A DNA stretch of 64,000 nt, taken from Nitrospirota bacterium. Lineage in GTDB: Bacteria > Nitrospirota > UBA9217. The stretch spans positions 128,001 to 192,000 of the forward strand of contig CAWBNQ010000002.1 of NCBI GenBank assembly GCA_963790205.1, read 5' to 3'. Below, one piece after another: positions 1 through 64,000 of the stretch. Below the pieces are notes generated by a model, which worked only from the letters and a program-made list of their open reading frames with translations, was not told where the DNA came from and made no database searches. Both the position numbers and the translations under genes were made by a program. The first letter of the stretch is position 1. The number at the start of each line of letters is the position of its first letter.

Positions 1-14
1 AGGAGGAGGCAGAC

Positions 15-947
15 ATGGCGCAATTTTATGACGCAATAATCATCGGGTCGGGCCCCGCCGGGCTTACGGCGGCGCTCTATCTCGGGAGGGCAGGCCAGAA
101 GAGCATTGTGCTCGAAAAGGATTTTGTAGGAGGCTACACCGCGAAGATCGCCCATATCGAGAACTACCCGGGTTACGAAACCATCAACGGCATGGACCTG
201 ACGCAGATCATGGCCAGACAGGCCGAGAAGTTCGGGGCGACGATCGTCTATCCCGTGGAGGTTGTGGCGATGGAGCTGCAGGGAGAGGTCAAACGCGTGC
301 GTACGCGCGAGGACGTCTATGAAGCCCATGTCGTCATCATCGCCATCGGAGTGGCCAGGAAAAAGCTCGAGGTCCCGGGCGCCAAGGAATTCCTCGGGAA
401 AGGCGTGTCCTATTGCGCCACGTGCGACGGCAATTTTTTCAAGGGAAGGAAGGTGGCCGTGGTCGGCTCGGACGATGAGGCCGCCGAGGAGGCCCTCCAT
501 CTCGCCGATCTTGCCGAGAAAGTGACCATGGTACCGCACAAGGAGCTCGACGTCGTGACCTCTGTCATGGACCGGCTCAAGTCCAGGACGAACGTGGAGA
601 TCCATCCGGTGGCGAAAATACATTCTGTCGTCGGAGACGAACTGGTCACGGGGCTGAAGATCATCCATGATAGCACCGAGAAAGTGATTCCCCTCGAAGG
701 CGTGTTCATCGCCATGGGGTCCACACCGATTGCCCAGCTCATTCTGAATGCGGGCGGCCGGGCCGACGACCGCGGCTGTCTGATCGTGGACAAGCACATG
801 CGGATGAACCTCGAAGGCGTGTTCGCCGCCGGGGACTGCACCTGCGGCGGCATGCAGATCGTTGCCGCGGCGGGCGAGGGCGCGGTTGCGGGCATGCGCG
901 CCGCGTCGTACGTGCGCAAGCTCAAGGCCAAGGCAGCAGGAAAGTAG
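15..947 (+). CDS. trxB: Thioredoxin reductase-like FAD-dependent disulfide oxidoreductase
   Basis: GSGPAG FAD motif, IENYPG, GVSYCATCDG redox CxxC, C-terminal FAAGD; AGGAGG RBS at 1-9. Confidence 0.9.
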   Translation: MAQFYDAIIIGSGPAGLTAALYLGRAGQKSIVLEKDFVGGYTAKIAHIENYPGYETINGMDLTQIMARQAEKFGATIVYPVEVVAMELQGEVKRVRTREDVYEAHVVIIAIGVARKKLEVPGAKEFLGKGVSYCATCDGNFFKGRKVAVVGSDDEAAEEALHLADLAEKVTMVPHKELDVVTSVMDRLKSRTNVEIHPVAKIHSVVGDELVTGLKIIHDSTEKVIPLEGVFIAMGSTPIAQLILNAGGRADDRGCLIVDKHMRMNLEGVFAAGDCTCGGMQIVAAAGEGAVAGMRAASYVRKLKAKAAGK

Positions 948-1075
948 CAAACTCCAAATCGCAAATTACAAATCCTGAATAAGCTCTAAATTTAAAATTC
1001 GAAAACGTTTCGGATATTTGAAATTTGGCAATTGAATATTATTTAGGATTTGGTGCTTGCGATTTGAAAATTTCC
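948..1075. repeat. Degenerate heptamer repeat tract in mirrored arrangement
   Basis: AAACTCC AAATCGC AAATTAC AAATCCT on the left; AGGATTT GGTGCTT GCGATTT on the right. Confidence 0.7.
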
Positions 1076-1088
1076 TATTGGGGTATTC

Positions 1089-2372
1089 ATGATCATCAAG
1101 GACATGCTGGGCCGTACCGGCGTTATTTCAAGGGAAGGGGCGCTGAAAACGCTTGAGACGCATCTTACGGTCCTGCCTCCTGCCGCCGAAAAAATTCATA
1201 TAAGCCAGTCTCTCGGCAGGGTCGTTGCCGGGGAAATACTCTCGCCTGAAGAGCTCCCTGAATTCGACCGCTCCACCATGGACGGCTACGCGGTCCGGAG
1301 CGCTGATACGTTCGGCGCTGCCGAGTCGCTCCCTGCGTTGCTCAAAGTCACGGGCGATATCCTCATGGGGACCATGCCCGAGCGCGGTATCGCGAAAGGC
1401 GAGGCCATGAAGATCGCGACCGGCGGCGCGTTGCCGTCCGGGGCGGATGCGGTGGTCATGTTCGAGCAGACCCAGCCCGTAGATACCGTAACCATTGAAG
1501 TGGTCAAACCTGTCGCCCCCCTCGAGAACGTGGTCCAGGCCGGAGACGATATAAAAAAGGGAGAGGTCATCCTTGCCCGCGGACACCGGATCCGGCCCCA
1601 GGACATGGCGGCCCTTGCCGGTGTGGGTATCACCGGCATCGAGGTTTTTGAAAGGCCGAAGGTCGCCGTCATATCCACGGGAAACGAGATCGTTCCCGCG
1701 GACAGCGTTCCCGCGCCCGGCCGGATTCGGGACAGCAATTCTTATAATCTTGAAGGCCTGATCTCTCAGTCAGGCGGAGTTCCTGTAAAGATGGGCATCA
1801 TCCCTGATGAGTACGGCCGTTTGCGTGAAACTTTTGCAACTGCAATCAAGGACAGTGTGCTTGTTCTCATGACCGGCGGCAGCTCTGTCGGCACCGCGGA
1901 TCTGACCGCGAAGGTAATCAATGATACGGGACGGCCAGGCGTGCTGGTGCACGGCGTTTCGATCAAGCCGGGAAAGCCGCTTATTATCGGTATGGTCGGA
2001 ACCCCCGGCAGGCAGGTGCCGGTATTCGGGTTGCCGGGCCATCCGGCCGCGGTCAGCATCTGTTTCGATCTCTTTGTGAAGCCGATCCTCGTTCGTTTGA
2101 CCGGAGCAGTCCCTCATCCCGCGCTTGAGGGCATTCCGTCCAATCGCGTGGTAAGGGCCCGCCTTGCCCGGAGCATTGCATCCAGTCCGGGCCGGGAAGA
2201 CCACGTGCGCGTGGTGCTTGAAAAAAGGGATGACGGGCTCTGGGCCAGGCCTGTCTTCGGCGCGTCGGGGCTCATCAGCACGCTGGTCAAAGCTCTCGGC
2301 ACGGTCGTGGTCCCGGTCAACAAGATAGGGGTCGAGGCAGGCGAGGAAGTGGAAGTGAGGTTGTTCGCATGA
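1089..2372 (+). CDS. moeA: Molybdopterin molybdotransferase MoeA (gephyrin-like)
   Basis: STMDGYAVR, IATGG, STGNE, GGSSVG, IKPGKP, GLPGHP motifs. Confidence 0.93.
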   Translation: MIIKDMLGRTGVISREGALKTLETHLTVLPPAAEKIHISQSLGRVVAGEILSPEELPEFDRSTMDGYAVRSADTFGAAESLPALLKVTGDILMGTMPERGIAKGEAMKIATGGALPSGADAVVMFEQTQPVDTVTIEVVKPVAPLENVVQAGDDIKKGEVILARGHRIRPQDMAALAGVGITGIEVFERPKVAVISTGNEIVPADSVPAPGRIRDSNSYNLEGLISQSGGVPVKMGIIPDEYGRLRETFATAIKDSVLVLMTGGSSVGTADLTAKVINDTGRPGVLVHGVSIKPGKPLIIGMVGTPGRQVPVFGLPGHPAAVSICFDLFVKPILVRLTGAVPHPALEGIPSNRVVRARLARSIASSPGREDHVRVVLEKRDDGLWARPVFGASGLISTLVKALGTVVVPVNKIGVEAGEEVEVRLFA

Positions 2373-2552
2373 GCGCGGAGTGCGCCCCGCACTCGCGCCA
2401 GGCACGATACTTAGACCCATTGTCGTACCATCTCGCTGAGAATCGCGAGACGGGAATCAAGGGCCTCATAAACCCGGGCGCAGGCGGGATGCGGAATAAA
2501 GAACGGCAGGATTGAGCGAAGGAATACGCATCGATCGACACCAGATAATCCT

Positions 2553-4484
2553 ATGGCATTCAAACAAAAAAAATATCTCGATAACCGGCCTCTTGCTGAT
2601 GCAATTCAGAAATACAGCGACGCATTGAAGGCGGCCGACATCGGCGGGCCGCTCCCGGGAGAACGCATCCTGATCGGCGACGCCCTGGGCCGGGTTACGT
2701 CCGAGGCGGTGATCGCGAAGATCTCGTCTCCCTTTTATCATTCCGCGGCCATGGACGGGTATGCTGTCCGGTTCATCGACACCTTTGGCGCATCGGACAC
2801 GAAACCCAAGCGTCTCCCGGCCCCTTCGCAGGCCATTGCGATAGATACCGGCGACCCCATGCCCGATGGTTTCAATGCCGTGATCATGATCGAGGACGTG
2901 GAAAAGATCTCCGAGGCCGAGATCGAGATATTGAAACCCGCGACCCCGTGGCAGCACGTGCGCCTGGTGGGCGAGGACATCGTTGCCACGGAGCTCATCA
3001 TTTCCGAGAACCACGTGGTCCGTCCCGTTGACCTGGCGGCGATGATCGCGAGCGGTCACGCCGGGGTCTGGGTGCGCAAGAGACCGGTGGTCTCCATCAT
3101 TCCCACCGGGACCGAGCTCGTGGAACCCGGAAGCGATCCGAAAAAAGGCGATATCATCGATTTCAACTCGACCATGCTCGCGGCAATGGCCACGGAGTAC
3201 GGCGCCCACGCAGTACGAAAGAACATCGTGCGGGACAATGCCGACCAACTCCGGAAGACCATCCTGGAGGCTCTTTCCGGCTCCGATATCGTCGTGATCA
3301 ACGCGGGGTCATCCGCAGGCAGGGAGGATTTTACCGCTGATACGATCTCCTCGCTCGGCGAGGTCATTGTGCACGGCGTAGCGATCAAGCCGGGCAAGCC
3401 CGTGATTCTCGGCATTGTGAAGAACAAACCGGTGATCGGGATCCCGGGTTACCCGGTCTCCGCGGCGCTCACGTTCAACCTTTTTGTCAAACCGCTCGTC
3501 TCTTCGCTCCTGGGCCTGAAATTTCCTGCCCCGGAAACGATTGCGGCAAAGCTCAGCAGGCAGGTGGCCTCTTCGCTCGGGCAGGAGGAGTTCATCCGCG
3601 TGAAACTCGGGAGCGTATCGGGAAGTCTCATTGCCACGCCCGTGACCAGGGGCGCGGGCGCACTGATGTCGCTCGTCCGGGCCGACGGCTTTATCCGCGT
3701 ACCGTCGGCCAGCGAGGGGATAGCGGCAGGCCAGGAGGTGACGGTCGAGCTTCTGCGGAATGCACGCGAGATCGAGAACACCATCGTCTGCATCGGTTCT
3801 CATGACAATGCTCTTGACGTGCTCGCAAATTTTCTCAAGAAAAAACATCCCGAGTTTTCGCTCTCATCGGCCCACGTGGGCAGCATGGGCGGACTCCTTG
3901 CCTTGAAGCGCGGAGAGGCGCACCTTGCCGGGACCCATCTGCTCGATGAAGCGACGGGTGAATATAATGTCAGCTACATCAAGAAACTGCTTCCCGGGAT
4001 GCCTGTGGTGCTCGTGAACCTCGTGTACCGGACGCAGGGGTTCATCGTTCCCAAAGGCAATCCCAAGGGCATCAGGGGGTTTGAAGACCTGACGAAGCCC
4101 AATGTCGTTTTCGTGAACCGTCAGGCCGGCGCCGGCACGAGGCTGCTCACGGACCTGTATCTGAAAAAATTGCAGATTGACCCGGAGCGCGTAAACGGGT
4201 ATGATCACGAGGAATATACGCACATGGCCGTGGCGGCGGCGGTGCTTTCGGGCGCGGCGGACACCGGGCTTGCGGTGCTTTCCGCGGCCCAGGCGCTCAA
4301 CCTCGATTTTATTCCTGTCGCGCAGGAACGGTATGACCTTGCGATCCCGCAGAAGTTCTACGATATTCCGATGATGCAGGTCCTGCTGGGGATCATTCGG
4401 GAAGACAGGGCGTTCCGCGACCGGATTGTCGGCATGGGCGGATATGACGCGAGCGAAATGGGGAACGTTATCGGCGTCTATTGA
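2553..4484 (+). CDS. moeA: MoeA paralogue fused to a C-terminal periplasmic-binding-protein-type (LysR substrate-binding-like) domain
   Basis: AAMDGYAV, IKPGKP, GIPGYPVS, then GSHD, GSMGGL, FVNRQAGAGTR, ERYDL. Confidence 0.9.
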   Translation: MAFKQKKYLDNRPLADAIQKYSDALKAADIGGPLPGERILIGDALGRVTSEAVIAKISSPFYHSAAMDGYAVRFIDTFGASDTKPKRLPAPSQAIAIDTGDPMPDGFNAVIMIEDVEKISEAEIEILKPATPWQHVRLVGEDIVATELIISENHVVRPVDLAAMIASGHAGVWVRKRPVVSIIPTGTELVEPGSDPKKGDIIDFNSTMLAAMATEYGAHAVRKNIVRDNADQLRKTILEALSGSDIVVINAGSSAGREDFTADTISSLGEVIVHGVAIKPGKPVILGIVKNKPVIGIPGYPVSAALTFNLFVKPLVSSLLGLKFPAPETIAAKLSRQVASSLGQEEFIRVKLGSVSGSLIATPVTRGAGALMSLVRADGFIRVPSASEGIAAGQEVTVELLRNAREIENTIVCIGSHDNALDVLANFLKKKHPEFSLSSAHVGSMGGLLALKRGEAHLAGTHLLDEATGEYNVSYIKKLLPGMPVVLVNLVYRTQGFIVPKGNPKGIRGFEDLTKPNVVFVNRQAGAGTRLLTDLYLKKLQIDPERVNGYDHEEYTHMAVAAAVLSGAADTGLAVLSAAQALNLDFIPVAQERYDLAIPQKFYDIPMMQVLLGIIREDRAFRDRIVGMGGYDASEMGNVIGVY

Positions 4485-4540
4485 CGCCGGATTGGAAATT
4501 TCCAATATTCAATTTACCATCGGTTACGGAGGTATTGTAC

Positions 4541-5257
4541 ATGTTCGCAATAGCAGTGATGCCCGGATCGGGCATGGGAGCACTCGGTCTTTTCGGGGAG
4601 ACCGGGTTGGTCGGCAAGGGGATCGTGATCATTCTCCTTGGTTTTTCCGTCGTGTCCTGGGCCATGATCCTGCTCAAGTATCAATTTTTACGGAGGGCCG
4701 AGAAGGAGTCGCATGCCTTCCTCGCGGCATACCGGAAGACCAAGAACATCGAAGACCTCACCAGGCATGCGGAATCGAAGAAGTACAGCCCCCTTGCCAC
4801 GCTCTTCATCGAAGGCCTCCGGGAGGCCGAGACGATCATAAAAACCCTGCCCGATGGTCGCGTGAGCGAGGAAGAGCGGCCGCTCATCTCCCAGGAGATC
4901 GAGCGCTCGCTCAAGATCACGACGCAGGACGAGATCGTGTATATGGAGCGATACCTGGCGTTCCTCGGGACGACGGGGACCGTGGGGCCGCTCCTCGGGC
5001 TCTTCGGCACGGTCTGGGGAATCATGGACGCTTTTTACGGTATCGGGCTCAAGGGCGCCGGCGACATCGGCGCGTTGGCGCCGGGGCTGGCGGCCGCGCT
5101 CATCAACACGATCTCCGGTCTCTTCGTGGCCATCCCCGCCGTGATCGCCTACAATTATTTCGCCGACAAGATCCGCGACATCGCGATCCGGTGCGATTCA
5201 TTCTCCATGGAGTTTCTGAGCTATCTTGAGCGGAACCTGCTCCGGAGGAAGCCATGA
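4541..5257 (+). CDS. tolQ: TolQ (MotA/TolQ/ExbB proton channel)
   Basis: PLLGLFGTVWGIMDAF and GLFVAIPAVIAYN; start set at ATG 4541 behind GGAGG. Confidence 0.9.
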   Translation: MFAIAVMPGSGMGALGLFGETGLVGKGIVIILLGFSVVSWAMILLKYQFLRRAEKESHAFLAAYRKTKNIEDLTRHAESKKYSPLATLFIEGLREAETIIKTLPDGRVSEEERPLISQEIERSLKITTQDEIVYMERYLAFLGTTGTVGPLLGLFGTVWGIMDAFYGIGLKGAGDIGALAPGLAAALINTISGLFVAIPAVIAYNYFADKIRDIAIRCDSFSMEFLSYLERNLLRRKP

Positions 5258-5673
5258 GCTTTGAGCGAAGGGAGAGGCACATCATCCGGGAGCTCAATCT
5301 CGTGCCGCTCATCGACGTGCTGCTGACCGTGCTCTTCTTCTACATGATCGTCTCGCCCATGATGAGCCGCGGTCTCGACGTGAACCTGCCCAAGTCCGAG
5401 GCCAATACGGTAAAACCCGAAGACCGGATCGTGCTTACGGTGACCCGCAACCAGGAGCTCTTTGTGGAGAAAGAGCGCGTGGACATCTCGAAGCTCAAGG
5501 GTGTGCTCGCTTCCATCAGGAGAGCAAAACCGCAGGTCAACGTCTACCTCCGGGCCGACCGCGACGCGCCCTACGGCGCCGTGGTGCAGGTCATGGACGT
5601 CGTAAAACGCGCCGGGATCGACCGGCTCGGCATGGTGACCGAGCCCGCGACGGAGGGCGTGTCCGGCAAATGA
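5254..5673 (+). CDS. tolR: TolR (ExbD family)
   Basis: LNLVPLIDVLL, VNLPK, LRADRDAPYG; overlaps the tolQ stop. Confidence 0.9.
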   Translation: MSFERRERHIIRELNLVPLIDVLLTVLFFYMIVSPMMSRGLDVNLPKSEANTVKPEDRIVLTVTRNQELFVEKERVDISKLKGVLASIRRAKPQVNVYLRADRDAPYGAVVQVMDVVKRAGIDRLGMVTEPATEGVSGK

Positions 5674-6449
5674 AACTGTCCTCCGGAAAGAGGATCGGTC
5701 AGTCCGGCAGGGAACTCGCGGCAGCGGCTTTCTTTTCTTTTTTTCTTCATGGGATCCTTCTTGCCGCCGCCCTTCTCTACCTGCACGCAACTCCGAAGAC
5801 GCACCTGCCGCCGTTCTATGATGTAAAGCTTGTAGGCCAGCCGGCGGCGCCCGCGGAACTTCCTCAAACGCCTCCGCGGGCGGGTCAGCCCGCGCCTTCG
5901 AAACAGGTGGCAAAGGCCTCGCCGAAAAAAGGGAAAAAATCCGCCCCGAAAGCGTACAAGGCGCAGGCAAAAAAGAGCGTCCTTCCGAAAGTGTTCAAGG
6001 CGCAGGCAAACAAGGGCGCCCTGCCGGAGTTGGCGAAGCCGCAACAGAAACCCGCGGAAATGGCACGGGAGCAGCCGCCGCAACCGGCGGGCGGGACCCC
6101 AAGCGGAGCAACAGGGACCGGGGCGAAGGGCGAGAATGTTGAGGTGACCGCATCTCAGCAGAACTTCAAGGACGCCTGGTATCTCTTGCTCGTTCGCGAT
6201 AAGATAGGGCAAAACTGGAGGCCGCCGCCGGATGCTAAAGATGCCAAGGTAAGGGTCATATTTACAATCAATAGATCCGGCTGGACAAGTCCCAGTGATG
6301 TAAATATCGATGAAAAAAATTCCACCGGCACGTATGGATTTAAGCTGGCGGCAGTGCGGGCGATACTTTCATCCAAGCCATTTCCCCAGCTTCCTGACGA
6401 CTTTCCGAAACAGACGTTAGAGCTGAGCGTGGATTTGATGGCGGAGTAA
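5670..6449 (+). CDS. tolA: TolA/TonB-like protein
   Basis: N-terminal TM with SxxLH motif, Pro/Lys/Ala-rich linker, C-terminal KIGQNWRPP...PFPQLP domain; lies between tolR and tolB. Confidence 0.8.
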   Translation: MKLSSGKRIGQSGRELAAAAFFSFFLHGILLAAALLYLHATPKTHLPPFYDVKLVGQPAAPAELPQTPPRAGQPAPSKQVAKASPKKGKKSAPKAYKAQAKKSVLPKVFKAQANKGALPELAKPQQKPAEMAREQPPQPAGGTPSGATGTGAKGENVEVTASQQNFKDAWYLLLVRDKIGQNWRPPPDAKDAKVRVIFTINRSGWTSPSDVNIDEKNSTGTYGFKLAAVRAILSSKPFPQLPDDFPKQTLELSVDLMAE

Positions 6450-6554
6450 GTAAAGCGCCAGTTTGTCGTTGATGGCCCCTCCGTACCGGCATTTGCCGCG
6501 AACGATGGGCTGCGACCGCTTTGTTGAACCAGGAGCCAAGAGCTGTTTTCTGCC

Positions 6555-7844
6555 ATGCGGAAATATATACTATCAATCATAGTCATCCTTGCGCTGCTCC
6601 TGACCGCCGGTGCGGCACGCTCCCAATACTACCTCGGCGTTATCCAGGGGGAGGCCAGGAAAATACCGGTCACCGTGCTCGATATCTCCAATGAGACGGG
6701 CAATCCAAAACTCCGGACGCAGGCCCTTGAGATACTGCAGGCGGACCTGCGCCGCTCCCAGATCTTCGAAGTCATGGACCCGGCGAAGCTCGATCTTGCC
6801 TATGCGCAGAGGGGCGAGCCGGCCGAAGAGGTGATCAAGCGCGCCGGGACCTTCGGCGTCACCGGAGTTGTCTGGGCGTCCCTTCAGCGGAAAGGAGGCG
6901 AACTCATGCTGGCCGGAAGGCTTTATGACGCCGCCTCGGGCATGAAAATGACGAGCAAGGACTATCTCGGCAACGAGGACACCTTCCGGAGGATGATCCA
7001 TTCTTTTGCCGACGAGATCGTGTCCCGTTACACCGGCGAGAAGGGCATTGCGCGGACCCGTATCGCTTACGTATCGGACAAGACCGGGTACAAGGAACTC
7101 TATATCATGGACTATGACGGTTCGAACCCCCTGAAGGTCACCGCCGACCGGTCCATCTGTCTCTCCCCGGCCTGGAAACCTGACGGTAAGGAGCTTGTTT
7201 ACGTGTCCTATCGCGACCGAAACCCCGATCTCTACGGCCTGGACATGGAAACCGGCAAACGCTGGAAAATATCGGGGCACGAAGGTCTGAACATCTCGCC
7301 GGCGTGGTCTCCGAACGGAAAGCGCCTGGCCCTTGCGCTGAGCAAAGACGGCAGCGCCGAGATCTATACCATGGGCAGCAACGGCAACGATCTGGAGAGG
7401 CTTACCTACGGCGATTACGACAATGTTTCGCCTGCCTGGGCGCCGAACGGCAGGGAGATCGTCTTCAACTCGGGCCGGGCAGGGACGCCGCAGCTCTATA
7501 TCATGAACGCCGACGGGACGGACGTGCGCCGTATCACGTTCGACGGAGCATATAACGCCTCCCCGGACTGGTCGCCGCGGGGGGATAAGATCGTATTTGT
7601 TTCGCAGGTGCGAGGGCTGTTCAAAATCGCGACCGTGAACCCCGACGGATCGGATTTTCGGCTGCTTACGGACGGTCCGGGGAACGACGAAAACCCCTCG
7701 TGGTCGCCCTCCGGCAGGCAGATCGTGTTCAGCTCGAACCGTGCAGGCAGGTCCGGCGTCTACATCATGAACGCCGACGGCACGGACATCGAGCGTATCA
7801 CGCCGAATGACGCGAATTACACCTCGCCAGCCTGGTCGCCCTGA
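6555..7844 (+). CDS. tolB: Tol-Pal beta-propeller protein TolB
   Basis: Signal peptide, TRIAYVSD, repeated SPAWSP(N/D)G (PD40) blades. Confidence 0.93.
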   Translation: MRKYILSIIVILALLLTAGAARSQYYLGVIQGEARKIPVTVLDISNETGNPKLRTQALEILQADLRRSQIFEVMDPAKLDLAYAQRGEPAEEVIKRAGTFGVTGVVWASLQRKGGELMLAGRLYDAASGMKMTSKDYLGNEDTFRRMIHSFADEIVSRYTGEKGIARTRIAYVSDKTGYKELYIMDYDGSNPLKVTADRSICLSPAWKPDGKELVYVSYRDRNPDLYGLDMETGKRWKISGHEGLNISPAWSPNGKRLALALSKDGSAEIYTMGSNGNDLERLTYGDYDNVSPAWAPNGREIVFNSGRAGTPQLYIMNADGTDVRRITFDGAYNASPDWSPRGDKIVFVSQVRGLFKIATVNPDGSDFRLLTDGPGNDENPSWSPSGRQIVFSSNRAGRSGVYIMNADGTDIERITPNDANYTSPAWSP

Positions 7845-7916
7845 AAGACTTGTCCACGCAAAGGACCCTGTCCGGCGCCGCAGTGGCCTCCTTGGTTGTG
7901 GCAGGAACGGAGCGCG

Positions 7917-8000
7917 GAACATGGCGACGACGTGGAAAGGCTCCTCAATAAAGCCGACCGCGCCATGTATCGCGTCAAGGAAAGCGGCAGCGGCGGCTAT
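7917..8000 (+). pseudogene. C-terminal remnant of a GGDEF (diguanylate cyclase) domain
   Basis: EHGDDVERLLNKADRAMYRVKESG resembles the GGDEF C-terminal helix (LLxxADxAMYxAK); the rest of the domain is absent. Confidence 0.6.
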
Positions 8001-8222
8001 GGCTCTGCGGCGACCTCAGGAATGCCTCGTCCCATTGATAACCCTCTGAGCTCTCATCCGCCTTTTGTATTATTCCTCGCCTTCACCTCTTTTCATCAAA
8101 TGCTCGCAGCGTCATGGTATACTACTAATAACAGATTCACCAATGCGATTGCCGCAGCATGATATGGTATATTTTCGTGGAAGAAGCGGCCTGCGCCAGT
8201 GAAGGCAGCATAGATCGGGCGG

Positions 8223-8675
8223 ATGAATATGCCTCATTTCGGGCTGATGGACGAAGAAGCTCTTGGCCCCGTTCGTGGCCCTTTGCAGCGCGCACGGCTC
8301 CACATCCGGGGAGGCAGGCGCCGTCTCCGGCAGGGCAAGATCTCAGCGGGGATCGTGACGCTTTATGACGCGCTGGAAGGGGCCATGCGGTCCTATATAG
8401 GGGATCCCGCACGCCTTGCAAAGCTCGCAGTCGGAAACAATGACGACCTGAACAACGATAAAGCGTTATATGCTGTGCTCGTCCGCGCGGGAGTGATCAA
8501 CGGCAAGTTCGATTTTGAAGCTTTCGACCGGTTGTTAGAGCGCGCTTTGCGCGAGGAGATGCCCGAATATGATTACCGGGAACTGCTATCCGGCATCGAG
8601 GCGGTGATGACCCAACTCGGCGTGATGCCCTTTGATGAGACCCTTCTCCCACCCGAAGATCCCAAGACGTTTTAA
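8223..8675 (+). CDS. Hypothetical protein (150 aa)
   Basis: Protein-like composition and GC3-biased codons; no motif recognised. Confidence 0.7.
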   Translation: MNMPHFGLMDEEALGPVRGPLQRARLHIRGGRRRLRQGKISAGIVTLYDALEGAMRSYIGDPARLAKLAVGNNDDLNNDKALYAVLVRAGVINGKFDFEAFDRLLERALREEMPEYDYRELLSGIEAVMTQLGVMPFDETLLPPEDPKTF

Positions 8676-8716
8676 ATTTTGGAAGAGAGCAGCATGACGA
8701 AACACAGAGGACCGTC

Positions 8717-8820
8717 AAAATTCCAAATTCGAAACTCTAAATCCCGAACAATTTCAAGTTTGAAAAATTCTGACATCCGGGTTTCGAGGTTGTTTTGAGT
8801 CTGGAATTTCGTGTTTCGAG
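8717..8820. repeat. Degenerate heptamer repeat tract in mirrored arrangement
   Basis: AAATTCC AAATTCG AAACTCT AAATCCC on the left; GGAATTT CGTGTTT on the right. Confidence 0.65.
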
Positions 8821-8834
8821 CGTTAAGCCCAATT

Positions 8835-10796
8835 ATGAACCGTCTCTCTAACGAACAATCCGCTTACCTCAGACATGCCGCAAGCCAGAAGATAGACTGG
8901 CGCCCGTGGTCCGAGGAGGCCTTTGAGCTGGCGCGGCGCGAGGACAAGCCGGTCTTCCTGAGCACCGGCGCGGCGTGGTGCCACTGGTGCCACGTGATGG
9001 CCAGGGAGTCCTTCGAAGACGCCGATACCGCGCAGCTCATGAACGAGCTCTTCGTTAATATCAAGCTCGACCGCGACGAGCGGCCGGACATCGACCGGCG
9101 CTACCAGCAGGCCGTTGCTGCCATGGGCGGGGGGAGCGGATGGCCGCTCTCTGTTTTTTTGACATCCGACGGGGAACCCTTCTACGGCGGCACCTATTTT
9201 CCGCCCGACGACCGGCAGGGCAGGCCCGCGTTCAAGAGCGTGCTTAAGTCGGTCAGCGCGTTTTACAAAACAAGGAAAGGCGATGCGCGGACGTATGCGG
9301 GTCGCGTCAGGGAGGCGCTGAAGCCGGAGCCGCTTTCCGCCGGGGTCCTCAGTGACGTGCTGGTGCGTGAAGGGGAAAAAAAGATGCTGGCCGTTTTTGA
9401 TTCGCAAAACGGCGGGTTCGGCAGCTCCCCCAAATTCTCCATGCCCGGCGCGCTGGAGTTTCTCATCTCCCGGTCCGCGGCGAGCGGGGACCCGTCAATC
9501 GGCCGGGCGGCACGCATGACGCTGGAGGCCATGGCGCGGGGAGGGCTTCACGACCAGCTCGGGGGCGGGTTCCACCGGTATTCAACGGATGAGGCGTGGA
9601 TCGTCCCTCATTTTGAGAAAATGGCCGACGACAACGCCGGGCTTCTCAAGAACTACGTTGACGGATACGCGGTCTTCGGGGACGAGCAATTTCGGGATGT
9701 TGCGCTGGGCATTCTTACGTTCACGAGAAAGGTGCTGTCCGATCCCCGCGGAGGCTTCTACGCGAGCCAGGACGCGGACGTGACGCCCGATGACGAAGGC
9801 GGCTACTTCACGTGGACGGATGATGATTTCAGAAAGACCCTCGCTGCCGGGGAGTACGAGGCGCTTTCCCGGCTCCTGCTTCATGAGCGGGCGGCCATGC
9901 ATCATGATCCGCAAAAAAAGGTTCTGTTTCAGGCGCTGTCTCCGGACGAAGTCGCCGTCTCGCTCGGCAAGCCGGCCGATGAGGTCCGGCGCATCATAAG
10001 CAGGGGGAAGGAGAAGCTCCTTTCTGAGCGCGAAAGGCGAGAAGCCCCGTTCATCGATACAACGCTCTATACCTCCCTGAACGGCATGCTCATTTCATCC
10101 TATCTTCACGCTTCCGCCGTGCTCGGCGACGAACAAGCAAAAACCTTCGCCTTGCAAAGCCTCGAACGGGTCCTGCGCCTGCGTCTGGTGAACGGGGAAC
10201 TTTTCCATGCAGATAAGGTCCCGGCGTTGCACGATGATTATGTCAATCTTGTCGATGCCTTGACCAATGCGTACGAAGTTACGGCTGAACCGCGGTATCT
10301 TCGGCAGGCCGACGAACTCATGGCATGCTGCCTGACAAAGTTTTACGATAACCACGTTGGCGGTTTTTTCGACACCGAAAAAGAGGTCCTGGGTATGCGA
10401 ATGAAAAGCATCGAAGACATACCCCACCCTTCGGCCAACGCGATTGCGGTCATGCTGCTCTTGAAGCTCCACCACCTGACCGGTAAGGACGAGTATCGCA
10501 ACGCGGCGGAGCAAACGCTCGGTATATTCGCCGATTTGGCGCTCGAACTAGGCGTTCATGGAGGCGCATATTTCTGCGCGCTCGACGCCTGGTCTCGCAT
10601 GCTGCGGCTTACCGTGGAGGCAAGGCCCGGGAGCCTGCTTGCGCGCGCAGCGCTCGCCCTTGCGCGCGGCCCAGCCGTGATCGTATACGGGGAGGACCAC
10701 GGCAGAATCGTTCCCTGCCTGAACACCGTATGCTATGAACCTGTTGACGATGCAGAAGGACTGAGAAACTTTTTCAAAAACCTGCCGAATCCATAA
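8835..10796 (+). CDS. Thioredoxin-domain protein, YyaL/DUF255 (SSP411) family
   Basis: MNRL..SAYL..HA, WCHWCHVM..ESF, DRDERPDID, GGFHRYS, PHFEKM. Confidence 0.9.
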   Translation: MNRLSNEQSAYLRHAASQKIDWRPWSEEAFELARREDKPVFLSTGAAWCHWCHVMARESFEDADTAQLMNELFVNIKLDRDERPDIDRRYQQAVAAMGGGSGWPLSVFLTSDGEPFYGGTYFPPDDRQGRPAFKSVLKSVSAFYKTRKGDARTYAGRVREALKPEPLSAGVLSDVLVREGEKKMLAVFDSQNGGFGSSPKFSMPGALEFLISRSAASGDPSIGRAARMTLEAMARGGLHDQLGGGFHRYSTDEAWIVPHFEKMADDNAGLLKNYVDGYAVFGDEQFRDVALGILTFTRKVLSDPRGGFYASQDADVTPDDEGGYFTWTDDDFRKTLAAGEYEALSRLLLHERAAMHHDPQKKVLFQALSPDEVAVSLGKPADEVRRIISRGKEKLLSERERREAPFIDTTLYTSLNGMLISSYLHASAVLGDEQAKTFALQSLERVLRLRLVNGELFHADKVPALHDDYVNLVDALTNAYEVTAEPRYLRQADELMACCLTKFYDNHVGGFFDTEKEVLGMRMKSIEDIPHPSANAIAVMLLLKLHHLTGKDEYRNAAEQTLGIFADLALELGVHGGAYFCALDAWSRMLRLTVEARPGSLLARAALALARGPAVIVYGEDHGRIVPCLNTVCYEPVDDAEGLRNFFKNLPNP

Positions 10797-11063
10797 CTCT
10801 TTAACTCTTGTCCCTTTTCATTCCTTGCGTCAATGATCGTATTAGGCCTTGTGTTTTTAATTTCTTATAATACTTTTTTAGTAGTAAAATGTATTTCAAT
10901 GTATAATGTTGATATAAAATGCATGATGCTGATATAATACCCAGCATATTTGCCGATCGGGGCAGAGAGAATGAAAGATCCTCTATCAGCGGAGGCCTCA
11001 CCGACCGATGTAGTACAAGGCAAAACCGTTCAGGTAACGGATAAAGGCGAGCAAATATAAATA

Positions 11064-14000
11064 ATGACTATCTCTCTATTCATAATCAGTCTCTCTATTA
11101 CACTGCAGCTGCTTTCGGTATTCGTGGCCTTGCGTTTGATGGCATTCCGCGGGAAACGGGCAGTCGGAGCATTGATGCTCCTGGCGGCCTCACTCATGTC
11201 CTTTCGGCGGTTTATCTCCTTGCAGGGGATGATCGCCGGGGGCGAAATAAAAACTGATCTTTTCGCCGAGATCGAAGGATGCATAGTATCGTTCATACTG
11301 CTGGCCGGGTTTCTCTATTTGAGCAGGCTTATTGCGTCTCATCAACGGGAAATGAACGAACGTAAACGCGCAGCCGAGACCATTGAACTGCTGAACCACC
11401 ACAACGAGATGGTTCTGAAATCGGCCGGCGAGGGCATTTGCGGCATCGATCTTGACGGCGCCATAACCTTCGCCAATCCCGCCGCGACAAGGTTGACGGG
11501 ATGGAGCGTCGACGAACTCATCGGAAAATCGCAGCACGAGTTTCTGCATCACTCGAGGCCGGACGGTACCCCGCATCCCCGGGAAGAATGCAAGATCTAT
11601 GCGCCATTGAGGGACGGCATCGTTCGCCGGATCGCGGATGAAGTGTTCAGGAGGAAGGACGGCACGAACTTCCCGGTCGAATACGTGAGCACCCCTATAC
11701 AGGAGGGCGGCAGGATCGTCGGGGCGGTTGTTGTGTTCAATGACATCTCCGAACGGATATTCATCGAGGATGCGCTGAGGGCGATGACGAGACGGGAGAG
11801 GGAGGAAAAGGCCAAGACAGAGGCGATCATTGCGGCCATCGGAGACGGCATAAGCATCCATGATACCAATTATAAAATTTTATATCAGAACAAGGTTGCG
11901 CAGGGTTTTTACGGGATGCGTGTCGGAGAACACTGTTACAAGGCATACCAGAACAGGGAGCAGGTCTGCGAACGATGCCATCTTACCATGGCCTTCGCGG
12001 ACGGCATGATCCACAAACGTGAGCAGAAAAGGACCACGGACAGGGGAGTGTTCTATTATGAAATCACCGCCTCCCCCGTAAGGGACGCTTCGGGAAATAT
12101 CGTGGCCGGTATCGAGCTCATCAGAGAGATCACCGAGCGGAAGGCCGCTGAAGAGGTCCTGCGATCGAACGAAGAGCGACTGTCAAGGGCCCAGCAGATA
12201 GCGCATGTAGGCGACTGGCAATGGGATATTGCAACCAACAGGGTCACGTGGTCCGATGAGTTGTACCGTATTTATGGGTACAAACCCCATGAAATCGCGC
12301 CTCATCACGAGCTTGTCGTCAACGCTCTACACCCGAAAAGCAAAGACGAGTTTGATGACAACGTCAATGCCGCCCTCAAGGGGGAACGGTCCTTCGAGAT
12401 GGATTATGTCTTTTTCCGGCAGGACGGCTCGGTGGCGGTCCTCCATACAATAGGACAGGTCATGCGCAATAATGAGGGGACCCCTGTTCGGATGGTGGGA
12501 GTCGTCCAGGATATTACGGAGCGCAAGCAAGCGGAGGAGTCGTTACTGCTCTTCAGGAATTTGCTCAACCACACGGAAGACGCGATATTCGTCAATGATC
12601 CAGCAACGGGCCGTTTCCTCATGGTCAATAACCGGACATGCAGCAATCTGGGATACGGCAGCGATACGCTGCTCCTGATGAAGACCCTGGATATCGAAGC
12701 AACTTTCCCGGACCAGGCCTCATGGGATGCTCATGTCAATGAAGTGAGAAGCAAGGGGAATATGATTCTGGAAGGCGTGCATAAACGGCATGACGGCACG
12801 GCATATCCCGTGGAAGTAAACGTCACGTACATGACGGTAGGAGAAAAGGATTACATGGTGGCTGTGGCCCGCGATATCACTGAACGCAAGTTGTCGGAGC
12901 AGGCCCTTCGCCTCAGTGAAGAACGCCTGTCCAGGGCGCAGAAGATGGCCCATGTGGGGAATTGGGTAAAGAACTTAGTCACTGATGAACTGTACTGGTC
13001 TGAGGAAGTGTATCGTATCTATGGCGTAGACCCCGTGCAATTTACCCCCACCTCTGAGGCGTTCAAAAAAGCCATGCATCCCGATGATCTGGAACCATTC
13101 ATCAAAGCCTTGAATGCGGCTCTCTATGAACGAAAACATCTTGATAGAGATTACCGGATAATCCGTCCTGACGGAACAATAAGAACCATTCATACCATCG
13201 GCGAGGTGACCTATGACCCGGCCGGCAAGCCGCTCAGTCATTCGGGCACGGTCCAGGATGTCACCGAGCGCAGACAGGTCGCAGAAGCGCTCCGGAGAAG
13301 CGAAGCCATGCTGCAGGCGATTATCGATACCGAGCCGGAGTGCGTCAAGCTTCTCGATGCCGAAGCGCGGCTGATCATGATGAACCGGGCGGGCCTGGAA
13401 ATGATCGAGGTTGACTCGCTTGAGCAGGTTAAGGGTCAGTGCATAAGTCCGATGGTTACCTCCGAATATCGGGAACCCTTTATGGAACTCACGAGGAACG
13501 TTTTTCAGGGACAGTCCGGGAAACTGCTCTTCGAGATGGTCGGCGCGAAGGGAACCCGCCGCTGGCTTGAAACCCATGCCGTTCCCTTCCGCAACGAAAA
13601 GGATGAGATCGTCGCCCTGCTGGGCATTACCCGCGATGTGACCGACCGCAAGCGCTCGGAGGAGGCGCTCAAAAAGACAAATACACAACTCCAAGCGTTG
13701 ATTCATACTATTCCGGACATGGTCGTATTTAAGGACGTCGCGGGGCGGCATGTGATCGTGAATAGGGCGGTCGAGGAAATCACTGGCCACAGCAAGGACG
13801 AGATCACGGGAAAGACCATTGAGGACATTCTGCCTCCCGCTCTGGCCGCAGCCTGCAGAAAGAGCGACGAGGAGGCGATGCAGCGGAGCGTGCCGACACA
13901 CGCCCAGGAGCGGGTAGTCCGGGAGGACGGCAGGGAGACCTATTTCGACATGGTCAAGGCCCCCATGGTAGATCCGGAGGGCAACGTCATCGGAATGGTG

Positions 14001-16283
14001 GCCATTGGCCGCGACATCACCGAGCGCAGGGCGGCCGAAGAGGCGATCAGGGAAAGTGAACAGCGGTACCGCTCTCTCATCGATCTGGCGACGGACGGTA
14101 TCCTTCTGTTGTCGCCCCAGCAGGATGGCGTCCCAATCATCGTCGATGTGAACACTGCTGCATGCATGATGAACGGATATGCAAGGGCGGAATTGATCGG
14201 GAAGCCCATTACGTTCCTGGAGAGGTCCGAAAAGGAAGGGGATATCTCCGCCATTGTTGAACGGATAAAGGAAGATAACACGACATTTGAAAGAAACCAC
14301 GTACGCAAAGACGGATCGGTTTTCCCGGTCGAGGTCTCTTCCCGGCTGGTTCACATCGGAGGGAAACCCTTCATTCTTGCTATCGACCGCAACATCACCG
14401 AGCGCAAGAAGGTGGAAGAGGCGCTTAATGCGGCGGTGCTGAAGGCGAATGCAGAAAAGGTCAAAACGGAAGCGGTCATTTCCGCCATAGGCGACTTTAT
14501 GATTATTCTTGACCCCGAATTCAAGATCATCTATCAAAACAAGGTCGCCGTTGACAGTATCGGGGACCACGTCGGTGAAACCTGCTATAAAGCGTTCGAA
14601 AACAAGGGCGTTGCCTGTGAAGGCTGCCCTGTCGAGACGTCGTTTCGGGATGGGCTGGTTCATCGGGGTGAAAGAACCGCTGCGTCGGTCATCGGCACCA
14701 TGCACCTGGATATTACGGCGTCTCCCCTGAAGGACGTTTCCGGGAAGGTCACCGCGGTCATCGAGATGGTCAAGGACGTCACTGAACGGCGGCGGGCGGA
14801 AGCGCTGGTCCGGGAGTCCCAGGAGAAATACAAGAATCTCGTCGAATTGTCGGCGGACATTATCTATCTCTCGGACAAAGACGGGAACCAGGTGTTCATG
14901 AACGACCAGGCGTTCAAGACATTGGAGTATTCTCCCGAGGACGTGATCGGCAGGCCGTGGTCGTTCCTGATCCATCCCGACGACAAGGGGACGTCCGCCG
15001 CGGTATTTACGGCGATGATCGAGCAGGAGGTCGATATCTTCAACTTCGAGAACCGATACGTGACGAAGAGCGGCAGCGTGATCAACGTGCTGCACAACGT
15101 GAGGATCCTCCGCAATGAGAAAGGGGAAATCGTCGGTACCCAGGGGATCGCGAGAGACATCACCCAACGCAAGCAGGTAGAGGACAGGCTGAAGCTGTTT
15201 TCGCGTGCCATGGAAGAGGCCACGGACGGTGTCCAGATCGTCGAGCTGGAGGGCCGCATCGTGTATTCGAACAAGGCCCTGGAAGAGATGTACGGTTATT
15301 CCTCCGGCGAACTCACGGGGAAGCACGTTAATGAAATGAGTGTAGAGCAGGAATTTTCCAGCAGGGTGATCATCCCGGAAATGATGCAAACGGGAAGCTG
15401 GAATGGAGAGATCATGAACGTTCGGAAGGACGGGAGCCGGTTCCCTATCTGGCTGTCCACGGCCCTGGTGAAGAACGATAAGGGAGAGCCGATCGCCATG
15501 ATCGGGATCATACGTGATATCACCGAGCGCAGGCGGGCCGAGACGGCATTGCGCAAATCGCACGTTGAACTGGAGGTCCTGGTGCATGAGCGGACGGCGG
15601 AATTGCGGATGATCAACGAGCAGCTGAGCAAGTTCTCTTCGTATCTGCAGGAGGCCAGGGAAAAAGAGAGGACGGCCATTGCGCGCGAGATCCATGACGA
15701 GCTGGGGCAGGCACTGACGGCCTTGAAAATGGACCTGTCCTGGCTGAAGAAGAGGCTGCCGAAAAACCAGAAACCGCTCCTCGAGAAAGAGGCGTCCATG
15801 TCCGAGCTTGTCGAAGCGACCATCCAGACCGTGAAAAAGATTTCCACGGAATTGAGGCCGGGGATCCTGGACCACCTGGGCCTTACGGCGGCCATTGAAT
15901 GGCAGGCGGAAGAGTTCCAGAAGAGGACCGGGATCCCCTGCGGCGTTTCCATCGTGCCCGAAGAGATCGTTCCGGACAAGGACCGCTCCACGACGATATT
16001 CCGCATCTTTCAGGAAACGCTGACCAACATCACCCGCCACGCGAAGGCGACAAAGGTCTCGATCAGGCTGGAAAAAGAGGACAACAGTCTTATTCTTGAG
16101 GTCAGGGACAATGGGAAGGGCATTACTGAAAAACAGCTCTCCGATTCGAAGTCCCTGGGGCTTATGGGAATACGGGAGCGGGCGGCCTACTGGGGCGGCC
16201 ACGTGAACATGAAGGGTGTCCGCAACAGCGGTACCACGGTAATCGTACAGATACCCCTCGATCGAACAGGAGGCGTTGCATGA
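11064..16283 (+). CDS. Membrane-anchored multi-PAS sensor histidine kinase (HisKA_3, NarX/UhpB type)
   Basis: N-terminal TM helices, 11 PAS/PAC units ending D(I/V)TER(K/R)-like, AREIHDELGQ H-box, QETLTNITRHA, DNGKG, GLMGIRER. Confidence 0.93.
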   Translation: MTISLFIISLSITLQLLSVFVALRLMAFRGKRAVGALMLLAASLMSFRRFISLQGMIAGGEIKTDLFAEIEGCIVSFILLAGFLYLSRLIASHQREMNERKRAAETIELLNHHNEMVLKSAGEGICGIDLDGAITFANPAATRLTGWSVDELIGKSQHEFLHHSRPDGTPHPREECKIYAPLRDGIVRRIADEVFRRKDGTNFPVEYVSTPIQEGGRIVGAVVVFNDISERIFIEDALRAMTRREREEKAKTEAIIAAIGDGISIHDTNYKILYQNKVAQGFYGMRVGEHCYKAYQNREQVCERCHLTMAFADGMIHKREQKRTTDRGVFYYEITASPVRDASGNIVAGIELIREITERKAAEEVLRSNEERLSRAQQIAHVGDWQWDIATNRVTWSDELYRIYGYKPHEIAPHHELVVNALHPKSKDEFDDNVNAALKGERSFEMDYVFFRQDGSVAVLHTIGQVMRNNEGTPVRMVGVVQDITERKQAEESLLLFRNLLNHTEDAIFVNDPATGRFLMVNNRTCSNLGYGSDTLLLMKTLDIEATFPDQASWDAHVNEVRSKGNMILEGVHKRHDGTAYPVEVNVTYMTVGEKDYMVAVARDITERKLSEQALRLSEERLSRAQKMAHVGNWVKNLVTDELYWSEEVYRIYGVDPVQFTPTSEAFKKAMHPDDLEPFIKALNAALYERKHLDRDYRIIRPDGTIRTIHTIGEVTYDPAGKPLSHSGTVQDVTERRQVAEALRRSEAMLQAIIDTEPECVKLLDAEARLIMMNRAGLEMIEVDSLEQVKGQCISPMVTSEYREPFMELTRNVFQGQSGKLLFEMVGAKGTRRWLETHAVPFRNEKDEIVALLGITRDVTDRKRSEEALKKTNTQLQALIHTIPDMVVFKDVAGRHVIVNRAVEEITGHSKDEITGKTIEDILPPALAAACRKSDEEAMQRSVPTHAQERVVREDGRETYFDMVKAPMVDPEGNVIGMVAIGRDITERRAAEEAIRESEQRYRSLIDLATDGILLLSPQQDGVPIIVDVNTAACMMNGYARAELIGKPITFLERSEKEGDISAIVERIKEDNTTFERNHVRKDGSVFPVEVSSRLVHIGGKPFILAIDRNITERKKVEEALNAAVLKANAEKVKTEAVISAIGDFMIILDPEFKIIYQNKVAVDSIGDHVGETCYKAFENKGVACEGCPVETSFRDGLVHRGERTAASVIGTMHLDITASPLKDVSGKVTAVIEMVKDVTERRRAEALVRESQEKYKNLVELSADIIYLSDKDGNQVFMNDQAFKTLEYSPEDVIGRPWSFLIHPDDKGTSAAVFTAMIEQEVDIFNFENRYVTKSGSVINVLHNVRILRNEKGEIVGTQGIARDITQRKQVEDRLKLFSRAMEEATDGVQIVELEGRIVYSNKALEEMYGYSSGELTGKHVNEMSVEQEFSSRVIIPEMMQTGSWNGEIMNVRKDGSRFPIWLSTALVKNDKGEPIAMIGIIRDITERRRAETALRKSHVELEVLVHERTAELRMINEQLSKFSSYLQEAREKERTAIAREIHDELGQALTALKMDLSWLKKRLPKNQKPLLEKEASMSELVEATIQTVKKISTELRPGILDHLGLTAAIEWQAEEFQKRTGIPCGVSIVPEEIVPDKDRSTTIFRIFQETLTNITRHAKATKVSIRLEKEDNSLILEVRDNGKGITEKQLSDSKSLGLMGIRERAAYWGGHVNMKGVRNSGTTVIVQIPLDRTGGVA

Positions 16284-16915
16284 AGATACGGCTGCTGATC
16301 GGGGATGACCATGCCGTGGTCAGGAAAGGCATGAAGCAGATCCTCGCCGAAACGAAAGACATCGTTGTTGCCGACGAGGCCGGCAACGGGCGGGAAGTGC
16401 TGGAGAAAGTGCAGAAGAACGACTTCGATATGGTCCTTCTCGACATTTCCATGCCCGGAAGGGACGGTCTCGAGGTCCTGAAGGAATTGAAAAGCCTGAG
16501 GCCCAAGCTGCCCGTTCTCATGTTGAGCATGTATCCTGAGGAGCAATATGCCGTGCGCTCGCTCCGGTCCGGGGCTTCAGGGTATCTGACGAAGGACAGC
16601 GCCCCCGATGAACTGATATCCGCCATCCGAAAAGTGTCCTCGGGCGGGAAATATGTAAGCGCGTCTTTGGCCGAGAAACTGGCCCATAAGCTGGGGACCG
16701 ACGTGGAGAAGCCCCTCCATGAGGCGCTTTCGGACCGCGAGTACCAGGTCATGTGCATGATCGCCTCAGGGAAAACGGTCAAAGAGATGGGGGAGGAACT
16801 GTCACTCAGTGTAAAAACGGTCAGCACGTACCGCAGCCGCATTCTCAATAAAATGCGCTTGAAGGGCAATGCGGAGTTGACCCGGTACGCAATTGATAAT
16901 AAACTTGTGTCCTGA
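16280..16915 (+). CDS. NarL/UvrY (LuxR-HTH) response regulator
   Basis: DDH, LLDISMPG, LSDREYQV...LSVKTVSTYRSRI; ATGA overlap with the kinase. Confidence 0.93.
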   Translation: MKIRLLIGDDHAVVRKGMKQILAETKDIVVADEAGNGREVLEKVQKNDFDMVLLDISMPGRDGLEVLKELKSLRPKLPVLMLSMYPEEQYAVRSLRSGASGYLTKDSAPDELISAIRKVSSGGKYVSASLAEKLAHKLGTDVEKPLHEALSDREYQVMCMIASGKTVKEMGEELSLSVKTVSTYRSRILNKMRLKGNAELTRYAIDNKLVS

Positions 16916-17187
16916 CAGTGTCCAACCGTTTCGAAACGGCCGCAGAAAGTAAACTTACCCGGTCTCAGTTTGCCGCAATAACTCCCGCTCATCCTCAGTT
17001 GTGAATCCGGAAAATCCTCTGCGCGATTTCCACCTCCCCGTGTAGGACGAACACGTACAGCAAAATCGGCGTATTCCTACGAAAGATTAAGATGGCGGCC
17101 GATACCCATTTTCCCACTTGAAGAGTAAGATTTATCATACTAAAGACGGGCGACGTCATTGATCTTTCACGGCCGGAGGAACTCATC

Positions 17188-17391
17188 ATGAAATGTCCTT
17201 CTATAACAGGAAAGTACAGATTAACCTGCACCGCGCATGAGAATGCGGACGTCTATGTTCCAAGTCTTTTCGAACTTGAAGAATACTGCACAAATACCCG
17301 CCACAGCAGGTGTCCGTTACGTGATCAAAAGTATGAGGGGCGGCGTCCAGGCGACGATAGGGCGCGAAACCAGAGTGTCCGCCGATGGTGA
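17188..17391 (+). CDS. Small four-cysteine hypothetical protein
   Basis: GGAGGA RBS; MKCP...TC...YVPSLFELEEYC...RCP. Confidence 0.6.
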   Translation: MKCPSITGKYRLTCTAHENADVYVPSLFELEEYCTNTRHSRCPLRDQKYEGRRPGDDRARNQSVRRW

Positions 17392-17447
17392 GGTCAGACC
17401 ATGCGGGGCGACCAGGTGAAGGTCCTGATTGAAAAGGATGAGAAATA

Positions 17448-17855
17448 ATGTCCCCAGGCGGTAAAAAATGGATCCTCGTTATGGATGAGGATGTGGCCAT
17501 GAGGACCGAGATACGCCGGATGCTCGAGAAGTCCGGTTACAGCGTCTATTCGGCCGGAAGCATTGAGGACGCAGTCGAGTGTTATAAAGTGGCCCGGGTT
17601 TGCGGATATCCTTTTGCAGCCGTGATCATGGACTCGTGCGTTATCAACGCTGCGGGAGGTGGTGATGCGGTCAAGAGGCTCCGCGCTATCGACCCGGACG
17701 CAAGTGTGATCGTAGCCGGCGGGGACGGAGAACATCCGGCGACAGAGCATTTCAAAGAAGGCGGGTTCCAGGGCGTGCTGAGCAAGCCGTTCACACACGA
17801 AGAACTTGAGCGGACGCTGCACAGGGCGCTTTACAACAGCACGGAGGGCGCATGA
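17448..17855 (+). CDS. Single-domain response regulator receiver (atypical)
   Basis: ILVMDED, AVIMD, SKPF; conserved Ser/Thr position not evident. Confidence 0.75.
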   Translation: MSPGGKKWILVMDEDVAMRTEIRRMLEKSGYSVYSAGSIEDAVECYKVARVCGYPFAAVIMDSCVINAAGGGDAVKRLRAIDPDASVIVAGGDGEHPATEHFKEGGFQGVLSKPFTHEELERTLHRALYNSTEGA

Positions 17856-18232
17856 AGAACATCCTCCTTATCGACGATAGCAAGCCCATCCTGGATTCGC
17901 TTTCCGCATACTTGAGCCATTTTTTTCGGAATTGCACGGTTCGGACCGCAGAGAACGGCAGGATGGCGGTGGAAATCATGCGCTCCGTGCCTATAGACGT
18001 TATCCTGACCGACCTCGAAATGCCGTTCATGAACGGGTTCGAACTGGTGGCATATGCGAAGACGCATTACCCGGCGATACCCGTGCTCGTTATGACCGGC
18101 CGTCACAGCCCTGAAACGGAGAAAAGGGCCATGTCGATAGGCGCGTCCCGGTACATTGTAAAACCCTTTGATGTGGATGCAATCAAGAATTTGATCGCGA
18201 CCCAACTCGAACCAGGCTCTCTTGACTCATAA
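17852..18232 (+). CDS. Single-domain response regulator receiver
   Basis: ILLIDD, TDLEMPFMNGFEL, MTG, VKPF. Confidence 0.9.
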   Translation: MKNILLIDDSKPILDSLSAYLSHFFRNCTVRTAENGRMAVEIMRSVPIDVILTDLEMPFMNGFELVAYAKTHYPAIPVLVMTGRHSPETEKRAMSIGASRYIVKPFDVDAIKNLIATQLEPGSLDS

Positions 18233-18294
18233 AAGAAATGACGCCGGACCCTTATCCGGCGCTCTGTCAGGTTTCGCCACGAAGGGGGTAGATT

Positions 18295-19251
18295 ATGAAT
18301 AGTTCGATGACAATTGACAGAGAGTGCGAAATAGAAGAGCTTCCGGACAGTAATGGTGACGTAAAGAATCGGGATGGCCGGGAGGAGGCGCGCGATGCCG
18401 AGGGAGGGCGGCCGGCCCAAACCGGGCTCGATGCAATCAAGTATTATCTCAAGGAAATACGGAAAATACCCCTTCTTACCTTCGAGCAGGAGCAGGACCT
18501 GGGAAAGAGGACGGCCCAGGGCGACCAGGAAGCCCGGGCCCGGATGATAGAATCCAACCTCCGTCTTGTTGTCGCCATCGGCAAAAAGTACATCAACAGG
18601 GGACTGCAGTTTTCGGACATCATCGAAGAAGGCAACCTCGGCCTGATCAGGGCCGTGGAAAAATTCCAGTATGAACGGGGATTTAAATTCAGCACGTATG
18701 CTTCCTGGTGGATCAGGCAGGCCATCGAGCGGGCGATCGTCAACCAGTCAAGGACCATCCGCCTCCCGGTCCATATTGCCGAGATCGTCCACGCCTATAT
18801 GCGCGCCGTACGGCAGCTGACGCAGGAACTCGGGCGTGAACCCCATATCGAAGAGATCGCTGAAAAAATAGGATCGCCCATCGAAAAGGTGAGGGGCATT
18901 TCTCAGGTCGTACGAGAGACCTATTCCCTGGACATGCTCGTCGGGGACCAGGAGGAAGACACTCTCAAAGAAGTGCTTCAGGACACGAAAGCCGTCTCGC
19001 CGGCCAGTTTTTCCGATGACATCAGCAGGAAGAAACAGATCAATACATGGCTGGCGCAGCTTTCGGTGAGCGAGCACAAGGTCATCGAGATGCGGTTCGG
19101 CCTGACAGGCGGCGATGCCCAGACCCTGGACAGTATCGGGAAGGAATTCGGGATCACCAGGGAACGGGTAAGACAGATCGAGGTCCAAGCGCTTAGGAAA
19201 TTGAGGGCTATCACGAAACTCAAGAAAATCAGCCTCGAAGTCATGCTGTGA
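18295..19251 (+). CDS. RNA polymerase sigma-70 factor, RpoS/RpoD-like lacking region 1.1 (copy A)
   Basis: [45 protein letters not shown]. Confidence 0.92.
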
Positions 19252-19406
19252 GGCCTGAGCGGGTCTTCCCTCGCGAGCGGACAGACGGACAGCGCGTCCA
19301 CGACAGATCAAGACCGGGTTTTTGGTCTTGATTTTTTTTTGTTTAGTGATATAGTTTTCCCTGCGCTCCGCCCCCCCTTGACATCTCTATCTTTTAGAGG
19401 GAACCA

Positions 19407-20768
19407 TTGAGTCCTGAACCGGCCAAAATAAAGAACATTCTTGTTATCGACGATGATAGGATTTACGGTGACACGGTTAAAGACTACTTCGCACGGGATT
19501 CGATGCGGGTGTTCGTCACCCATACGGCGAAGGAAGGGCTGGAAACCTGTTCCCGGGAGCGGATCGATGTGGTCCTCCTCGACCAGCAGCTCCCTGATGC
19601 TGAGGGGTATACCCTCTGCCCCGCCATCCTCAAGCACAACGAAGCAACCAAGATCATCTTCGCGACCGCGTATCCGAGCTTCGAGAACGCGGTCAAGGCG
19701 CTCAAGGCTGGCGCCCATGATTATCTTACCAAGCCGTTCGGGCTCGAGGAGCTGGGGCTGACCGTGGAGCGGGCCATCAGGACCGCGGAGCTCGAAGGGA
19801 TCGAGCAGATCCAAGCCTATCAGCGGGAAAAGGAAAGCGAGGAGGCGGCCCTCGTCGTCGGCGCCGGGCTGGCCGAAGTCGAACGACTCGCGGGGCTTGC
19901 GGCCGCAGCCGATTCGCCGGTGCTCATAACCGGGGAGACGGGGACGGGCAAGACGCTGGTCGCGAAAGCGATCCATTACCGGAGCGGGATTGCCGGCGCC
20001 CCCTTTGTCGGGATCAACTGTGCCGCCCTGCCGGAAAATCTTATCGAGGCCGAACTGTTCGGATACGACAAAGGCGCCTATACCGGTGCGGTGGCCGCGA
20101 GGAAGGGCATCTTCGAAATGGCTGAGGGCGGGACCTTGTTTCTCGATGAAATCGGGGAGATGCCCCTGGCATTGCAGTCAAAACTGCTGAGCGTCCTCGA
20201 AGACAAAACCGTAAGGCGGCTCGGCAGTGAATCCTTTCGCCGCGTCAATGTCCGCATCATTGCCGCCACAGGCATTGACCTGAAGCGGACGCTGGGCGCT
20301 GCCTTCAGAAAAGACCTCTATTATCGCCTGAGCGTGATCCGGATCCATCTGCCGCCTCTGCGGGAGCGGCGTCAGGATATACCGGAACTCTGCAGCTATC
20401 TGCTCAAGCACATGGGGTACCGCCCTGCCGATCTTTCCGAAGCCGAACAGACAACCTTGATGAAGTATGATTGGCCGGGAAACGTCCGGGAACTCAAGAA
20501 CATCCTGGAGCGGGCGCTCCTTCTTCAGCACGGATCGGAGTTGAGGCCGTCCCTGCTCCTTGAAACAACGCTCGGCATCGCGCCGACCGCGCCCGCTTGT
20601 CCACCCCCGCTTGCCGGCGACGACATGGCCACCCTCGCTGAGATGGAAGAACGCCATATCCGGCGGACGCTCGATAAACTCAGGGGCAACCTCACCCAGA
20701 CGGCCAGGGCGCTCGACATTTCTCTTTCGACGCTCAAGAGAAAGATCAAGGAATACGGATTAAAATGA
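19407..20768 (+). CDS. Sigma-54-dependent response regulator (NtrC family: REC-AAA-Fis HTH)
   Basis: GETGTGKT, ELFG...GAYTGA, FLDEIGE, DLYYRL, WPGNVREL, C-terminal HTH. Confidence 0.93.
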   Translation: MSPEPAKIKNILVIDDDRIYGDTVKDYFARDSMRVFVTHTAKEGLETCSRERIDVVLLDQQLPDAEGYTLCPAILKHNEATKIIFATAYPSFENAVKALKAGAHDYLTKPFGLEELGLTVERAIRTAELEGIEQIQAYQREKESEEAALVVGAGLAEVERLAGLAAAADSPVLITGETGTGKTLVAKAIHYRSGIAGAPFVGINCAALPENLIEAELFGYDKGAYTGAVAARKGIFEMAEGGTLFLDEIGEMPLALQSKLLSVLEDKTVRRLGSESFRRVNVRIIAATGIDLKRTLGAAFRKDLYYRLSVIRIHLPPLRERRQDIPELCSYLLKHMGYRPADLSEAEQTTLMKYDWPGNVRELKNILERALLLQHGSELRPSLLLETTLGIAPTAPACPPPLAGDDMATLAEMEERHIRRTLDKLRGNLTQTARALDISLSTLKRKIKEYGLK

Positions 20769-20803
20769 ACTGCCGGCTCAAAATGAACCGCTCAAATTGA
20801 GTT
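20757..20803. promoter_or_regulatory. Three imperfect palindromes, candidate enhancer (UAS) for the NtrC-family activator
   Basis: GGATTAAAATGAACT, GGCTCAAAATGAACC, CGCTCAAATTGAGTT about 85-130 bp upstream of a sigma-54 promoter. Confidence 0.45.
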
Positions 20804-20887
20804 TACTTCGTTATAGAACAAAAGGTTTCTTCCTGAAAAACACTCCAACCCCCTGATTCTGCTGGCTCCTTTGCCGGACGTGCGTCC

Positions 20888-20903
20888 TGGCATCTTCCTT
20901 GCT
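20888..20903 (+). promoter_or_regulatory. Sigma-54 (-24/-12) promoter
   Basis: TGGCATCTTCCTTGCT: GG-N10-GC, close to TGGCAC-N5-TTGCW. Confidence 0.75.
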
Positions 20904-20919
20904 TTAACAATAAGCATTT

Positions 20920-21282
20920 ATGAAAAATATTCTTCTCATCGATGATGACCTCGGCTTTCTTAAGACCCTTGAAGAAGAATTAAGCGACTACAGCGAAGGC
21001 TGGAATATTCTGACTGCGAAGAACGGAAAGCAGGGCATCGATCTCATTGCTTCTCATTCGGTTGACCTCGTCGTGACGGACCTCAGGATGCCGGTAATGG
21101 ACGGCTACGAGCTGCTGGCCTGCCTCAGGGAAAAAAGGCCAAGTATACCGATCATCGTCATGACGGCTGACGATAGTCGCGAGGCCGGCCAGAGGCTGCG
21201 CTCGTTTGGCGTCGGGCAGTGTATCAGCAAACCGTGTCAATTTTCCGAAATAGTGCGCGCCATCTCAAGCCGGATCTCATGA
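20920..21282 (+). CDS. Single-domain response regulator receiver
   Basis: MKNILLIDDD, TDLRMPVMDGYEL, MTA, SKP. Confidence 0.88.
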   Translation: MKNILLIDDDLGFLKTLEEELSDYSEGWNILTAKNGKQGIDLIASHSVDLVVTDLRMPVMDGYELLACLREKRPSIPIIVMTADDSREAGQRLRSFGVGQCISKPCQFSEIVRAISSRIS

Positions 21283-21397
21283 TGGACCGGTTTTAGGACC
21301 GTGCATGAAATGATGATGTTCCTTTTAATGAACGCCGGCGCACACCGCTGACCGGTGGCGGTTTTTACGGTGTTCGTCGATTCAGGAGGAGGCCTCT

Positions 21398-22405
21398 ATG
21401 AACGAATGGCTGAAGCCGGTTGAGGGCCTGATGGTTGCGGACCGCTACGAACGTGACGTTGAAGCCGAAGCGATTTATCCCGCCGAGCGAGCGTATAATA
21501 ATGCCGAAGAACGCGAGGAGCAGCGGGATGAAGAGGCCGGAGGCCGCGCCCGGGGAACAGGGGGGCAGAAGAGCGCTCCCGCTGATTCCTTAAAGTATTA
21601 TCTCAAGGACATACGGAAGTCCCCGCTCCTCTCGTTTGCCGAGGAGCAGGAACTTGGCAAACGTACGGCAGCAGGCGACCCGGAGGCGCGGGCGAAGATG
21701 ATAGAGTCCAACCTGCGCCTGGTCGTGGCCATTGCAAAAAAGTACGTAAACCGCGGCCTGTCCTTTTCCGACGTCATCGCAGAAGGCAACCTCGGCCTTA
21801 TCCGGGCCGTTGAGAAGTTCGATTATCGCAAGGGGTTCAAATTCAGTACGTACGCTTCCTGGTGGATCAGGCAGTTCATCGAGCGGGCTTTTGTCAACCA
21901 GCTGAGCACCATCCGCCTGCCGGTACACGTTGCGGAGGTCGTCAATCACTACAGGCGCACGACGACATTCCTGACGCGGGAACTGGAAAGGGAACCGACC
22001 ATGGACGAAATCGCGAAGCAGATGAAGATAAGCCTTGAAAAGGCGCGAGGCATCTCTCAGGTGGTGCGCGAGACCGTGTCCCTTGACACCATCATCGGCG
22101 AAAAAGACGAAGATACCCTTAAAGACGTACTGAAGGACGGCGACGCGGTCGCGCCTGACATTCATTCCGAGAGCATCCGCCGGCGCGAGCATGTCGAGAG
22201 ATGGCTGTCGAAGCTTACCGAGAGCGAGCGCCAGGTGATCGAGCAGCGGTTCGGGTTGAATGACGGGGAGCCGATGACCCTCGATAAGATCGGCCGGCGG
22301 TGCAAGATCACGCGAGAGCGGGTCAGGCAGATCGAGAGCAAGGCGCTGAACAAATTGCGAAATATCACCAGGGAAGAGAACCTTGCGCTTGACCTGGTGC
22401 TGTAA
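21398..22405 (+). CDS. RNA polymerase sigma-70 factor, RpoS/RpoD-like (copy B)
   Basis: [54 protein letters not shown]. Confidence 0.92.
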
Positions 22406-22709
22406 TGTGACGAGACGGCCCGGCCTCCCTGCTTACAGCTGAGAATGCCTATGCGCGGCCCCAGCAGAGAGCGCGGGAGCAGTACGACCCGCGCATCCAC
22501 TCACATCCAGATGACCCTCCCGCGTCATGCAGCTCACCTTGACTTCACCCCGGCTTATGCTATTCTTTTATAAGAAGGTTTTGATGCGTTCGGAACGATA
22601 ATGCATCAGGAAACGCGCGAGAATCTGCCGGGGCTTCTCTTTTTTCGCACGGTGTCCTTGCACCGGCAAGCGTGATACTTTTTACAGCAGCGAGGAAGGG
22701 AGGAAAACC

Positions 22710-22916
22710 ATGAAGAAAAACGTCGGAGGCATCGACAGCATCATCCGGACCGCATTGGGAGCGGTCGCAGCGCTTGCGGGGTTTTTCGCACCCATGAGCA
22801 TGGGACTGCGGATCGTCGCATTTGTGATCGCCGTTATCCTTCTCTTCACGGGGATCTACGGTTTTTGTCCGATCTGGTTCGCGCTCGGGATCAACACAAA
22901 AGAGAAAAAAACATGA
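22710..22916 (+). CDS. DUF2892 (YgaP-like) small membrane protein
   Basis: MKKNVGGID..IR and TGIYGFCP..ALGINT. Confidence 0.85.
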   Translation: MKKNVGGIDSIIRTALGAVAALAGFFAPMSMGLRIVAFVIAVILLFTGIYGFCPIWFALGINTKEKKT

Positions 22917-23001
22917 CAAGACCCGGATGCGCGCAGTACCGCGGTCGTCAGGAGCATTACGCCCGAGGACGAGTTCACATTGAAGGCGGAACGTACACAG
23001 C

Positions 23002-23457
23002 ATGATGATAGCGATCGGAGCGGACCACGGCGGCTACTACCTGAAGAACGTGCTCGTCAACTACTTGTACCAGCTGGGGCATACGGTAAACGACTTCGGC
23101 ACGTACGGCGAGGAAGCGGTTGATTATCCCGATTATGCCCGCTCCGTGGCCGGAGCCGTGCTCGACGGCAAGGCCGAGCGGGGCATCCTGATCTGCGGCA
23201 GCGGGGTGGGCGCCGGCGTGGCCGCGAACAAGTTCCCGGGCGTCCGGGCGGCGGTCTGCCACGATACGTTCTCGGCGCATCAGGGGGTGGAGGACGACAA
23301 CATGAACGTTCTCTGTCTCGGGGCGCGTGTTGTGGGGACGGAACTCGCAAAGGAAATCGTCCGCACGTTTTTGCGCGCGTCATTCTCACAAGCCGAGCGA
23401 CATGTAAGGCGATTGGGAAAGGTTTCAGATATCGAGAGGGAGTTCATGAAAAAATAG
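23002..23457 (+). CDS. rpiB: Ribose-5-phosphate isomerase B
   Basis: GADHGG, DYPD, ICGSGVG, ANK, RHVRRL. Confidence 0.95.
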   Translation: MMIAIGADHGGYYLKNVLVNYLYQLGHTVNDFGTYGEEAVDYPDYARSVAGAVLDGKAERGILICGSGVGAGVAANKFPGVRAAVCHDTFSAHQGVEDDNMNVLCLGARVVGTELAKEIVRTFLRASFSQAERHVRRLGKVSDIEREFMKK

Positions 23458-23639
23458 GAGTCTACGCCGTTCAGCCACTTCACTTCGGCGCAAGGAGCAT
23501 CAGGCTGTTTTGCGCCGTCTTTAAACGCATAAGCGCATTAACCTGCAGCATTTTGCCATGCACGAGTTGTTTTGGCCGGAGTTCATTCATTAACCCGAGT
23601 CTCGACCGGGAACTCGAAACTTCCGAAGGAGATGTCGCT

Positions 23640-24551
23640 ATGAAACTCGGTTACATCGGCTTGGGCAAGATGGGCTACAATATGGTCGAATTGCTCCTCG
23701 ACAAGGGGCACCAGGTCGTTGCCTACAACAGGACCTCAGTGTCCGTTCAAAAGATCGCGCAGCGCGGGGCGCAGCCCGCAGACTCGATCAGCGCTCTCGT
23801 GGCAGCGCTGACGCCGCCTCGGCTTGTCTGGCTCATGGTTCCCCATCAGGCAGTCGACGATGTCCTTAAGGATATCGTACCGCTCCTCACGAAGAATGAT
23901 GTCGTGATCGACGGCGGGAACTCGCCGTATAAGGAATCGATTCGGCGCGCTGCGGAGCTGAAAAAGAAGGGCATAGATTTCATTGATGCGGGTACCAGCG
24001 GGGGGCCGGGCGGCGCGCGCACCGGAGCGTGCATCATGGTCGGCGGCAACAAGGAAGTGTTCCTGAAGTATGAGCAGCTCTTTCGTGATTTATCCGCCGA
24101 GAACGGGTACGCGTACCTGGGAAAGTCCGGCGCAGGCCATTTTGTGAAGATGGTCCACAACGGCATAGAGTACGGTATGATGCAGGCCCTGGCCGAAGGG
24201 TTTTCGGTCATGAAGGCGTCGTCCTATGACCTGGACATGGTAGAGGTTGCCGACCTCTATAATCACCGAAGCGTTATCGAATCACGGCTGGTAAGCTGGC
24301 TCAAGGCCGCTTTTGAGCAGTACGGCACGGAATTGAAGGGTATCTCCGGCTCCGCTGCGCAGAGCGGCGAAGGGATGTGGACCATCGAGGCCGCAAAAGA
24401 GCTCGGTATCCCGGTGCCGGTCATCGAGGGGGCGCTTGAGTTCCGTCTTGCGTCGCAGAAAAACCCGAGTTATGCCGGACAGGTCGTCTCGGCCCTCCGG
24501 CACCAGTTCGGCGGCCACGAGGTGATGACGGAAGTAAGAAGTAAGAAGTAA
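23640..24551 (+). CDS. gnd: 6-phosphogluconate dehydrogenase, decarboxylating (short type)
   Basis: GLGKMG, IDGGNS, DAGTSGG, GHFVKMVHNGIEYG; start at ATG 23640 behind AAGGAG. Confidence 0.93.
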   Translation: MKLGYIGLGKMGYNMVELLLDKGHQVVAYNRTSVSVQKIAQRGAQPADSISALVAALTPPRLVWLMVPHQAVDDVLKDIVPLLTKNDVVIDGGNSPYKESIRRAAELKKKGIDFIDAGTSGGPGGARTGACIMVGGNKEVFLKYEQLFRDLSAENGYAYLGKSGAGHFVKMVHNGIEYGMMQALAEGFSVMKASSYDLDMVEVADLYNHRSVIESRLVSWLKAAFEQYGTELKGISGSAAQSGEGMWTIEAAKELGIPVPVIEGALEFRLASQKNPSYAGQVVSALRHQFGGHEVMTEVRSKK

Positions 24552-24555
24552 GAAG

Positions 24556-25446
24556 GTGATGATGAGACCTCAAAACCTGAAGACGCGAATATTCCTTGAC
24601 GGCGGGAACACCGACGAGACGAGGGAAATCATTAAACTACTCGGCTTTCTCGACGGCCAGACCACGAACCCCACGCTTATCTCAAAAAATCCCGAGGCCC
24701 ACAGACGGCTCGAAAGCGGCGAGAAATTCAGCACGGACGAGATATACGATTTTTACCGCGGCGTGGTCAAGACCCTTTCCGGGTTGATCCCGCTGGGATC
24801 GGTTTCCATTGAAGTGTATGCCGATGCCGCGACGAAAGCAGGTTCCATGCTGAAGCAGGGCCATGAGATGTTCTCCTGGATCCCCAACGCGCATATAAAA
24901 TTCCCCACATCGCGGGAAGGACTCAAAGCGGCGGCACAGGCCATACAAGAAGGTCTTCGCGTGAACATGACCCTCTGCTTCTCCCAGGAGCAGGCCGCGG
25001 CCGTGCATGCGGCGACGCAGGGTGCAAAGAAGGGGGAGGTATTCGTTTCGCCTTTCATCGGCAGGCTTGACGACCGCGGTGAAAACGGCATGGATGTGAT
25101 CGCCAACATCATCAGGATGTACCGGAAAGGCGACGGGCATGTGGAGGTCCTGACCGCGAGCGTGAGGAACCGCGACCACTTTCTGTATGCGCTCAAGCTC
25201 GGCTCGGACATCATTACCGCGCCGTATGAAGTATTAAAAGCCTGGGGAGAACAGGGGATGCCGGTGCCCGGGAATGATTATCGCTATGACGCAAAGTCGC
25301 TGAAGCCTATAGCCTATAGGGAGCTTGATCTCAACAGCAGCTGGGAAGAGCTCGACATTCGTCACGAACTGACGGAAACGGGCATGGAACGATTCTCTGC
25401 GGACTGGAACGCCTTGATTAAAACGGAAAAAAGGAAGATAGCCTAA
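24556..25446 (+). CDS. tal: Transaldolase family protein
   Basis: IFLDG, GQTTNPTLI, HIKFP, NMTLCFS, SPFIGRLDD, TASVR. Confidence 0.88.
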   Translation: MMMRPQNLKTRIFLDGGNTDETREIIKLLGFLDGQTTNPTLISKNPEAHRRLESGEKFSTDEIYDFYRGVVKTLSGLIPLGSVSIEVYADAATKAGSMLKQGHEMFSWIPNAHIKFPTSREGLKAAAQAIQEGLRVNMTLCFSQEQAAAVHAATQGAKKGEVFVSPFIGRLDDRGENGMDVIANIIRMYRKGDGHVEVLTASVRNRDHFLYALKLGSDIITAPYEVLKAWGEQGMPVPGNDYRYDAKSLKPIAYRELDLNSSWEELDIRHELTETGMERFSADWNALIKTEKRKIA

Positions 25447-25449
25447 CCT

Positions 25450-27018
25450 ATGGATGCTCCCCTTGCTCAAGAGAAAATAACGCAGACGGAAACGATCCTG
25501 GCGCCGGAGTACCGGACCATTGAGAACTGCGAGATCGAAGTGCCGCGGGCGGCCGCCCTGATCATCTTCGGCGCATCAGGCGACCTTGCGCATCGAAAGC
25601 TCCTCCCCTCGCTGTACCGTCTTTTTAAAAACCGGATGCTCACCGAGGAGTTTTTTATCCTCGGGACGAGCCGGATCGAGATGACCACGGAGCAGTTTCG
25701 CGCGTCCATGCTCGAATCGGTCAAGGAAGCGCATCCGAACGAGTTCGACCAGCCGGTCTGGGACGCGCTCGCAGCCAGAATCTACTACTCCACCTTCGAT
25801 TACGGCGCCCCGGAGTCTTACGCCGTCAAACTCAAAGACATCCTGCCCAAACTCGAGAACAAACATCGGACCAGAGGGAACCGCATATATTACCTGGCCA
25901 TACCGCCTACGGTCTTTGAAGAGGTCATTCATAACCTGGGAGCCGCGGGCCTGTCGCGCGAGGACAACGGTTGCAGCCACGTCGTGATCGAAAAGCCTTT
26001 CGGCAGCGATCTTGCCACGGCCCGGAAGCTGAACAGGCTGGTACATACCTATTATAAGGAGAGCCAGATCTTTCGCATCGACCACTACCTGGCCAAGGAG
26101 ACGGTGCAGAACATTCTTATGTTCCGTTTCGCCAACTCCATCTTCGAGCCGCTCTGGAACAGGCGCTACGTGGACCATGTGCAGATCACCGCGGCCGAGA
26201 CCCTCGGCGTGGAGCACCGGGCCGGTTACTACGAAACAGCGGGCGTGCTCCGCGACATGTTCCAAAACCACATGTTTCAACTCCTGTCCCTTACGGCCAT
26301 GGAGCCGCCCGCGGCGTTCATCGCCGACCGGGTGAGGGACGAGAAGGCAAAGGTCCTTCGTTCCGTGCGGAGGTTGTCCTCCGAAACGCTAGCTGACCAT
26401 CTGGTAGTCGGCCAGTACGCGCGGGGGACCATCGACGGGCGGGAAGTCCGAGGATACCGGGAAGAGGAGGGGGTCGATCAACGCTCGACGACGCCGACCT
26501 TCGCCGCAATGAAACTCTTCATCGACAACTGGCGCTGGCAGGGCGTTCCTTTCTACCTCCGTTCCGGCAAGTGTCTTGCCAGCAGGCAGACCGAGATCTC
26601 AATTCATTTCAGGCAGGTGCCGCACTCCCTGTTTCCTGATTCCGTCGGGGACCCGATCGAGGCGAACACCCTCGTATTGAAGATCCAGCCCGGCGAAGGC
26701 ATGGGCCTCATGTTCCAGACCAAGGAGCCGGGAACAAAGATCTGTCTGAACCCCGTGGAGATGACCTATTCCTACCCCCGCGGGGTATCGCTCGATGCCT
26801 ACGAATGGGTCCTGCTCGAATGCATGCTCGGCGATCAAATGCTGTTTATGCGGGAGGACAGTGTTGAGCTTGCGTGGTCCGTGCTGACCCCGGTCCTCGA
26901 TGCTTTGGAAACGGGCGTGCGCGCGCCGATCGCGCCCTACGCAGCGGGGTCGGCCGCGGGGCCCGCTGAGGCCGTGCGCCTGATAGAAAAGGATGGCCGC
27001 GCATGGAGGCCGTTGTGA
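25450..27018 (+). CDS. zwf: Glucose-6-phosphate 1-dehydrogenase
   Basis: [36 protein letters not shown]. Confidence 0.96.
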
Positions 27019-27770
27019 CCGGCAAACCGGACGAGCGCGTCCAGGTCTTTCAGGACCTGGAGGCGTTGAGCCATGCGGCCGCCGAATTATTTACTACCCG
27101 TGCAAAGCGACGTGTTGCCGCACAGGGCAGATTTACCGTCGCTCTCTCAGGCGGCGCCACGCCCCGCCGTCTGTACACGCTCCTCGGTTCAACTCCCTAT
27201 CGTGAAAACGTTGAATGGAAACAAGCGCATGTTTTCTGGGCCGATGAACGATGCGTACCCGGAGACCATCCCGAGAGCAACTTCAAGCTTGCCGTTGATG
27301 CGTTCCTTTCCAGCGTCGCCATGCCGAAAGAGAACATTCACCGGATCAAGGGAGAAGAGGGTCCCGGGCGCGCTGCCCAGGACTATGAACAGGATATCCG
27401 CTCGTTTTTCGGGCCGGCCTTGTTTCCGCTTTTCGACCTCATTATTCTCGGCGCAGGCGAGGACGGTCATACGGCGTCGCTCTTCCCGGATTCAGCCTCC
27501 CTGCGCGAAAGGACGCGGCTTGCCCTGCCTGTGTATCTTGAACCCCCGAAGCTCAACCGGGTGACGCTCACGCTCCCAGTGCTGAATCATGCTGCTGAGG
27601 TACTCTTTCTTGCTTCGGGACGCGCCAAGGCCGGGGTCGTGCAGGCGATCGTAGAAAAGGGGAACCCGATGCGCTACCCGGCCGGACTGGTTCAGCCGGT
27701 GCAAGGCAGTATTACCTGGTTCATTGACAGGCAGGCCGCAGACTTATTGGCGGATCATGGCCATACGTAA
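27003..27770 (+). CDS. pgl: 6-phosphogluconolactonase
   Basis: [35 protein letters not shown]. Confidence 0.93.
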
Positions 27771-27867
27771 GTATTCCATTGGCTGTAACCGGTTGGTCGA
27801 GGGACCGCAAGCCTTGTTTTTGTGGTATGATTACACTTATCCTGATCAGAGAGGAGGTGAAAACAGG

Positions 27868-27990
27868 ATGAAGAAGTCAGTGAGCAGGGACGCTCTCGTC
27901 AAAGAGGCTGCCTACTGGATGGCCATGAAGCAATCGGCGAAGCAGAATCCTGGTACGGTATGCCGCAAATGAAAGGGTTGAAAGAGCTAA
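27868..27990 (+). CDS. Putative selenocysteine-containing peptide (40 aa), candidate radical SAM substrate: MKKSVSRDALVKEAAYWMAMKQSAKQNPGTVCRKUKGUKS
   Basis: GAGGAGGTGA RBS; in-frame TGA at 27970 and 27979, each 3 codons on from Cys at 27961; TAA at 27988; SECIS-like hairpin immediately after. Confidence 0.65.
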
Positions 27991-28006
27991 GTTGCTGGTC
28001 AGCAAC
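27991..28006 (+). promoter_or_regulatory. Candidate bacterial SECIS element
   Basis: GTTGCT-GGTC-AGCAAC hairpin resembling the E. coli fdhF SECIS upper stem-loop GGTTGCAGGTCTGCACC. Confidence 0.6.
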
Positions 28007-28248
28007 GAAAACCGAAGCCGGCAGGTATGGCGCTCAGGGGTTGCCGTCAGGAAACGGCGCTGTTCGCCATATCTTCCGGCCTTCCTTGTACGTCATGAGG
28101 CCGGAAAGTTAAGAAATTGTGAAGTTGGAAGAAATTTTTACCTGTGCCATCTTCCATCTTTTTGCCTTCCCATAATTCTAAGCGCCTTCCCGCGGCCGGC
28201 GGGAGCGAAGAAGACCTGTTATCACGGCAGCATTCATGCGGCACGCTT

Positions 28249-29298
28249 ATGGCGACCAACAAGCCTTTTGAATTTTTTATCCAGTGGCATCTTACCGAAC
28301 GCTGCAACCTCCGGTGCAGACATTGCTACCAGGGCGAACGGAGCGCGGACGAGATGCCGCTCCCGGCAATACGAAACGTCATCATCGAAGTGTCGGATAT
28401 GGTCAAAGACTGGTCGGAATCCTACGGCGTCTCTTTTTCTCCAAGCATGAACGTTACCGGAGGAGAACCGTTCCTGAGAAACGACCTTCTCGAAATCCTC
28501 GGCGAAATCAAAAAGCAGGGATTTAAAATTTACCTTCTCACGAACGGCACTCTCGTGGACAAAAAGAGGGCCCGCATGCTCGCGGACCTCGGCGTGGACG
28601 GGGTCCAGGTGAGCATGGAAGGACCGGAGGATGTGCATGATGCCATCCGCGGCGCCGGCAGTTATTCCGCGTCCGCAGCCGGCGTTGAGCAGCTGGTAGA
28701 TGCCGGGATCGCGGTGACCCTGAATGTCACCGTCTCGAATATCAATGCGGGACAGGTGAACAGGATCATCACCTTCGCTTCCCATGCCGGAGTGAAGCGG
28801 GTGGGTTTTTCGCGACTGGTGCCTGCCGGCAGAGGGCGGGCGCTGCTGTCGCACATGCTCACCCGGGCGCAGGTCAAAGAACTCTACGAGGAGCTTCTTT
28901 CTCTGGAGCTCAAAGGCCTCGATGTTGTCACGGGCGATCCCGTGGCTGCGCAAATGAAAATGAAGGCCAAGAGGGATGCGGGAAGTACGGCAATCAGCGG
29001 CTGTGCCGCGGGTGTTTCGGGGTTGACGATACAGCCGAACGGCAACGTCACCCCCTGCAGGCGGTTGCCCCTTTCTCTCGGCAATGTACGGAGGGATTCT
29101 CTGCGTGAGATATGGGCCGCATCGCCCGTGCTTGAAGCGCTTCGGGACAGGAACAAATACAAGGGAAAATGCGGCGCCTGCACCCGGTGGGCGCGGTGCA
29201 GAGGCTGCAGGGCCATTGCCTACGCCTGGTCCCGTTCAAAGGGAGCTGACGATTTCCTTGCCGACGATCCGCAGTGTTTTATTGAGACAACAGCCTGA
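28249..29298 (+). CDS. Radical SAM/SPASM-domain protein (peptide-maturase type)
   Basis: CNLRCRHC, TGGEP, LTNGT; SPASM cysteines CAAG...PC...CGAC...CRGC...C. Confidence 0.9.
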   Translation: MATNKPFEFFIQWHLTERCNLRCRHCYQGERSADEMPLPAIRNVIIEVSDMVKDWSESYGVSFSPSMNVTGGEPFLRNDLLEILGEIKKQGFKIYLLTNGTLVDKKRARMLADLGVDGVQVSMEGPEDVHDAIRGAGSYSASAAGVEQLVDAGIAVTLNVTVSNINAGQVNRIITFASHAGVKRVGFSRLVPAGRGRALLSHMLTRAQVKELYEELLSLELKGLDVVTGDPVAAQMKMKAKRDAGSTAISGCAAGVSGLTIQPNGNVTPCRRLPLSLGNVRRDSLREIWAASPVLEALRDRNKYKGKCGACTRWARCRGCRAIAYAWSRSKGADDFLADDPQCFIETTA

Positions 29299-29314
29299 AG
29301 CCGAGGAGGTGACC

Positions 29315-29824
29315 ATGGATGCACTGACCGCGATTTTTTCACGAAGAAGTGTGCGGATCTATACGACGAAGCCGGTGCCCCACGACACGGTGACCGACCT
29401 CGTGCGGGCCGCCATGTATGCGCCCTCGGCCGGGAATGAGCGGCCCTGGCACTTTATCGTCCTCACGGACCGCGCGCTCCTCGACGAGATCCCGAAGTTT
29501 CATCCCTATGCCGCCATGCTGAAGCACGCGTCCACGGCCGTTCTCGTCTGCGGCGACGTTTCCCTCGAGAAACACAAGGGCTACTGGGTGCTCGACTGCG
29601 CCGCAGCCACACAGACCCTGCTGCTCGCGGCGCATTCCAAAGGGCTGGGCGCAGTCTGGTGCGGCGTCTATCCCACCGAAGACCGCGTGGAGAACCTTCG
29701 GAAACTGCTGGAGTTGCCTGAGCACGTGGTCCCCTTTTCTCTCATCCCCCTCGGCTTTCCCGCCGAGGAAAAAACGCCGGTGGAGCGATTCGACGCGTCG
29801 AGAATTCATGACAACCGGTGGTAA
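29315..29824 (+). CDS. Nitroreductase family flavoprotein
   Basis: RRSVR, APSAGNERPWHF, GLGAVWCG; GAGGAGG RBS, starts 16 bp after the rSAM stop. Confidence 0.9.
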   Translation: MDALTAIFSRRSVRIYTTKPVPHDTVTDLVRAAMYAPSAGNERPWHFIVLTDRALLDEIPKFHPYAAMLKHASTAVLVCGDVSLEKHKGYWVLDCAAATQTLLLAAHSKGLGAVWCGVYPTEDRVENLRKLLELPEHVVPFSLIPLGFPAEEKTPVERFDASRIHDNRW

Positions 29825-29958
29825 ATCGATCATGCGGCGGCCCGACGACATTGTGAAAAGCGAGTCATTCCTGCCCTTCAATAATTAATTCCGCGAACAT
29901 CGTCTTTTATTGTCGAGGAAAAGGCCTGCACGCAGGGGACTGCGAGGATCCTTTCCCG

Positions 29959-29987
29959 TTGACAAGATTTTGGTTGTATGCTATCCT
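29959..29987 (+). promoter_or_regulatory. Sigma-70 promoter for pal-cpoB
   Basis: TTGACA-17 bp-TATCCT with extended TG. Confidence 0.6.
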
Positions 29988-30091
29988 TATTTTCAGAATT
30001 AAAGAAGCGTTGTGTCCCGATTTCATGTCTGATTTTTCACATCGGCAACATTTTTTTTAACAAAACAACAACTAATACGAGGAGGCCCACC

Positions 30092-30646
30092 ATGAAGATC
30101 AGGAGTTCATTATTGCTCGTAATTATTATTGTTTCCATCAGTATGCTTGCTCTTTGGGGATGTCCCAAAAAAGCAGAGGTGACCGCGACGCCGGAGGCGC
30201 AGAAGGAAGTGACGCCGGCAGCCCAAGAAGAGCAGAAGGCGGAGCAGAAGCCGGAAGCCGCAGTGACGGAAGAGGCGAAGCCAGAGGTAAAGGAGGAGAC
30301 CACTGCCGCAGGGGCCGCGGGACTCCAGCCGATCTATTTCGACTTCGACCGGTCCTTTATCCGGGACGACGCCAGGCCTGTCATGAAGGCGAATGCCGAG
30401 TGGCTCAAGGCCAACCCCAAGGTAAAGATCAAGATCGAAGGAAATTGTGACGAACGCGGCACCAAGGAGTACAACCAGGCGCTGGGACAGCGTCGCGCTT
30501 CGAGTGCAAAAAAGTATCTTACCGACCTCGGCATAGCGGCCAAGCGCATCTCCCTTATCAGCTACGGCAAGGAAAAGCCGGTTTGTACCGAGCACAACGA
30601 GGAATGCTGGCAGAAAAACAGAAGGGATGACCTTGTAGCCGAGTAG
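30092..30646 (+). CDS. pal: Peptidoglycan-associated lipoprotein Pal
   Basis: Lipobox LWGC, IYFDFD, IEGNCDERG..EYN.ALGQRRA, SYGKEKP, NRR. Confidence 0.95.
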   Translation: MKIRSSLLLVIIIVSISMLALWGCPKKAEVTATPEAQKEVTPAAQEEQKAEQKPEAAVTEEAKPEVKEETTAAGAAGLQPIYFDFDRSFIRDDARPVMKANAEWLKANPKVKIKIEGNCDERGTKEYNQALGQRRASSAKKYLTDLGIAAKRISLISYGKEKPVCTEHNEECWQKNRRDDLVAE

Positions 30647-30711
30647 GACATCGCGCACACGGCGCGGGGCAAGGAAAAGCCTGCCCTGCGCCGTTCCCCC
30701 CAACAACCATT

Positions 30712-31557
30712 ATGAAGAAGATAAAACTCTCTCTTATCGTCGGTCTTATCCTGCTGTTTTCCGCCTGCGCACCGCAGGCCGCGCTCGTAAAGACCAGGTC
30801 CGAGCTGTCGGACCTGCGCGAGGACACGAAGGAGAACAAGGCCCGCAACGAGGACATACAGAAGCGTCTTTACCTGCTCGAAGCGAATGTCAAGGGCACG
30901 GTCGACGTGCAGAAGGTCATGGCCGATTACGGCGCAAAAACGGACCAGCTCGCCACGGACATCCAACTGCTTCAGGGAAAGCTCGAGGAAAACAACTTCC
31001 GCATCGCCGATCTCGCGCAGAAGCTGGATGATAAGAGCTTCAAAATCACGGAATTGTCGGCACGGGTCGACGAACTCAATGCCAAGATAAAAGCGCTCGC
31101 CGGGGGGCAGGGACTCTCCTCGGGTCCGAGCGGGACCTCGGCAGAGAAGGACAAAAAATCCGCGCCCAAGGAGGTGGAGCCGTCCGAAGCCTACCGCCTG
31201 GCCATGAACGATTACAACAGCGGCAATTTCGATCTGGCCCTTGCCGGGTTCCAGAACTACCTCGTTCAGTTCCCCAATACCAGCCAGGCGTCCAGCGCCC
31301 AGTACTGGGTGGGTCAATGTTACTACGCCAAGAAAGACTTCACCAAGGCCGTCGATTCCTTTATCAAATTCATAAAGACCTACCCCAAAAGCGAAAAGGT
31401 CCCCGGTGCGGCGCTTAAGATCGGCTACTCCTACCTGAGTGAAAATAATAATGCAAAGGCCAAGGTATGGCTGAACAGGGTTGTTAAGGAGTATCCCGGT
31501 ACCGACGAGGCCGAGCATGCAAAAGCCAAGCTGCGCAAGATGGGGAAAAGTAAGTGA
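30712..31557 (+). CDS. cpoB: Tol-Pal system protein YbgF/CpoB
   Basis: Lipobox FSAC, coiled coil, C-terminal TPR repeats (AQYWVGQCYY); follows pal. Confidence 0.88.
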   Translation: MKKIKLSLIVGLILLFSACAPQAALVKTRSELSDLREDTKENKARNEDIQKRLYLLEANVKGTVDVQKVMADYGAKTDQLATDIQLLQGKLEENNFRIADLAQKLDDKSFKITELSARVDELNAKIKALAGGQGLSSGPSGTSAEKDKKSAPKEVEPSEAYRLAMNDYNSGNFDLALAGFQNYLVQFPNTSQASSAQYWVGQCYYAKKDFTKAVDSFIKFIKTYPKSEKVPGAALKIGYSYLSENNNAKAKVWLNRVVKEYPGTDEAEHAKAKLRKMGKSK

Positions 31558-31692
31558 CCTTTCTGCGGGCCCCGCATAACGTCCTTTCTCTTGAAACGTA
31601 GGGTGAAATTCCCCATCCGTCCCTGTCACCTGCGTCACCAGCTCTTCCCCAAAAGTATCCCCCTATTGCCCTGATGTCGCCGGAGGTTAAGC

Positions 31693-32733
31693 ATGAATTC
31701 AATAAAATCCGGAAACAGTACGTTAAGCGAAAGCCTCCATGTCGCGAAGGGACTGGGGATCGTTCTCGTCGTACTGGGCCATATCGACATGCCGGATATC
31801 CAGCCTCGCGTCTGGACCCTGGCCCGCGAGGTCATATATACATTTCATATGCCGCTTTTTATGGTCGTATCGGGTGTCCTTTTTGCGATGACGCAGAAGC
31901 CTCTTCTCTCCTGGCGCGGGTACGTCGCTTTTATCAGAAAGAAGGCGGGACGGCTGCTGTTGCCCTACATGAGCATAACGCTGATATTGTTGCTGCTGAA
32001 GCTCGCGGCGGCGAAATTCTTTACTCTTTCCAGTCCCGTGGCGGGCGACATTCTTTATTATATATTCCTCAATCCCCTGGGCGGTTTTTCGAACATACTC
32101 TGGTTTGTTTATACTCTGTTCGTGATCTTCCTTCTGTTCCCGCTGCTCAGGTTGCTGGCGCGAAATGAGCTTCTTCTCTTCGCGGTGACGATCCTCCTGT
32201 CCTTTCTGCCGTGGCCCCACGTATTTTGTCTTGACCTGGCCTTTCAATATCTGCCGTTCTTTACCGCGGGTTGTCTTCTGCACAAAATGTCCTTTCTCGA
32301 GGAGGTCCGCCTGTCAACAGGCATCATCCTGCCGCTCTGCCTCTATGTCTTTTTTTTCGCGATGCGAACACACGTCTCAAGCTTCGCCTTTGCATCACAA
32401 ATGATCTCGATCGCGCTCGGCGTGTCCGGCAGCCTTGTCTGCATCGCGGTTGCAGCGCTGATAGCCGGGCAGGCGCGCCCGGTGGAAAAGGTCGCGGCGC
32501 TGGGCAGGTACTCAAGCGGCATTTATCTTCTCCATACCATCTTCATGGGGGCGGCAAAGGTGTTGCTGACGCAGGTCATGCATCTGGGAACGTCGGAATT
32601 TGCAATGATCTCTCTTGTAATGATCTTTGCGGGCCTGGTCTTTCCGGTGGCCATGGAAAAATATATTATCAGGCGCTCGGCCGTCGCGTCGCGGTTCATC
32701 TTGGGAGTGGAAGCGCCGCCGCGGCATGATTGA
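31693..32733 (+). CDS. Acyltransferase family 3 membrane protein
   Basis: AKGLGIVLVVLGH, FHMPLF.VSG, LWF, IYLLH; many TM helices. Confidence 0.88.
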   Translation: MNSIKSGNSTLSESLHVAKGLGIVLVVLGHIDMPDIQPRVWTLAREVIYTFHMPLFMVVSGVLFAMTQKPLLSWRGYVAFIRKKAGRLLLPYMSITLILLLLKLAAAKFFTLSSPVAGDILYYIFLNPLGGFSNILWFVYTLFVIFLLFPLLRLLARNELLLFAVTILLSFLPWPHVFCLDLAFQYLPFFTAGCLLHKMSFLEEVRLSTGIILPLCLYVFFFAMRTHVSSFAFASQMISIALGVSGSLVCIAVAALIAGQARPVEKVAALGRYSSGIYLLHTIFMGAAKVLLTQVMHLGTSEFAMISLVMIFAGLVFPVAMEKYIIRRSAVASRFILGVEAPPRHD

Positions 32734-32860
32734 AGCCGGGTCGGTCATTATCTTTGTATCAAATACTACACTCTCTTCAGCAGAGACTCCAATTTTCCCC
32801 AGTCTGTTTTTTCTATCGTTTTATCCTTCTGATTTTATGATAGAATTTATCCAGCCGTTT

Positions 32861-32876
32861 TGGCGCGGTCATTGCT
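32861..32876 (+). promoter_or_regulatory. Sigma-54 (-24/-12) promoter for the cus operon
   Basis: TGGCGCGGTCATTGCT: GG-N10-GC, close to TGGCACG-N4-TTGCW; 23 bp before the cusC ATG. Confidence 0.7.
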
Positions 32877-32899
32877 ACTATATATCATGGAGGCATGCG

Positions 32900-34150
32900 A
32901 TGGGACGCGGGTTTTTTACATTCCTTTTTCTTCTATCCTTGGTCCTTATTACTCCGGCACTCGCCCGGGCCCAGGAAGTCGTCGTTACACTCAAAGACCT
33001 GGAGCAAGAGGCGCTTCAGAACAATCCCGAAATCGGGATGGCGGGGAAAAAAGCGGAGTCTGCCGAGGAAAAAAAGTCCCTGGCTGCTGCCATGCCCGAC
33101 CCCATGATCGGCTACATGATCCAGAACGTAGGGGGGCTCGGCACGTCCACGGTGGGCAAGGAAGAGATGAGCATGCAGGGCTTCGTGGTGACCCAGGAGG
33201 TTCCCTTCCCGGGAAAGCTCTCGACCAGGGGGAACGCAGCGCGAAAAGCGGCTGAGCGGGAGGAAGACAACAGCCGTGGAACGAAACTCAAAGTCCTGAG
33301 CGACCTCAGGAACGCCTACTACGATTACTTCCTGTCCTACCGGACCCTGGAAATCCTCGACCAGACAAAAGAGCTCATGAAGAACTTCGAACGCATTGCG
33401 GAGACGCGCTATGCCACGGGCCAGGGCCTGCAGCAGGACGTGCTCCGGGCCCAGCTCGAAGTGTCGATGCTGATCGAACGGATTTCCATGGAAGAGCAGA
33501 AGCTCGATACCGAGCGGGCCAGGGTCAACAGCCTCGTGGGCCGGGACCCGCGCTCGTCTTTGGGCAGGCCCGGTGACCAGTTCGCAACGGCCTTCCCTAT
33601 GGGGCTCGATCAGATGAGCGCGATGGCCCTGGAGCATTCTCCCATGCTTGAGGCCAAGAAGCGCATGGTGGAAGAGAACGAGTACGACCTCTCGCTGAGC
33701 AAACGGGAGTTTCTTCCCGACATGGTGGTCTCCGCGGGCCGGTTCACCAGGGGCGATTTCAAGGACGTATGGCAGGCAAGCGTCATGTTCAAGGTGCCGC
33801 TCTATTTCTGGAACAAGACCACGGGCGTAAAAGCGGCCCACGCGGACCTGAGCTCGGCCCGCTTCGACTATGAAGCGACGAAGCTGGCGATCCTCACCCG
33901 GGTCCAGGAGCTCTATTCCATGGCCAAGATGTCGGAGCACCACATCCACTTGTACGACTCCGGCATCATCCCCCAGGCCCGGCTGGCTCTCCAGTCCGCA
34001 ACGTCCAACTACCAGGTCGGCAAGATCGATTTCCTGTCGCTCCTCGAAAGCGAGACCGTGCTGCTCAAGTACCAGATCGCGTATGAGGAGCAGCTCGTGA
34101 ACCTGAACAAGACGATGGCCATGATGTCCGAAGTGACGGGAGAGCAGTAG
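32900..34150 (+). CDS. cusC: TolC-family outer membrane efflux protein (CusC-like)
   Basis: Signal peptide, two OEP helical repeats, PFPGKL, Met-rich; first gene of a heavy-metal RND operon. Confidence 0.82.
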   Translation: MGRGFFTFLFLLSLVLITPALARAQEVVVTLKDLEQEALQNNPEIGMAGKKAESAEEKKSLAAAMPDPMIGYMIQNVGGLGTSTVGKEEMSMQGFVVTQEVPFPGKLSTRGNAARKAAEREEDNSRGTKLKVLSDLRNAYYDYFLSYRTLEILDQTKELMKNFERIAETRYATGQGLQQDVLRAQLEVSMLIERISMEEQKLDTERARVNSLVGRDPRSSLGRPGDQFATAFPMGLDQMSAMALEHSPMLEAKKRMVEENEYDLSLSKREFLPDMVVSAGRFTRGDFKDVWQASVMFKVPLYFWNKTTGVKAAHADLSSARFDYEATKLAILTRVQELYSMAKMSEHHIHLYDSGIIPQARLALQSATSNYQVGKIDFLSLLESETVLLKYQIAYEEQLVNLNKTMAMMSEVTGEQ

Positions 34151-34229
34151 CAGTGCGGAGTGCGGAATGGGCAGATCAAAGGCAGGGCATCGTGGCTGTG
34201 GCCATCAGCCTGTGTGAAAGGTGTTTCCT

Positions 34230-35369
34230 ATGAAAATTTTCCCCAGAGTTTTTCAATCGTCAATCATCAATCTGCAATCTGCAATTGCGGCAGTATTGAT
34301 TCTTTTCTCCGCTGCCGCTGCCCAGGAGCCTGCTCCTCCCGGGGGGAACGCGAAGCAGGAAGCACCCGTGGTCGTGCTCAGCCCGGACAAGGTGCAGCTG
34401 ATCGGCGTGCGCACGGCCCTGGCCGGTTTCCGCTCCGTGGACCGGCAGGTGAGGACCGTGGGCAGGATCGAGCCGGACGAGACGAGGCTCGCCTTCGTAA
34501 ATACGAAGATCGGGGGATGGGTGAAGAAGCTTTTCGTGAGCTACACCGGGGACCGGGTCGAGAAGGGCCAGCCCCTGCTCTCGCTTTACAGCCCCGACCT
34601 GGTGACGGCCCAGGAAGAGTACCTCCTGGCGCTCAAGGCCGCGCAGCCGGCCCATAACCATAACCACAGCGATCAAAGCCTCGAAGAAGTCGAGACCTCG
34701 CGCAAGGACCTCCTCGAGTCGGCAAGGCGCAGGCTTCTGCTCTGGGACATCACGCCCGGGCAGATCGAAGAGCTCGAAAAAACCGGCAAGCCGCAGACCG
34801 ACATGATCATCACCGCCCCGCTGAGCGGGATCGTGCTCGATAAAATGGTGCTCGAGGGGACCTACATCACGCCGGGCATGAACCTCTACAAGGTCGCCGA
34901 CCTCTCGGACGTCTGGGTCATGGCTGAGGTCTACGAATCGGAAGTGCCGATCGTAAAGGTCGGCCAGCAGGCCCGGGTCACGCTTCCCTACTATTCCGGC
35001 GAGGCCATGACCGCCAGGGTGGACTTCATCTATCCCGTGCTCGACCCCGTGTCGCGGACCGTCAAGGTGCGGCTCAGGATGCATAATCCCGGTCTTGCGC
35101 TCAAGCCCGACATGTTCGGCAACGTGGAGATCATGGCCTCCTCGGGCCGGAGGCTCGTGATCCCCCGGGAAGCCGTGCTCTTCTCGGGCCTCCGCCAGCT
35201 CGTCTACGTCGAAAAGAAGCCCGGCGTGTACGAACAGCGCCAGGTGACCCTGGGGCTCCGGGGCGAGGATTATGTGGAAGTGCTCAAGGGGATCAAGAAG
35301 GGCGAGCGGGTGGTCACCTCGGGGAACTTCCTGATCGATTCGGAAAGCCAGCTGAGGACGGGGCAGTAG
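34230..35369 (+). CDS. cusB: RND efflux periplasmic adaptor (CusB-like)
   Basis: GDRVEKGQPL..LYSPDL..AQEEYL, ADLS.VWV.A.VYE, LKPDMF, GNFLIDSES. Confidence 0.9.
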   Translation: MKIFPRVFQSSIINLQSAIAAVLILFSAAAAQEPAPPGGNAKQEAPVVVLSPDKVQLIGVRTALAGFRSVDRQVRTVGRIEPDETRLAFVNTKIGGWVKKLFVSYTGDRVEKGQPLLSLYSPDLVTAQEEYLLALKAAQPAHNHNHSDQSLEEVETSRKDLLESARRRLLLWDITPGQIEELEKTGKPQTDMIITAPLSGIVLDKMVLEGTYITPGMNLYKVADLSDVWVMAEVYESEVPIVKVGQQARVTLPYYSGEAMTARVDFIYPVLDPVSRTVKVRLRMHNPGLALKPDMFGNVEIMASSGRRLVIPREAVLFSGLRQLVYVEKKPGVYEQRQVTLGLRGEDYVEVLKGIKKGERVVTSGNFLIDSESQLRTGQ

Positions 35370-35506
35370 AATTGCGATTTCGAATTGCGGATTGCGAATT
35401 AACGTCGAAAGGCGATGCGCAGAAAGATATTCAATCCGAAATCCGCACACCCTTCGCTCGCGCTTTGCACTCGTAATCGCTGGGTGCAGGCTCCGCAATC
35501 CGCAAT
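35369..35506. repeat. Degenerate heptamer repeat tract in mirrored arrangement
   Basis: AATTGCG ATTTCG AATTGCG GATTGCG on the left; AATCCGA AATCCGC and CTCCGCA ATCCGCA on the right. Confidence 0.65.
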
Positions 35507-35516
35507 GAGGTAATTC

Positions 35517-38500
35517 ATGTTATCCAAAATAATCGAACTGTCGGCGCGCAATAAATTTCTGATCTTCCTGGCCGTGCTGTTTCTCACGGTCTGGGGCGTC
35601 TGGGCGGTCTACCATACGCCGCTCGACGCGATCCCCGACCTTTCGGATGCCCAGGTGATCGTGTACACCGAATGGATGGGCCGGAGCCCGGACCTGGTGG
35701 AGGACCAGATCACCTATCCCATTGTCTCGACCATGCTTGCCGCGCCCAAGGTGCGCGTGGTGCGCGGCAAGTCCTTCCTCGGGATTTCCTTCGTGTACGT
35801 GATTTTCGAGGACGGCACGGACCTCTACTGGGCCAGAAGCCGGGTCCTCGAATACCTCCAGGGCGTGGCGGGAAAGCTCCCTGCCGGCGTTACCCCGGTG
35901 CTCGGGCCTGACGCCACCGGCGTGGGCTGGGGCTTCCAGTACGCGCTGACCGACGAGACGGGGACGCAGGACCTCTCGCAGCTCCGGTCCCTCCAGGACT
36001 GGACCCTCAAGTACGCCATCGAATCGGTGCCCGGAGTTTCCGAGGTGGCCTCGGTGGGCGGGTTCGTGAAGCAGTACCAGATCATCATCGACCCCAACCG
36101 GCTCCTGGCCTACAAGCTTTCGCTCATGAAGGTGATGGAGGCGGTCCGCAGAAGCAACCGCGACGTGGAAGGCCGCGTCGTCGAATGGTCCGGCAGGGAG
36201 TACATGGTCCGGGGCCGGGGTTACATCAGAGACCAATCGGACATCGAGAAGATCAGCGTGGGCACCGATGGCAGGGGCACGCCCATCCTGCTCCGCGACA
36301 TCGCCGAGGTCCAGCTCGGCCCGGAGATCAGGCGCGGGGCCGCCGACCTGGACGGCAAGGGCGAGGCCGTGGGCGGCATCGTGGTGGTCCGGTTCGGCGA
36401 GAACGTCCTCTCGGTCATCGACCGGGTGAAGCAGAAGCTCGCCGAACTGGCGCCGACCCTGCCCAAGGGCGTCAAGATCGTCACGACCTACGACCGGTCG
36501 GAGCTCATCCACCGTTCCGTGGACACGCTCAAGGCGGAGATCATCAAGCTCGGCCTGGCCGTGAGCGTCGTGTGCCTCGTGTTCCTGTTCCATCTGCCGA
36601 GCGCCTTCGTGGTGATCCTGACGCTCCCGATCGCGATCCTCATCTCCTTCATCTGCATGTACTATCTCGGGATCAGCTCGAATATCATGAGCCTTTCAGG
36701 GATAGCCATCGCCATCGGCGCCATGGTGGACGCCTCGATCATCATGGTCGAGAACGCACACAAGAAGCTCGAAGACTGGGAGCGGACCGGCAGGGCGCAT
36801 GGGTCCCGGGTGGACGTGGTCATCGACGCAGCCAAGGAAGTCGGTCCATCGCTGTTCTTTTCCCTTTTGGTCATCACCGTCGGGTTCCTGCCCGTTTTTA
36901 CGCTCGAAGAGCAGGCAGGCAGGCTCTTCAAGCCCCTGGCCTACACCAAGACTTTTTCCATGCTCTTTGCGAGCTTCCTCGCCATCACACTCACGCCGGT
37001 GCTCATGACGATCTTCATCAAGGGGAAGATCCGGCACGAGGACGACAACCCCGTGAGCCATTTCCTGATCAGGCTCTACCACCCGGTGGCCGAGTTTGCG
37101 CTCCGGTTCCGCAAGCTCGTGATCATCGCGGCGATCGTCATCGTGGCCGTCACCGTCGTCCCCTTCACCGAGCTGGGCTCGGAGTTCATGCCGCCGCTCT
37201 ATGAAGGCACGCTCCTGTTCATGCCCTCGGCTCTTCCCGGGGCCTCGATCACCACCATGTCCGATGTGCTCCAGGCCGAGGACCGGATCATGAAGCAGTT
37301 CCCCGAGGTGGAGCGGGTCTTCGGCAAGGCGGGCCGCGCCGAGACGGCCACGGACCCGGCGCCCCTCGAAATGATCGAGACGAACGTGATCCTCAAGCCC
37401 GAGAGCCAGTGGCGGCCCCGGTTCAAGAAGTGGGAGGACCTGCGGGACGAGATGGATACGGCCCTCACGATCCCCGGCGTGGCCAACACCTGGACCATGC
37501 CGATCATCGGCAGGATCGACATGCTCGCTACGGGCATCAAGACGCCCCTGGGCCTCAAGATCTTCGGGCCCCATCTGGACGAGATCGAGCGGATCGGGCT
37601 GGACGTGGAGAAGACGCTCAAGGACGTGCCGGGCACGCGGCTGGCCTACGCCGAGCGGGCCAACACGGGCTATTTCCTCGACTTTACGGTGAACCGCGAC
37701 GAGATCAGCCGCTACAACCTCGCTGTCGAGGACGTGCAGGAAGTGATCGAGTCGGCCATCGGCGGCATGAACCTGACGACCACGGTGGAAGGCCGCGAGC
37801 GCTATCCCGTGAACATCCGCTACGGCAGGGAGCTGCGGGACGACATCGAGAAGCTGAAGCGGGTGCTCGTCCCGGTCATGGACGGCGCCCAGGTGCCCGC
37901 TGGGGCAGCTCGCCGACATTAGGATAGTGCGCGGCCCGGGCATGGTCCAGAGCGAGGGCGGGAGGCTCACGGCGACGGTCACGCTCAATATCGAAGGGAG
38001 CGACTTCGGCGGCTACGTGAAGCGCGCCCAGCAGGCGATCGCCGAAAAGGTGAAGGTGCCGGCAGGCTACCAGGTCCAGTGGTCGGGCCAGTACGAGTAC
38101 ATGGAGAACGTGAAGGCAAAGCTCCTCTACGTTATCCCGCTCACGCTTCTCATCATCGTGGTGCTCATTTACCTCAACACGAACTCATGGCTCAAGACCG
38201 CGATCGTGCTTTTGGCAGTTCCCTTCTCGCTCGTGGGCACGGTCTGGCTCCTCTACTTCCTCGGCTACCACATGAGCATCGCGGTCTGGGTCGGCGTGAT
38301 CGCCCTGGCCGGGCTCGATGCGGAGACCGGCATCGTGATGCTCCTCTACCTCGACCTGTCCTATAACCGCTGGCACCAGGAGGGAAGGATTAATTCGCTC
38401 CGGGACATCGAGGACTCGGTCATGGAAGGGGCGGTGAAACGCATCCGTCCCAAGATCATGACCGTGTCGGTGATCCTGGCGGGCCTGGTGCCGATCCTGT

Positions 38501-38658
38501 TCTCCACCGGGACGGGCGCGGACGTGATGAAACGCATCGCCGCGCCCATGGTCGGCGGCGTGGTCACGTCGACCATCCTCGAACTCGTCATCTATCCGGC
38601 GATCTATGTGATCTGGAAGGAGAGGGAACTGTTAAAGGCCGAAAGGCGCGAGGGGTAA
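35517..38658 (+). pseudogene. cusA: CusA/CzcA heavy-metal RND permease, split by a +1 frameshift at about 37896-37898 (real lesion or assembly error)
   Basis: LDAIPDLSD.QVI, GPDATGVGW, GSEFMPPL, TDPAPLEM; removing one C from GTG CCC GCT restores QVPLGQLADIRIVRGPG and joins the 37927 ORF (RIRPKIMT...RIAAPMVGG). Confidence 0.88.
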
Positions 38659-38679
38659 GGGGAAAGAGGAGGCAGTCGA

Positions 38680-39369
38680 CTATTTTTTTGGAGGGTTCAT
38701 CGCGGCTTCGTAGCGCTTGAGATAGTCGCTGATCATGCGCTCTGATTCGTATCCCAGGGCCTTTGCGTAGAGACCGAGAAATCCCCGGAGGTAGGGGCGC
38801 GCAGGGAGTTTTGCGTAATTTTCTTCTTCGATGTACTCGAGATAACGGGAGCCTACCTTCGTCGTGTCGGCGATGTTCCGGATGGTCAGGCCGCGCTGCT
38901 CGCGCAGGACCTTGATGACAGGGCCTGTGAATTCAGCGATGAAGGGAGAGACCGGAGAAATCTCCTCCTGCGCGGGTTTGTCCGGAGCCGGTGCGGGTTG
39001 CGGGGGCGGCGCGTTTGCCCCGATGTAGCGATTTTCCGATTGCAGGGGGAGCGCCGGCTGTGCAGCCCTTGTCTGATATTTCGGTATTGATGGGGGCGGA
39101 GAGGCCGGTTCAGGCATCTCATTCCGGCTTCTTAGCATCGCATCGTACCGTCTACGGTTGTCTTCGTAAACAAGAGTGCGATAAGCCTCTTCTATCCGCT
39201 GGTGAATAATGGTCGTTTCTTCCGGCGTAAAGAGCGAGTACAGAGCTACGGAATTCGGTTCGTACACCCGCCGGACCCGTTCGTAAGCCCTATGGATCTC
39301 CTGTGCGGTCGCCGTGAGGCTCACCTCCAGCAACTCGTAATAGTTCAGGTCCTCTATTTTTTTGATCAT
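38680..39369 (-). CDS. J-domain-like protein with C-terminal XRE/RodZ-type HTH
   Basis: NYYELLEV...IHRAY...IEEAYRTL...RRRYD (no HPD motif); C-terminal LRE..GL....A..TKV...YLEYIEE...LP...YLRGFL..YAKALG. Confidence 0.78.
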   Translation of the reverse strand: MIKKIEDLNYYELLEVSLTATAQEIHRAYERVRRVYEPNSVALYSLFTPEETTIIHQRIEEAYRTLVYEDNRRRYDAMLRSRNEMPEPASPPPSIPKYQTRAAQPALPLQSENRYIGANAPPPQPAPAPDKPAQEEISPVSPFIAEFTGPVIKVLREQRGLTIRNIADTTKVGSRYLEYIEEENYAKLPARPYLRGFLGLYAKALGYESERMISDYLKRYEAAMNPPKK

Positions 39370-39380
39370 GGCTGCTCCAT

Positions 39381-39472
39381 TCAACTGTGCAAATAGTTTA
39401 AACCGTTCAAGCTGTTCTGTTCAAGCTATTTAAACTGCTGAAGCTGTTAGAACTGTTTGAATCGCTTAAACC
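39381..39472. repeat. Degenerate 9-bp tandem repeat tract
   Basis: GTTTAAACC GTTCAAGCT ... ATTTAAACT GCTGAAGCT GTTAGAACT GTTTGAATC GCTTAAACC. Confidence 0.65.
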
Positions 39473-39485
39473 ATGTAACCGACAA

Positions 39486-40430
39486 TCAATACAGCATGCT
39501 GAGCGTCAGCTGTTCCTTCCTGAGTAGGTTGTGTACGATACGTTCGAGGCAGCGCGACGGCCGCGAGTATGGGTATTCGATGGCGAGCGGCCGTTTGCTC
39601 CGGATGGACTGCCATACGCAGTCGTCGTATTCCACATACCCGAGGTATTCGAGGTTGATGCCGAAGTATTTCTGGCAGGCGCTTTTCATCGAGAAGCCTA
39701 TCTGGATGTCGTTCTTGGTCCTCACCTGGTTCACAATAAGCTTGGGCTTGAATTTCAGCACTTCGAGCTCGAGGATCTCGCCCACTTCCCGCTCCATCTG
39801 CTTCACGCGCTCGATCAGATCATAGGGCGTGCGAATGCCCATGGTGTTTTTCTGATCCATGGCCGCATCAATGAGGTCCTTGATCCCCTGATTGGTCACG
39901 ACCTTCTTGAATCGACGGTAGAAGGCGCTCTTGATAAAACGGTAGGCGTTTTCGATTGCGGTGGGCTCGGGCAGCACCACAAGGATGCCATGGTCCGAGA
40001 AGAGGAAAAAATCGAGGATATTAAATGACGTGCCCGCGCCAAGGTCCAGCAGGATATAGTCCGCGTCGAGCGTCTCAAGGTGCCTCAGAAGCCGCGCCTT
40101 TTGCGCGAAATTGGGATTGGCCGCGTCGAGGAAGTCCTGTGCCCCGCTGATCAGGCTGAGGTTCGGTATGCTCGTCTTGATGATCACGTCCTGGATTTTC
40201 TCCGCGCGCCGGTTCAGAAAATCGGAGAGCGTCATCTCAGGGACCCCGATGCCGAGGGTGGTGTGAAGGTTCGCGCCGCCCAGGTCCGCATCGACGAGCA
40301 GCACCTTCTTCTTGAGGTGCGCAAGGTGGATGCCGATATTGCCGGTGATCAGGCTTTTGCCGATCCCGCCTTTGCCGCCGCCGATGGCCCAGATCTCTTT
40401 TTTACGCAGGGCATCCTGAAGTTCTATCAT
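39486..40430 (-). CDS. MinD/ParA/FlhG-family ATPase
   Basis: GGKGGIGKS deviant Walker A, DADLGGANL, LDLGAG, PEPTAIENAY. Confidence 0.9.
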   Translation of the reverse strand: MIELQDALRKKEIWAIGGGKGGIGKSLITGNIGIHLAHLKKKVLLVDADLGGANLHTTLGIGVPEMTLSDFLNRRAEKIQDVIIKTSIPNLSLISGAQDFLDAANPNFAQKARLLRHLETLDADYILLDLGAGTSFNILDFFLFSDHGILVVLPEPTAIENAYRFIKSAFYRRFKKVVTNQGIKDLIDAAMDQKNTMGIRTPYDLIERVKQMEREVGEILELEVLKFKPKLIVNQVRTKNDIQIGFSMKSACQKYFGINLEYLGYVEYDDCVWQSIRSKRPLAIEYPYSRPSRCLERIVHNLLRKEQLTLSMLY

Positions 40431-41095
40431 TCCGTAGCGTTTCCCCCCGTAACGGCCGCGGTCGCCGGATCCTCAACCGCGGACTCTTTCTCCGCAACAG
40501 GTACCTTTCCCGCCGCCGGCGCATCGTCCGCTCCTTCGGCGGGGACTTCTTCCATGACCTCTTCGCCGGCCTCGAGCTCCTGGAACTCCCTGAGCGTCGG
40601 CAGGGCCGAAAGGTCTTTCAGCCCGAAGTACTGGAGAAATTCCAGCGTTGTGCCGTAGAGCATGGGTTTGCCCGGCACGTCTTTTTTGCCCACGATTTTC
40701 ACGAGGCGGCGCTCCATGAGGTTGCGCATGATGCCGCCGATGTTTACGCCGCGGATGGCCTCCACTTCGGAGCGCGTGATGGGCTGCTTGTAGGCGACGA
40801 TGGCGAGCGTTTCGAGCGCGGGTTTCGAGAGCCTGGCCGAGACCTTGACGGACCTGAACTTCCGGATCCAGGCGGCGTTCTCAGGCCTGGTTGCGAACTG
40901 ATATCCGCCGGCCACTTCGGCCAGCATGATGCCCGCGTCGCGTTCGTCGTACTCCTGCCGGAGCGCCTGGAGCTGTGCTTCTATCTGTTCCGCTGTCGCC
41001 TCCTCAAAGATACCCTTGAGCCTGTCCGCGGACAGGGGATTGCCCGAGACGAAAAACAGAGCTTCGATTGCCGATTTTAATTCATTATCTTCCAA
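40427..41095 (-). CDS. scpB: SMC-Scp complex subunit ScpB
   Basis: IEALFF, LSKPALETLAIVAYKQPITRSEVEAIRGV, YGTT..FL.YFGL..L..LP. Confidence 0.95.
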   Translation of the reverse strand: MEDNELKSAIEALFFVSGNPLSADRLKGIFEEATAEQIEAQLQALRQEYDERDAGIMLAEVAGGYQFATRPENAAWIRKFRSVKVSARLSKPALETLAIVAYKQPITRSEVEAIRGVNIGGIMRNLMERRLVKIVGKKDVPGKPMLYGTTLEFLQYFGLKDLSALPTLREFQELEAGEEVMEEVPAEGADDAPAAGKVPVAEKESAVEDPATAAVTGGNATE

Positions 41096-41114
41096 ATACA
41101 GTACCTCTCGATAA

Positions 41115-41178
41115 AATCAGGTTGAGGATAAGGTTCAGGTTGAGAACTTCTTAACCTCAGTCTCGACCTTAGTCTGTC
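41115..41178. repeat. Degenerate hexamer repeat tract in mirrored arrangement
   Basis: GGTTGA GGATAA GGTTCA GGTTGA on the left; TTAACC TCAGTC TCGACC TTAGTC on the right. Confidence 0.65.
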
Positions 41179-41183
41179 TTGCA

Positions 41184-42033
41184 TTACATCCCCGTCGGGT
41201 CTCCGAGTCTCCCTAGGGCCACTTTGGCGTTCATCTTAATGTCGATGTCCGTCGCGGTCTCCATGATCTTCCGGATCTTCGGTACGGCGTCCTTGACGAG
41301 CTCGGGGTTCGAGCTGCCGATGTTTCCGAGCGCCGCTACGGCGTTCTTGACCGCGTTCGGGTGTCCGCTGTCCAAATAGCGCATCAGCCGCGGCACCAGG
41401 CTCGGCCACTTCCTTGGGGTAGTGGAGGCCGATCGCGCCCAATGCGAAGAGTACGCCGCCGCAGGTGGCCTCTTTTGAGAATTCGAGCACCTCCACGAGC
41501 TTGGGCAGGATCCCGCGGATCAACTCCGGCGCGTTGATGCCGACCTTGCCCAGGGCGTGCGCCGCGGCCTCGCGCTCGTCGTCATCGCCCTGCTCGAGCA
41601 TTTGGATCAGGCGCGGGACCGCGTCCCGTACGAGGTCGGTATGGGCAAAGCCGATGTTCCCGAGGGCGTAGGCTGCTTCCTGCCGTACCAGACTTTGCTC
41701 ATGAGCGAGCATGGCCTTCAATTTCGGAGCCGCCTGCGCGGCCGAGTCCTTGAAGGTAAAGCCCAGGTTTCCCACGGCGTTCGCCGCGTCGATCTTGACG
41801 AACATGTCGGGATCGTCCAGGAGCGCGATCAGGGTCGGCAGGTGCGGCCGCGTGTCGTTCGGGTAATCGAAGCCCACCCGCGACAGCAGGTTCAGTACGC
41901 CCGAGCGCACGTCGCCGTTTTTTTCGCTGAGGAGCCCGACGAGGTCGCCGATAAGCGCGCGGTCCGCGTAGACCGCGGTCTCGATGTCGCCGAATTTTTT
42001 CGCCTCGGCAAGCGTCTTGATATCGGGTTTCAT
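41184..42033 (-). pseudogene. HEAT-repeat protein with a single-base frameshift at about 41399-41401
   Basis: Repeats such as P.L..LL.D....V...AA.A(V/L)GN(L/I)G; removing one C on the minus strand gives KEVAELVPRLMRYL and joins ORFs 41236..42033 and 41184..41396. Confidence 0.8.
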
Positions 42034-42043
42034 GGTTTGTGAT

Positions 42044-42110
42044 AACAGTTTAAGCGGTTCAAACGGTTCAAGCAGTTTAAACGGCTTGAACGGATTAAAC
42101 AGTTTGAACT
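42044..42110. repeat. Degenerate 9-bp tandem repeat tract
   Basis: GTTTAAGCG GTTCAAACG GTTCAAGCA GTTTAAACG GCTTGAACG GATTAAACA GTTTGAACT. Confidence 0.7.
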
Positions 42111-42119
42111 TTTAGATTT

Positions 42120-42878
42120 CTATCCGAACAGGTTCCCGGTGGCCGTATCCTGGTCTTGCCGCTCTGTCACGGCCTTCATGATCCGGATGGCGCCGAACTG
42201 CTCGATCTGTACGGCCTTTATCACCCGCGTCTTGATCAGTTCCAGGAGGGCCAGGAACGTGCCGATCACCTGGATCTTCGAGGTGCTTCCTTCGAAGAGG
42301 TCGGCGAACAGCAGGCTGTCCACGGCCTCCAGCCGGGCCAGTATCTGCGAGATCTTCTCGGTGATGGACACGGTTTCGGCTGTGATCTCGAACCTGGCGT
42401 CGGGCACCCGCGCCATCACGTCCTTGAGCGCCGCGAGCAGGTCGAAGAGATGAAAGTCGAAGAGCAGGGGCTCGTCGTCCGCGTGAACGTCGGGCATCGC
42501 TTCGGCAGGCCGCGTGTACACCTTCGACCAGGCCTCCTCCTTGTCTTCGAGGGAGCCGGCGGCCTCCTTGAAGCTCTTGTACTCGAGGAGCCTCCGGATG
42601 AGCTCGGCCTGCGGGTCGACGCCGTCTTCATCGCCTTCGGGGTTCTCGGACGGCGGCAAGAGCATCCTGGACTTGATGTGGGTGAGCGTCGAGGCCATGA
42701 CGAGGAAATCGCCCGCGATCTCCATGTCCAGGCTCTTCATGAGATCGAGGTATTCGAGGTACTGCTGGGTGATGAGCGCGATGGGGATGGAGTAGATATC
42801 GAGTTCGTGCTTCTTGATGAGATACAGGAGAAGGTCCATGGGACCTTCGAAAATCTCGAGTTTTATCTGGTACGACAT
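42120..42878 (-). CDS. scpA: Segregation/condensation protein A (kleisin)
   Basis: FEGPMDLLLYLI...DI..I.I..IT.QYL, FLVMASTL..IKSR.LLP, FLALLEL. Confidence 0.95.
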   Translation of the reverse strand: MSYQIKLEIFEGPMDLLLYLIKKHELDIYSIPIALITQQYLEYLDLMKSLDMEIAGDFLVMASTLTHIKSRMLLPPSENPEGDEDGVDPQAELIRRLLEYKSFKEAAGSLEDKEEAWSKVYTRPAEAMPDVHADDEPLLFDFHLFDLLAALKDVMARVPDARFEITAETVSITEKISQILARLEAVDSLLFADLFEGSTSKIQVIGTFLALLELIKTRVIKAVQIEQFGAIRIMKAVTERQDQDTATGNLFG

Positions 42879-42992
42879 GGGTGGCTTGAGCCCCTCCGTG
42901 CATGGGCCGTACGGGTCCGTGCCATGAAAAATTATTATAGGGAAATTAGCGTTATTTGCCCGAAAAGTCAAGGAAAAACGTTTTACGTTCAT

Positions 42993-43072
42993 GGATTGTG
43001 GATTTCGGATTGTGGACCGGCGTTTTCCAGGGTTCTGTTTTTAAATCCGCATTCCGCAATCGACAATCCGCG
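42993..43072. repeat. Degenerate heptamer repeat tract in mirrored arrangement
   Basis: GGATTGT GGATTTC GGATTGT on the left; AATCCGC ATTCCGC AATCGAC AATCCGC on the right. Confidence 0.7.
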
Positions 43073-43113
43073 ATGGAAACAGTCTGGTATAATGAGAGTG
43101 GGGGAGAAGGAAG

Positions 43114-44094
43114 ATGGCGGCAGACAACGGCGGCTACACGGAAAAAGAACTGCTGCGCATGATCCGCAAGTGGGTGCCGCGGGAACGGGTGCCCAAACGC
43201 GTGAAGATCAAGGACACGTCGGACTTTTTCCGCGTGGACTACGACGACGTGGTCGTGCTCGGCGGCATTCCCTATTTCGTCCGGAACAACGAGCGCGAGG
43301 GCAGGTTCGGCCTCGACGACGAGCAGAAGTTCTGGGTCAAGCGCGCCAGAAATCTCCTCACCGGCGACGTGAAGATCCTGAAATGGGTTTTCAAGGAACG
43401 GTTCGAGGCCAGGATCGGGAACTTCGTGTTCGAGTGCGTACGCAGTCCGCAGAAGGAGGCGCGGATCCTCGAACTGGTGCGCGGCAGGCCGGACTTCATG
43501 CAGGGCGAGACCGTGCTCGATTCCTCGGGGAACCAGCTCCGCATCCTGGATTATATCCGGGGCAAGACGCTCGGACAGCTTACACTCGAGATGGGGAAAG
43601 ACCACGAAGATTTCTTTTACCACCATTATCCCCGGCTCCTCGATGAGTTCATCCGGATCGTCGAGTCCATCCGCTTTCTGCACGATAACAACGAGAAACA
43701 CGGCGATATTCGGCGCGACCACATCATCAAGGACGCCGCGACCGGCGAGTACCGCTGGATCGACTTCGACTTCAGCTACCGCCACGGCGAGAGCCGCTTC
43801 GGCTTCGACCTCTTCGGCCTCGGCAACGTACTGCTCTTCATCACGGGCCGGGGCGACATCACGACGCAGCGACTCCTGCATGAGAGTCCGGAGTTATTGG
43901 ACCGCCTGACCGAAGACGACGTGAACATCGTGTTCCATAACCGTGTGAACAACCTTAAAAAGATCTATCCCTACATCCCGGCGAAGCTGAACCGGGCGCT
44001 GATGCACTTCTCCCTGAGCGCGCAGGTGTACTACGAGGAAACGAAGGAACTGCTCGATGACCTCGGGGAGGCGAGGGAAGAACTGAACCGATAG
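43114..44094 (+). CDS. Atypical Ser/Thr protein kinase-like protein
   Basis: KILK beta-3 lysine, HGDIRRDHII catalytic loop, WIDFD, DLFGLG. Confidence 0.7.
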   Translation: MAADNGGYTEKELLRMIRKWVPRERVPKRVKIKDTSDFFRVDYDDVVVLGGIPYFVRNNEREGRFGLDDEQKFWVKRARNLLTGDVKILKWVFKERFEARIGNFVFECVRSPQKEARILELVRGRPDFMQGETVLDSSGNQLRILDYIRGKTLGQLTLEMGKDHEDFFYHHYPRLLDEFIRIVESIRFLHDNNEKHGDIRRDHIIKDAATGEYRWIDFDFSYRHGESRFGFDLFGLGNVLLFITGRGDITTQRLLHESPELLDRLTEDDVNIVFHNRVNNLKKIYPYIPAKLNRALMHFSLSAQVYYEETKELLDDLGEAREELNR

Positions 44095-44198
44095 CAGACA
44101 GAGTGACGGGGCGAATGGGCGACCAGGAGACAGGTCAATTCGCCCCTTCACCAAGTCCCTACGTCGCCGCGTCATGCATTCCAGAAAGGAGTTTAACC

Positions 44199-44672
44199 TT
44201 GAAGCCCGAAGACACCCCCCTGAAGGACAAGCATCTCCTGATTGCCGTCGACGAATCGGACAGCTCACGCCGCGCCGTGCTGTATGTGGCCGATTTACTC
44301 GGCGGGTTTCCCGGATTCACCGTAACGCTCATGAGGATTGTTCCCGAGCCCGAGGAGGACTTCTTCGACAGCAACGACGAGTTGAACTCCTGGATCAAGG
44401 GACAGATCGACAAATCGAACACGATGCTCGAGAACTACCGCCAAGTCCTGATCCAGTCCGGCTTCCCCGAGGACAAGGTCCGCTACCGCGCCTGCGTGGG
44501 CGAGGCCAAGTCGTTCGCCGAAGCCATCCTCGAGACCCGCTGCGATCTCACCTGCTGCACCGTGGTCGTCGGCCGCCACCATCACTCCAAGGCCGAAGAG
44601 TTCCTTTTCGGCAGCACATCGAGCAAGCTCATCCATGAGGCCAAGAACTGCGCAATATGGGTCGTGGAGTAA
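44199..44672 (+). CDS. Universal stress protein (UspA family)
   Basis: LIAVDESDSSRRAV.Y, VVVGR, FGSTSSKLIH.A.NCAIWVV; TTG start behind AAGGAG. Confidence 0.88.
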   Translation: MKPEDTPLKDKHLLIAVDESDSSRRAVLYVADLLGGFPGFTVTLMRIVPEPEEDFFDSNDELNSWIKGQIDKSNTMLENYRQVLIQSGFPEDKVRYRACVGEAKSFAEAILETRCDLTCCTVVVGRHHHSKAEEFLFGSTSSKLIHEAKNCAIWVVE

Positions 44673-44977
44673 ATCGGCTTACGGCTTGGGGCGGGACCCG
44701 TAGAACAGAACGATCCGTCCTTCCCGAGAAGTATGGGGTAATCTGGTAAATGGAACTATTCTTCTTTTACTCTTTATCTTATTGTTCAATTCCATTATAC
44801 TTTCCGTAAACGATCCATGCATCTCTCCCGGAGATGCCCGGCGATGATATGCTTAACCGGATTTTCAGGATGTTCATTACCCTGAATGGTATGGACAGTT
44901 GCTCGACGGGTTCAGGATGTACGCAAGGATATGAACATGGTCAAATCGCATCAACGCCGCACTCGGAGGAAACTACC

Positions 44978-45556
44978 ATGAAATCCTTCAGAAGCCTGTT
45001 CCCCAGGGAGGACCGCGTCTGCCCTTGGTGGCTGGCGTATTCGTTCGACAATCCTCTTCGCCGTTTCCTGCACGATCCCCAGGCCCTCCTCGGTCCTTTT
45101 GTCAGGGAAGGGATGACGGTCGCTGATATCGGATGCGGCATGGGATTTTTTTCGATCGCTATGGCGAGGATGGCGGGCGACAAAGGGACCGTTATTGCCG
45201 TGGACCTTCAGCAGGAGATGCTCGATAGAATGCAGAAGCGGGCGGAGAAGGCCGGCGTCGCCTCCCAAATCCGCTCTGTTCTTGGAACAGAGGAAGATAT
45301 CGGTATCAAAGAACCGGTTGATTTCGTCCTGGCCTTCTGGATGGTTCACGAAGTGCCCGACATCCCGCAGTTTTTATCGCAGGTCAAGTCCGTCCTGAAG
45401 GGGTCTGGGAAATTTCTTATCGCTGAACCCAGGATGCACGTTCCGAATCGCAAGTTTCAGGAGACTCTCGAATATGCCCGGTCAGCGGGCTTTCAGATCA
45501 GTGCCGCGCCGGGCATCAGGATCAGCCGGGCTGTGATCTTGTCGAGGAATATTTAA
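44978..45556 (+). CDS. Class I SAM-dependent methyltransferase
   Basis: VADIGCGMG, VDLQQEML, FWMVHE; GGAGG RBS. Confidence 0.9.
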   Translation: MKSFRSLFPREDRVCPWWLAYSFDNPLRRFLHDPQALLGPFVREGMTVADIGCGMGFFSIAMARMAGDKGTVIAVDLQQEMLDRMQKRAEKAGVASQIRSVLGTEEDIGIKEPVDFVLAFWMVHEVPDIPQFLSQVKSVLKGSGKFLIAEPRMHVPNRKFQETLEYARSAGFQISAAPGIRISRAVILSRNI

Positions 45557-45698
45557 CGAAGCGTAGTTGTCAGCGTGCGTCAGCTTGGGTTTTGCTGTAC
45601 GAGCGGCACCGCAGGATCGTTTTGCAAACGACCCTTGGACCCGTTGCAGTCCCCGTAGGGACCGCAACGGCGTGACCTTACGGGAGGCCGAAGAGCTT

Positions 45699-47228
45699 AT
45701 GGAAATCCATCGCGTAAAGGAAAAGCGGACCAATCAGAGGCTCGCCATCGGGGTCGGCATCCTCGGTCTCGGGGCGGCTGCCGCGCTTTGTGTCCTCTTT
45801 TATATCGTGATGCTGACAAATCCGGGAATGCTCCTCGGCCTCCTGCCGGGTCCGTCCAGGACCACGACTGTCAGGTCCGACGGCAACCGGATTTATCTTT
45901 TTTCCAGCAAACTTGACATGAGCACGGTTTCCTTTAAAGAGAAACGGGAGGCAGAGGAAAAGACCTACTTCGCTGTTTTAGAGGGAACGGACCTTTCGAA
46001 GCCGCGAGAAATCCCGGCGTTCGTAACTGCGGGCGGCTGGGACGGCCGGATCGTCCTTTTCAATGACGGGGGATACCGCTCTTTTGACGGCACCCGCTGG
46101 ACTGACGTGCGGACGGCCGGCATCGGGAATGGTCCAAAGGGGATCGCAACGCCCCAGGGATTGTACGTCATGAGCAGGTTTGCCGATGGGCTGCACATTA
46201 CCCGGGTCCGGGACGACTCGTCAATAGACATCCCTCTTCCGGAGGAGTTTCTCCGCTCCGGCCCCGACTATGCGTTCCCCTTCTCAGAACTGGTCTGGTA
46301 CCAGGGACAGCTTTGTTTATTCTGGTCAACGAACGACTCCATCAATTGGACGTGCTGGAACGGCGCGGCGTGGGCGCCGGCCGCCGCGTCGCCCTTCTCC
46401 GGAGCATTTCAGGTTACTGCAGACGAGAAGCGGCTGTATTTCATTCACCAGGAAGATGCGGGCCCTCAACGTACGCTCAGCTGCTATGTGTTCGAGAACA
46501 ACGCATGGAGCGGCCCCTCTATCCTCCCCGTGCAGCACGGCTTCAATGACTGGGGAGTATTCGTACACCGGGGGAAACCCCTGCTCTTCGTACGGCGTTC
46601 TTTTTTCCAGACGCTCTACACGATCGAGAAAGGGACCCTTGCAAACCCGATCCGCCTCATAGACACGTTTCATCCGCTGCGTATCGCGGAAAGAATGGCC
46701 CTTATCGCGTTTTTCGCAAGCCTGGCGCTCCTCGTGTTCATCTTTGGCGTCTCGGCGCTCATCGGGACAAACAAGAACCGAAGCTGGCGGCAGGACAAGG
46801 AGCACTATGAGTTTGCCAGCCTGTTCAGGAGGTCCCTCGCGTATTTTATTGACACACTGGTCATCCTCATTCCGGCAGCACTCGTGATCGCGTGGTTTAT
46901 TGCCATGGAGGAAATCCCCTGGAACCCCTTTCAGTTCATGCTCATGGTCCTGTTTACCGCGGCATGGTATCTGCTCGGCGGCTTCCTGTATCATACTCTG
47001 CTCGAAGGCCTGTTCGGTGCGACCCTGGGAAAGAAGATCTGCGATATTAGAGTGCTCAAGGCGGATTTCACCCCCTGCGGGATCGGCGCCGGGTTTCTCC
47101 GGAACCTGCTGCGGATCGTCGATAGTTTCCTTTATTATCTGGTGGGTGCAATTGCCCTGGCAGGAACGCTCAAGTGGCAGCGTCTCGGCGATAGGGCAGC
47201 CGGGACCGTCGTCGTGCGGCAGAAATGA
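45699..47228 (+). CDS. RDD-family membrane protein with a large extracytoplasmic beta-rich domain
   Basis: C-terminal ASLFRR.LAYFID, GATLGK....RV, RNLLRIVD, QRLGD.AAGTVVV. Confidence 0.8.
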   Translation: MEIHRVKEKRTNQRLAIGVGILGLGAAAALCVLFYIVMLTNPGMLLGLLPGPSRTTTVRSDGNRIYLFSSKLDMSTVSFKEKREAEEKTYFAVLEGTDLSKPREIPAFVTAGGWDGRIVLFNDGGYRSFDGTRWTDVRTAGIGNGPKGIATPQGLYVMSRFADGLHITRVRDDSSIDIPLPEEFLRSGPDYAFPFSELVWYQGQLCLFWSTNDSINWTCWNGAAWAPAAASPFSGAFQVTADEKRLYFIHQEDAGPQRTLSCYVFENNAWSGPSILPVQHGFNDWGVFVHRGKPLLFVRRSFFQTLYTIEKGTLANPIRLIDTFHPLRIAERMALIAFFASLALLVFIFGVSALIGTNKNRSWRQDKEHYEFASLFRRSLAYFIDTLVILIPAALVIAWFIAMEEIPWNPFQFMLMVLFTAAWYLLGGFLYHTLLEGLFGATLGKKICDIRVLKADFTPCGIGAGFLRNLLRIVDSFLYYLVGAIALAGTLKWQRLGDRAAGTVVVRQK

Positions 47229-47689
47229 CACGGAGGGGGCTGAGGCTCACTGTCCACACAGGAAAGAGATGATTTGTGAAGAAAGAAGCATCGGATGGAA
47301 AAGCATGAACAACCGAAGAGACTGCTCGTTATTCTAGCCATTCTCGCGTCAATCTATCTCTTGAACGATCTTCTCTTCATGCGGGCGGCGGCCCTCTGGG
47401 GGCCTCCCGATGCTGGCGATGATCAGGGCCGGGTCGGCGGTGCGGTACCGGCCATGATCGTTCACTCTATTACAGACCTGGACCTGGTGAGCCTAGGGGG
47501 TTCGCTCCCGTGACCTGGTTCAAGTTTATGAAGTAAAAACCAGACCAAACCGCTCCTCGCGGGCCTCATTCGTAAATTCGGGAGGAGCTAAAGACAGGCC
47601 GCTGGCGCGGGGTTCCCAAGCCCTGCTCTCTTTCAGCCTTGTTTCATGCCCTCTTCAGAGCTAAAAATTATTACACCCGCGTGAAATTT

Positions 47690-47737
47690 GGACTAAATAT
47701 GGTATAAGTTTTGGCTTGACAACACAACATGTTGTGT
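47690..47737. promoter_or_regulatory. nrdR-box: Tandem NrdR boxes
   Basis: GGACTAAATATGGTAT (47690) and perfect palindrome ACACAACATGTTGTGT (47722), 32 bp apart, upstream of nrdJ. Confidence 0.85.
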
Positions 47738-47743
47738 TATACT
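47716..47743 (+). promoter_or_regulatory. Sigma-70 promoter for nrdJ
   Basis: TTGACA-16 bp-TATACT; the spacer is exactly the second NrdR box. Confidence 0.8.
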
Positions 47744-48014
47744 TCACAACAGTTTGCGAATTAATTCATAAGCCTTGCAGCACCCGTTTCAACCCGCATT
47801 ACCTTGTTTGTCTTCAAAACTGAACACCCAAAAACGCGACAGGCGGTAAATCAGACATGATGCGGTGTTTGTGTTTTACGAATAACTTCTCAGTCGTAAC
47901 ATTCTGTTCTTCCGATCGGAAGAACAGAGAGCGATAAGGAGTACTGAAATCAGGGCGAGGACCTCGCCCTGATTTTGTTTTCATCTCAATCTTATTATAC
48001 AGGAGGGGGTTTTT

Positions 48015-50369
48015 ATGAAGAGCGCGGCTTCCGTCTCTGCTTCAGCATCCGGCAAGGGTCTCAACCTGAACGAAAATAGCCTCAAGGTCCTCGAAAAACG
48101 CTACCTCAAGCGCAATGAGGACGGGACCGTCATCGAGACGGCAGTGGACATGTTCACGCGCGTGGCCCGGACCATTGCCGAGGGCGACCGCGCCTACGGC
48201 AAGTCCGCCGCCGACGTGGAGCGGATTGCGACCGAGTTCTACCGCCTCATGACCTCCCTCGAATTCCTGCCGAACAGCCCCACGCTCATGAACGCAGGGC
48301 GCGAGCTCGGCCAGCTCTCGGCCTGCTTCGTGCTGCCCGTGGGCGATTCCATGGACGAGATCTTTGAGTCCGTGAAGCACGCCGCGCTCATCCACAAGTC
48401 CGGCGGCGGCACGGGCTTCTCCTTCTCGCGCATCCGTCCGAAGAACGACGTGGTGAAGTCTACCAAGGGTGTCTCCTCCGGTCCCATCTCGTTCATGACC
48501 GTGTTCGACGCGGCCACCGAGACGGTGAAGCAGGGTGGCACGCGCCGCGGCGCCAACATGGGCATCCTCTCGGTGGACCACCCGGATGTCCTCGATTTCG
48601 TCACCTGCAAGCAGCAGAACGACCGGCTCAACAACTTCAACATCTCCGTGGCCATGACCGATCCCTTCATGGATGCGGTGGAGAAGGACGGCGAGTACGA
48701 CCTCGTCTCCCCCCGCAACAAGGGCGTGGTGAAGCGGCTCCAGGCCCGCAAGGTCTTCGACACCATCGTGAACATGGCCTGGAAGAACGGCGATCCCGGC
48801 ATCATTTTCCTGGACCGCATCAATCAGTACAATCCTACGCCGCACGTGGGCAAGGTGGAATCCACGAACCCCTGCGGAGAGCAGCCGCTGCTCCCGTACG
48901 AGTCCTGCAACCTGGGCTCGATCAACCTCGCGAGAATGGTCGCACAGCACGGAAAAGCGGTCGATTTCGACAAACTCCGCCACACGGTGCGGCAGGCGGT
49001 CCACTTCCTCGATAACGTGATCGACGTGAACCGCTATCCCATCGACAAGATCCGCGAGATGACCCGGGCGAACCGCAAGATCGGCCTTGGCGTCATGGGC
49101 TTCGCCGACATGCTCCTTGAGATGGGCATACCATACAGCTCGGACGAAGCGGTCAAGCTCGGCGAAAAGGTCATGAAGTTCATCAGCGATGAAGGCCGCA
49201 CCATGAGCGAGGAACTGGCCAGGGAGCGCGGGGCCTTTCCGAACTTCAAGGGCAGCATCTACGACAAACCGGGCCAAGCGCCGGTCAGGAACGCCACGGT
49301 GACGACGATCGCGCCGACTGGGACCCTTTCCATTATCGCCGGCTGTTCCTCCGGCATCGAGCCGCTTTTCGGGCTCACCTTCATCCGGAGGGTCATGGAC
49401 GGCGCGGAACTCCTTGAAGTGAACCCCGTGTTCGAGCGGGTGGCGAAGGAGCGGGGGTTCTATTCCGACGAACTCATGAAGGAGATCGCCGAGCACGGCG
49501 GCTGCACGAACGTTGCGACCGTGCCCGAGGCCGTGCAGAAGGTCTTCGTCACGGCCCATGACATTACGCCCGAGTGGCACATCCGCATGCAGGCCGCGTT
49601 CCAGAAGTACACCGACAACGCGGTGTCCAAGACCGTGAACTTCCCGCACGACGCCACACAGAAGGACGTCGAGAAGGTGTATTTGCTGGCCTACAAACTC
49701 GGCTGCAAGGGCGTGACGATTTACCGGGACGGCTCCCGCGACGAGCAGGTGCTCAGTACGGGCGCCACGGAAAAGGCGCGCAAGGCCGCGGGCCAGCACG
49801 TGACCGTCGCCTCCGCCTCGCCCGAGCTGGCCGAGGAGAAGAAGCCGCGCCACCGGCCGCTCCTTACCCAGGGCGTCACCCAGAAAATCCCCACGGGCTG
49901 CGGCAATCTCTATATTACGATCAACGAGGACGAAGAAGGCATCTGCGAGGTCTTCTCGACCATGGGCAAGTCCGGCGGGTGCGCCGCCAGCCAGTCCGAG
50001 GCCGTCTCCCGCATGGTGTCCCTTGCGCTCCGGTCCGGCGTATCGATCGACTCTATCATCAAGCAGGTGAAAGGCATCCGTTGTCCCTCGCCGGCCTGGG
50101 GAGAAGGCGGCTCCATCCTGTCCTGCCCCGACGCCATCGGCCGGGCGCTCGAGCGCTACATGAAAGAGGGCGTGAACCATCGCTACCAGAAGCCCAAGAC
50201 CGCTGCTGCTCCGCAGGCGACAGTCGGCTACGCTTCATCCGATTGCACTCAGGGCGGCAACAAGAACCACCTCGGTCTCTGCCCCGAATGCCCGGATTGC
50301 GGCGGTCTCCTGGAGTTCGGCGAAGGCTGCGCCTTCTGCCGGGGTTGCGGGTTCTCGAAGTGCGGGTAA
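48015..50369 (+). CDS. nrdJ: Adenosylcobalamin-dependent (class II) ribonucleotide reductase with C-terminal TSCPD/Zn-ribbon domain
   Basis: [51 protein letters not shown]...EGC..C..CGFSKC. Confidence 0.95.
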
Positions 50370-50520
50370 TTGCAATGCGGATAACCCCTCGCTTCTGATG
50401 GGGAGGGGGAATAAAAGTCCTCATTTTCGATAGTAATGACCTGGTTTCGATAGCATACCGGAGGCAGCGTGAGACAGCATCCCGTATCATCGCAGGACAA
50501 TCTGAGACCGTCTGAATAAC

Positions 50521-50552
50521 AAAAACCGGGAGTTTTTTCTCCCGGTTTTTTT
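50521..50552. terminator. Rho-independent terminator (bidirectional)
   Basis: AAAAACCGGGAG-TTTTTT-CTCCCGGTTTTTTT. Confidence 0.8.
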
Positions 50553-50625
50553 GCAGGTGTAAAGGCTGACTTGTCAGCCAGGCCACCTATTTTGCACTAA
50601 CTTTCTGTATTTAAAGGAGATTTTA

Positions 50626-50817
50626 ATGAAGCTTGAGGAGGTCATTTACGAACTTTACCGGCTTGCCGAAACCAGGCAGTGGGATGGCAAAGCAACGGAC
50701 GAAGCCCTTGCCTCTGCTATCGAGGGTATGGAGAAGATATGGGAGGTACAGCAGGCGGACAGGAGAAAGAGCGCCATGGTCAAAGCGAACAAGAAACAGC
50801 CGAGAATGTGGTCTTAA
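50626..50817 (+). CDS. Small hypothetical protein (63 aa)
   Basis: AAGGAG RBS; helical composition; no motif recognised. Confidence 0.55.
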   Translation: MKLEEVIYELYRLAETRQWDGKATDEALASAIEGMEKIWEVQQADRRKSAMVKANKKQPRMWS

Positions 50818-51006
50818 TCGCTGAACCGGCATAAAAAAAACTTGACATTTGATTGATATGATTCTAAATTAATTTCTAAGAGCATTGCCGCACGACAGAA
50901 TCGTGCGATTCTCGAAGTATTCTAAAAGCGCAGCTCAACAGAGTCGGTGTACGGCCATGAAGCCCGGAAAACGGGTTATCAGCTTAACCTAAGGAGGGGG
51001 ACGCGT

Positions 51007-51357
51007 ATGGGTATTGAGAGGATCATGCAGTATGAGTGCAGGGTCTGCGGCAGGAAGATAGATGTGACCAGGACCGGCGATGTGTATGAGGAGCCGGTGT
51101 ATTGCTGCGGTCTGGAGGCCACAGAGGCCAGAGTACCGGCGGTGCCCGCTGCGCCTGCGGCAAAGAGGCCTGTAAAGAAAAAGGCTAAGAAGGCCGCTAG
51201 GAGGAAACCTGCTAAAAAGAAGGCCAAAAAGGCAGTAAAGAAAAAGGCAGGAAAGAAAGCTGCAAAGAAGAAGGCGGCCGGGAAAAAAGCGACTAAAAAG
51301 AAAGCGACCAGAAAAAAGGCTACCGGAAAAAAGAAAGCCGCGAAAAAGAGACGATAA
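51007..51357 (+). CDS. Desulforedoxin-like Cys4 domain fused to a Lys/Ala-rich histone-H1-like tail
   Basis: YECRVCG...VYCCG followed by repeated KKKA/KKAT; AAGGAGG RBS; followed by a terminator. Confidence 0.75.
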   Translation: MGIERIMQYECRVCGRKIDVTRTGDVYEEPVYCCGLEATEARVPAVPAAPAAKRPVKKKAKKAARRKPAKKKAKKAVKKKAGKKAAKKKAAGKKATKKKATRKKATGKKKAAKKRR

Positions 51358-51382
51358 TTTTCGTCAAGACAGGCATAACGTT

Positions 51383-51415
51383 AAGGCACCCGGATATGCA
51401 CCGGGTGCCTTTTTT
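51383..51415 (+). terminator. Rho-independent terminator
   Basis: AAGGCACCCGG-ATATGCA-CCGGGTGCCTT-TTTT. Confidence 0.85.
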
Positions 51416-51474
51416 GTTGCAAGGGTATTCATAAAACTGTTGACGAAGGGACTGCCAAACCGTAGGATTTACGC

Positions 51475-52257
51475 ATGCGAACCGATGCCTACCATGAACG
51501 ACGCATCCGGCGACTTGTGGGCCGGGCCATCAGCGACTTCGGGCTGATCGAAAACCGGGACCGGATACTTGTTGCGCTGTCGGGCGGCAAGGACAGCTGG
51601 ACGCTGCTCCATATGCTGGAAAGCCTGAGACAACGGGCGCCTGTCCGGTTCTCGCTGGTCCCGGTGACCGTGCACCCGGGGTTTCCCGGTTTTGAGACCG
51701 GGCTGATGGAGGCGTATCTTCGTACGCGGGCCCCTGAATACCGCATCGTACGCGCGCCCATCCACGAGACCATGATCGAGAAACTTGCGCCCGACGATAC
51801 GCCTTGTTCCCTCTGCGCCCGGATCCGCCGCGGCGTGCTGTACACCCAGGCAGTTGAACTCGGCTGCACGAAGATCGCCCTCGGTCATCACCGTGAGGAT
51901 TTCATCGAGACGCTTCTGCTCAATCAATTTTATAACGGCAAGATCAAGGCCATGACGCCGCGCCTCACAGCCGATGACGGCCGGAACGTGGTGATCCGCC
52001 CGCTCGTCTATGTGGCCGAGGAAAATATCGTCCGGTTCGCCTCCGCTGCGGGTTTCCCCGTCACCTGCTGCGCCTGCCCCTCCTGCGGTGATCCGGACAT
52101 GAAGCGCGTGAGGATAAAAAAGCTTCTCGCCGGCCTCGAGCGAGACCAGCCGGGCATAAAATCGAGCCTGCTTGCGGCGCTCTCCGACGTGGACCGGCGG
52201 CATCTGCCGTTAAAAACGGCGAAAAATATAGTATGTCGCGCGGGAAGTGACTCATGA
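51475..52257 (+). CDS. ttcA: tRNA 2-thiocytidine(32) synthetase TtcA
   Basis: PP-loop SGGKDS, CSLCARIRRG.LY, KIALGHH.ED, VIRPL, CxCxxC. Confidence 0.9.
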   Translation: MRTDAYHERRIRRLVGRAISDFGLIENRDRILVALSGGKDSWTLLHMLESLRQRAPVRFSLVPVTVHPGFPGFETGLMEAYLRTRAPEYRIVRAPIHETMIEKLAPDDTPCSLCARIRRGVLYTQAVELGCTKIALGHHREDFIETLLLNQFYNGKIKAMTPRLTADDGRNVVIRPLVYVAEENIVRFASAAGFPVTCCACPSCGDPDMKRVRIKKLLAGLERDQPGIKSSLLAALSDVDRRHLPLKTAKNIVCRAGSDS

Positions 52258-52446
52258 TGGAGGGGATGCCGGCGGATATCGGCGTACGGCGCGAAAAGGC
52301 GTTGGCGCGCCCATGACGAGGTATAGTATAATTGAACAAGCTCAGGATGTCCTGCACCCGGACTTCAAACTGATTGACAGCGTTTGCATGTATGGCTTAT
52401 AATTCGAGCTGGTGCGCAAACGGAACGGGCGTCGCGAGCGGGGGAG

Positions 52447-53154
52447 ATGTCGATGACCGAAAAAAAGAAGCTTGGCGATATCTTAAAGGAAACCGGGCTG
52501 ATCGACGATTTCCAGCTCGAGTCGGCGCTGTCGCACCAGCGTAAATGGGGAGGGAAACTGGGGTCCATCATTGTGGAGTTCGGCTTCGTTCAGGAGTCGG
52601 AATTGGCAAGGGTGCTCGCGGAAAAGCTGAGCCTTCCCTATGTGAACCTGTTCGATCCCGAAATACCCGAGACAGTCACGAACCTGATCAAGCCGGAGAT
52701 AGCGCGAAAGTACCACGTTATCCCCGTGAAAAAAGAGGGGAAGTCACTCGTGCTTGCGATGGCTGACCCGTTGGACCTTGAGGCGATGGACTCGATCCGG
52801 TTCGCCACCGGGAGCACCATAAAGCCGGCCCTGGCCATGGGGTCGGAAATCGAAAACGCAATTAAAAAATATTATGAGCATGAACAGGTCGCGTATAAGC
52901 TGCAATCGGCCGTTGCCGCGAATAAGGTCTCGTCGGGAAAGATGGAACTGATCCGAGGAAGCGAACTCAACATGCCGAAGGCCCCGGAGACCGACGCAGC
53001 GTCGCCTATCCTGTCCAGGGAAGACGCTGCGCAGCAGACGCAGGCGGACACCAAGGTGCGGCTCGACGCCCTGATCGCCGTGCTAATAGAAAAAGGGCTG
53101 GTCACGCGCGAAGAGCTTGTCAACATGATCTATCAGAAAAAGATGGGACTTTAG
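52447..53154 (+). CDS. Stand-alone MshEN/T2SSE_N domain protein (no ATPase domain)
   Basis: KLGDILKETGLI...QL..AL..Q...KLGSIIVEFGFV, ARKY.VIP, LAMADPLD. Confidence 0.8.
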   Translation: MSMTEKKKLGDILKETGLIDDFQLESALSHQRKWGGKLGSIIVEFGFVQESELARVLAEKLSLPYVNLFDPEIPETVTNLIKPEIARKYHVIPVKKEGKSLVLAMADPLDLEAMDSIRFATGSTIKPALAMGSEIENAIKKYYEHEQVAYKLQSAVAANKVSSGKMELIRGSELNMPKAPETDAASPILSREDAAQQTQADTKVRLDALIAVLIEKGLVTREELVNMIYQKKMGL

Positions 53155-53169
53155 GGAGGGGCAACGGGC

Positions 53170-53565
53170 ATGAAAGTCATAGCGATAAAAGGCATGGTTC
53201 TCTTTTTTCTTCTCGCGGCCGGCGCCGTGTCGGCCCGGGAGCTGAAAGGTCCCAGAATAGAGGTGAAGGAGGAGCAGTACAGCATGGGAAGCGTCGCGCA
53301 GGGGAAACAGGCCACGCACGTGTTCGAGGTCAGGAACGCGGGGACCGAACCCCTGGTTATCGACAGCCTTAAACCTTCCTGAGGGTGCACCGCTGCGGTG
53401 ATTAGTTCTAATCGCCTGGAACCGGGGAGCGTGGGACAGATCAAAGTCACGGTGGATACGGACGGAAGAGTCGGACGCCTCGAAAAATATATTGCTGTCT
53501 ATTCGAATGACCGGACAACTCCGGTGCTCACGCTTACGGTGACCCTGGATATTGTACAAAAGTGA
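53170..53565 (+). CDS. DUF1573-like Ig-fold exported protein, putative selenoprotein (S-U-G-C, TGA at 53380)
   Basis: Frame continues past the TGA as GCTAAVISSNRLEPGSVGQIKVTVDT...VYSND; Cys homologues carry S-C-G-C here; SECIS-like hairpin at 53397-53416. Confidence 0.78.
53397..53416 (+). promoter_or_regulatory. Candidate bacterial SECIS element
   Basis: GGTGATTA-GTTC-TAATCGCC; loop starts with GT, 22 nt after the TGA. Confidence 0.6.
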
Positions 53566-53964
53566 TGGGAAATGACGGATCGGGACCTGCGGAACGGCTC
53601 GTACTATTTTCTTGACAATTTTCCGCGGCTTATGCTACTCTCCTATGGTTTTGGCCTGAATTCTGGAGCGAGCACATTCCCGGAGCTTGCTGCGGGGAAT
53701 GCGAGCGAATCGAGATGCCTGCAGATGCCTATTCGAACCTTCATTTGCTGCAGGGAGCTTCAATTATTCAAAGAGAGGCAGTACTCTATCGTGAAACAGC
53801 ACAGACATCCGCAATATCCCAGCGACCTGCCAACCCCGGGCATAGGTCCCGCCCCGGCGGGACTATAATTTTTTTGTACAAACTCAAAGCGTTTCGATCT
53901 GTTCAGCTGTTTACGTTATACTAATCCGACTAAATACAGTAAAGAATTTTTGGAGGGTATCCCT

Positions 53965-55101
53965 ATGCAGAAAAAATATCTTTTAGCCCCTGGCCCGACT
54001 CCCGTGCCGCCTGAGGCGCTCCTGGCCATGGCCATGCCGATCATTCATCACCGGGCGCCTGATTTTTTGCCCGTGCTCGATGCCGCGAAGAAGGGCCTCC
54101 AGTGGCTCTACCAGACCAGGAACGACGTGCTCATCCTCTGCGCCACAGGAACCGGCGGCATGGTGGGCTCGGTGACCAACTTCCTGAGCCCCGGCGACGA
54201 CGTGCTCGTGATCAACGGCGGTAAGTTCGGCGAACGCTGGACCAAGATCTGTCAGGCCTACGGTATGAAGGTCGAGGAACTCATCGTGGAGTGGGGCCAT
54301 GCGGTAAAGCCCGAGCAGGTGGATGCAGCGCTCAAGAAGAACCCGAAGATCAAGGCCGTGTTCGTTCAGGCGAACGAAACTTCGACCGGCGTGTACCACG
54401 ATGTCAAGTCCGTTGCCGCTGTGGTCAGGAAAACCGGCGCACTCTTTGTCGTTGACGCGATTTCGGCCCTTGTGGCGCATGATATCAAGACCGACGAGTG
54501 GGGCATCGATGTGATGATCGGCGGCTCACAGAAGGGCGTGATGCTTCCTCCCGGCCTCGCTTTTGTATCGGTCAGCGACAAGGCGTGGAAAATGGCGGAT
54601 ACGGCCAAGACGCCGAAGTTCTATTTCAACTTCAAGAAGGAACGCGAGAACCTGGCCAAGAACCAGACGAACTTCACCTCGGCGGTGACGCTCATCATCG
54701 GTCTGAACGCCAGCATCAAGATGCTTCAGGAAGAAGGGCTGGAGAATGTGTTCAGCCGCCACGAGAGGCTCGCGCGGGCCACCCGCGCGGCGGCCGGCGC
54801 ACTGGGCCTCAAGCTTTTCCCGAAAGAGAATCCGAGCAATGCGCTCACGGCCATCGAGGCGCCGGCCGGCGTCGACGGCCAGGCGATCTACAAAGATTTA
54901 CGCGTGAAGTACGGCATCACCGGCGCCGGCGGCCAGGACAAGCTCAAGGGCAAGATCTTCCGCATTGCGCATCTGGGTTATGCAGATACGTTCGATGTGA
55001 TCACCGCCGTGGCCGGCATCGAAATGGTTTTGAAGGGCCTGGGCCATCCGGTGAAACTCGGCACGGGCGTAGCCGCTGCGCAGGAAATTTTAATGAAATA
55101 A
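53965..55101 (+). CDS. PLP-dependent class V aminotransferase (serine-pyruvate/alanine-glyoxylate family; probably phosphoserine aminotransferase role)
   Basis: LLAPGPTPVP, HHR, NETSTGV, VDAIS, GSQKG..LPPGL, FRIAHLG; directly upstream of serA. Confidence 0.88.
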   Translation: MQKKYLLAPGPTPVPPEALLAMAMPIIHHRAPDFLPVLDAAKKGLQWLYQTRNDVLILCATGTGGMVGSVTNFLSPGDDVLVINGGKFGERWTKICQAYGMKVEELIVEWGHAVKPEQVDAALKKNPKIKAVFVQANETSTGVYHDVKSVAAVVRKTGALFVVDAISALVAHDIKTDEWGIDVMIGGSQKGVMLPPGLAFVSVSDKAWKMADTAKTPKFYFNFKKERENLAKNQTNFTSAVTLIIGLNASIKMLQEEGLENVFSRHERLARATRAAAGALGLKLFPKENPSNALTAIEAPAGVDGQAIYKDLRVKYGITGAGGQDKLKGKIFRIAHLGYADTFDVITAVAGIEMVLKGLGHPVKLGTGVAAAQEILMK

Positions 55102-55110
55102 ACTGCTTTT

Positions 55111-55186
55111 CACCACGAAGTCACGAAGACGCGAAGTGATATCTCATTTAGCTTTATGTTTTCTTCGAGCCTTTGTGCCTTTGTGA
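55111..55186. repeat. Degenerate 9-bp repeat tract in mirrored arrangement
   Basis: CACCACGAA GTCACGAA GACGCGAA on the left; CTTCGAGC CTTTGTGC CTTTGTG on the right. Confidence 0.55.
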
Positions 55187-55208
55187 CAAACGATTTTTGG
55201 AGGATTTC

Positions 55209-56786
55209 ATGAAGGTTCTCATCAGCGACAACCTCTCCCCCGTCGGGGTGGAGATTTTGAAAAAGGCCGGGCTCGAAGTAGACGCCCGGAGCAAGACCTC
55301 GGTCGAGGAGATCGAGAAGATCATCGGCGATTACGACGCGCTCATCATCCGTTCAGCAACAAAAGTCACGAAGGACCTCCTGGACAAGGCGACAAAGCTC
55401 AAGGTCGTGGGCCGCGCCGGAAGCGGCCTTGACAACGTGGACATCCCCTCGGCGACCAAAAAGGGCGTGGTGGTCATGAATACGCCAGGCGGCAACACCG
55501 TCACCACGGCTGAGCACACCATCGGCATGATCTTCGCCTGCGCCCGAATGATTCCGCAGGCCTACTCCTCGCTCAAGGCGGGCAAGTGGGAAAAGAAGAA
55601 ATTCGAAGGCGTCGAACTTTACGACAAGACCCTGGGTGTAATCGGCACAGGGGCCATCGGCGGCGTCGTGGCGAGCAGGGCGATCGGGCTCGGCATGAAG
55701 GTCCTGGCCTATGACCCCTTCATCTCTCCGGAAAAGGCGAAATCACTCGGGATCGAGCTCGCGGACCTGCCGACGATCTACAAGCGCTCTGACTTCATCA
55801 CGATCCACACGCCCAAGACCAAGGAGACCGCGAACCTCATCAATAAGAATACGATCGCCCAGATGAAGGACAGCGTGCGCATCATCAACTGCGCCCGCGG
55901 CGGCATCGTAAACGAGCAGGACCTCTATGAGGCCTTGAAGAGCGGCAAGGTCGCGGCAGCGGCCTTTGACGTGTTCGAGAAGGAGCCGCCGGAGAACCAC
56001 CCGCTGCTTACGCTCGACAACTTCATCGCCACGCCGCACCTCGGCGCATCCACGAGAGAGGCGCAGGAGAACGTGGCCGTGGCCGTGGCCGAGCAGATCG
56101 TGGACTATCTCATCGCAGGGACCGTGCGGAACGCGGTGAACGTGCCTTCGGTGCCGGCGGACCAGCTCCCGGCCTTGAGCCCCTACATCAACCTCGCCGA
56201 ACGGATCGGGTCCTTCGAGGCGCAGCTCTACGAGGGCGGCCTGACGCAGGTGACGGTAGAGTACAGCGGCGAGGTGTCGAACCTCAAGCTCGAGCCGATC
56301 ACGCTTGCGGCGCTTAAGGGACTCTTAACGCCTATCCTCAAGGAGAACGTGAACTACGTGAATGCGCCGCTCATCGCCAAGGACCGCGGCATCGAGGTCA
56401 AGGTATCGAAGACGAGCAGCGGTTCGGAGTACACCAGCCTGGTCACCGTGAGGGTCAAGGCGAGCGGCAGGGAAATGGCAATAGCGGGCACGCTGAACAG
56501 CAAGAAGGAGCCGCGCATCGTGCAGGTGGACAATTTCCCGATGGAGACGGTGCCGGAGGGCGACATGCTCGTGCTCATGAACAACGACAAGCCGGGCGTC
56601 ATCGGCGGCATCGGCATGCTCCTCGGCCAGAACGGCGTCAACATCGCGCGCATGCAGTTCGGCCGCGAGAAGCAGGGCGGCCTGGCCATGTCGGTCGTCA
56701 GTATCGACAATCAGGTGTCCGATGGGCTCATGGCGAAGATCAGACAGCTGCCGAATGTGTTGTCAGTGAAGCAGATTAGAATCTAA
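55209..56786 (+). CDS. serA: D-3-phosphoglycerate dehydrogenase (with ASB and ACT domains)
   Basis: IRSATKVT, GRAGSGLDNVD, NTPGGN, INCARGG, TPHLGAST.EAQ, C-terminal NDKPGVIG. Confidence 0.95.
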   Translation: MKVLISDNLSPVGVEILKKAGLEVDARSKTSVEEIEKIIGDYDALIIRSATKVTKDLLDKATKLKVVGRAGSGLDNVDIPSATKKGVVVMNTPGGNTVTTAEHTIGMIFACARMIPQAYSSLKAGKWEKKKFEGVELYDKTLGVIGTGAIGGVVASRAIGLGMKVLAYDPFISPEKAKSLGIELADLPTIYKRSDFITIHTPKTKETANLINKNTIAQMKDSVRIINCARGGIVNEQDLYEALKSGKVAAAAFDVFEKEPPENHPLLTLDNFIATPHLGASTREAQENVAVAVAEQIVDYLIAGTVRNAVNVPSVPADQLPALSPYINLAERIGSFEAQLYEGGLTQVTVEYSGEVSNLKLEPITLAALKGLLTPILKENVNYVNAPLIAKDRGIEVKVSKTSSGSEYTSLVTVRVKASGREMAIAGTLNSKKEPRIVQVDNFPMETVPEGDMLVLMNNDKPGVIGGIGMLLGQNGVNIARMQFGREKQGGLAMSVVSIDNQVSDGLMAKIRQLPNVLSVKQIRI

Positions 56787-56791
56787 GAAGC

Positions 56792-56870
56792 AGTCAGGAG
56801 TTCGGAGTGAGGAGTTCGGAGGGTGAATACAGAATTTTCACCTGACCACTTACACTTCACTTTTCACGGT
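56792..56870. repeat. Degenerate heptamer repeat tract
   Basis: AGTCAGG AGTTCGG AGTGAGG AGTTCGG on the left; CACTTAC ACTTCAC TTTTCAC on the right. Confidence 0.55.
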
Positions 56871-56886
56871 TTCACAAGGAGACACC

Positions 56887-58191
56887 ATGCCAGTATTGGT
56901 TGTAGTAGGCGCCCAGTGGGGCGATGAAGGCAAGGGAAAGATCATCGACCTGCTTACCGAGAAGGCGGACATCGTCGCGCGTTATCAGGGCGGCCATAAT
57001 GCCGGCCATACCGTGGTAGTGGGTATGAACGAGTTCATCCTGCACCTGGTCCCTTCGGGCATTCTGCACAAGGGCAAGAAGTGCATCATCGGAAACGGCG
57101 TGGTCGTGGACCCCGCGGCGCTCCTCGAAGAGATGGATGCGATGGCCAAGCGGGGCGTCAAATTCGACGGCAGCCTGCTCATCAGCAAGAACGCGCACCT
57201 GATCATGCCCTACCACAAGGCCCTCGACATGGCGAGCGAGAAGCTCAAGGGGAACAAGAAGATCGGCACAACCGGCCGCGGCATCGGGCCCGCGTACGCC
57301 GACAAGATCAACCGCAAGGGTATCAGAATGGCCGATCTCCTGGACCCCGAAGCGTTCCGCGACAAGCTCGCGTGCAACACCGGCGAAGCGAATTTCCTGC
57401 TCGAGCGCTTCTACCATGCGCCGCTGGTACAATTGGACCAGGTATATGAAGAATATATGGCCTACGCCCGGCGGCTCAAAAAATACATTGCCGATACGAC
57501 GCTCTTCCTCAACGAATCGATCGCCGGAAACAAGAAGATCCTGGCCGAGGGAGCTCAAGGCACCCACCTGGATGTGGACCACGGCACCTATCCCTTCGTG
57601 ACCTCGTCAAGCCCCACGGCGGGGGGGGCCTGCACGGGCCTCGGCATCGGTCCGAATACGATCACCGAGGTAATAGGGATCGTCAAGGCCTATACCACGC
57701 GCGTGGGCAGCGGTCCGTTCCCGACCGAGCAGGAGAACAAGCTCGGAGAGCTGCTCCGCGCCCGGGGCAAGGAATACGGCGCCACGACCGGAAGGCCCCG
57801 GCGGTGCGGCTGGCTGGATACGCTCATCGTCCGCCATGCCGTGCGCGTGAACGGGCTGACGGGCGTTGCCATCACCAAGCTCGACGTGCTCGACACGCTC
57901 GATGAGCTCAAGATCTGCGTGGGCTACAAATACAAGGGCAAGCTCTATGAAGAGATGCCGTCCGAGCTTGCGGTGCTGGAGAAGGGCATGCCCCAGTACA
58001 TCACCATGCCGGGCTGGAAGCAGACCACGATCGGCATCACGAAGTATGCTGACCTGCCCAAGAAGGCACGCGCCTATGTGGAGAAGGTCTGCAGGCTCTG
58101 CGGGGTGAAGCCCGCCATCATTTCAACCGGCGCGCGAAGGGACGAGACCATTATCCTTCAGCAGCCCTTCAAGAGGGCGGGGAAGAGATAA
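56887..58191 (+). CDS. purA: Adenylosuccinate synthetase
   Basis: GAQWGDEGKGK, GGHNAGHT, GTTGRGIGP, EGAQG, GATTGRPRRCGW, TKLDVL. Confidence 0.97.
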   Translation: MPVLVVVGAQWGDEGKGKIIDLLTEKADIVARYQGGHNAGHTVVVGMNEFILHLVPSGILHKGKKCIIGNGVVVDPAALLEEMDAMAKRGVKFDGSLLISKNAHLIMPYHKALDMASEKLKGNKKIGTTGRGIGPAYADKINRKGIRMADLLDPEAFRDKLACNTGEANFLLERFYHAPLVQLDQVYEEYMAYARRLKKYIADTTLFLNESIAGNKKILAEGAQGTHLDVDHGTYPFVTSSSPTAGGACTGLGIGPNTITEVIGIVKAYTTRVGSGPFPTEQENKLGELLRARGKEYGATTGRPRRCGWLDTLIVRHAVRVNGLTGVAITKLDVLDTLDELKICVGYKYKGKLYEEMPSELAVLEKGMPQYITMPGWKQTTIGITKYADLPKKARAYVEKVCRLCGVKPAIISTGARRDETIILQQPFKRAGKR

Positions 58192-58292
58192 ATTCCAAAT
58201 TACAAGCACCAATAGCCAAGCACTAAACTCCAAACGTTTGGGTATTGTGATTTGCTGACTGGATCTTATCTGAATTTTGTGAATTGAAATGA
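58190..58292. repeat. Degenerate heptamer repeat tract in mirrored arrangement
   Basis: AAATTCC AAATTAC AAGCACC AATAGCC AAGCACT AAACTCC on the left; GGTATT GTGATTT ... GTGAATT on the right. Confidence 0.65.
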
Positions 58293-58320
58293 GGAGCTTT
58301 CAGAGTTCGGCAGATTCTAT

Positions 58321-58349
58321 TTGCAAAACTGCAAGAACTCTGATATTAT
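58321..58349 (+). promoter_or_regulatory. Sigma-70 promoter for the tRNA pair
   Basis: TTGCAA-17 bp-TATTAT with extended TG. Confidence 0.6.
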
Positions 58350-58374
58350 ACGCTTCTTTGAAAACCGCGAAAGC

Positions 58375-58450
58375 GGGCCGGTAGCTCAGTTGGTAGAGCA
58401 CCGCCCTTTTAAGGCGGGTGTCCTGGGTCCGAATCCCAGCCGGCTCACCA
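58375..58450 (+). tRNA. tRNA-Lys: tRNA-Lys (anticodon TTT)
   Basis: Cloverleaf GGGCCGG...CCGGCTC-A-CCA; anticodon loop CTTTTAA; 76 nt. Confidence 0.93.
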
Positions 58451-58457
58451 TTAAATC

Positions 58458-58536
58458 ATTGCAGATTGAAGATTGCGGGATGCGGATTTGAAGGCATTTG
58501 AAGTGCGATCCGAATCCACGATCCGAAATCTGAAAT
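58458..58536. repeat. Degenerate heptamer repeat tract between the tRNAs, mirrored
   Basis: ATTGCAG ATTGAAG ATTGCGG on the left; ATCCGA ATCCACG ATCCGAA ATCTGAA on the right. Confidence 0.65.
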
Positions 58537-58545
58537 AGTAAAACC

Positions 58546-58623
58546 GTCCCCATCGTCTAGTCCGGCCCAGGACACCGCCCTTTCACGGCGATAACAAGGG
58601 TTCGAATCCCTTTGGGGACGCCA
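58546..58623 (+). tRNA. tRNA-Glu: tRNA-Glu (anticodon TTC), probable integration site
   Basis: GTCCCCA...TGGGGAC-G-CCA; anticodon loop CTTTCAC; GGTTCGAATCC T-loop. Confidence 0.95.
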
Positions 58624-58630
58624 ATCAAAT

Positions 58631-59707
58631 TCAGGGGTTACCGGTTTCCGGTAGCTCCTTTTCTTTTGACTGTGATAAAAATGTGATAATTTCCCCGTAG
58701 CTCTTCTCTAGCTGGCTGATTGCGCTGGCAAGGTGCTTCGGTCCGATGTGGGCATAACGCCGGGTCATGCGCGTGTCCTTGTGTCCCATGAGGTCGGCCA
58801 GAGTATCCAGATCCACTCCCGCCTGTCTGTTCCATGATGCGAAACAGTGCCGAAGATCGTGGAACCGGAAATTTTCAATCTTAGCCGCTTTCAGCGCCTT
58901 TTTGAAAGCCCTCTGCACCTGCATCGCCGTGTAGGGCTTTCCGTCCGCATGGCAAAAAACACGCGGATTATTGAGGCGTGTGACCTTCATCGCTTCTTTC
59001 AGGGCTTCATAAGCAAGAGTGGCGATCGGAATGATCAGGGGCTCCTCATTCTTCATTTCTGAGCTATCAAGTGAGATCGTCCGCGCGAAGATATTTACCT
59101 GATCCCGCCGCAGGCTGAGGATGTTTCCCTTCCGTAATCCTGTCCATGCCGCCACTGTCACGATACCCTTGAGCCACCCGTCGCATTCTTTCAGGAGCCT
59201 GTGGTATTCCTCATAGGAGAGATACCTGAGCCGCTTTGTATCGGCCTGCCGCTCCATCTCGATTGGTGGCACTTCCCTGAGCCACATCCAGCGTTTCTTT
59301 GCAAGGTTGAGCATACGCTTCAGGATGTTCAGCTTTCTAACGATCGTCGCCGGCTTGTCCTTCTCACCTTTGCGCTTTTGCCTGAATTCATCGATCACTG
59401 CGGGCGTAATTTGTGCCAGTGTTCGGGAGCCGAAGAACTCTTTCAGCTGCCGAAGGTAGCTTTCCACCGACCGCCAGCTTTTAAGCTCTTTGAACTCGGT
59501 CGCTTCATACTTAGCGACGAGCTCCTCGAAAGTCCTCTGACTGCCCTCGTCGATTTCGAGCCACTTGCCCTCTGCGATCTGCGTCATGACCTTGCGGTAA
59601 ATCTTTGCGGCCAGCTTCTTGTCGTTTGTTTCCGTGGGTCTTCTCAGCTGCTTACCGTTGTATGTAAAACACATCCACCAGGCTTGGCCTCTTCTGTACA
59701 GTCCCAT
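58631..59707 (-). CDS. int: Tyrosine recombinase / phage-type integrase
   Basis: TGLRKGNI (R), FHDLRHCFAS (HxxR), LMGH, TRRYAH (Y). Confidence 0.95.
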   Translation of the reverse strand: MGLYRRGQAWWMCFTYNGKQLRRPTETNDKKLAAKIYRKVMTQIAEGKWLEIDEGSQRTFEELVAKYEATEFKELKSWRSVESYLRQLKEFFGSRTLAQITPAVIDEFRQKRKGEKDKPATIVRKLNILKRMLNLAKKRWMWLREVPPIEMERQADTKRLRYLSYEEYHRLLKECDGWLKGIVTVAAWTGLRKGNILSLRRDQVNIFARTISLDSSEMKNEEPLIIPIATLAYEALKEAMKVTRLNNPRVFCHADGKPYTAMQVQRAFKKALKAAKIENFRFHDLRHCFASWNRQAGVDLDTLADLMGHKDTRMTRRYAHIGPKHLASAISQLEKSYGEIITFLSQSKEKELPETGNP

Positions 59708-60036
59708 TAAACCTCCTTCCTGAGACCGTGATGTTGGCCTGGTTTCCCGTTGGATGGATTATACTCTTTACCCTTTGTGCCTTCAATAGCTCTTTTGACG
59801 ATGGAGTCTATGTCTTGAGGATGTTTTTTCACGATGTAAAGTTCCTGTTTCTTCGGTTCTTTGCGTGAAGCCTTGACCCAGTTTTCGATTTCTACCATGT
59901 CGAAACGTATCAGCCCATTTAGCTTATGAAAAGGGATTAAGCCGGTATGCACCCATGAGTAAAGTGTTGATTCTTTGACTGTAAGGAATCTAGAAAGCTC
60001 TTTTACCGTTACAAACGTCATGGTTTCTTTTTCCAT
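59707..60036 (-). CDS. Excisionase-like HTH protein (HTH_17/MerR type)
   Basis: TVKELSRFLTVKESTLYSWVHTGLIPFHKLNGLIRFD...IENWV; abuts the integrase start. Confidence 0.82.
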   Translation of the reverse strand: MEKETMTFVTVKELSRFLTVKESTLYSWVHTGLIPFHKLNGLIRFDMVEIENWVKASRKEPKKQELYIVKKHPQDIDSIVKRAIEGTKGKEYNPSNGKPGQHHGLRKEV

Positions 60037-60289
60037 TATTCGTTCTGTCTTTTTGTTGGTATTTCGTGATAAAACGTAAAATAGATAACAATGCCGATCA
60101 GAGCAACCCAGCCGAGCGGCTTTATTTCCCATCCTGCTAAAAGGGGATCTCGCCGACCCCAACTCCACTCGCGAACTTCACCGTAGATTTTCCAATGTCA
60201 AATTCGATTGCAGTCATAGTCCCGCCTGTTTGATATGGTGTGGCGCACACCACACCATATGTTTCATGCTATTATGCTGCGTGAAATAT

Positions 60290-60329
60290 TTATATACAGT
60301 ATACTGTATACTATATATCAAAGTCAAGC
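60290..60329 (-). promoter_or_regulatory. Leftward promoter-operator cassette driving xis-int
   Basis: Minus strand TTGACT-18 bp-TATACT overlapping the perfect 18-bp palindrome TATACAGTATACTGTATA (60293-60310). Confidence 0.75.
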
Positions 60330-60381
60330 TAAATATTGATTTACTGCTTTACACGGCTATTCAATGCGGTAAGGATCCGAT

Positions 60382-60600
60382 TTCAAGCTTCAAGTAGTTA
60401 AGAAGCACCTTGAGGAGAGCATTTCTGTTTCGGTGACCCGGCAGGAACGCGGGCTGAGCGGTGAGAGCTAGCTTATCGTCGTGATGGTGAAGCAGGGCTT
60501 ACCACAAACTACCGGGGAAAGGGCAGAAGTCTTCCCGCCCTGGTCAAACAGAAGATCGTCGAAGTAAAAGAAGCCAACCCGCTGTTCAGCCGCAGGCGGC
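60382..60600 (+). pseudogene. Degenerate N-terminal transposase fragment (IS481-like HTH)
   Basis: FKLQVVKKHLEES..., then a stop/frameshift, then YRRDGEAGL...LPALVKQKIVEVKEANPLFSRRR. Confidence 0.55.
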
Positions 60601-60741
60601 CTGGCTGAGCATGAAGGCATTTATTCCAGATGCCGTCAACGGGAGAGCGTTACCCCATTTACTGATTCTGGTATTATAAACTGCTGGCGTGCACACCCTC
60701 GATTAAGACTGTAACTATATATCCTTTAACGCCATCTTACT

Positions 60742-61206
60742 TTAAGCGCTTTTCTTCCCACCGATGTTTCCAAAATTTATTATTACAATTGGCAATAGAA
60801 GAACCAATAAAATTATTGTAAAGACCGCCATGAACGATGAATTAAATTTCACAGACAAAACATAACCGACAAAAGAAGAACACCCCAGAATGATCAGCCA
60901 CTTTTTACTTTTTCTCCAGTTGGCTTCGATCTGTTCTTTTTTTAAATGTTCGCGAAGGGGATAACCGCAGTCAGGGCAGGTAATCGCGGCGCGAGCCGGA
61001 TTGTTATTGCATACCGGACATTTTGTTTTGTCGGGGTTCAGCGGCTGAGAGGCAGAACTGCTCTCGACATAATTAAGGAGATATTGTTTCAAATCATCTT
61101 TAAGCTCGCTTACGTTCTCTTCCTCCGAAGGCAACCGTCGACCTCTCTTGATTGCTTCTTCAGATAAGTTAATTATCTTGTTCGGCTTATTTTCAGTATC
61201 GTTCAT
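60742..61206 (-). CDS. Zinc-ribbon membrane protein
   Basis: CPVC...CPDCGYPL followed by two TM helices. Confidence 0.7.
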   Translation of the reverse strand: MNDTENKPNKIINLSEEAIKRGRRLPSEEENVSELKDDLKQYLLNYVESSSASQPLNPDKTKCPVCNNNPARAAITCPDCGYPLREHLKKEQIEANWRKSKKWLIILGCSSFVGYVLSVKFNSSFMAVFTIILLVLLLPIVIINFGNIGGKKSA

Positions 61207-61218
61207 GGACGTTCTTTA

Positions 61219-61647
61219 CTACGCGGACCTTTTCGAATGCTTGACCACATCCGCGGCCCCGGTTTTTTTACTCTCGACCTTTTCCTTCATGAATTTACTG
61301 ATCAAGTCTTTTTTCTTTTTGGGGGATAAATTGCTGTCAATTTCCGTCAAAAAACTATTGAGCAAATTGACCAGTTCTTCGGGCTCGCCGAAAATATCCA
61401 CTTTTCTCGATTTGGAGACGGATACCGGGGTTTCTTCGAAAAAAACACGTCGCGCCTCATGTTCGTCCACATCATACGCCTTGCAGACCTTCAGAAGCGT
61501 ATCATAGCTGGGTTTTAAAATTCCTCCACGCTCCATCTGGTTCAGCATCGACGGAGAAAGGCCGGTCTTATCCGCCATTTTGACAAGGCTGAAACCCAAT
61601 TTATTTCTTCTTGCTGTAAGATACCCGCCGAATTCTGATCTATCCAT
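61219..61647 (-). CDS. XRE-family HTH repressor
   Basis: FGGYLTARR...GFSL..MA.KTGLS.S.L..MERG...PS..TL.K.C.AY. Confidence 0.85.
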   Translation of the reverse strand: MDRSEFGGYLTARRNKLGFSLVKMADKTGLSPSMLNQMERGGILKPSYDTLLKVCKAYDVDEHEARRVFFEETPVSVSKSRKVDIFGEPEELVNLLNSFLTEIDSNLSPKKKKDLISKFMKEKVESKKTGAADVVKHSKRSA

Positions 61648-61693
61648 ACAGTGTATTATATACTACTTGAAGGGCTCTGTAAAGCAATATAAC

Positions 61694-61732
61694 GCTTGAC
61701 TTTAAAATATAATATACAGTATACTGTATAAA
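61694..61732 (+). promoter_or_regulatory. Rightward promoter-operator cassette driving orf-rep-mobF
   Basis: TTGACT-18 bp-TATACT overlapping the same palindrome TATACAGTATACTGTATA (61713-61730). Confidence 0.75.
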
Positions 61733-61734
61733 GT

Positions 61735-62145
61735 ATGAATGAGACCATTGTCGATGAGCTGTACCTGCGGGAACACTTACGGCTTAGTGAGTCTTTTATA
61801 GCGAGACACAGCCGCAGTATGGGTTGTTTCGCGCGAAAGCCGCGAAGATTCTTTCTGGCTCAGGTCATGGCGCATCTCGAATTTCTGGCAGCAGAAGCAC
61901 AGGCTAGGGCGCATGGCCGAAAGTCGGCGCAAACGACACAAATCCGCAACGTGCGACGGATGGCAGACCATGTTATCCAATCGAAATACAAAAAATTGAA
62001 AGACGGGGTAACGGATTTTGCCGAGTATTTCGCCCGACAATACGATGGCGAAGACGCCCCTGGTAAGACGAATCGCAAGAGATATAAGGGCATCCAGGGA
62101 GAACACAACACTAAGACGGACTTGCCGGCTGCGGAGACGGTGTGA
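61735..62145 (+). CDS. Hypothetical protein at the Cro-like position
   Basis: First ORF of the operon divergent from the repressor; overlaps the rep start (GTGA). Confidence 0.6.
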   Translation: MNETIVDELYLREHLRLSESFIARHSRSMGCFARKPRRFFLAQVMAHLEFLAAEAQARAHGRKSAQTTQIRNVRRMADHVIQSKYKKLKDGVTDFAEYFARQYDGEDAPGKTNRKRYKGIQGEHNTKTDLPAAETV

Positions 62146-63071
62146 AGAATAGAATTAATGATGATAGTGATGAGATAGTCATTATTGATGAAACCAACCG
62201 AGGATTCACCGTGGTCGCTCAATGGATTCTTGAGCTGCCGCTGCGTGCTACGCCGAAAATGGTATTTATCGCCCTTAAATCATTTTCCGGCTTTGCCGAG
62301 ATCAGGCCGTCAATCAGAACAGTAGCACTGAGAGCGGGTTGCTCTCGCTCCACAGTAAAACGCTGTGTCCAGATATTGGAAAAGAAAAAGCTGGTTTACA
62401 TAAAACAGGGAAAACGGCCAGATGGAGGAGACGGTGCCAATATTTACGTTCTACGAAATCCTGACGATAAGCCCCCGGTTCAAAATGAACCCGGGGTCAA
62501 TATGAACCAGGCCCAGGGTCACAGTGGACCGGGGGCCAGGTTCAATGTGAACCCCCAAAAGAATAATAACAAACAATACATAAAAACACACATGGTCGAT
62601 AGTGTGTCTGCTGAAGCTGTTGAAGAGATACTGTCAGGCAGGTTTTCAAGTGTTGACCGCAACTGGCTTATTTTGCAAATACGAAGGACCAAGCGGCCTG
62701 TAAAGGAAATATTACGAGACCTTGACCGTCTCTGCTGGCAGTACGGCAAGGCTAATGCCCAGGAAGTCAGGGCTCCAGAGGCATTGGTTCTAAAGGCAAT
62801 CTGCGAAGGCTGGGCGGAACCGGATGGATTCGTGGCTGCTGAGGATCGTAAGCGAAGGTCTCAGGAGTCGGAATCTGCTGCTTCCCAGGCCGAGGCAGCA
62901 GAACGAGCACGTGAAGAAGCTGAGGCGCGACACTGGGAGGCGGCTAGGAAACAGTTTCGAAATTTGTCAGAAGCCGAGCAGCAAAGATATTTAACGAGGT
63001 ATTCATGGATGCGCCATGAACGGCGTGAAGCGGCGGCCATCGGCGCATATATGCGGAAGACGGGCATATAA
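62142..63071 (+). CDS. HTH-domain replication initiator-like protein
   Basis: KMVFIALKSF...PSIRTVA.RAGCSRSTVKRC...LEKKKL...N.Y (phage replisome-organiser-type winged HTH) with internal iteron-like repeats. Confidence 0.72.
   Translation: MKNRINDDSDEIVIIDETNRGFTVVAQWILELPLRATPKMVFIALKSFSGFAEIRPSIRTVALRAGCSRSTVKRCVQILEKKKLVYIKQGKRPDGGDGANIYVLRNPDDKPPVQNEPGVNMNQAQGHSGPGARFNVNPQKNNNKQYIKTHMVDSVSAEAVEEILSGRFSSVDRNWLILQIRRTKRPVKEILRDLDRLCWQYGKANAQEVRAPEALVLKAICEGWAEPDGFVAAEDRKRRSQESESAASQAEAAERAREEAEARHWEAARKQFRNLSEAEQQRYLTRYSWMRHERREAAAIGAYMRKTGI
62477..62553. repeat. Four 15-bp imperfect palindromic iterons (candidate origin)
   Basis: GGTTCAAAATGAACC (62477), GGGTCAATATGAACC (62494), GGGTCACAGTGGACC (62516), GGTTCAATGTGAACC (62539); A-rich tract follows. 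Confidence 0.75.
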
Positions 63072-63092
63072 CGCGAGAAGGGATTTAGCATC

Positions 63093-64000
63093 ATGCTTTC
63101 TATCACGAATGTCTCCACTGCCCAAGCTGGTTCCTACTATCAAAAGGATTCATACTACGCCGCCGAGCCCGGCGAATGGCAGGGTAGGGGCGCGGATGCA
63201 CTCGGCCTTCGGGGGGAAATAACTTACGACGATTTCAAAAGAGTGGTCCGGGGTTTCGATCCTCGCAATCCTGATATCGAGAAACCGTTTGTCGGTGACG
63301 GCGCCAACGGTACGCGGAGGGCCGGGACAGATTTAACTTTTTCCGCGGGAAAGGGGCTGTCCTTACAGGCACTTGTACATGGCGACATGAACATTACCCT
63401 GGCTCACCGCGAAGCCGTGTCCGCGACTCTGGATTACATTGAACAGCATTACGGACAGGTGCGTGAGATGACGGATGGCGTGTCCTCAAAAGTGTATACC
63501 GGTAACCTCGTCATCGCCAAGTTCGACCATTCTACCAGTCGCGAGCTGGACCCGCAGCTTCATACACACGCGCTCGTGCTTAATCTTTCGCAAAAAAAAG
63601 ACGGCTCATGGAGAGCGCTGTCGAATGAGAAGCTATACGAAGCGAAGATGTTTATCGGTCAGTATTACAGAAGCGAAGTCGCCGCACGAATTGTGGAGCA
63701 AGGCTATGCCATAGAGACCCAATTGGGCGGGCTGTTCGATCTCCGGGGCGTGGACGAGAAATTGAAAGAAGTATTCTCATCCCGGTCTGAACAAATTGAC
63801 AATAAAATGAACGAGCTCCGCAAGGACTATCCGAACGCCGCAGATCAGAAGCTCCGCGAGATGGCGGCCCTCGGTTCCCGCGTTGCAAAGCAGGACGTGG
63901 ACATGAGCATTGTCCGAGAGTTATGGAATGCACGACTCAGTGAACTTGGATACTCGAGGGAGGGCATTGACCAGGCAGTGAAGAGTAAAGCTCGGCGGGC
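63093..64000 (+). CDS. mobF: MobF-family (TrwC/TraI) relaxase, runs off the window end and is absent from the ORF track
   Basis: Hand translation: MLSI..V....A.SYY..DSYY, WQG.GA..LGL.G, GTDLTFSA.K, AHREAV, F.H.TSRELDPQLHTH. Confidence 0.93.
   Translation, partial: MLSITNVSTAQAGSYYQKDSYYAAEPGEWQGRGADALGLRGEITYDDFKRVVRGFDPRNPDIEKPFVGDGANGTRRAGTDLTFSAGKGLSLQALVHGDMNITLAHREAVSATLDYIEQHYGQVREMTDGVSSKVYTGNLVIAKFDHSTSRELDPQLHTHALVLNLSQKKDGSWRALSNEKLYEAKMFIGQYYRSEVAARIVEQGYAIETQLGGLFDLRGVDEKLKEVFSSRSEQIDNKMNELRKDYPNAADQKLREMAALGSRVAKQDVDMSIVRELWNARLSELGYSREGIDQAVKSKARR

Follow-up and report, generated by a model that had tools for sequence, protein, structure and literature searches.

A candidate selenium RiPP-type system: a peptide with two predicted selenocysteines and its radical SAM/SPASM partner in Nitrospirota

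In the part of PMC9204691 available, SbtA/SbtM is described as the first example of a selenocysteine (Sec)-containing RiPP produced by radical SAM chemistry; its Cys/Sec residues are proposed to bind an auxiliary cluster, and SbtM to perform both oxidations itself. The SbtM signature described there is a mass loss of 4 Da per site and a band near 304 nm, with alkylation retained. A 2026 inventory, covering 119 prokaryotic selenoprotein families, has no other peptide of such kind. According to the available portion of PMC10177961, the radical SAM enzymes CteB, PapB, and Tte1186 bind Sec at their auxiliary cluster AuxI and, on peptides substituted with Sec, install selenoethers; their natural substrates are Cys peptides.

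Here, we analyzed a stretch of 64,000 nucleotides (the window) from a Nitrospirota bacterium, in which a first-pass annotation had pointed to a peptide with two Sec codons, a radical SAM/SPASM enzyme, and a nitroreductase (Table 1). The locus resembles SbtA/SbtM (TIGR04081, "selenobacteriocin," and its maturase TIGR04082) in that a Sec precursor with a SECIS lies beside a radical SAM/SPASM gene, and, as far as the excerpted description of SbtA goes, in the presence of at least two Sec residues in the precursor. Unlike SbtA, none of 22 selenopeptide family members matched TIGR04081 at E values up to 10; a genome search with this profile was empty, its positive control being silent as well. The core reads C-x-K-U-K-x-U-K instead of the Sec motif GGUG/SGUG given in the available parts of PMC9204691 and PMC13188914. 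Furthermore, the enzyme scored 136.4 bits against a TIGR04082 cut-off of 350, aligning to profile positions 199 to 516 only, with positions 1 to 198 missing, and the hosts are Nitrospirota and Syntrophorhabdus-type anaerobes rather than Geobacter. The suspicion that this is not SbtA was therefore borne out. The CxxUxxU peptide is absent from the 119-family table and matched no Pfam or NCBIfam family, and our literature searches found neither a paper on such a family nor, in the papers listed, any occurrence of the term "CxxUxxU." This points to a family of Se-containing modified peptides, so far uncatalogued, among anaerobic bacteria; it is a further Sec-peptide/radical SAM family, common and unrelated to SbtA/SbtM. 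We consider it likely that the locus is a two-gene selenium RiPP-type system, in which a two-Sec peptide is modified by a radical SAM/SPASM enzyme devoid of an RRE.

Table 1. Features of the locus (positions in the window)
Feature	Position	Strand	Basis or remark
Extended -10 type promoter element TG-G-TATGAT (putative)	27823..27831	+	Sequence; word counts in homologues
Ribosome-binding site GAGGAGGTGA	27851..27860	+	Read from sequence
40-aa selenopeptide gene	27868..27990	+	Start ATG 27868; TGC 27961; stop TAA 27988
First predicted Sec codon, U35	27970..27972	+	TGA in 105/105 loci; 24 nt to SECIS loop
Second predicted Sec codon, U38	27979..27981	+	TGA in 105/105 loci; 15 nt to SECIS loop
Single SECIS hairpin GUUGC-U-GGUC-A-GCAAC	27991..28006	+	Covariation; 6 bp, GGUC loop
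Long hairpin, selenopeptide-enzyme spacer	28014..28084	+	Folding z -4.2
Radical SAM/SPASM enzyme, 349 aa	28249..29298	+	Profile matches, invariant Cys
Nitroreductase-family flavoprotein, 169 aa	29315..29824	+	16-nt gap to enzyme gene, own RBS

Two in-frame UGA codons and one SECIS

With TGA read as Sec (U), the frame runs for 40 residues from MKK to a C-R-K-U-K-G-U-K-S end; it stands, with its start and ribosome-binding site, as initially annotated. A Lys-rich leader with the motif E13-A-x-[YF]-W17 is followed by the core C32-x-K-U35-K-x-U38-K-S. Stop-blind searches were run on two sets of genomes, one of 401 from the Nitrospirota phylum and one of 351. Two TGAs were found in 73 of 76 match rows of the first search and in 20 of 21 of the second; the exceptions were alignments of limited length, a fragment at a contig end, or a single false match, and TAA or TAG occurred in none. 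Every full-length homologue found retained both TGAs, while the true stop varies at its position (TAA 49, TGA 37, and TAG 11 across the 105 loci). Synonymous changes occur in the codons that separate the TGAs and in those that follow them; the Lys-Ser after the second UGA is conserved, its Ser codon switching between AGY and TCN. E13, W17, and C32 are conserved at the amino-acid level, and the core is almost invariant. This region therefore almost certainly makes a peptide carrying two selenocysteines, in agreement with the first-pass annotation.

The hairpin that had been noticed after the TAA sits entirely 3' of the stop codon. Across homologues, 86% of its cells are paired and 19 changes affect both sides, values reached in 0 of 500 shuffles. 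Folding energy by itself did not exceed chance (z close to 0 for three short windows), and the support for the SECIS thus comes from covariation. The hairpin has the form of those 3' of the Sec codons in the host's two formate dehydrogenase-like genes. It matches the bacterial SECIS consensus, in which the loop starts with G and lies 16 to 37 nt after the UGA (PMC13188914): the family mode is 16 nt after the second UGA and 25 nt after the first, the second UGA of the window being one nucleotide short. A single Fdh-type SECIS lies within reach of both UGAs.

The Sec machinery expected of the host was recovered from its genome, which contains selA, selB, selD, and two tRNA-Sec (selC). selA is present in 66 of 72 peptide genomes versus 191 of 401 overall. 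Among five of the six peptide genomes missing selA that were checked, three hold tRNA-Sec and one selB above the cut-off; two, which are 86 to 89% complete, hold neither. The second recoded gene proposed in the window, at 53170, encodes a DUF1573 protein whose frame includes a TGA inside a UGC motif, and DUF1573 is a selenoprotein family listed in the 119-family table.

The peptide could also end at the first TGA, with 34 residues and one Cys, the conserved bases beyond forming an RNA motif. Indeed, all 120 database proteins among the matches listed (of 183) end there, which is the truncation by gene callers that had been foreseen and which makes the family invisible in databases. Cys orthologues aligned to the UGAs, which the first-pass annotation had looked to, did not turn up among the best 120 of 183 protein matches or among the 97 genome match rows; a different, all-Cys peptide family with a weakly similar core was the only one to appear. 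The two genomes with no visible Sec machinery also suit a 34-residue product. However, a plain stop would switch to TAA or TAG as the true stop does, and such a product does not account for the codon-level conservation beyond the TGA, the SECIS at the right distance, or the link to selA. The sole TAA seen at the first-TGA position belongs to a decayed copy that also lacks the Cys, the start, and the SECIS, and that genome holds an intact copy elsewhere. We regard a 34-residue peptide as highly improbable.

The two-Sec peptide gene has an AGGAGG-type ribosome-binding site in 94 of 105 homologous loci, with GGGGGTG in most others, and would be strongly translated. The extended -10 type element is its probable own promoter: among 7-mers 5' of 94 homologues, TTGACA and TGnTATnAT words rank first, although a consensus promoter scan did not call the element in the window. 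No operator palindrome common to these 94 upstream regions was found, and hence no inducer can be named. The spacer hairpin has z below -2 in 73 of 85 homologous spacers (mononucleotide shuffles); it was not called by a terminator scan and is probably an mRNA-stabilizing or partial terminator element. Rfam scans returned two tRNAs only in the window, and tRNAs only in nine loci with unlinked peptides, with no riboswitch in either. In an RNA run, 0.06 of the words were present, and contigs, nearly all below 95% identity, span the peptide gene, one of them bridging into the enzyme gene; such contigs cannot show transcription or its level.

The pair of rare codons and the hairpin behind them, both 5' of the enzyme gene, could make up a Se-sensing leader peptide with no role of its own: ribosomes passing the UGAs would set the hairpin and so exert cis control over the enzyme gene. 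In 10 loci the SECIS overlaps the enzyme start or abuts it, as would suit such control. We give this reading very little credence: E13, W17, and C32 are conserved as amino acids, binding to the enzyme is predicted (see below), and where the peptide is unlinked, the enzyme is elsewhere in the genome, on a different contig, in five of five genomes tested. A secondary regulatory effect of UGA passage on the enzyme gene may exist.

The radical SAM/SPASM partner

The enzyme carries CxxxCxxC at residues 19 to 26 and seven invariant SPASM cysteines. When their spacing is compared with that of CteB in the accessible part of PMC10177961, Cys 252, 270, and 320 would form AuxI with a free site and Cys 308, 311, 317, and 343 would form AuxII. 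This arrangement of a three-Cys AuxI and a four-Cys AuxII, with near-identical spacing in sequence, is that of CteB, PapB, and Tte1186 in the same excerpt. Unlike these, the enzyme has no N-terminal RRE (none was found anywhere in it), and the core lacks an Asp/Thr acceptor motif and is of the C/U/U pattern. A search of the host genome for PqqD/RRE was negative, with a control detected in 4 of 14 cases.

The best curated profiles were AhbD/NirJ2, GeoRSP (TIGR04303), and ACGX (TIGR04340), at 166 to 185 bits against cut-offs of 400 to 500; these families have other partners. AhbD/NirJ2 are heme enzymes, and neither they nor GeoRSP are peptide maturases with established chemistry, which speaks against the favored reading. 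ACGX clusters were also near by language-model features. The enzyme remained below the cut-offs of the maturases PapB (85.9 of 340 bits), StsB (114.8 of 625), and AlbA (80.2 of 850). Its nearest folds are the peptide-modifying SPASM enzymes PqqE, anSME, SuiB, and SkfB.

Adjacency of enzyme and peptide, as annotated, proved general: the two genes lie at most 800 nt apart in 95 of 105 loci. The selenopeptide is present in 72 of the 401 Nitrospirota-phylum genomes; 71 genomes are common to the 72 and 73 positives for peptide and enzyme orthologue, and in the second set both co-occur in 21 of 21 positives among 351 genomes. Neither profile nor motif search found the peptide in four enzyme-bearing genomes (G006, G143, G405, and G755), of which G006 is 100% complete and G143 has its enzyme at an apparent chimeric junction. 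At sequence level, this distribution marks the enzyme as dedicated to the selenopeptide and inherited with it.

For the complex model, the peptide was cut to the 34 residues that precede the first TGA, and custom alignments were used. Leader and enzyme scored 0.87 (best control, 0.02), above a threshold that 116 of 157 solved complexes passed, as did 2 of 215 mismatched pairs; at least 89% of contacts were shared between runs, with a partner pLDDT of at least 78. Because SPASM-peptide complexes have already been solved (SuiB-SuiA and ChlB-ChlA), the score may rest on likeness to these. In the model, E13 and W17 of the leader helix are gripped between an inserted helix (W55 and Y59), specific to this enzyme family, and a SPASM helix (R286, W289, and A290). 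The core would be placed along the face bearing the AuxI ligands C252 and C320, and the leader would be bound without an RRE.

One-to-one inheritance and predicted tight docking fit equally a small subunit or cofactor-carrying partner. Its CxxUxxU, spaced like three ferredoxin-type ligands, would coordinate a metal or Fe-S cluster or cap AuxI, and the substrate of the enzyme would be a small molecule. The near-invariant core, the heme-pathway enzymes among the top curated matches, and the lack of export or processing genes are likewise compatible with a subunit. On the other hand, the strong ribosome-binding site, the putative promoter, and the hairpin before the enzyme gene suggest an excess of peptide, and the peptide has a leader-plus-core layout and extra copies (three in G343). 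Related enzymes, moreover, adjoin Cys-every-third substrates, PqqD, and Cys-rich tails. We consider a subunit unlikely, and the enzyme probably modifies the selenopeptide covalently.

The closely coupled nitroreductase of the first-pass annotation exists as a gene, but it does not appear to belong to the system. With its short gap and own ribosome-binding site, it could oxidize an azoline in a three-gene azole pathway, and 16 of 89 fetched loci include it. However, it directly follows the enzyme in no more than 6 of 89, and the gene in that place differs between loci (YceI, SDR epimerase, PEMT-like, and Pal). Orthologues with 72 to 73% identity occur in three of five relatives without the peptide, while this query found none in three of five peptide-bearing genomes. 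No azole-dehydrogenase model was among its 11 NCBIfam hits, and SbtM, in the available text, carries out both oxidations itself. We judge the three-gene pathway very unlikely and the nitroreductase probably a passenger kept by local synteny. Metal-related neighbors (NRAMP, ABC ATPase, outer-membrane efflux, YceI, and pyridine nucleotide-disulfide oxidoreductase) are too patchy to be system parts, each occurring in 3 to 17 of 92 loci.

Proposed chemistry, role, and relatives

In the two-gene system favored here, AuxI would bind a core Cys/Sec at its free iron, a hydrogen would be lost to the 5'-deoxyadenosyl radical, and the chalcogen residues would be oxidized one after another. SbtM-like thio/seleno-oxazole formation is tentatively ranked first among possible chemistries, followed by thioether/selenoether cross-links, which we hold to be doubtful, and by other Cys/Sec oxidation, which is improbable. 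No conserved transporter, peptidase, or signal peptide was found at the selenopeptide loci, and the mature product therefore most likely stays in the cytoplasm. Its role as a soft-metal or redox ligand with one S and two Se is a guess to which we give somewhat less than even chances. The full combination is speculative: an obligate Se RiPP class with one 3' UTR SECIS for two UGAs, whose C-x-x-U-x-x-U is converted by an RRE-free radical SAM enzyme to three oxidized chalcogen heterocycles with one S and two Se, acting as an intracellular soft-metal chelator or redox cofactor in anaerobic Nitrospirota and syntrophs, and forming the Se branch of a broad Cys-every-third enzyme clade.

We also found an uncurated CxxCxxCxxC peptide/PqqD/radical SAM-SPASM system (L184, L186, and L193-L272), without an NCBIfam or Pfam family. 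Its V-C-[KR]-Q-C-S-[SG]-C-H aligns with V-C-[HR]-K-U-K-[GS]-U-K of the selenopeptide, in a weak profile match (probability 34.7%, 13 columns), and its enzymes, when whole, score 239 to 301 bits on our enzyme family profile. However, its peptide is all-Cys, with four Cys and a YxxP leader, PqqD is separate, and the enzymes are 30 to 38% identical to ours and form a separate clade; given this clade and leader, we rejected it as a direct orthologue.

With a 40-residue peptide and a 349-aa enzyme, the system is open to direct test. It lends itself naturally to asking whether an auxiliary cluster binds Se, how a leader is recognized without an RRE, and whether one bacterial SECIS outside the coding region can serve two UGAs. 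The pair is also carried by a cultured organism, Syntrophorhabdus aromaticivorans (L028).

A conserved peptide gene with two in-frame TGA codons

The selenopeptide family described here is real, conserved, and uncurated. The elements that the first-pass annotation had placed at the locus were all found there, and their coordinates are collected in the table. The peptide had no match in Pfam or NCBIfam, and 22 homologues compared with family models gave stray matches in two alone, to QmoC and NifS.

Features of the peptide locus in the window and tRNA-Sec genes of the host genome (G000, contigs C1 and C8)
Feature	Position	Strand	Basis or remark
RBS of peptide gene	27851	+	sequence
Peptide ATG	27868	+	sequence
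Peptide Cys codon	27961	+	sequence
First in-frame TGA	27970	+	sequence
Second in-frame TGA	27979	+	sequence
TAA stop of peptide	27988	+	sequence
Hairpin behind stop	27991-28006	+	sequence
Long second hairpin	28014-28084	+	folding z -4.2
349-aa radical SAM/SPASM gene	28249-29298	+	after long hairpin
169-aa nitroreductase-family gene			after radical SAM/SPASM gene
tRNA-Sec	G000 C1:656899-656993
tRNA-Sec	G000 C8:121701-121799

We searched the peptide profile against genomes with every stop read through. In the host's phylum it matched 73 of 401 genomes, 72 once a false hit in genome G380 was dropped, and in a second phylum, that of genome G402, 21 of 351. Two TGA codons were present in 73 of 76 match rows in the host's phylum and in 20 of 21 in the second; of the other rows, two were aligned only as far as residue 37 and show one TGA, and the two with none are the false hit and a fragment at the end of a contig. 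TAA or TAG in place of the first TGA, which would have spoken against the first-pass reading, occurred in none of the 76 + 21 rows, and neither codon replaced the second TGA in any of them. Cys aligned to the TGAs in homologues, which had been proposed as a check, was not encountered: both positions were TGA in 105 of 105 distinct loci. The script that collected these loci accepted TGC, TGT, or TGA and not TAA or TAG (weak copies L037 and L118 lie outside the set); it therefore tests Cys forms, while other stops were tested by the genome searches.

Codon changes between and after the TGAs were mostly at the third position. The last Ser was encoded by AGY in 83 loci and TCN in 9, and the codon after K-S was TAA in 49, TGA in 37, TAG in 11, and a sense codon in 8 of the 105. 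As predicted, gene callers truncate the peptide, all 120 listed of 183 protein-database matches ending at the first TGA. We are almost certain that both TGAs are read as Sec. The second Sec-recoded gene expected at 53170 was also found; it encodes a DUF1573 selenoprotein of an already listed family (53170-53565, + strand), with an in-frame TGA at 53380, a UGC motif, and an N-terminal signal-like stretch.

Sec insertion signals and machinery

Across 32 aligned loci, the SECIS stem was 86% paired with 19 both-side changes, more than in any of 500 shuffles or any slid control, figures that relatedness of the sequences inflates. A loop-adjacent pair was located in 104 of 105 loci (C-G 55, U-A 39, A-U 6, U-G 2, U-U 2) by a script that looked for a stem and was hence biased towards pairing. 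Two host genes, which we take to be formate dehydrogenase-like from their CARx-U-H motif, carry a hairpin of the same form, GC-C-GGUCU-GGC, 18 nt past the UGA. For the peptide gene, the distance from the second UGA to the loop GG is 15 to 18 nt in 100 of 104 loci (mode, 16), and that from the first is about 25 nt; the published UGA-to-loop consensus is 16 to 37 nt (PMC13188914). With no more than six bases between them, the two UGAs must share one SECIS. Where a third TGA occurs, it is the stop, at about 7 nt from the loop. Our literature search for a bacterial precedent of one SECIS serving two close UGAs turned up animal SelL alone, in which a single SECIS does so (PMC4989117).

The host genes whose presence was to be checked, selA, selB, a selD that itself contains Sec, and two tRNA-Sec genes, are all there. 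A formate dehydrogenase-like gene that contains Sec is found about 2 kb away from one tRNA-Sec gene, and selB/selA about 6 kb away from the other. selA occurs in 66 of 72 peptide genomes versus 191 of 401 overall, a comparison among non-independent kin. Five of the six selA-less peptide genomes were checked: three have tRNA-Sec and one has selB, and in two (86 to 89% complete) neither was found.

The radical SAM/SPASM enzyme and other neighbours

Searched for independently, the enzyme (at least 490 bits) occurs in 73 and the peptide in 72 of the 401 genomes, 71 of which have both; in G186, a peptide genome, the sequence stops 65 nt past the peptide. The overlap is complete in the second phylum, where enzyme (at least 320 bits, three partial) and peptide occur in one and the same set of 21 genomes. 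Of 105 loci, 95 have the start of the enzyme gene no more than 800 nt away, and in five of five genomes tested with an unlinked peptide, it lies on another contig. Starting from the enzyme alone, we found the peptide upstream in 36 of 39 loci (one cut by a contig end) and absent upstream in L011, L020, and L033; several of the 39 are one genome entered twice. Four genomes (G006, G143, G405, and G755) have the enzyme, and neither profile nor motif search found the peptide in them. G006 is 100% complete. In G143 (L281:3500-4000, contig C3), the enzyme gene is 5'-truncated and abuts foreign high-GC DNA; directly ahead of it, GC content drops abruptly from about 70% to 50%, which probably reflects a chimeric assembly. 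We looked for an RRE in the enzyme and PqqD in the host genome and found neither. The enzyme is very probably the dedicated partner of the peptide.

The locus varies in layout. In ten loci (L034-L036, L038, L102, L105, L114, L116, L177, and L178), the enzyme starts right at the peptide end, the SECIS overlaps its first codons, and the spacer hairpin is absent. Genome G343 has three peptide copies (L112, L113, and L118), of which one adjoins the enzyme and one has lost part of its leader start to degradation. The copy that precedes the enzyme in G287 (L137:160-300) is decayed, without Cys codon, first TGA, start, and SECIS, and this genome carries an intact one on a different contig. Two divergent enzymes of the family, consecutive in accession number, occur in Thermodesulfobium (P0127 and P0129 clusters); the annotated N terminus of P0127 resembles the peptide's end in another frame.

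The nitroreductase, which the first-pass annotation counted as part of the system, directly follows the enzyme in 6 of the 89 loci whose sequence extends far enough and occurs anywhere in 16; depending on the locus, the enzyme is followed by YceI, an SDR, a PEMT-like protein, or Pal. Close nitroreductase orthologues exist in three of five relatives lacking the peptide, and none was found in three of five peptide genomes. It is a syntenic passenger, and its membership in the system is highly improbable. The 45 most frequent clusters of neighbouring genes in 92 loci, assessed by their sequences and 14 Pfam scans, included no recurring transporter, peptidase, or YcaO cluster. About 3 kb downstream in the window (32627-38658, + strand) lie genes judged from translations to encode an outer-membrane efflux protein, a membrane-fusion protein, and a Cus/Czc-type RND pump; a homologue of the first is PF02321. 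Such genes were seen close to the peptide in no more than 3 of 92 loci.

Candidate chemistry and related systems

The peptide is likely a modified precursor. The enzyme's SPASM region has seven invariant cysteines with CteB-like spacing, three for AuxI and four for AuxII. PMC10177961 gives the CteB spacing and reports that Sec binds AuxI and that PapB and Tte1186 form selenoethers. SbtM oxidises Gly-Cys/Sec to thio(seleno)oxazole, the chalcogen being proposed to bind an auxiliary cluster (PMC9204691). The two routes would start alike. We rank oxazole-type oxidation of the core slightly first, by analogy, because related enzymes adjoin substrates sharing only Cys at every third residue. Lysines K34, K36, and K39 are near invariant (101, 98, and 104 of 105 loci) and could instead be cross-link acceptors. 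Thiooxazole peptides from other enzymes are described as metallophores (PMC11626156 and PMC13097082).

The complex predicted for the enzyme with the 34 peptide residues that precede the first TGA had a score of 0.87, against 0.02 for the best of three controls; 116 of 157 solved complexes reach the score mark used, as do 2 of 215 mismatched pairs. Contact agreement between runs was at least 89%, and partner pLDDT was at least 78. In the model, invariant leader residues E13 and W17 contact three residues that do not vary among the aligned enzymes (W55, R286, and W289), and the interface includes peptide residues 26 to 34 and enzyme C252 and C320. Since similar complexes are already solved, the prediction indicates that leader docking is plausible rather than that binding occurs.

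The pair works like SbtA/SbtM, yet it lacks a TIGR04081 match and the GGUG/SGUG motif and does not reach the TIGR04082 cut-off, in line with the earlier suggestion of a distinct family. It is absent from the whole of Table 1 of PMC13188914 (119 families), which includes the families of Haft and Tolstoy 2025. No description of it was found in the literature searched, a scope outside which fall most subscription papers and the BSepDB family list (PMC13326102). The enzyme of PMC13692751 is a different, RRE-bearing one.

An all-Cys CxxCxxCxxC peptide with PqqD, first met at loci L184 and L186, adjoins a related enzyme. It is represented by 42 database proteins and 80 sequences kept of at least 430 metagenome stretches; of 82 loci, 42 have the enzyme and 47 have PqqD, many of the contigs being short (among loci with 1.5 kb on one side, the count is 31 of 48). 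The enzyme clades found with Cys-every-third substrates are not sisters of the Sec-family enzymes in quick trees, and the two peptide profiles match over 13 core columns only (probability, 34.7%), so the comparison is an analogy. Ten other related enzymes are preceded by proteins with Gly/Ser tails and CxxC repeats, four of four scanned being TIGR04222. At L187-L190 and L192, another related clade (about 229 to 236 bits), no Cys-rich neighbour was found within 1.5 kb. Many CxxCxxCxxC peptide copies have no enzyme nearby. Where the uncurated rSAM/SPASM-PqqD-peptide arrangement occurs (L184:1480-2910, L186, and L193-L272), the peptide has a YxxP leader and a C-terminal CxxCxxCxxC; at L185, L273-L280, and L285, rSAM/SPASM genes follow TIGR04222 membrane proteins whose Gly/Ser-rich CxxC tails end in GGCGGCGGGGD-like sequences.
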